64,000 nt of DNA from Dicyema japonicum (taxonomy: Eukaryota > Animalia > Dicyemida), in contig RDEW01000002.1 in the NCBI GenBank assembly GCA_011109175.1, forward strand, positions 2,308,244 through 2,372,243. Reading direction: 5' to 3'. This document shows, in pieces, positions 1 through 64,000 of this stretch. The notes beneath the pieces are model-generated. The model did no database searches, had not been told where the DNA came from, and saw nothing but the letters and a program-made list of their open reading frames with translations. A program made the translations under genes and the position numbers. Numbering within the stretch: position 1 is the first letter of the stretch; each line of letters opens with the position of its first letter.

Positions 1-1795
1 AGATGGTTCACAGCCCACAAGAAGGTCCGTCGGGAGTCTGCACACAACAGAGGAAGCCTGAATATAAACATTTAGGATACCCCAAATCTCAGGGTTCATT
101 TTCCTGACAGCAGTGGTTTTCATGTCAATGTAAGAGTTCCCCTTGCACGCAGCGAAAGTGGGAAATAACCGCATCATATTAACCCTGTCAGCCAAAACGC
201 TCAGTCCAGAAGTCTACAGTCAACACATCCCCTACCTGCTGTATTCCGTGGCGCTGTAGGCTGAGATATTTCCGGTTGAGGAGACAGTTTATCGTAGAGA
301 GGGGATTGGTTGCCTTGGTGACGGCTGAGTTCAACGCGTCCTCAATATTCGCTGTAGTCTTCCTTTCAAAAGACTGCCCAATAATCCGGCAGATCCCCTG
401 CAGCCATATTTTGAGCCGTTCCTCGGAATAAAAAGACAAAAAACCTGTAAGACGATGGACAGGATGCTCCCTGGCAGGAGGACTTCCTGATTGGCGACTG
501 AATCAGGACTGTCCTCAATGCAGTTTCCCTGTACAAAGAGAGAAGCTTCTTTAGCATGAATCTACGAGTAAAGGAGACGGGTACATCAGACATTTGATCT
601 TCTCGGAGTCCTGTTTGATGTGGACGCACACACAAGAACTAGTAATCAACCAAATGGTACCTCAGCAACCTAGTGGCAACTTCCTCGTTGGAGAGCCAAT
701 CACTAAAGTTTCCTTTTGACTTAAAAAGCCCGCCTAAATAGTTTTTGACGTGGGCCCTCGAGTAAAGCTTTTCCTGGTGGAGCTTTCCAATCATAATAGT
801 AGCACAGTTAGCGAAGAATGAGTTATCCCTGTCCCCTTGCATGATCATACTGAACAGCTGGGCATCCCCCAGATCGTCCAAAGCCTTTACAACCGTCAGA
901 AAGGGCAGCAGGTACAACTTTCTGTTGTAAACAAGCGAGATTGTCACACAACCATTCTTCAAGTAATGCAGGGTCATATGCTGCTGTGATTAGCCCCAAA
1001 AACCCCTGGCAGTTCGCTGGACCCCACGCACCTCATGGTCACTCCGAACTCTGTGTAGTTGTCCCCACGTTGCTTCCAGACCCTTCTGCTGAGCGCCAAT
1101 GGCTAAAACTCAGAAATCACGAAAAACGTAATTTCTCCGCGAACGGTCAACATCCGTATACATCTTTCAATTCCATTGACGATGAAGTACCCCCGAAGCT
1201 CTGTGATCTTAAAAACCTAAAACCTCGGCATCTTCTCCAGCCTTGATCAGTTCTCTGGGAGAAAGGTCCCGCAGGTGGCACAGCGATGACTAGAATACAA
1301 CAAATCAGAGCACGTGGAGCATTACTGGGAACAAAGTCGACAACTGACGGTCGATGTAGCACACAACCTTATCATCCACCTTACACATAAGTTCCACGTG
1401 CATTTTACCACCATAATTGGTTCTGGTTTGTCGACACTAAATAGGGGACCAAAGTACCTCAGAAGGGAGTATTTTGTCGTTCATAAAGTCAAATTCTTCT
1501 CCTGGCATGAGAATTCTGGCATTCTGAAGTTATTATGTTAAATACAGCAATGGCTAGTTCCACCCGCTGTCCGTTGATGAGCACTCCATGACTTTGCACG
1601 TTCTAGGGGGTTAGGGTGGACCTCTTACTCGGATAGCCTCGAGAAGACCATCGCCCACGAAACGGTCGTAAGAATCGATGTGGTTCTTGACTAGGTCGCG
1701 GAGTTTCTGTCAAATATTGTTGATCTGGTTACCTCGTTTGGAGTTTCGTTTATTTGGCCGAATTTTATGAGTTTTGAGCTCACTCGTTTTGTCAT
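1..1795 (-). CDS. POLR1B: RNA polymerase I second-largest subunit RPA2/RPA135, 5' part (runs off window start), 13 mini-introns of 21-26 nt
   Basis: Spliced translation from ATG 1795: MTKRVSSK..KNHIDSYDRF..LPSECRQ..GYFIVNGIER..MTLHYLKNG..EDSPDSVANQEVLLPG..EIWGFLCCVQTPDGPSCGL. These are Pol I beta-subunit motifs. Several 1-nt deletions, mostly in short homopolymers, must be assumed. Confidence 0.93.
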
Positions 1796-1979
1796 CTCAA
1801 AGTCATCCATTCAAATTGCACGTGATTAAAATTATGTTTATTCAAATTCAAATTTTTTCGTAAATTTATTTTATGAATTTTTTAAATAAAAATTGTTAAT
1901 TTTAATTAATTTAAAAAAAATTTAAATGAGACAACATTGATAAGGCTAGGTAATTTAACAATTTCTGTACATGTTCTGT

Positions 1980-2930
1980 TTAAGAATTGTCAACTTTCGC
2001 TGTTAAATACGGAACACTCCGTGAGAGTCGGTAAGCAGATGATCTAGACAGCTTCCGAAAAATTGCAATCTCGAAAACATGAAGGAGTCTAACAGAGCGG
2101 ATCATCTTGGGGTGGCACAAGGGACGCGAAGGATAATACTTTTTTATTGCGAATGTTAATTCCTTAGAAAATTGAGATGGTGACGTACCTGATTGCACAG
2201 AATGTACGATTGCTTAATGGCTGATAAATAGCATTGTCTTCCTCCTCATGGGAATGGATGAAGGAACGGAGCCAGAGGACATCGAAAACCCAATATGTTG
2301 AATCAAGGAAGTGTCAGAAACATCGAGTATTCGGATTCAAATTCATTCTGGGCTTAATTAAAGTAATTTAGACCACCAAATTGATGACAAGAGGGTAAAC
2401 GACACCCAGGAAAAAGCATTGGACGAATTTGACAAATTTCGGATGTTCTACAGCAGCAAAAAAAGTGTTGCTGGAATATATGTATCTAGCGAGTTGCATA
2501 TCAATCAAATTTTTCTTTGATGACGTTGTCGTAGTAATGAAATTGATTAAAGACTGGTCCCTCAGTTTTGGGAGGGTGTCGCTGATTAAATCACTTTTAG
2601 TTTCGACGGATTTTCCGGGATATCAACATTAGTTCGACATTACAAATGATGCTGCTTCATCCGAGATACGAGACCTTGTACCTCCTTCCCGAAATTACGG
2701 CAAGGTATCACGCTTTTTTTAGACATAAAAAATATTTTATAAGAGACCTTGATCAGAGATGACAAGTATTCATCAGTCAGCCTTGTTTTCTGAGAAAATT
2801 TAGTTGATTTCATAAAGGAAAACATGTCAACACATAGGTTAAACCGAACATTGCCATAATCATCTTTGAAATCTTTCTGAAGTTTGTAAACTATCCGGGA
2901 ATCTATAATTAGAAGCCAGATATCCACATT
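1980..2930 (-). mobile_element. Heavily decayed LINE-like remnant, possibly the endonuclease region
   Basis: Broken ORFs with no intron structure, next to an RT remnant. Resemblance is weak. Confidence 0.25.
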
Positions 2931-3049
2931 TCGAGGTATTTTGCTTCGAGTTTAGAATCAGACTGAATTTCTAACAGTTCCATCGTAACGCACGCACCTT
3001 GTAGGACAGTATCTCTGTTCTGAATCCATTGACCTACAATAATATCGGG

Positions 3050-3790
3050 TAGTGGTCTGAAGCAAGGTCATACAACACTAGCCAGGACGTCTGGAGAGCG
3101 ATGTTCGGAGCAAATGGAGAGATTGGGGGATGTGTTAGAATTGTCTTATTGTACGCTATACGTGTGATGTGTTGGAGATGGTCATTTAGGACTACGAAGC
3201 TTTCAATCTCCGACGAAAACTTCTCCTCTAGTTTATACAGTTTATCATCAGAAGACCATAGAGGAATTTGTCATTAAAATACAGAACATGATTATGTTCT
3301 TCAGGAACGAGATGAATATACGCGGATGACATCTTAATTCTGGATTCGTCTTTGAGGGCATACCTCTTAGAGCGGCGACTAGGAGCTTTTGTCGACAAAG
3401 TCCAGGATTGGTGTGATCGGAGAGCCCTGAGACTCTACGGAAAAATCCAGTTACTTATGATAAGCAGGCTGGGTAGGCATCACGAAGAGCCCTACACTCT
3501 TTGCATACCGAGAATTTCATCTCTGAAATACCTGAGGATTGCTGTAGATAAGAGAGGATCATACATGAAGGACATCGAAGAGCGAAGGAAGAAGGCTGTG
3601 CAAGTACTGTTCTGCACTAGAAGCCTAAAGTTGGATGGTGATACCATGCTCTTTGTCTTTCGGATGTGATTCTTCCAAGACTTATTTACGGACACGATGA
3701 GAATTGAGGATTTTATGTTCGAACGCTAGAAGAGCCGTAGATAGGTGGAATTGGTGAAGAGTTCATGCCTCAAGTGACGTTATCTCTTTT
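3050..3790 (+). mobile_element. Decayed non-LTR retrotransposon RT fragment
   Basis: ADDILILD motif near 3320, followed by thumb-like VDKVQDWC..LKYLRIAVDK; contains stops and frameshifts. Confidence 0.6.
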
Positions 3791-4275
3791 TGTAACTCCA
3801 AATGAGGTAAAAGTGAAATCCCATGTGATATCAATACAAGCTTAAGATTTTCAAAACGAGAAAATGGCCACATAGGTGTGTCTGGTTTTATTGTTAAAAT
3901 GAACTTTTGGGAATCAATTTGGAGTTAACGATTACATGGGCGCTTCTAAATAAAAGTGGTCGAAATATTATTGTGTTAAATGAGGTTTTCAAATTCAAAC
4001 AACAGATGGACCACGTGGGCTGGTCTCTAAAAAGAGGTCGAAAATTATCGATTATCATACGAATTATGTTCTAAACTTTGAAGGAATATTTATGCTAATT
4101 TTCTGTTTTAGGCCTGCTCACGCCTCAGAGACAACATGAGCAGGTCTCCATGTGAGGAGAGTATACTTGGTTGTGAGGAAAGAGAGAGGGTATACCTGAA
4201 GGCTGCTAGTAAATATATAATCGTAGATATTCGACTTAAAGTACTTAATGATTTGTTTGAGAGGCTTTTCCATAA

Positions 4276-6932
4276 AAAGCAGTGCATGCTGTTGAGGCTC
4301 TGATCTCCACCATCAAGGATGTTTTGAAGCCTGACGCCGTTTCTTCGGAATGGGTTAAATTTTTCCTTTTCCCGTCACTCACTCTTGGGATCAGCAGACC
4401 AACGGAAGCATCCACTTCTCTCGCAACGAATATCAAAAAGAGAGTTAGACTGTTTCTAAATGAACATAAAATGTCACTTACTGCTTTAAAATCAACTCAA
4501 ATTGCACCCCGGAGTTCAAAGCGTCCGAAAACGGAGGAACTTCGCTTAATAAAGAAACTAATCAGGATGAAACTTATGGAAGGCGATATTCGTGGTGCTG
4601 TACGGCTATTAGTTTGTGATCCTGGGACACTTAAAAACACCCCTGAAACGCTCATGTCTTTACGAGAAAAACACCCCGGATCCCCCGAAGACTTGAGAAC
4701 TATAAAACCTTTCCACGAGGAACAATTGCTCGCCTCTAACGAAGATATAATCACCTCCCTGCGTTCATTTCGTCCTAGTAGTGGAGGTGGTATTGATGGC
4801 TTGAGACCCGGTCACCTACGTGATCTCACAGCTCCAATGATGGGATCTGTCGGAAAGGATCTTTCGAATGTTATTTGCGAACTGATCAACAAAATTCTTT
4901 CTGGATGTTTGTCTCCTTTCGGTCGAGATATGTTATTTTCTGCTAATCTTGTTGCTCTCCGAAAGCCTGACGGCGGTGTCAGACCGATTGCTATTGGAAA
5001 CGTGTTCAGGAGACTTGCAGCTAAAGTCGCTTGCTTTTCTGGGGTTCAAAGATTACTTCCTATTTTCAGTCCTATACAGATGGGCGTTGGAGTTCGTGGC
5101 GGTGCAGAGGCTTGTGTCCACGCAGTGAGGAGTTTTTTCACGTCGTCGTCCGAATGCAAAGAGGACGTTGTTGTCTGCAAAGTAGATCTTAAGAACGCAT
5201 TTAATTCCATAAGGAGAGATCATTTATTGGAGTTATGCCAAAAATATTTACCACATATTTGGGAGATTGTTCGCCTTTCATATTCTAATCCATCATCATT
5301 GGTTTTCCACGATGCCATCATTAAATCACGAACTGGTGTTCAACAAGGCGACCCACTTGGACCTCTTCTCTTTGCTTTGGGGATCCAGGGAGTAGCCGCA
5401 TGCTTAAAATCACCTTTAAATTTATGGTATTTGGATGACGGAATCATTGGTGGACATCCAGATACAGTTTTGGAGGACGTGCGTCGTTTGATATCTGAAT
5501 TCGAAGCGATTGGCCTTTCTGTCAACAAGGCCAAATGTGAATTAATCAAGATCAATTTGAGTCCCGATCTGACTACTTTCTACAATGACCAGTTTAAATA
5601 CACTCTCGAAAATTATGCATCGGTTCCAGTTGGGGAGTCTCTGTTCCTCGGTTCTCCTATATTCGAAAACCAAATTGTGGACGTGTTTAAAGAAAGGACA
5701 ATAGAGCTCGGTACTTTTGAGACCCGTTTGCGGCATGTTGACAACCATATTGCCCTCTTCCTATTGAGACACTGCTTGTCCATTCCAAGATTAAACTATT
5801 TACTAAGGACTGCACCATGTTATAAGTGTGATTCCCTTTTAATGGAATACTCTGATTGCCTCAAAAGATGTACTGAATTCGTACTTAACGTTTCTCTTGA
5901 TACCCCTGGATGGATACAGACTCAATTACCGATATCATTGGGTGGAATCGGTCTTACTACTCCCTGCCAAATTGCTGGCCCGGCGTATTTTGCCTCAAAA
6001 CTTTCATGCAAAAACCAAGTGGACTCAATTCTTTCAAAGCTTCCATCTCGGAAACTGTCCAATGACTTGGTTGAATACATGGACGTGTGGGAAGTGAAGG
6101 GCTTAGCGAGCCGCGTAATCCAGACCAACAATCGTCTTGGATGATCCATAGATGGAATGCTCTGGCATCCAACCTAGTCAGCCGGCTCTCTGGACATCGC
6201 CTGGATTGTTTCCAAAATTCGAGGGAGGCGGTTGATGGATCTTGGCTTGGGGTTTACCCATGTCAAGAAGTTGGTGGATTGTTGGATGATGACTCACTTC
6301 GTACAGCTGTATGTCTACACCTCGGATTGCCTGTTTGCACCAAATCGAAGTGCAAATGTGGCTGTCTATCGGACGAACTGGGTCTCCACCTCCTCTCATG
6401 CCGGAGCGGAATTGGCAGATCTTCTCGACATTCGGCAATGAACGGCATCATTAAGAGGGCATTAGAATCGGCTGGATTCCGTTGCCGGATCGAACCGACT
6501 GGTCTATTTGACAACGGAAGACGCCCTGACGGCATGACCTCCTTTCCTTTTGAGCGAGGGCGAAACCTTGTATGGGATGTGACCTGTGTCTGCTCTTTCG
6601 CCCCAAGCAAAAAAAATAATTCACCGGGCAGACCTTCTTCTCAAGCAGAGGAAGTAAAAAATGCTAAATATTCGGATATCAGCGACAGGTACATTTTCGC
6701 ACCTGTCGCGATTGAAACTTCGGGGAACTTTGGCCCTAAAACGCTGAAGTTCCTGAACCATTTGGAAAACTACTAACTGACAAAACTGGTGATCTTCGTG
6801 AGACGAGATGGCTCAAGGAGAGGCTCTCGTTGGCTGTTGTCCGTGGGAATAGCTTGTGCATCTCCCAACAGCTGAATTAAAATTAACTATTCTTTTTCCT
6901 TTTTCCTAATAAAATACATTATAAAAAAAAAA
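4276..6932 (+). mobile_element. CRE-clade non-LTR retrotransposon (RT, Cys/His knuckle, RLE endonuclease), 5'-truncated, poly(A)-tailed
   Basis: ORFs 4282-6144 and 6087-6776 plus a tail to 6880: GIDGLRPGHL, KPDGGVRPIAIG, QMGVGVRGGAE, GVQQGDPLGPLLF, WYLDDG, CKCG..HLLSC, RH, RPDG..WDVT, VRGNS. Followed by AATAAA and an A10 run. Confidence 0.92.
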
Positions 6933-7648
6933 TAGGAAATTTAGTAGGAGCTAGTTAGATTAAGTGAAATATAGACAGTTATCATTATTTTAATAGCTAA
7001 TGCTAGTATTGGATTATCTAATCATAATAGACACATGACGCCTCTCTATTAACAAGGGATTAATGACTAATCGTAAAGTATTCCTTTAGGTTTAACACAA
7101 TTGAGTAGCTCTAACATTGATGGGTATGATTAAAATGCTAGACAATTCCTTTCAGCTTAACACATTTTGGAAGGCTAACATCGCTAGGAAAGACTGATTA
7201 AAATATCAGAGAAAAATCATCTTAAAATTAGCACATGTTAAAAGATTACATTAATTAAATAGACAAATTTTCCTTAGTCTACCACATTTTATTGAAAACG
7301 CTGTCTCTGGTAAGATTAAGAGTCTCAATAGATTAGATGAGATTAAACATGATTAATGAGGTTTAAAACATCAAAAGACCCAAAAGAGCAGTTAATAAAC
7401 AACTATATATTCCCACATAAATTTTATTTAATACAGATATTAAAATAATTAAAATAAAAATATTAAAATTTATATTATTTATTAAAATTCGACCGCCTTC
7501 ATAATGCCAAAAACGTGTGAATTGTTTTTAAATAAATTAATTTTAACGCCACAATCGTTACTTAAATGACACATTTACGTATTTATTACTGACATTAAGG
7601 TATGTCCTCGACTAAATGATCCTCCCCATAAATACTAATCCCTGTAGA

Positions 7649-9661
7649 ATGAAATACGTATTTGTCACCGGAGGAGTCGTCAGTGGTCTTGGCAAGGGAG
7701 TAGCCTCGTGTTCATTGGGAGTGATCCTCCAATCCATAGGCTTTTGCGTGACAGCCATCAAAATCGACCCTTATCTCAACGTGGATGCTGGGACATTCTC
7801 CCCTTATGAGCATGGTTGAGTCAGTCTCTCATTCAAGGAGAGGTCTTTGTCCTCAATGACGGCAGTGAGGTGGATCTCGACTTGGGGAACTACGAACGCT
7901 TCCTGGGGATCTCCCTAACAGGGCAGCACAACATCACCACAGGAAAGGTGTACAAACAGGTCATCGAAAATGAACGAGAAGGGCGATATTTGGGCAAAAC
8001 TGTACAAAGTCAGTTCAGTTTCTTTATATTAGTCGTCCCCCATATTACAGATCATATACGAAAGCTCATTGAAGAGGTCTCACATCTCCCCGTAATGGGC
8101 CGCGATGGGAAAGAGAGGGTACCCGACGTCTGTATAGTCGAGGTTGGGGTATCTCTATAAGTCCAGTTTGGTGGAACTGTGGGGGATATTGAAGGAATGC
8201 CATTCTACGAGGCAGCTCGTCAAATGATGTACCACATGGACAACGAGGATGTCTTCACTGTGCATGTCTCGCTGGTCCCCGAAGTATTGATGTGCTCTCA
8301 ATCTAGCTAAACACAACGGGGGAGCAAAAAACGAAACCGACTCAGCATTCGGTCAAAAAACTGAGGGAGGTTGGACTAATTCCTGATTTGGTTGTCATCA
8401 AACTGACTCGTAGCTGATTTGTAGGTCCACCAATCCTCTGGATGAGAACATTCTCCGGAAAATCTCCTCATTTTGCTACACAAAGCCCTTCAACGTACTC
8501 ATTTAGTTTACTGGAGGTTATAAACTGCCATGACGTCGACAGCATTTATCTGGTCCCTTCTTTGATGATGGAACAGAGTGTGGACAAGATCCTGATCAGT
8601 CGCCTCAATCTGTTCCCCCTCGTGCTGGCTGGGAAGATCCCCTCTTCTGAGAACCTGGCTAAGTTCAGAGAATTCGGCAAAAAGTACCCTTTTCTGCTAA
8701 AACAAGGCATAATTCCGTCAGAGAACCCACCAGAATAGCTGTGGTAGGCAAATACACTAAAATGGGGGACACCTATCTCTCCCTTTACCAGGCTCTCCAA
8801 CGAGCTTCCTTGCACGTGGACAGAAAGTTAATTATCGAAGTTGTTCGGTGTGTTTTACCTAGAAAATTGAATCCACGTGTCTCGAAGACCCAGCCACGCA
8901 GATTACGAGAAGAATGGAGAACTCTGAGTTCTTGCGAGTTATTTTTGTGATTTATTGGATCTAGTGGTATTTTGGTCCCCCCTGGCTATGGGGAGAGGGG
9001 AACTGAAGGAATGATCAAGGCGGTGAGATTTGCCCGCGAAAATAATGTCCCCTTTTTTGGTTCTGGCTCGTCCTTACTGTAGGGATCTGCTTTGGAATGC
9101 AAATGGCTGTGATTGAGTTTGGGAGACACGTGTGTCACCTGGAACGTGCAAATTCCACGGAATGTGATGAAGACACTCCTCACCCTGTGGTATCTGTTAT
9201 GGCTGACTCAAGATTATCATCATGACTGAACACAACCAGGGACAAATGGGGGGCACTATGCGACTTGGGAGTCAGAAATCGGTGTTTTCGCAGGAATACC
9301 CGGACTCCATTTCAAGTCACGTGGTTATCTAAGTCGTAGAGAGGCTGTTCAATGACGCTGAGTGCATTTTTCAACGTCACAGACATCGCTATGAGGTCAA
9401 CCCCAGTTATGTGGGGACCATGACTGAGAAGGGACTCCAATTTGTAGCAAAAACGCCGGATTCTGTAAGAATGGAAATTGCTGAGCTTCCCAAGTCCGGT
9501 CTGTCTGTTGATTTACTTTAGTTCACCCTTATTTTGTTGGGGTTCAGTTTCACCCCGAGTTCCTGTCCTCTGTTGAACGCCCATGTCCATTTTTTGTAGG
9601 ATTTGTGACTGCTTCTAGTGAGCATACTAGGAAGGGTCACGTGCTCACTAATGGTTGTTGA
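7649..9661 (+). CDS. CTPS: CTP synthase, complete, 13 mini-introns of 22-27 nt
   Basis: Spliced: [36 protein letters not shown]|[47 protein letters not shown]. First intron is 7815-7837. One local frame problem at 8889-8912. Confidence 0.96.
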
Positions 9662-9859
9662 TTTTTTGGATTTTTTACTTAAATTGTCTTTGCGTTCATT
9701 TTTTGAAATATTCTTTGTGAACCTGAACTAGCGATTCAGACGGGAACCAATAGTCTAACAGCGCCTAGCTGGTGGACGCTAGTAAATTTCAAATCTAGCC
9801 TTTTACAGTAAGTTGGTGCCGGTCTTCGCCTTATAGGGGTTCCTGGTCAATTATTGATA

Positions 9860-10140
9860 TTAAATTATTTTAAAGACTCAGAATAAATCCGAACTAATTC
9901 CGTGATCCTGACGTGGTCCAGTAGAACCCTCATTCAAACACAGTGATCCAGAAAACATTGTCCAGGTAGTTAAGGCCGAGGTCAGAACTCGTCGCAAGGG
10001 TGAAATAGTTTCCCAGTGGAATGAATAGATGGATCCTTTCGAGTGCCTGTCAGTCATTGGCTGTCTCCGAGTAAGGCGAATCTGATGACTCCCTTAAAAA
10101 TAAGAAAGAATAATTTCAAACAAGTACCTACATGGCTAAT
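9860..10140 (-). mobile_element. LINE 3'-end fragment, related to 20435-20720
   Basis: Nucleotide similarity between the two loci (gaatagatggaYcctttYga, tgatccaga) and the short 3' end shared by this LINE group. Confidence 0.5.
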
Positions 10141-11040
10141 TTTTAAATTCCCGACCAATAGATTTTTTGGATAAAGAACATCCTAAAACTCACTAATTTT
10201 AAGTAGAACACCATAAAAACCAATTTTCAGCATAATTGATAGATTTTTAGGGATTTTCTGAAATCATTAAAAATTATTGTTTTATAGAGGGTAAATTGAA
10301 AACCCAATCTTCATTCCTGATTACTCGTATACACGTGTTGAAAAGTTGACTAAAACAGTAAACCTCTACCTTGATCACCAGAATCCAATTGAGCGAACTG
10401 AGCCCTATTCACCTCGGAGTTGGAATTCCTTACGGATGTGAATCGACAATTCATTCAGTCCAAAATTTCATTGCCAGTCCGTCTGACACTCAGGATGTAA
10501 TAAATAGTTAAAACTGGATATCCGCGATGCTTTCAATAGCATTCGCAGAAATGGAATCAAAGAGGCAAGTGATTCCAGTATCCCGGAAATTAGCAGGATG
10601 ATAAAACTCACACACCCTCTAATCCAAGACTGGAGTCCAACAGGGCGACTTGCCAATAAATATGAGAAAGTACCAGAAGCATTGCGATAGCAACTAATTA
10701 AAGTACCGCGAATGCACTTTAAATCTTTATTTCCGTTGGAAGTAGAGGAAAAAAAGAGGTTTAAAAAAACGTCGACACATAAAGATCGTTTTTGCTGACA
10801 ATTTTTCCAAGAGATAAACATTGCGATTTCTGTGTGTAGGAATAAACTCTGGTTGTGCCTCAAGAGTATTTAAGAATTCAGACCCGGGGGTAGTAAATTC
10901 GTTATCATTATTGTACAAACGAGTGGGTGCATTTCCTTACAGATCGTCGGGGTGGGGGGAGTGGGAGAAATGAGTTCTCAAATCTGGGAGCAACCAGCGG
11001 TGGTTAACTGTTTGTGTTAAAATTATCAGAATTATCAAAA

Positions 11041-11341
11041 TTAGTAGTCCAAAGTACAAACTTTGCAGGTAACAGGGCATATTTGCTTCAGGTTTTCATC
11101 ACAGTTTGATCTGACGTATAAGCAAATTGAGGCCCAATTTCTACACTCTGAAATAATTAAATGTCATTTACCGCCACATAAGTTACAGGTTTGCATACAC
11201 AAAAGGTTTCTCTGTGTCGATTCAATTCCACAGTTTATATTTTTACAGTATTTTGGTCCTAAAAGATCATAGCAATCTATAAACAGTACAACATTTACTG
11301 TCAACGATTAGGATCAATCCAATAATGAACGAAACAAACAT
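11041..11341 (-). CDS. Small secreted protein with two tandem ShK (ShKT) six-cysteine domains, 84 aa
   Basis: Exons 11341-11299, 11276-11172 and 11147-11041, with GT-AG introns of 22 and 24 nt. Protein: MFVSFIIGLILIVDNCYDLLGPKYCKNINCGIESTQRNLLCMQTCNLCGECRNWASICLYVRSNCDENLKQICPVTCKVCTLDY*. Hydrophobic leader and two CxxxCxxC ends. Confidence 0.88.
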
Positions 11342-11614
11342 GTATTTATTTTTTGAAGGTGAAATTTTAATTAAAAAATAAATTAATTAATTTTAAAAAA
11401 TCTATCTTACATATAATTTCAAATTTCCTACAGGAAAAATTAATTCACACTCTTTTTTCTACAACCCTTCTCGACACTTTTCTTTTTTGCTGTAGAACTT
11501 CCATTTCACGCCTATTTGTCACAGCAGATTCTCCGTGTTTTATGAACATGGAACTTTTGAAGATCTTCGAAAGACGGTAAGGTGGAATATGTTGCTGAGC
11601 AAAGGAAATCAGTA

Positions 11615-12225
11615 TTGCGAAAAGAATGATTAGAAAATAAGGTAAAGCGACTAGGGAGATAAAAAAACAGATAATACTGGCTGGAAATGGGAAATCCTGA
11701 TTTTTGGATATTATTTTCGAAAATAATTAAATCTGAAAGATAGGTAAGGAGATGTGTCTCAAGTCTTGAGGTGGTATCCTAATTTTAAATAAAAAGTGAC
11801 AGAAGCATTGAGAGAGCAAATTGCTTTAGCAATAAGAAGTAGAGATAAATTTAAATTTCAGTTGAAAGAAAGAAAAACGTGAGAAATTGTAAAAGAAAAT
11901 TGTCGAAAATTATAGACGAATTAGCTGTATCTGTTCTATGAGAAAAATTAAGGAAAAGTCTGTTTTTAATCGATTATCGGATGCTAATGAAGAAAACTGC
12001 TTTCTGATCATCAATGGAGACTCCATTGGGACCGTAACACTGAAGATCTTGAGAGAACTGTGGACGGCGATTCATAATTCAAAAAGTTAAAAAATACCTT
12101 ATTAATGTTTGTTCTGAAGCACTTTGAGAATATTATGATTTCAGACTGAACGCCTCCAAGAAATTGTATTTGGGACACTCTCTGTATTTGGGACCATTAT
12201 CTTTTGGGGAGGGGTTGAACTGTAT
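11615..12225 (+). mobile_element. Decayed pogo/Tigger-like DNA transposon fragment
   Basis: Degenerate Lys-rich coding remnant, subterminal tgtatttgggac direct repeats, ends in CTG-TA. Confidence 0.4.
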
Positions 12226-12259
12226 TAGTAATTATTATTATTTAAGCCAAAGGAACACA

Positions 12260-35903: not shown

Positions 35904-38740
35904 CCAAAAATATATTGAACTTGTACTTTCTAAAGGTTGGCATTCACCAACTCCTCTGGATCATTAATAACCGTGAGATCCCTCATCAACAGTATTACCG
36001 GAGGACAAAGCCCATACAAGTGTTCCTATATTCGGACGATGTCAAGAGAAGATGCCATGACAAGGTTAAGGTGGGTAACTTTAGGTTTTGTGTTCCCAGG
36101 TTTCAATCTGTGGGTATCGAGGCTATACTATTAGCTCATCCAATTCGCTTTAGTCTCTTGTAACGTGAGTGGACTATGAACTAAAGAGACTCTTAAATTC
36201 GGGTTATAAAAAATGAGTTCAATAATCTGCTAAGAAAAGCTCGTGTATGACAGTTGTTTGTCTGATTCTATGGTCGTCATCACTGACTTTCAATATCTTT
36301 TGATTCTATCCTCTCATTAATAGTCATGAACAGATTTTTATACACGAGGCATCAGAACAGAGTGAGACAGGACAAGCTCTATCAAAAGCTAACTTTTTGC
36401 CGGTTCAGCACGGTTAGTGATTGCTTCCGATTACTCTTGATGTTTCGACGGGGACTGTTTAAAAAGAACTGTCCACCGTGATATTCGTTCTTTCTCGACT
36501 TTTTTGGGCATGACCCTTGGTGAGTTGCCGTCAGTGCAAGTTATACTGAATTTAAACAATTTTCTATGGAGTAATCAAATTACGGATATTTATTTTATTA
36601 TTAATTGTGCCCGGTTCAGGATGAGATACGGTTGAATGTGAGCCGTTAAAAATCAATATTCAATGTAACGATTTAAAAACCAAATCAAACAAAATGGCAA
36701 TCGTAATGATTGAACCTTAAATTTTTGAAAAAATGAAGTTTTATATCTGATCAAAGTTTGCTTTAAACTAGTCAAATTATCCACAACATTAACAAAAAAT
36801 AATTTAAATTTCATTGAATTAAAATTTCGATTGAACAGAAAAACGTTACTAAATGATTATTCCTGATGATTTTCGAGACACATTAAATAACATGCTATCT
36901 TCTTCACAAAGAAACTTCGTGAAGCCCCCCCCCCGATAACTACTTTACGGTTGATGAAATTTTATTAAATTTAATTTGTTTTAATTATGACTAATAATTT
37001 TTACTTTTAAAATTTTAGTAATGTACGTTTTCGTTAAATAGTTAAGACACCTGATTGCAGTTCCAAAGAAGATTGATCGAATATTTCAGAGGAAAAGGTT
37101 TATAGAAAAGTGTCATGCACTGTATATATTGCCTGTTGTCTATAAAAGAAGTGACGGCAACAAAACATGTAAAAAAGAAAAATTAGAAGCGTACCTTAAA
37201 GAATGGATGTTCAAAAATAACATCATGTTGGATAATCTTGATAATTTATTACAGAGTATTAAAGTGATTAAAGTAATTCAATAAATTATCTTGGAACTTT
37301 TTATAATTTTCGTGAAGGGGACTACTTTATTGTTGTATCGAAAAGGAAAGCTAATTACAGGTGATCCGAAGACGCTATCTAACACATTTAGAAATTGTAA
37401 TTTAGTAGCGATTCATGTGGAATCTGGAAGTATATGGGATCAATATTTTGTCAATCAAGTGATTTATATCACAAAAATGGAAACAATACATTTATCAAAA
37501 GTACTTATCGCCTTGCCATTGTGGTTATAGCAAGGCATGTACAACACAAGAAACAATGTTTTAAGCATTTCACGAGAGCATGTGCAGCAAAATAAACATA
37601 GAATGTTTTCCATAGATATGTTTGGTAGGGATGTTAATTCCATCCTCAGCACGTGTCTGAAGAGCTTCTATCGGGATTCTAATATTTCTAAGCTGATAGG
37701 TCTAGTGCTGCATTTCTTATAGATAGCATTTCTAGATATTTTCGTAAGCCATGTAGTTCCTGTTATTTTTCTCACCTGACCTCTGTGGAACGAGTCTAGT
37801 TTTTCCATGTCCGCTAAAGTTCCAGCGTTATATAAAATTAGGGTTATGTGAATGAATCGTATAATAGGATTCTCATTTTCGTGTTGATACCTCTTTGATT
37901 GGCTACATATTCTTCAGTTTATATAACGCAGCATTGGCTAGAGTTTTCTTACGTAAAATATCTTCGCAATCTCCCATAAGTGAACCGAGTTTTTTTACTT
38001 GTCACCACTTCTCTTCTAGGACGTTACTCTTCCTTCTTATCTTTGTGAGTTCTGCTTTCTCTGTTTACAGTAAGAACTCATTTCCCTAGTACATCTTGTG
38101 CTTTTTCTAATAGGTTTTCCAGGACCTCTTTGTCTTCAGAAATTAGGTCTACATCTTTTGCGTAGAGCACTTCTCCCGTCTTTCCTTGGAATATGGTCTA
38201 AGTTCCATCATACGGCTTCCAAATAAATTGTGAATAGTAGAGGAAAAAAGGAGTCTCCTTGTGGAGTGCTTGTGTTTGTTTCAAATTTTCTTGAATAGGT
38301 CTTTCCGACTCTCACAAGGAGGCTCAGTGTGGGAAAGTAGAATTCGGGTCATCTGTAGACTCGACTCATCAAGAAATCCGCTCTGTACCTCCATTAACTT
38401 GTTCCCGTTAACCGCATCAAAAGCTCTTGATAGGTCAATTCACAAAATGTTGGTGGCGCTACGGTATCTTTGATATGTTTCACACCTCCATCTATGACTC
38501 CAGACCGCATTAGCTGGATCTCCCTTCTCGAAAACTTTGACTATCAGATAGGTATTTGCAAGCAGACTCTTTTATTCGTTCGAGCACAATGTTTTCCAAG
38601 ACTTTGCGTAATGAATTTAGTGAATGATGGGTCGCAAATTTTCGAGCGGTCCTCTGGTTTTGTTGATTTTTTGTAGGGGATTAGTAGTTCCGTACCCAGA
38701 GGTAGAGTGCAGTTGGTTGAAAAAATTCCATTTAGTAGTA

Positions 38741-40308
38741 CAGTGCGACCCGAATTGGGGATTTTATTTCCCAATTTTGAGGTTTTCCCAAAAAAAGAAG
38801 GGTTTCTTTAAATTTGGGTCTCCCCTGTTCGATATCCAACCTAAATAATATAACCAAAACAGAAAATTACAATTTTTATTTTTTAATAAAAAAAATTTGT
38901 TAATTTTAATCAAATATTTGTTTTTTTTCGCATTAAACTCATAATATTTGCTTTGAATCTGTATAGATCAAGGACATTTTCCCGAGTCTTTTGCTTAATA
39001 ATCATCCAAATGTTCCTGAAATTGTTCGATGCAATCCTCTTCATCACTACTATTATCATCCCAGAAGCTCTCCAAAATCGCCTTTTCCACAATATCCGAA
39101 TCAATCAGACTTTCTCCGGTGTCCTCTTTTTCCCGACAGTCATATTCCAACGCCTTTTCAAACCAATGTCGTATAGAAGTTTCTGTAATCTCGCCTCATG
39201 ACAAGTTGCATTGTCAATTAATAATGCTATTTTTATTCTTTTCTCCCTCATTTCCTCGTTAAATCAAAATAACCAATTTTCAAAAATATTTTTTGTCACC
39301 AGGCTTTTCATGAAGCATAATATTCAATGCCGATTTCTTTCAGATTCACACCTTTTTGGCACGCCCAATTATAAGCGGTTTATATTTTTCTCCTGTGTAA
39401 CTGCAACACCAAAGAAGTGTCATACGTTCTTTTCTTATTTTATGTCCGTGACTCATTTCTTTCAACAAAAGTCTTTTTGGAAACGGCATTATAAAATGAT
39501 GCAGTTTCATCACAATTGAAAATGCTTTCTTCACTATATTTCTCAAGCAAATCATTGAAAGTCGATCGGAAATTTTCCGCACCTCCTTTATCAGCTGATT
39601 GTGATTCGCCATGTAATATTCTGAATTTTATTTCGAATTGCTTCTTAAATATGTAAAACCATCCATTGGAAGCAGTGAAATCTAGATTTGAATTTCAAAA
39701 TGCAATTTTACTTGCAATTAGATTTAAGGTAGGCCCATTGATTGGGAAACCTTTTGACCTGAAATTACGAAAAATCTCGTAAACTTGGGCATTCAATTTG
39801 TATCAAATTGTCCCTTCGGATGTTGAGAAGCCTTGAGCTAGGATTCCTTCCCTTTCTTTTTAGTCGGTGTAGCATTCATTTAGAGATGTTAAATCTTTCA
39901 CAAATCAATTTATCCTTGCAAATTCTGATCTTTTCATTTTGATTTAGTTTTCTAGGCATTCGCTTTCTAAAATTTATAGAATAACTTTAAAAATTGATAA
40001 TTATAATTGCTTACCAGGTTAATTAGTTAACTAACTAACTTACCAGGTTAAATAAATTTCAAAATTATTGATAATAAATTTGGTAAAACATTTTAGAATA
40101 AATAAATAATAATAAATCAAAAATTATATAAATACATAGTTTTTTGTTTGCTATTATATTAATGAATCGTTTATGATAATATAAAAAATTTCCTCAGTAG
40201 GGGGTTTATTTCTTAAAAAATCATCGTATTTTATATTGATGGCGAAAATATTTCCCCAAAAAAAGGGTTTCCCCGCTACTTGGTTTTCCCCAATTCGGGG
40301 TCGCACTG
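38741..40308 (-). mobile_element. pogo/Tigger element with both TIRs, internally deleted, inserted in the RTE
   Basis: CAGTGCGACCCGAATTGGG / CCCAATTCGGGGTCGCACTG with TA target duplication; DDE_1 remnants. Confidence 0.92.
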
Positions 40309-43300
40309 TATTTCTATTTTGTCATACAGGCAGTGGGATTCGAATTTTAGTAGTTTGAAATCTATTTTGTCTGGTCCAGGACTTGTGTTGTTCTAGAGTT
40401 TTCGGCAGGCCGTTTTGATTTTTTTGGTATCTCCAGGGGTCTTGGCCTTTCATCAAATAGGTGGATTTCTATGGTTTTTATGTTGAAAAGCTTTTCAAAT
40501 TGATCCGCGATGGCTTCAGTTTGTTCTTCGGTTTTCAGCATCAGCTTACCGATCTCGTCTTATATTGTTAGTCGACTTCGGTTTGTTCTCAGCAGCAAAC
40601 GGGCAGCGTCTTTCACTTGGTTACCTTCTTTCTATACAGGAAGCTATTTCTTCTAGGAAAAGCTCCTTGTTCAGACCTCTTATTTTTCTTCTGACACGTT
40701 GCCTTTCGCCCTGAAGGGCTTTTCTCGTATTAGCGTCACTGCCATTTTATTTTTTCATGTCTAATTTTTTTAAACTTTTCGCAAGCTCAGGAACATCTGG
40801 ATGAATAGCCTTCAGGTGCATTTACTATTCTCCCTTTTGCCAAATGCCCCAGCAGCTTCGTTGATGGTATCCTTTGTGCTTTTCCAGGCGTCTTCTAACG
40901 AAGTATCCACCAATACATCCTGCATATGAGTCTGAATGTATTGTTGATTTCTCTCAGTAGTCTCCCGTTGAAATCAGCCTTTCCACTAGCGCTTTTCCTT
41001 AATTAAAATTCCACTATCGTCATATCCCATTCGAATTTATTATTCGGCAAAAATCAGCCACCAATTATAAGAGACCCAAAGATCACAAAAAAAAGCGTCA
41101 AAGCAACTAATAAAGTGGTCCCAGCTTCTATTAACTCCCGATCTTTCCTTGAATGTGCCAGAAGCGACCCTACCGCCTTTGAGAAATTTCTTCTTGAACT
41201 TCTACAGAGGATCTTCATTAGGGGGTCGTTCTTCAGAAATGATCGAGATTCACCGTATGGGTAACAATCTCCCCCAATGGGGATCTCACAGTATTGATTC
41301 CATATACGTAGCCTTGCTTATTTCCTTTTCCATTTCGACCGAAAAACTTTATATTTTTCTTGTGATTATTTTAATTCTTGAAGACCGCACCAGTCTTTTA
41401 TACACATTGAATCTCCTCTATGAGATCATATGATCTAACACATCAAGAAGTGACACGTCGTTGCGTATATCAGATTTCTTTTACTTGGTGACATCGGAGA
41501 CAAGAAACCTCGCTTCAACAATATCACATCTGAAAAATAGCCTCCGCATCTAGCATATGAGGTTCATCCTTCTAGGTACACGATCATCATTCACTAGTTC
41601 CTTCGGGCACCCGTCCGAGATAAGGACCGCTTATGGCTCTGTGGTTAGCACTGTCTTTTGAGAGACATATGACATTCTGAAACATTTGGATTCTCCGGCT
41701 TTGCAGACTTGGAAGTGAAATGAATCAGGCAATCACCAAATTATCGTTCCGGACGAAACCCAAATTGATTTTTCGGATAGAATTTCTTGACCTTCTTTAA
41801 ACATCCTGGCTTTGATCAAATCACTGCCCGGAGCTTTATTCTATTCTTGACAGCTCTTTTTGCCATCTTCAACCATTCTAGACAGCCGTTTTCTCCGACA
41901 CTGATTCATAACAAGGATTCTCCACAATGACATCATCGCTCACTTCAAATATCTTTAAAGTTGGGTCTCAAAAACTAGAGGTATTTATTCTTCAGCATAG
42001 GAACAGCCATCCGGTTTCTTGCGCATAATCTCTCTTGCATTAATCATCCTTCATTCACGGATATTAGGAGTGTAATGTGGTCGCTGCCAAAATTTGGAAG
42101 ATCAATTGGTACGTCAGCGTATTCTGAAACAACAGGGATAACCAAGAAGACATCAGCTTGAGAAGATAAGTGATTATCTTTACTGAAACTTTCCGATAGT
42201 TTTTCAGGAGCTTGCCATCCCTTTTATCCTTCTTACCAAGGGACGTTCTCTTGCAGTTGAGATCCCTTCCCAGAATCGCCATCGATTTTCACACAAGAAC
42301 TCAGAGGTCTCTCCAATACATTCTATCAGGGATTTTGAATTCAGACCGCAAACGTCGACAAAACAAACATCAATGTAAAGATACAGATACGAAACCCGGG
42401 ATTAAAGAAGTCTCATTTAACTATATGACTTCAGACTGACATAGGGAGGCTCATACTCGATGTGGACGAGAATTCTGGATTGATCTCTAGAATGAACGTC
42501 GTCCTCAATCTCCAAATGTCTACTAAGTTTCATGATGAATGTAGGCTCTTCCTTACGTTCTTTCGTGTGCATGGACAAGTAAAGAACTTGGGAGATGTCG
42601 AAAATCTTTAGTTCTGAACTAAGTATGTTAGAATTTCGTCAACCATATAATTGGAGATCGATTGTCATCTACGAAATACATTAAATCCTGCACGTATAGG
42701 AAGTGCGTCGTTTCTCTGTACGAACACCGTGAAAGAATGAGGCGGATGTTTAAAGAGGCCAGGAACACATAACGGCTACCTATTCCCTAGTATTTTATTG
42801 GTGATTCTTGGTTTTAAATAAATAAAATGAATAAGCTAATAATTCCCATTCCTAGCAGTGACTGATCGTTATCCAAGACTGTTTCGGATGAAGGTTCCAC
42901 GCATTAACCAATCGGCTTATTTGTTGATCTTCTGATGGTTAAGGCCATAACGTACCTATATTGCACTAAATGTCTACGTAGGTTATTGCTCGATAAAGTC
43001 CCCAGTCTTCCTTCTCGTGACCATGGACAAGATGACAGACGCAGAAAACATTAAAAATTTGAAGGTATNGACTGTTTCGGATGAAGGTTCCACGCATTAA
43101 CCAATCGGCTTATTAGTTGATCGTCTGATGGTTAAGGCCATAACGTACCTATATTGCACTAAATGTCTACGAAGGTTATTGCTCGATAAAGTCCCCAGTC
43201 TTCCTTCTCGTGACCATGAACTAGATAACAGACGCAGAAAACATTAAAAATTTGAAAGTATGAGTTAATCGCTATGATGTAAATTTTTATTTAAATCGCA

Positions 43301-43749
43301 TGGTTTTATAAAACAGTTCACATCGGTTAACTGCAGAGTTTCTGACTTTTAGTCTTTTTGGAGTTAAGTCAAAAGCCTTCAATAATGAGTGACGGCACCG
43401 CCCTTGAAAATTGGTTGACAATGGGAGTTTGTATTGACCTAATTGGGCAATCAGGACGGAGATATAGATTATGTATCCAAATTTTTTATTTGGGTTTGTA
43501 TCCATCGTTTTATTAGTGAGCACAAGAATAACGGTGACGAGAGGTACCAGTAAAGCGATAAAGACATCAGGTTAATTAAACACCGTTGAANGTTTTATTA
43601 GTGAGCACTAGAATAACATTGAAGAGAGGTACCATTAAAGCGTTAAAGACATCAGATTAATTGGAAACCGATAAACTGGAAAATTGTCGGTCCTATGGGA
43701 AATCACGCCTTTCATGTTGTCCACAACTACTTATGAAGAGATAATCTCA

Positions 43750-45230
43750 TTTCTTACGTTCTCTTGTATTTAAATTAAATTTATTAACCAAAAATCATTG
43801 TCATATCCAGAATTAGAAAATTCAGGTGATCCGGCCTCCCATAGCAGTCTTCGTATATTTTTCTGGTGTCTAGACTGTATTTCTTTCGAAAATAGTGAAC
43901 TAGTTGTTTGTTTGGGACAAGAACGAAATCGTTAGTTATATGGAATCTTTCACGAGTGTCCAAAAAGAGAAGGTTTTTGTTCAAATTTACGAGCATGCTT
44001 TTGGTAAGAATCTCGTTTTCAAGGAGGCTCTCTTAAGATATCTCTATTTATAGAAAGTTGTGCTGTGATGTTTCATTTCTGTTGTGACATTTGATGTATT
44101 CCTCAACGATGAGGTAGATGTCATTCTGTTAGGTCTAAGTAGGATTCGCAGGAACTGGTTCTGTATGACTTATAGTTTGTTTTGTGTGGAAGTTGACAAG
44201 GGTGTAATCCATCTCTCTATTTATAGAAAGTTGTGCTGTGATGTTTCATTTCTGTCGTGACATTTGATGTATTCCTCAACGATGAGGTAGATGTCATTCT
44301 GTTAGGTCTAAGTAGGATTCGCAGGAACTGGTTCTGTATGACTTATAGTTTGTTTTGTGTGGAAGTTGACAAGGGTGTAATCCACGATGTACTTGCATGT
44401 TCCATTGTTGGTAGGAAATATCAATGAATAATGATTCAATGTNAAACACCCCACTTTATTTAACAAACAATAAAAAAGTTAATATATTTAATCAACAACC
44501 TTCCTCGCCTGCCTGTTCGCCAGCCTCCTAAGGCAGGTTCGATTCTAGTTGCTGAAACAACTCCGAGAGCGCCTTGTCCAATTGAACCCTCTGCCTATAT
44601 GGCATCTCAGGGCTCTGCATCTTATACTCCAGTGTCAGGATCTCTAGGGTCCGCTTTTACACAGTGGACTGTAGATAGGCCTGGAGTTCCTATCTACCCC
44701 CAACTGCTTCAAATAAACCTTGTTGTACTTTGTTGCAATTCCTTCCCACGTCATTACTATAGGAATAACGAGGACCTTGCAACCAAGCATCTGCCCCATC
44801 TCGTTTTCAAGAAAGTCATACTTTTTTTTTCTCTACTTCCACAGTCTGCAAACGGTCTTGAGACGTGATACCAACCTCTATGATAAGGACTTGGCCAGAC
44901 TCCTTATCGTGTACCACAATGTCCCGTTTATTGTGCTTGACTAGCACTGAGGTACGGATAACACTGTCTACCTTAATTTCGACCCTGGTGTTCTCTACTA
45001 CAGATTGCACCTTATGAGTCCGCAACTTTCTGGTGTGGCGAATACCATACTTATTGCATAGTAGAAGATGAAGACTCATTACTAGTCGTGGCAGAGCATG
45101 GATCCACATCGAGTGGCTAAATGATCAACCGACATGCTCCTTGACTTACAGTGGAGACATGTATTTGTTGGTCCACCCCAAAAATATTGTGGTCTTGCAT
45201 ATACGTGTACAGCGTGAGTTGTCACCGTAT
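43750..45230 (-). mobile_element. Fragments of R4/Dong-like retrotransposons; includes a tandem duplication of about 173 bp at 44040-44385
   Basis: HLLLCNKYG..HKVQSVVEN..LIIEVGITSQDRLQTVEVEK is homologous to 52640-53749. Confidence 0.78.
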
Positions 45231-45294
45231 TTTAGCCATATTGTCGACGACTTAAGGTCGTCATGTGGGTTATTATTATTATTAATAAAATTAA

Positions 45295-45968
45295 TTATTT
45301 ATTATTATTTAACCCAAGAACACCAATAGTTAATTTAATTATATTAAACTAATTAGGTGATCCCGGCTGTTTCCATCAGGTCTCTCATCTTTTTCCGGTG
45401 GACCTTCCGAGATCCAACACAGCTTCTCTGAGGACGGGAGGGTTTTGAAAGAAATACAAGAGAAGTGATGTAGAGTTTACTAGTAAGACCCAATACATTA
45501 GATCATTGTAGGAAGTTGGGTTTTCGGCACAGAGTGGCGAATCCCTTCCCATTTTGTCCGATATGGTCTTCCAGAGAGGTGGGTGTGAGACTGACTGTTC
45601 TCACGAGCTTGCCGATAGTTGTAGCTGATAGGGACTGAATATCACTGATTTTCTGTTTGTTCGTCCAGGATAGGTTGATTCCCCAAGACGCACAGGCGTA
45701 GCTGATAATGAATTGTTTATGTAGTAGTTTCAATGCTGGGAAAGGGGTTCTGATGCCACCAAAAATAAATTTGATCAAACCAAGCTTTTTTGAGCAGGCT
45801 CCGGAGATATATTTGACATGAGGGGAAAAGGTCATGTGCGTGTCAAAGGCGATTACTAAGATTTTCAATTTTTTCGTAAAAGGTATTTTAGTTTGGTTGA
45901 TAAATAAATCGACTGTCATTTTTCCAAGACGTTTGTCTGAGGTAAATAGGGATGTGGAGGACTCAAAA
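45295..45968 (-). mobile_element. 5'-truncated Jockey/I-like LINE
   Basis: KLKILVIAFDTHMTFSPHV..ISYACASWG; ends ETAGIT* with the atcacctaattag signature and (TAA)n. Confidence 0.75.
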
Positions 45969-46074
45969 TCCGTAAAAGACGCAATCAATATTTTCTAATT
46001 ATAAATAATTATGAACTGTATAATATATTTTCAAATTTTAAATAAATATGAATAAATTACATACATTTACATTA

Positions 46075-46834
46075 ATGAGACAGAAATGTACTAATTTTGT
46101 AAATTCTAGTTTATAAAAGAGTTTTCAGTTTAGTCTTTGTTTCCATTGGACTATACTTGCTTATTTCGTTAGTCAAGCAAATTCCTTCAATTCTATCCAC
46201 CAAAGAGGATTGTGAATATGAGGAAAACACAGATTCAGACTATACGTACTTTTTGACGATCATCGTTACTTCAAGTTTACAATTTAATCATTATAGGTCC
46301 GCAAAACTTTGATCGCCGACGAGTCATTAGGAAAACATGGGGGAATGTTTCATTTTACGACCGTCCAATAAAACTCCTGTTCTCGATCGGCACAAACTTA
46401 AAATTCAAGGAGGGTATAAATCGGGAAACTTTGGAAGAAAACGACATTTTGTATATCACAAAATTCCACGACAGATACGAGAAATTAACCCTCAAGTCAC
46501 ACTGGTCGTTTAAACATATGTTTTCCACTTTTTAATTCTAAGAATCAATTTTAACACGAAATTCGTGATGAAAACCGACGACGATGTGTTCCTTAATGTG
46601 AGAAGTTTGATCAAAAAGTTGGAAATGATCAAAAAGACTGAATTCATTTTCTGTAAGAAAACCTACTCAAAACCGATGCGGGACCCACGGATGAAGTGGT
46701 AACAAATTTGGTAACCAGGTATATCTCGAAAAAAGAGTATCCGGGCAAATTATTTCCCCCGTACTGTCAAGGTTCTGCTTATGCGATGCCGGTGGGAACA
46801 CTCAGAAAAATAATGGCAACTTGCGACTTTAAGC
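46075..46834 (+). CDS. GT31 family, copy 3, truncated by the assembly gap
   Basis: Intact spliced frame up to the N run at 46835-47400. Confidence 0.85.
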
Positions 46835-47400
46835 NNNNNNNNNNNNNNNNNNNNNNNNNNNNNNNNNNNNNNNNNNNNNNNNNNNNNNNNNNNNNNNNNN
46901 NNNNNNNNNNNNNNNNNNNNNNNNNNNNNNNNNNNNNNNNNNNNNNNNNNNNNNNNNNNNNNNNNNNNNNNNNNNNNNNNNNNNNNNNNNNNNNNNNNNN
47001 NNNNNNNNNNNNNNNNNNNNNNNNNNNNNNNNNNNNNNNNNNNNNNNNNNNNNNNNNNNNNNNNNNNNNNNNNNNNNNNNNNNNNNNNNNNNNNNNNNNN
47101 NNNNNNNNNNNNNNNNNNNNNNNNNNNNNNNNNNNNNNNNNNNNNNNNNNNNNNNNNNNNNNNNNNNNNNNNNNNNNNNNNNNNNNNNNNNNNNNNNNNN
47201 NNNNNNNNNNNNNNNNNNNNNNNNNNNNNNNNNNNNNNNNNNNNNNNNNNNNNNNNNNNNNNNNNNNNNNNNNNNNNNNNNNNNNNNNNNNNNNNNNNNN
47301 NNNNNNNNNNNNNNNNNNNNNNNNNNNNNNNNNNNNNNNNNNNNNNNNNNNNNNNNNNNNNNNNNNNNNNNNNNNNNNNNNNNNNNNNNNNNNNNNNNNN
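46835..47400. other. Assembly gap (566 N)
   Basis: Run of n characters. Confidence 1.
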
Positions 47401-47504
47401 CGTAAAAGACGTAATCAATATTTTCTAATTATAAATAATTATGAACTGTATAATATATTTTCAAATTTTAAATAAATATGAATAAATTACATACATTTAC
47501 ATTA

Positions 47505-48515
47505 ATGAGACAGAAATGTACTAATTTTGTAAATTCTAGTTTATAAAAGAGTTTTCAGTTTACTCTTTGTTTCCATCGGACTATACTTGCTTATTTCGTT
47601 AGTCAAGCAAATTCCTTCAATTCTATCCACCAAAGAAGATTGTGAATATGAGGAAAACACAGATTCAGACTATACGTACTTTTTGACGATCATCGTTACT
47701 TCAAGTTTACAATTTAAACATTATAGGTCCGCAAAACTTTGATCGCCGACGAGTCATTAGGAAAACATGGGGGAATGTTTCATTTTACGACCGTCCAATA
47801 AAACTCCTGTTCTCGATCGGCACAAACTTAAAATTCAAGGAGGGTATAAATCGGGAAACTTTGGAAGAAAACGACATTTTGTATATCACCAAATTCCACG
47901 ACAGATACGAGAAATTAACGCTCAAGTCATACTGGTCGTTTAAACATATGTTTTCCACGTTTTAATTCTAAGAATCAATTTCAACACGAAATTCGTGATG
48001 AAAATCGACGACGATGTGTTCCTTAATGTGAGAAGTTTGATCAAAAAGTTGGAAATGATCAAAAAGACTGAATTCATTTTCTGTAAGAAAACCTACTCAA
48101 AACCGATGCGGGACCCACGGATGAAGTGGAAACAAATTTGGTAACCAGGTATATCTCGAAAAAAGAGTATCCGGGCAAATTCTTTCCCCCGTACTGTCAA
48201 GGTTCTGCTTATGCGATGCCGGTGGAAACACTCAGAAAAATAATGGCAACTTGTGACTTTAAGCAAAAGATAAGATTCGAAGATGTTTTTTTCACAGGTG
48301 ACTTATGCTTACAATTCGAAGGGATATGTACTGTCAATACCACCGTAGAATTAATCAACGATTCGGGATTTAGTTCTTATTTTGCTCACAAAAATTTTTG
48401 TAGATACAAAAATTTGATTTCCTCTCATTATTTAAATTCGAAACAGATAAGAAATGCATGGATGTTCACTTATGGGAGACTATACATATGTTCGCTTGTT
48501 TTTGACTTCTTTTAG
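47505..48515 (+). CDS. GT31 family, copy 4 (KIDDD variant; intron-4 donor reads GA instead of GT)
   Basis: 1011-nt span with the same exons and a more diverged C-terminus. Confidence 0.82.
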
Positions 48516-49999
48516 CTAAAAAATAAATTGAGTTTGGCTTAGTTGGCTTTTACCAATTTTTCTGGATACATAATAACAGTGAGATCACAATCAACAGGAT
48601 CGAGAGAATCTGCCATGATAAGGCTACGGTGAGTTGGTTTCCCAGTTTTCAATCTGTAAGTATCGAGGTTATAAATGTCATGGATTTGGCCACGAGATTT
48701 TAAGTTGAAACTATAAAGGCCTCTTGTGGGACCCACATTCACGGAGGTCCACCCAGTCTCCGTCAAGTGCAACAAAACACTCACTAAAAACAACGCTATA
48801 TATTGGAACTAATTATCTCTAGTTGAAGGATGATTTACTTTCCGCTATTCCGTGATTCGTTCAAGTTGCCTCTTTAGTTTAGTTTCCAAATGCCATATTT
48901 AGCTGCCCCCTTTGCGAGAGACCCTCATTTGCTCTTCACCAAGCATAGATGAATCATGGCGTTGATTGCCCCCAAGACAAACACATCGAAATATTCTTTT
49001 TATTTTCACCTAAACATCTCGGAAAGCTCTAGTCGTCAACAGACCTGTCTTCCTTATTTAATTGATCTATGATTCTTGTCAGAGATATGTGAGTGGGTAA
49101 GACACTAAATTTATCAGTCTTTGAGCAGTTCACTGAGAGTCAAACATCCCCTAGAACACTAGCCAACGTCATGACTAGTTTCTCCATTAAAGTTGACCGT
49201 ACATATCCCAACAGAAGATCTCCCTCCACGTCAGTAAAACAAAGGTGACCATCACCACAAGAAATTCAAATATTCTGGTTATTAGGGTAATCGATCACGT
49301 TTGCTGAGATAGTCAGGTGGTGATGCGGTTTTTTAGAGATTTATAAATTTTTACTATTAGTTCATCCAGTTCGCTTTAGTCTCTTGTGACTTGAGTAGAC
49401 TATGAACTAAAGAGACTCTTAAATTCGGGGTATAAAAAACTGAGTTGAATAAACTATTTAGAAAAGCTCGTGTATGACCTAGTTTGTCTGATTCTATGGT
49501 CGTCATCACTGACTTTCAATGTCTTCTGATTCCATTGTCTCATCCGTGGTCATGAACAGATAGAAGAAAGGACTTTCATCCGTAAAGCATCAACCAGAAT
49601 GAAACGGGGCAAACTCGACCAATAAGCTAACTTTTTTGTCTATGCGGTTCAGCACGGTTCGTGATTGCTTCCAATGACTCCACAAGTTTCGACGGAGACT
49701 GGTTAAAATGTCCACCATGAAATTCCTACTTTTTTCTGTAGGGTATGAGCCTTTCCGAGGCTGACCTGGGTAAGTTGCGTCAGTGAAAGTTAAACTGAAT
49801 TTAAGCGATTTTATGTGACGCATCAGAAATTGTATTTTAGTTGCGATTCATGTGGAATCTGGAGTATCTGGGATCAATATTTTGTCAATCAAGTGATTTT
49901 ATATCACAAAAATGGAAACAATACATTTATCATAAGCACTTATCGCCATGATATTGTGGTTATAGCAAGGCATGTACAACACAAGAAACAATGTTTTTA

Positions 50000-52900
50000 G
50001 TTAACCTCTTCCATCCTGCACGGTTACACCCAATCGATCTCAGCATGCTAAGGTCGTCTCCCGTCTTTAGAAATATTAACTTAAAATGGTTTTTATGCCG
50101 TGTGATTGGGAGTGTTATCCTTGATCGCTCATGGAAGCATTTCCCTCGAACATTATTTATATATACAATTATCTAAAAGTTTAATACACTTTAGTTGTTG
50201 TGGTGTTGACATGTCCGTTTCTAATCATACCGAGAAATCGAATCCTATGGGCCTTCCTGCAAAATCAAATAAAGAAGATAGTTTAGTAGAAGCAGGACCG
50301 TCGTCTGTGGGGCTGGATAATGTCACAAGAACTAATATCAACATCGCTGGGAATATTGGTGCCAAAACCAACTTGCATTCATTATCTGCCATTATTGAAG
50401 AGGTCGACTGTGTCTCTGAAGCTGAGTGGGTATCTCAGATTTTTCTTGCCACGAAACAAAGATTTGGAAGGATACCTAGAGGTGGCTGGAACCTCGTACT
50501 CAAAAAGTTCAATGAAAAGTACTCCAAGAGTTCCAGTCTATGTCAACTAAAAAAGATGCTGAAACCTGAAAATCGGAATAACAATGTAAAAGGAGCGAAT
50601 GTTTCAAAGTGCAAAATAATACTAATGTGGAAATTTCCACCTTCAGAAATTGCCTTGAGGAACTAAAAGTACAAATTGAGAAAATTAAGTCAATTCCGAG
50701 GGATACTCGAAAACCAACACCCAAAATTCAGAGAAAGTATGTCAGAGTTAATGTTTTGTCGGGACTAAATTCTGCAATATATTATATTACGAAAGATAAT
50801 CCGCCTCAAGATATCAATCAAATTACTGATATTCTATATGCTGCACAGTGTGCTTATATGACTTTAACTGCGAAGGTTAAACCGCAAAGTACGTGGTTGG
50901 AGAACACTGAAAAGAAAATCTCAAAGCTGATGGCAGAACTAGAACTTGTCAATAGCTTTTCCAGACAAGCTCTCCCTGTGTATGAAAAACAAAAGGTTAT
51001 GGATGTTCTTTGTGCCTATGGATACAAAAGGGCCAAAAAGGGGAGGTTGCCAGGATTGAGGCTCTACTATGTGACCTTGTCAGAATTAAGAAAAGCAAAT
51101 AGCTGTACATCATTCGAGGAAGGACTTTCGCAAGGACAACTGTTGTTTTGAATTAAATCGAAGAAGATTTTATCGGAACCTATCAGCAAGCAATGAAGTA
51201 ACGTTATATGGTTTCGATGATGAGGATTGTATGTCGTTTTGGGAAAAAGTGTGGTCTAAAAGAAAAGAGATGAACGTGCCATATGACAGTGTGGGTAAAG
51301 TAAATACTGGTATTGAAGGCATGTTGCCAGAGTTCACAAATGAGTTTATCCTGGATGTTATTAAATGGCTCCCTGATTGGAAGGCGTGTGGATGCGATGG
51401 CTCATATAACTTCTTTATTAAGAAAATGGAATCTTTACATGGCTTTTTATGTACTGAGATTAACCGAATTATTAATGGGGAATATATGCCTGAAAGTTGG
51501 TTTTATACTGGAATAACCTATTTAATTCCTAAAAAGGATGATTGTGAGACTCCTAATGACTTACGTCCTATCACGTGTATGCCAACTTTATATAAACTTA
51601 TTACCAAATGTGTTAATTCCAAACTCTCAGATTTTGTGGATTCGTTTGGGCTATTATCTGACAATCAGCTGGGAACGAGGAAACATTGTCAGGGCGCTAA
51701 GGAACAGGCCCTTATTAATCAATGCTTAAATAAGGAGTATGGAAACGCCCTTTATTCTGCTTGGGTGGATGTGAAGAAGGCCTTTGATTCTGTTGACCAT
51801 GAATTTTTATTTCATGTATTGGACTGCTCAGGAATACCCCGTTGGATTGTAAACTTTGTAAAGACCATAGTCAAGAAGTGGACTGTAAATCTCCACTTAG
51901 ATGGAAGAAGAATTGGTTCTGTAAAACTGGGACGGGGAATTTTGCAAGGAGATTCATTATCCCCTCAACTATTTGTTATGGTAATGGAACCCTTGAGCAG
52001 GACCCTTAACTTTATGTTCCCAAGACTCCAAATTAATCAGGAGGATCCTAATACACTGACTTATTCTACAAATCATTTGTTATTCATTGATGACCTAAAG
52101 ATATTTGGGCTAAAAGAAGATACTGTTATTAAAATGATGGAAGTTGTTCGCGATTTCTTTCATGTTGCCGGCTTGGAGATGAATTCGGAAAAGTCACTGT
52201 CTAATGTTAAATCGTTATCATGTTGTGAGAATCTGGAAGGAGTCAGTGGATATCGATATTTGGGTGTTTTTGAAGATGAGGGAAGTAATGTTCTTAAAAG
52301 CAAAGTTATGGAGTCCATACTTGAAAATGTTAAGAAGAGAATAACCATGCTTTCAAAAACAAAGTTAAATTCTGTGAACTTATTTCGCGCAATAAATGAA
52401 TACGCAATGTCCCTATATAACTATTATATAGGATTAATTAATATTGAACCATACGAATTTGATGATATTGACCAACAAATACGGCAACTGCTTACGTCAC
52501 TCAAGTTGCACCTCAAACCTGCAAATAAAGAGAGGCTGTATTTGGACAGGAAGACTTTTGGAAGAGGACTTTCCTCGATTTCATTAAAGAGCGAATTAAT
52601 ACTTTTCCAGTTTTTTAAAAGTTTGGAAAAACATCGACTGTGTGTTTGCGAAGGTCGGGGATTCTGCGAGTAATAAAAACAAAAAAATGGCACTTGGCTA
52701 CAATCGCAGGATTTCTTGCCTCTAAATATGCAATTGCCGACAGGGAAAGCATGGATATTAAGTCCCTCAAGGACACTCAGAAAAAATATTTATTAAATAA
52801 AATTTATTGCAGAACACTACACTCAATTATGTTCAAATGTATTGATGAAACAAATGTCGACCTATATACTTCCTCAGAATGGTTATCCAAAGGAAATAAC

Positions 52901-53860
52901 GGCCCACGGAGCGAAGCATTGTACTGTCTTTTGCAAGATAGGAATTTGTTTTTTGCACACACGGGGTCATTATGCAACCATTGTAAAAAAAGCAAGAAAA
53001 CTGTTGATCATTTGGCCACTCAGTGTGGAAAAATGCTAAATAGTGATTATCTCCGAAGACATAATGAAGTGGTAAAGTGCATCCATCTTCATCTTTGTCG
53101 AATTTATGGAATCAAAAGAAGCAGGAAATTGAAAGGACATTCGGTTCAGTCAATATTGACGAATCAAAATGTCGAAATTAGAGTTGACTCGTCGATTTTG
53201 ACAGAAACAAAAGTCCAATACAATAAACCTGATATTTTCGTGTATGACAAAATAAAGAAGGAAGTAACGTTAATTGAAGTGGGGATTACCTCACAAGACC
53301 GACTAAAGCAAGTTGAAGTTGAGAAACTTCACAAATATGACTTGCTAGCAAATGAACTTTCGCTGCTCTATGAATGCCAAGTGAAGATTATTCCAGTGGT
53401 TTTGACATGGGATGGAGTTGTCTCAAGATGCTTCAAGAATCATATGGATAAATTATCTATTGAAGAATCAACGAGGACTTACATCCAATCGGTTGTACTG
53501 AAGAGAACGCTCGAAAGTATGCTCATTGAACATAAGCATGGGATGAAGGTATACGATGAAGAGTACGCCTCTGCTACCTCCCAACTTGTGGAACTGGCAT
53601 GCCGTGAAGACAGCCCACTGGACTCTAACGGAGATATTTTGACTGAATATGATGTGGAGATGCGGAGTAACAGGGAGGTTATGGCACACTCTTCTTCTAA
53701 GAGAAGAAGAGGGATTACCAACAATCTGGATCAAAATACGCTTAATTAATTAATTAGTTAATTTATTCGTTATTATTCTAAAAGTTTTATCTCTATTGTA
53801 TAAATCGCTATCTATAGAGCAAAATTAAGACTGGAAAAGTTTGAAACTATATTATTATTC
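50000..53860 (+). mobile_element. Near-full-length R4/Dong-like non-LTR retrotransposon (RT, Cys/His knuckle, RLE)
   Basis: One long ORF from about 50211 to 53749, split by a few frameshifts: WKACGCDG, LRPITCMPTLYK, GILQGDSLSP, HLLFIDDLK, GGRG-like FGRGL, CNHC..HLATQC, RRHNEV, NKPDI..LIEVG..KLHKY. Confidence 0.92.
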
Positions 53861-54949
53861 ATTTTTAACAACGATTTTGATATAATATAAATTTTGTAGA
53901 TAAATTTGTCATAAAATTAAAAAATGCCATTTTTGAAATTTTAAGGTCCACAAAGTTGTTCCTAGTTTATCATTCAACAAAGTCATTTTCGATACAATTG
54001 AAATCTCTGTGGATGAATGCTTTTGATCTTTCTATATCAAAACCAGTGTTAAGGACCAACACTGGAAGCTGAGTTGGAAGAGGTTATAAAAAAATATTCT
54101 TATGTCTTTTGTATTATAAAAAATCAAAAATTCACTAAGTGGTCTATCAAAGCCATTTCGTTGGATCAAATGAGGGTTTTTTAGTGCCGGTCCTTCAGTT
54201 AGCAAGGTCGATGATCCTTTTTAGTGACAAATCAATTGGGTACCCCATGATAATGTAAATAATGTAGAGTTACATAGCTTCCATGTAACCTTTATGGACA
54301 AAAGGAGATTACACAAAAGGAACGCGGATAGTGGAAATGATGGCATTCAAAGGATTTCTATAATTGAAGAAGTAACTTTTAAGGAAATGGATGTTTTTAT
54401 CAATATTTCGATAGTTATTTTTCCCTAATTTACGGTTGACGGATGAGCTTCTCCGAAAGATGGATCATTTAAAAACTTGGAAAAACGAGTAGTTATGGTC
54501 TCAAAAAGGCATGAGAAATATTTGATAGAGACAGAAGAAAATTATAAAACCTATAAAGGAGGAGGTTGAGAACAGATAGCTGTTTTCAGTAAGAGGAAGC
54601 AGATACTTCTCACTTATGTTTAGCTGCTGGAAGAGGGGTACTAAAAGTGGGGGATGAAATTTCAGATTAGCGTTTTCTAGCAAATTGTTCTCAGGTGGAC
54701 AATATGAACTTCAGATAGGAGAAAAATATTTATTTATATAATTTAATAATTATACAAAAAATTAATTAATAATTTTAGTGCGGAAAACCAATATTTTAAA
54801 ATTATGGTCTCAAACCTAAATCATTGTGGTGACAATTTTTGAAATAATTAACTCCAAATTTGACTTCAGAAACGTCAAATATGGATTCATAATATCACCT
54901 ATATCTGAATAACTACCTGCCTGTGTTATATTCTTAAACGAGTCTGTGA

Positions 54950-55440
54950 AACCTTCCAGAATGACTGAGCATTTGCAAAAGGTTTGAACGAACCTCAGAC
55001 GTTTACCGAAGAACTACGAAAAAAGCAAAAAAGCCGACAATGGTTGGGCGAAATATTAATATACGTGGAGATGATGGTTTTGTCCCAACTTATGTCATTG
55101 ATTCAGACATCGACAAATCTGGGAGACAGCGCACAATTGGAGAAGAACTTATAATATCATCGATTCGAGAACTGTTGACAACAGCAATGTGCCAACATTT
55201 TCAGAATATTATGAAGTCTATTTCACAAAGGATTTGAGATCAACCACGTGTATGCCTGGATTATACGAACTTGTTAATGAAAGTATCCCTCAATATGCTG
55301 GAGGGTTCGATTTCAATTCAGACTTCCAACTGGGAACAAAGAAATATTACGAAGAGGCTAAAGAACAGGCTCTTCTAAACAAGTGGATTAACGAGAAACA
55401 TAACGATACCCTCGTCAATAGGGGATTCGACTTAGCGGAC
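54950..55440 (+). mobile_element. Decayed R4/Dong-like RT fragment
   Basis: DLRSTTCMPGLYELV and QLGTKKYYEEAKEQALLN match the 51231 ORF. Confidence 0.75.
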
Positions 55441-55569
55441 CATGAAGTCAAATTTCTGGGTAATGTCAAAAAAGTCAAAATTTGATTTTTATGTCAGTAA
55501 TGTCAAAATTTTAGAGATTTTGAATAAAATACTAACGTGTCATCAAATGTCATGCCGCGTTCAATCTGG

Positions 55570-55782
55570 CAGATTGAATCTGCCGGAAGTATTACAGCCT
55601 CTTTCCTAAAGGAAATCGGGGGAAAATTGGCCCACCGCAAGAAAGACGTGCGGGAAGCGGTCTGGCTGAGGCAAAGAATTGGTATCGCAGTTGTTCGCGG
55701 AAACGCTTACTCCGTGATATCAGCAGCCGCTTTCCCCCAGTTAATAAATAATATTTTATTGTTAATAAATTTTTGAAAAAAA
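55570..55782 (+). mobile_element. CRE-clade 3' fragment, second family
   Basis: FLKEIG..REAVWLRQRIGIAVVRGNA, AATAAA, poly(A), flanking AATCTGG direct repeat. Confidence 0.82.
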
Positions 55783-56196
55783 AATCTGGAAGATTATTGA
55801 GAAGGCTAAGACTGTTGTTAGAAAATATCCTGGAGATTATCTTTTATTGAATCTATCGTCTGAGAAAAATTCAAACTACCAGGTTTATCATTTTATTACT
55901 ATTTCACAGATCACTGATTTTCTCATTCCATCTACCGACTCTAGGATCAATGAGGTCACTAATGCTTACTCGAATATGATTTCTTTCCACAAGCTAACAT
56001 TAAGTTTACAAAACTGTTCGAGGAATTGGACATTGACTAACTTCTATGCAAAAGTGTGGAAAATTTATGCCAAAGGTGACTTGAGCGAGGGTATTTTTGA
56101 GTCTTTATCACATGCATTTATTATAGAGTTGGAAAAAATTGGTTTTATCTACGAAATCGATATAAATACGTGTGAATTCACAAATAAATTTCTTCC

Positions 56197-56815
56197 ATAA
56201 AACAGAAACTCTCTTAGGAGATACAGAAGACATACTATGAAGAAAATCTCTAGCAGCTTTCGCTCTTAAAAGACTAAACAACGTATGGTTACGAGGTAAA
56301 CAAATCTCTGCCTCGTTAAAAATAAAATTATACAATATGTTCGTAAAACCGGTTTTACTGTACAACTCTTCTGGGCATTCACAATCTCTGAACTCCTTTC
56401 ATATAATGCAGCTAAGATACATTCTAAGAATTTCCTGGCCAAAGCACATCTCAAACAAATACCTCTATACCCATTACAATATCCATTCATTGGACGGAGA
56501 AACAAGAAGTAACAGATGTGGCTTATTTGGTCACATCCTAAGAATGGACAGGAATACTCCCGCTAATTTCGCGATGGAACACCACTATGCTCCTCATCCG
56601 AGATCGACTTTCCGGAGAAGACCACGAATTACTCTACCACTCTTCTACATCAAGACCTAACTTCTATTGGAAAGGATTGACGTCGGCAGATGATCTTGAG
56701 CACATGAGGGACTTATCGAGGAACAGAGGGAACTGGAAGCGATTAACAAAACGCATCCAGGAGAGGTGCACAAGCGAGATAACTTTACTAACGTTGTTTA
56801 AAGCTACTATGTATG
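56197..56815 (+). mobile_element. RTE-like LINE 3' fragment
   Basis: FVKPVLLYNS..LFGHILRMDRNTPAN..RRRPRITL. Confidence 0.82.
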
Positions 56816-56834
56816 TCTTGGAGGAGCATTCATC

Positions 56835-57080
56835 TTCGAACCAGTGGCAGGCGAAACGACAGAATTATTGAAAGCAGGTCACTGAACCTGATAAACAGAA
56901 TCGGCTCGCTCATCGCGAAGAATAAAAACGATAGGAGAGAAAGAAGCTGGCTCATTGAGCGCATTTCCTTGCAATTCGTCAAGGGAAATGGGTTTTCAAT
57001 TATGAGAACAATTGTAACTTAGTTTTTGAGTTTAAATAAAATTTTCTTTTAATAAGTTTTTTATTACAAAAATAAAAAAA
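56835..57080 (+). mobile_element. CRE-clade 3' fragment, third family
   Basis: RERSWLIERISLQFVKGNGFSI*, AATAAA and an A-rich tail. Confidence 0.78.
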
Positions 57081-57669
57081 CAACATATTTTTCCACCCAT
57101 ATACAACTATTTGAAAAAATGTCTTCCAATGATTATCTATTCAGAAAGGTTTTTATTGTAAAATATTATCTAAAACCGAATTTTTTAATCTGAACACGTT
57201 TTTAATTAGATTATTCTATATTTTAGTAGAGTTGCTTTTTTTATATTTAAAAAAATTTTTTTTCTATTTTTTATAGTCAAAAATGGTTAATATTTTAAAT
57301 TTTTAAAGTCAATTTTAAATCATAATTTCGGATCTTTAAGGCAATTTGCTTAATTTGTCTTACGTCAGAAAGAGCAACATAAGCGGACAAACCCCACGAT
57401 ATTTGGTTTTTTCTCTCGCCGTTGAAACTGTTAACCTCGACGCTCGAATTCCTGTGTCTGTTAGGGAGTTGGATTTCTACACGCACCGAAGATCTACGGG
57501 CTCGCCTTGGATATTGGAAGGGTTCTCAAGTGCGGCACTTGGTCCGTCAAACATAAAAATAAATTTACATTAAAATTAATTGTAAATAAATATTATAAAG
57601 ATTATATTTTAATTACACGTGTTAGCAAATATTTGTTAGGTAGAGTATCTGTTCATGTCTACAAAGAGA

Positions 57670-58130
57670 TATTGAGCTCTGTCTCTAGAAAATAGAGAAT
57701 TTAAATTAGAATGGGAAGAAATTTTTTTTTCCGTTGAAAAGAATGGTAAAGGAGTTTGTTTAATATTCAACTGCGTTATCAAATCATTGAAAAATTTTAT
57801 TATTGAACGCCATTAAAAAACACTCCAAGAAATAAAATTTATTTCATGGAGAGTCAAGGAAAAAAACTCGATATATTAAGACGTCATTTAAAAAGCAGTC
57901 CTCAATATTTAAACCAGTGGACAATATTAACATCTTATAAAATTAGTCACCTAATTGTTGTAAATATGAAACTTTATTCTGATGGAAAAATTATTAAAAC
58001 TGCTATTTCCATTTTTGTGATGAATGCTGTCCATAAATATTCAAAATATTGCAAAACGATTACCATGAGTAATGATACTGTTACAAGACGAATAGAATGT
58101 ATTTATGAGGACCTTACCCGTCAGCTAATC
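57670..58130 (+). mobile_element. hAT (Buster-like) transposase N-terminal remnant
   Basis: SYKISHLI..YSDGKIIK..MSNDTVTRRIE. Confidence 0.72.
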
Positions 58131-58439
58131 AAGTTCTTTGTTATTAAAAATATAGACTTTTCTGGAAGTCCTCATGCGGCTAGATTCCGGGATGACTCAA
58201 GGTACTTTGCAAACAGCCGCCTGATAAGTACATGTGTAGAATCGAGAGAAGAACATCGAGCAAAGATGAGGGTTTTATTCGGACATATCAGTATCATGTG
58301 ATAGTTGGTTTCGATTTTTGACCTTGGTCTTGAGGTGTTTTAAAAAGTCTTCTAATAGATATAATAAAGACGACATTTTTTCAACGTTCTCAAGAAGATC
58401 CTTTTCAATAATATTTCTTGAATTTTTTGTATTATGTTC

Positions 58440-58835
58440 TCATTTACTAAAGGTGTGCTAGTAGCCCGATTTTTGAAACCTTAATCGATCGAATCGCGTT
58501 CCTGTCTTTCGCAGACGAAACAGTTAAAACCATAGTTCCGATATGACCCAAGTCGGAACATTAGTGTCGGAATTATTATAGTCTGCTCAGTAATGTGACG
58601 TTTGTGTTTGTCGATGTGGAAGCCTGTCGGCACCTAGACGTTTGTACTACATTTTCCTCAAAAGACTCGGAAACCTCATCTTAGCCCGTTAAAGAATCCC
58701 TCGTGAATGGTATTCAGAGAAGGAATACCATTGAAGTCATGGAGCAGGTTTTTCTCGCAGTTCAGAAAAGGTATAGCATTGAAGTCATGGATACGATTCT
58801 CCAACTCAAATTTTTTGCTTTAATTTTTAAATTAA
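58440..58835 (+). mobile_element. Decayed CRE-clade RLE fragment
   Basis: FVFVDVEA..LKRLGNLI..LAVQK..IEVMDTI remnants. Confidence 0.5.
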
Positions 58836-59399
58836 TATTAATTATTTGACGCGAATTTTATCTTGAATACATCAGCACAATTGCACATAATTAAAATAAA
58901 TATCTGTGCTATGATCTGCCTAGGGCCAGAGATTTGCCTCGAATGCAACCAAATTTACTAAAAATAAACTAAATCCATGATCGTTTATCGGTCCAGGCCT
59001 GAAGATTACAGCATTGAGAAATTCGGCATGTACCAATGCGCGTTTTCAGCATCATTTAGTAAAGTAATTCTTGAATTTCCATGAGCTACTACTTATACCA
59101 ACTGCTGTCTCTCCGATCAATCAAAATCATTGAATTACAAAATATTTATTACGTTAAATTTAAATTATATTTGCTTATTTGCGGATTGTAAAGATAAAAA
59201 ACAATTACAGCAAACTTTCGCAAATTTGCCATTTTTGGTTCCAGCAAAATTGTGGCAAATTTGAGAATTGGCAGATTTCAGAATAAAATTTTATTTGAAG
59301 TTTTAATTTATTTATTTAAAGATAATTAAACTATTTAAAATAATAAATTTTATTTTTAAGGAAAACAATATTTTTAACCAAGGAAACAAAAATTAATTT

Positions 59400-60060
59400 A
59401 ATTTTATTAAAGTAATACTCAATTCCCAATTCCCTCTTTTAAGAATTTTTAATATTTTCTTAATATCTTCTTATTGAAGTGATGAATTCTGCATCATTGT
59501 CATTTTCAATGTTTTCTAGAAAATAATTTTCAATCGCTCTTTATTTTAAAAGCATTTCAGCCTTATTTAATGACTCATGTAATTTTACACAACCAGATTT
59601 GTATTGTTCCTCAATGGCAGTTAATTTTTCTTCTTCATCAATTGCCTCGTTTTCACTGTAATCAATTGAAATGAATTCTTCTAATTCAAATAGAATTATA
59701 AATATTTGTTCTGGACCCGATTTCATTGGTCACATTTATGTTAGTAAGTTCCTGATCGCAATCTGCACCTTCTAGACGTTTAAAAACAGTTTGAAATTGT
59801 TTGAGAGTTCACATCTTACCATGACATTTTTACAAACAGTACAATATCCCTAAGATTTAACTTCTTATTTGATTCATATACTGAGCTCTTCTTGCATTCC
59901 AATATATTCGTTAAATATAGTAATTTGTGCCTTGTAAAATAAAACTTTGAAAGATTTGATGATTCCCAGATCCATAGGTTGAATAAGTACTTTGGAATAA
60001 ACATAAATTGATATTTTCCAGATAAAGAGGTGGGCAATTATCCATTAATAACAAAATTGA
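59400..60060 (-). mobile_element. pogo/Tigger transposase remnant
   Basis: LIQPMDLGI near 59965-59990 and an acidic tail EEFISID. Confidence 0.68.
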
Positions 60061-61099
60061 TCTTTTTCTATAGATTGTCAAAATTCGTAATACAAGTCTT
60101 AAAAAATGATAAAGTCATCCACGCCCTTTTAGAATTGTAACAAGAAACTAAGGAATTACAATCATATTTTTTGAAACATCTTGGAATCTTGGTTTCCTAT
60201 ATCTAGTGGGAGAGTCGAACACAAGTAGCGATCGGGTGAATCGAATCCTTGAAGTATTGTTATGAGCACCCTAAGCACTAGTGAAATCAAAAAAATATTT
60301 ATTTATACAAAATAAAATATCAAAAAACTCGAGAACACAAAAAAGTGATTGCGAAACCCAGTCAGAATCTCACAAACAAGCAGAATACAATTATTCACTA
60401 TATTCCAAAATTTCAAAGCCCCATCTGACGAACAGCTCACCAACAACCCCTTGAATCTGATTTGATAAATACAATAGAACCTTCAACATGAGCTGTATGT
60501 GTGGACAACAACACAGTCTCCAGGCATTTATAAAACGAACAACTCCCCACAAGAGAGACCAACACGAGAAACAATTATCCTAAAGTAGAATAACCACCAA
60601 ACCAACATCATGGTCAACAGCAGTGACAGAGAGGACATCTCGAAATCTATGGGTTTTCGCCAAAACTAAGGATTTTGCGACCTTTACCATAAATCATTGA
60701 AATACAGGTTGGAACACAACGAATAATGGCAAACAATTATATAATAATAACAACCAGAGAGCAGCGGTTACTAAAACTAACAAATGACCTGATCCCAGCA
60801 GCGCTAGCAGGGGCCTCATCTTGGCCCGATGCTCCTCCTCGTCCCACACAAGGCGTATCGGTCGAGTGACTGACCTTCGCAGTCACAAAGGCGTGTTCCG
60901 TGGTTCATTCTTATCAAGGCTTCAAGAGGCATTGGTGGTTTGATTTCTCCAGGAATATAAAATCCTCTTCGTGAAAACGTGCCCATTTTATTTCCGTAGC
61001 TAAAATAAGTAAATATTAAATAAAATAATTTAAATTAATTATAAATAAAAATTTAAATATTAAATAAACATATAAATTAAAACCTCCCTTCACCTTTGT

Positions 61100-61465
61100 G
61101 GTGTGATTGCTTCCAGAAGTCAGATTCCAAAGCTTAAAGAGCGCCAACAAGCGATAGGGATAGCAACAATTCCCTGATGAGGCAACGTTGAAAAATGGCC
61201 AGGGTTTCCTACGTTTCTGCAAGGAATTGGGAAACCCATTCAAGGAAAAGGTGGCCCATGCAGAGGAATTTCGGTCGGTAATAAAAAAGTGCACGCCGAT
61301 CGAATTCCTTTGCAGAAGCAAGAGAAGACGCTTCCGGTGTGCGGTTGGATCGTCAGAAGACCAATTGAAAAGAGTCCGGATGTTGCTGGAAGCTTGGATC
61401 ACTTAATTAGTTAGTTTTGACCTATCTTTCCTGGTGGTCTTGGGGTTAATTAAATAAATAAAAGT
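61100..61465 (+). mobile_element. Jockey/I-like LINE 3' fragment
   Basis: GQGFLRFCKELGNP..LLEAWIT*, then the conserved short UTR and (TAAA)n; homologous to 20785-21100. Confidence 0.7.
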
Positions 61466-61899
61466 ATTTTATAAAAGATTTACACCAATTTTTGTTGGTA
61501 TACCATAATTTTCTAACATTAAAATCAAAAAACTAACCCACATCAAGTTGTCCTGATGCCTAATAAAGTTACCATAAAACTACTAAAGAGTACAACATTA
61601 TAAAATGCATGCTGAAGGGACAAGACCTGAATGTATCAGCAACTCTGAAGTATAGAAAAGCTTTTATTTAATTTTAATTAAAATTTTAGGAGGAATAAGC
61701 AGGAATTTAATATTATCGTTGTATGCTACCATGTTCCGGAATTCGTTCCTTGACAGGTATGGGATCGTATGTACGCATGTTCCGGAATTTGCTTTCATAT
61801 CCCCGTATACCTAATATGAAGTGTGGAAAAATAATATTTATTACATGTTATTTATAGGCGAGTAGTCTCTTACCGATTCCAAAGAGTATCGCGGTATTC

Positions 61900-62215
61900 C
61901 TCGATTCAACATTGTTGTGGAATCATGTTCACGATAATCCTAAAAGTTTTAAAATGATGAATTGGATTCCATCAAAATATGAGTTAGATGTTGGAGATGT
62001 TGTATTCTACTTTTAATTGCTTAAAGCTTTGTATTAAAAAAGATTATGGGACAAGGCCTTTTCTTCGATTAAAAAAATTTGAACATCCGTATAGGGATCC
62101 AGTAGCTATTGTCGAGAAATTGTCTAATAATTTTGTCAAAGTCGAAGATAGTGCTGGGTCTATTAAGAAAGTTCATTCACAACGAATAAAAAAATTCAAG
62201 ACGACTTGAAATAAT
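61900..62215 (+). mobile_element. Gypsy/Ginger-type integrase C-terminal remnant
   Basis: KKFEHPYRDPVAIVEKLSNN..VHSQRIKKF resembles the GPY/F module. Confidence 0.55.
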
Positions 62216-62479
62216 AGTTAATCACTTGTTAATTGTTGATAATTGGCCTTAGTAACTTTGATGTAATAGATTTTTTTTATTTTGATGATGATTGACAGTG
62301 ATGGATCACTCTCAGCGCTCGCGACATATTAACCCTGACAGTATAAACACATATTAGCTAATTACATAGACGACTTCCCGGAATTAGAGATATATACTCT
62401 CTGAAGACTCCTGTAAGACATCAGTTAGCATATAGACTTGAAAATACCTATCAACTTTAAACTGCCATAACAGTTTGCA

Positions 62480-63330
62480 TATAGGATTGCACATGCCTAT
62501 CAACTTTCAATTATTCCCACGTCATTGCATATGGAATGATGACGACTTTGCAAATGTATGCTCTGGACGACCTCATTATGTCATGATATTGCATACCCAC
62601 GCATTTAGTGGGCGAATGATCAGATACGTATCTGACTTTCAATGATGGCATATCTTCGATCACTCCAAAACAGATTCCTGTTGAAGGTATATAGTGCCTC
62701 ACTTCAAGGTGCATTATTACCATAGTTTAATTACGTCGTTAAAGATTTAACATCAACGTGAGGGTTATCCAATTCCTGAAGAGACTAAGTTAAGGGATTT
62801 AAGTTGATCTTTCTTTGCTTGATCAACGCATTCACAATTCAACCTCACCATTATTGACACCATATTCGCAGAAATTTATGTCGTATAGTGTCTTTGTGAA
62901 TGTCCCGGCTTTTTCATATTTATTATTACACATTACCTGACACACTAGACCCGACCACCAGGATCTTAAGGAGGATGCGTTCGATCAGGTGAGTTACTGC
63001 AGACAACTCCCGACGAATTCAACACGTATTAAATAGAGCTTTTCTTTATTCGCAGATCAGATATGGACGAGGTTGTCCCACGGTACTTGTCTGATCACAT
63101 AGTCAATGTCATCTACTCACACGACACGAAGTCTACTGAAACAAATTCCTATTTAGTTGAATCTTACATAAGAGTGATGCACTGGCCCATATTTCGTCAA
63201 TCATTCGGTTTTGGAAGGGGATAAGAGGCGTATGACTCACAGGAATATCAAGATATTTAAAACCGTCTGGTCTTCTAGTTGCCTCACCAAATCTCCATAA
63301 GAGAATTGACTTGGAAAAATTGAAAACACA
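62480..63330. mobile_element. Old R4/Dong-like RLE fragments
   Basis: CKVVIIPYAMTWE on the minus strand matches CQVKIIPVVLTWD; weaker remnant on the plus strand. Confidence 0.5.
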
Positions 63331-63664
63331 TTCACTACCAAAAATCTGAAAACATATTCACTCAACGACCTGTGATTTTCATCAGACGAAGAGTACAGTT
63401 TTATCATCAATTAACATAAGGTGATTCATACTAAAGCAGACTTTCCCATAAATGATGGGAACCTGTTTGAATTGAGAATTGATGAGTCTGCTCAACGGTT
63501 CGAGAACACAAAGAGCAGCGGAGATATATCCTTGCAAAATCCCCTTTTAATAGTAACCTCATTAATATTATCTTCGTTATAGTGTAACACTCCATCTGTT
63601 TATGACGGATTAAACAAACTAAATGAACCACACAGGCAAACAAAGGCCACTTGCAAAGGGTGGG

Positions 63665-63960
63665 ATATGTTTCCATTACTTAAACCTCATTTAAGTCTCA
63701 TTCTTTATTTTAAGAAGTAAGAACAGTAATGTTAATTAATTCAAGGAATATCCAAAACATTTAAAAAGGTCTTGACTTTTCGGCACTTCCTTGTGTGTGA
63801 GCCACATAAGGGAATCCAGTTCTGTAGTAAAAAAAGACTGATGACGGCGTCACTCGACAACCCAAAGAATCGTAGATGTGTGGTACCTACAACTGAATGT
63901 ACGAGGCGAGATTCGAACCCGGGACCTCCTGATTCGGTCTATCATCTCCTCTACCTAAAC
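63665..63960 (-). mobile_element. tRNA-derived SINE, copy F
   Basis: The reverse complement has the ggttcgaatc B box, the TGACGCCGTCATCAGT core and the same 3' region. Confidence 0.8.
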
Positions 63961-64000
63961 TTTGGTTCATCTTATTGAGATCAAGGTAGTAAAAATCTCC

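Follow-up and report, generated by a model that had tools for sequence, protein, structure and literature searches.

A predicted double-ShKT gene split by two ultra-short introns in the dicyemid parasite Dicyema japonicum

Whether a small disulfide-rich protein is encoded at a locus of Dicyema japonicum where no sizeable open reading frame can be seen, and what such a protein would do, are the questions raised by a short segment on the minus strand of the window, the 64,000-nucleotide stretch of genomic DNA analysed here. The list of open reading frames offers at this place only fragments of 24 and 46 amino acids and nothing that covers the second of the two domains described below, in line with the sequence-only reading, according to which a gene for a leader and two ShK-type domains is hidden from the ORF track by two mini-introns. 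When the minus strand of positions 10900-11460 is read, three exons and two GT..AG introns are found that together give a predicted product of 84 codons, and the leader and each of the two domains lie on an exon of their own with phase-1 introns between them, as had been claimed. The elements of the gene are the following.

11299-11341, minus strand: exon 1, 43 nt, with the ATG at 11341-11339, holding 14 codons plus the opening base of an Asn codon completed in exon 2
11277-11298, minus strand: intron 1, 22 nt, GT..AG, phase 1
11172-11276, minus strand: exon 2, 105 nt, ShKT-like domain 1 (domain reference 11173-11274)
11148-11171, minus strand: intron 2, 24 nt, GT..AG, phase 1
11041-11147, minus strand: exon 3, ShKT domain 2 (domain reference 11044-11145), followed by a 4-residue tail and the TAA at 11043-11041

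By the ORF list, the ATG is the first start codon downstream of an upstream stop, and the stop codon of the gene lies four codons past the last Cys. All searches, translations and dN/dS calculations were run exon by exon, with the domains treated singly. The locus is matched by four sequencing runs, all of which come from one 2019 study and one sample, probably the genome project itself, and they do not amount to independent support.

Pairs of GT and AG placed 20-27 nt apart are common by chance, and independent support for the gene model was therefore sought in paralogs. Introns of 22 and 24 nt are nevertheless normal in this genome, since the published introns of dicyemids are short and a gene in the same window, used as an internal control for intron size, has introns of nearly the same length. 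The control is a CTP synthase gene at 7816-8738 on the plus strand (Pfam CTP_synth_N, E 1e-34), with GT..AG introns of 24, 23 and 23 nt. The median intron of Dicyema sp. is 27 bp (PMC6543705), and among animals no introns shorter than those of dicyemids are known outside some myxozoans, D. japonicum ranking with the shortest-intron animals (PMC13644364).

Open reading frames for reverse transcriptase flank the gene at 4282-6776 on the plus strand (RVT_1, E 1.5e-14) and at 12294-13687 on the minus strand (E 3.5e-25). The nearest large ORFs belong to these retroelement copies or remnants, with RVT_1 at 4282-6141 on the plus and at 13010-13687 on the minus strand; a 131-codon ORF close to the gene matched no Pfam family. 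Further away, an uninterrupted ORF of 224 codons at 15145-15819 on the plus strand scores 23.8 bits against HtrL_YibB (PF09612; E 4e-5), marginally below the cut-off of 24.1; PF09612 is a bacterial family, and an uninterrupted ORF is unusual for an intron-rich animal genome. The G+C content falls sharply to 0.235 at 46001-48000, compared with 0.32-0.45 elsewhere in the window.

The paralogs were found when each domain was searched in six frames against the entire genome, an approach that also bears on the size of the family, which the sequence-only reading had wished to see determined. The family is small and consists, apart from the gene in the window, of one locus on contig C112, which also carries the window and from which the locus is 389 kb away, and a tandem array of six on contig C168.

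G000:C112:1929500-1931000 (at about 1930 kb), local 1041-730, minus strand: the paralog closest to the window gene, with a 55-nt leader exon and introns of 21 and 24 nt
G000:C168:368500-378499: tandem array of six genes of the leader, domain 1 and domain 2 type, the leaders at local 1114, 1667, 2589, 3876, 4683 and 5962

The order leader, intron, domain 1, intron, domain 2 is common to the window gene, the C112 paralog and the array. The leader exon has the same 43 nt and the same phase as that of the window gene in five array copies and 42 nt in the sixth, which is a fragment. Intron 1 of the paralogs is likewise a phase-1 intron, 21-24 nt long, which splits the Asn codon directly before the first Cys, and intron 2, in the copies where it was read, is a phase-1 intron of 24 nt at the same position. 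The domain-2 exons of the paralogs end 0-6 codons past the last Cys, and in the C112 paralog the cysteines of domain 2 are spaced as in the window gene and followed by a short tail that ends in Tyr. Between the window gene and its paralogs, 44-55% of the residues of domain 1 are identical and 37-48% of those of domain 2. Despite this divergence all 12 Cys are retained, and so are the T-C-N-x-C end and a Tyr ahead of Cys 2 that does not vary. The dN/dS ratio between the window gene and the paralogs is about 0.47-0.49 by the Nei-Gojobori method, exon by exon, at a dS that is saturated or near saturation. Because the leader exon, the intron positions and phases and all 12 Cys recur in the paralogs, the gene model is more than a chance arrangement of splice signals, and the shared layout predicts a genuine-looking, stand-alone protein-coding gene at the window locus.

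Two of the six array copies look intact. An in-frame stop and a frameshift affect one copy each, a further one does not extend beyond domain 1, and the last is the fragment mentioned above. The window gene, for its part, stands alone and has diverged strongly. Judged from these sequences, the window gene, the C112 paralog and the C168 array, which has the appearance of birth-and-death evolution, form a lineage-specific family.

Other models of the window gene were considered and rejected. An intron 1 of 40 nt with its acceptor at 11259 would cost the gene its first Cys, a residue that follows directly on an intron of 21-24 nt in every paralog. Splicing onward into a larger enzyme such as an astacin or a tyrosinase, which the sequence-only reading had put forward as the case that would speak against it, is contradicted by the stop codon, as this follows closely here and in all paralogs, while the start codon is the first after an upstream stop.

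Another reading would be that the locus is an unexpressed or decaying copy that is intact in appearance only. Retroelement fragments lie on both of its flanks, the stop has no canonical poly(A) signal close by (AATAAA does not occur in the bases read 3′ of it, unlike in the array copies), and several of the C168 copies are broken, with an in-frame stop in one, a frameshift in another and two truncated or fragmentary. However, at about 50% residue divergence from every paralog the window gene has retained an open 84-codon frame, both GT..AG pairs and their phases, together with the invariant Tyr, the T-C-N-x-C motif and all 12 Cys; at an average rate of loss, the retention of all 12 would be expected about once in several thousand cases by our own estimate. 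Decay therefore appears an improbable account of the locus.

The nature of the two domains is indicated first of all by their cysteines. Domain 1 has the spacing C-x8-C-x4-C-x10-C-x3-C-x2-C with a C-x-D start and domain 2 the spacing C-x6-C-x6-C-x7-C-x3-C-x2-C; both were claimed in exactly this form and are found so upon translation, and both show the six-Cys ShKT pattern of about 35 residues with a C-x3-C-x2-C end. The six Cys are invariant over 22 aligned domains of the genome representing all three subtypes. The search for Pfam ShK (PF01549), which had been proposed for the spliced protein and was run per domain, leaves domain 2 just short of recognition, with an E value of 0.0016 and 19.4 bits, 1.5 under the cut-off of 20.9, and five of its paralogs pass the cut-off in a genome scan with 21.0-25.4 bits, whereas domain 1 has no match, either alone or with its intron-encoded flanks. 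Weak matches to Pfam ShK are seen in four of the nine domain-1-type members (best E 0.0055), and the PF01549 scan of the genome itself (67,542,437 bases in 377 contigs) did not list the window locus.

The domain-2 family profile aligns to the canonical ShK set of the genome over all 30 columns in hhalign (E 6.9e-5, probability 63%). For domain 1 a profile of nine sequences was needed, because one of five sequences gave nothing in the PDB other than chance matches to ribosomal S27a zinc ribbons. Against 177,635 PDB sequences, the seven best matches of the nine-member profile are all ShK-family peptides, namely Hui1 (E 2e-4), entries of ShK itself (E 1.4e-3 to 6e-3), and then AsK132958 and ShKT-Ts1. 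The best of these alignments are gapless with the six Cys in register, and the one to ShK confirms the claim that the spacing of domain 1 equals that of the sea-anemone toxin. In the ESM Atlas, where each domain was queried as a single sequence, PF01549 is found in 22 of the 30 nearest clusters for both domains, the top scores being 0.95 (domain 1) and 0.91 (domain 2). A profile search of 1.84 billion representative proteins, in which a 34-residue query faces a very high threshold, returned no record of the family, no outside relative above that threshold and four matches, all of them short, partial and spurious alignments to repeat or Sushi proteins.

An AlphaFold2 model of domain 1, built from an alignment of 22 sequences covering all three subtypes, has a mean pLDDT of 90.4, a confidence that depends on the hand-assembled alignment and on the canonical ShK domains included in it; with five sequences the pLDDT was 59.7 and the model was not used. 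In an exhaustive comparison of the domain-1 model with 48,161 representative PDB chains, eight chains reached Z≥2, all of them ShKT peptides (NaK1, aurelin, ShKT-Ts1, Acan1, OspTx2a, BmK1, the toxin-like domain of MMP23 and AeTX-K), with an rmsd of 1.5-2.1 Å over 31-33 residues. For a domain of only 34 residues the Z scores are necessarily low as absolute values, and Foldseek found no matches in the PDB for the same 34-residue model. The structure prediction, carried out for domain 1 only, thus points to the ShKT fold that the sequence-only reading had anticipated, and domain 1 is predicted to adopt it. The family profiles and the language-model neighbours, together with the predicted fold in the case of domain 1, support a ShKT-like character of both domains.

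The second-best structural match of domain 1 is aurelin (Z 3.5, rmsd 1.7 Å over 33 residues), which could suggest an antimicrobial peptide of the aurelin type, that is, a ShKT fold acting on membranes. The net charge of the window protein is low, unlike that of cationic antimicrobial peptides, and the match reflects the shared fold only, which makes an antimicrobial role highly improbable.

A route of the protein out of the cell is suggested by its N-terminus. The leader had been described as short, about 14 amino acids, and 14 codons are indeed read; the residues are mostly hydrophobic, with a mean Kyte-Doolittle hydropathy of 3.1 over residues 2-12. The leader of the window gene has no basic n-region. 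A hydrophobic leader is present in all seven copies looked at, and the conservation of twelve Cys in a disulfide-dependent fold also argues for the secretory route. On the strength of this short hydrophobic leader conserved among paralogs, the product of the window gene is putatively secreted. In the proposed course of events, the two ultra-short phase-1 introns would be spliced out to give the 84-codon precursor, the hydrophobic leader would take the precursor into the ER, where six disulfides may form, three per ShKT domain, and a compact two-domain extracellular ligand of about 70 residues would be released. In the ShKT superfamily the disulfides connect C1-C6, C2-C4 and C3-C5. The double-ShKT reading as a whole, comprising a genuine gene, an 84-codon precursor with a hydrophobic leader and two ShKT-fold domains, and extracellular release, we regard as probable.

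The likeness of domain 1 to ShK raises the possibility of an effector that is directed at the host and, like ShK, AcK1 and BmK1, blocks K+ channels, here those of the host (Kv1 or KCa type). The spacing of domain 1 and its gapless alignment to ShK and Hui1 are in agreement with this, stand-alone helminth ShKT peptides block Kv1.3 (PMC9699480), gene families engaged in host interaction typically undergo tandem duplication together with birth and death, and the dN/dS within the array is 1.3-1.6, a ratio derived from very few changes and with broken copies included. The residues on which block depends are nevertheless different. The dyad pairs a pore Lys with a following Tyr, Phe, Leu or Ile, and the blockers ShK, BmK1, AcK1 and ScK1 all keep the Lys (PMC9699480). 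In the window gene, the positions aligned to Lys22-Tyr23 of ShK hold T-Q, and a Lys at the position of Lys22 is absent from all nine domain-1-type members. The sequence-only reading had noted the T-Q, the retention of the following Arg and a K-Y pair before the second Cys, all correctly; of the K-Y pair only the Tyr is conserved in the family. The net charge is about +1 per domain, with three basic and two acidic residues in domain 1 and four basic and three acidic in domain 2, as opposed to about +6 for residues 3-35 of ShK. Finally, the same domain type occurs inside large multi-domain proteins, as would be expected of a generic module. Since the dyad lysine and a strong basic charge are missing, classical pore plugging of Kv channels in the style of ShK is unlikely for the predicted product, and the step from ShK spacing to Kv1-type block taken in the sequence-only reading is not supported. 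The window protein, as far as its sequence tells, belongs to the ShKT superfamily and not among its dyad-type Kv blockers; host K+ channel block as the role of this protein appears quite unlikely. A spacing like that of a toxin is in itself no predictor of an activity like that of a toxin.

The use of related domains elsewhere in the genome is relevant to what else the protein might do. Canonical double-ShK genes are found on contigs C201, C312 and C168 and have no intron between their domains and longer loops; the one on C168 adjoins the tandem array at local 8379-8624 (G000:C168:368500-378499). Triple-ShK genes are present on C112 and C279, and a larger multi-ShK gene exists in three near-identical copies.

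L008:1250-1800, minus strand: larger multi-ShK gene
L005:1300-1850, plus strand: larger multi-ShK gene
L006:1300-1850, plus strand: larger multi-ShK gene

The gene encodes an acidic region rich in Asp and Glu and then a series of three or more ShK-type domains, each on its own exon, with phase-1 mini-introns between them. The middle domain, located between canonical ShK exons, has an x8-x4-x10 spacing identical to that of domain 1 of the window gene, and the domain-1 type accordingly doubles as a module in larger predicted multi-ShK proteins of the genome.

Such usage would fit a real secreted protein with a role within the dicyemid itself, whether in its matrix, in adhesion or in signalling between cells in the course of the life cycle. 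ShKT is a common extracellular module across Metazoa, including morphogenetic astacins (PMC9848320), and the near-neutral charge and the lack of toxin-type residues in the window protein are consistent with an endogenous function. The genome of D. japonicum comprises 67.5 Mb in 377 scaffolds with 5,012 genes (PMC6736024), and it speaks against a purely endogenous role that a gene set so strongly reduced still keeps several stand-alone copies and a tandem array. An endogenous role is a possible explanation, to be held tentatively. The stand-alone double-ShKT family might alternatively be a dicyemid invention for host manipulation that acts on channels or transporters of the renal epithelium via a surface other than the dyad, a suggestion that we consider speculative and rather unlikely. 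Dicyemids inhabit the renal sac of cephalopods (PMC12953835), and given this habitat host haemocytes would be a less obvious target. Our best guess is that the protein most likely acts by binding outside the cell, on the surface of the parasite or where the parasite meets the host renal epithelium.

Several known peptides and domains come close to the predicted protein. ShK and other type-1 sea-anemone toxins (1roo, 1bei, 4z7p) and Hui1 (2n6b) have the same Cys spacing and C-x-D start as domain 1, and the Arg after the dyad and the basic-T-C-x-x-C end of ShK and Hui1 are also kept in domain 1, the profile E values being 2e-4 to 6e-3. In contrast, ShK has a Lys-Tyr dyad in place of T-Q, is strongly basic and not near-neutral, and originates from the venom of a sea anemone and not from a spiralian parasite, and the window gene adds a second domain. 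NaK1 (7l2g), Acan1 (6dri), AcK1 (2md0) and BmK1 (2mcr) are likewise small ShKT peptides or domains from parasites, and NaK1 is the best structural match of domain 1 (Z 3.8, rmsd 1.5 Å over 33 residues, 36% identity). BmK1 we take to be the C-terminal domain of a metalloprotease, with which the molecule name of 2mcr agrees. These helminth peptides differ from domain 1 in their nematode origin and longer inter-cysteine loops, and the Lys is present in those of them that are known as blockers, whereas NaK1 and Acan1, like the window gene, differ from ShK at both dyad positions (PMC9699480).

The wider ShKT/SXC superfamily (PF01549), which includes the MMP23 and astacin-linked domains, shares with the window gene the six-Cys module and the predicted fold (MMP23, 2k72, Z 2.6), as well as the placement of one domain per exon with phase-1 introns and the multi-domain extracellular use seen in this genome. 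Unlike the MMP23 and astacin-linked members, the window gene has no enzyme or other domain attached, and its single domains score at or below the Pfam threshold. ShKT proteins occur widely in Metazoa and figure prominently among the secretions of helminths, and their presence in a dicyemid is expected in kind. None of the papers in the library searched links dicyemids to ShK domains, and the ShK domain is mentioned neither in the publication on the D. japonicum genome nor in its supplements (PMC6736024).

The gene also has a bearing on how the dicyemid genome is read, for introns of 22-24 nt hide short modular genes from ORF-based scans, and intron positions conserved among paralogs can recover such hidden genes without RNA data. 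Dicyemids are parasites of about 30 cells with about 5,000 predicted genes, and to our knowledge nothing is known of the molecules with which they face the cephalopod that they live in. As a small and tandem-duplicated family of disulfide-rich proteins that are apparently secreted, the genes described here are an obvious first candidate for study on host renal tissue, and the host-manipulation reading, if true, would provide the first molecular effector known for the phylum.
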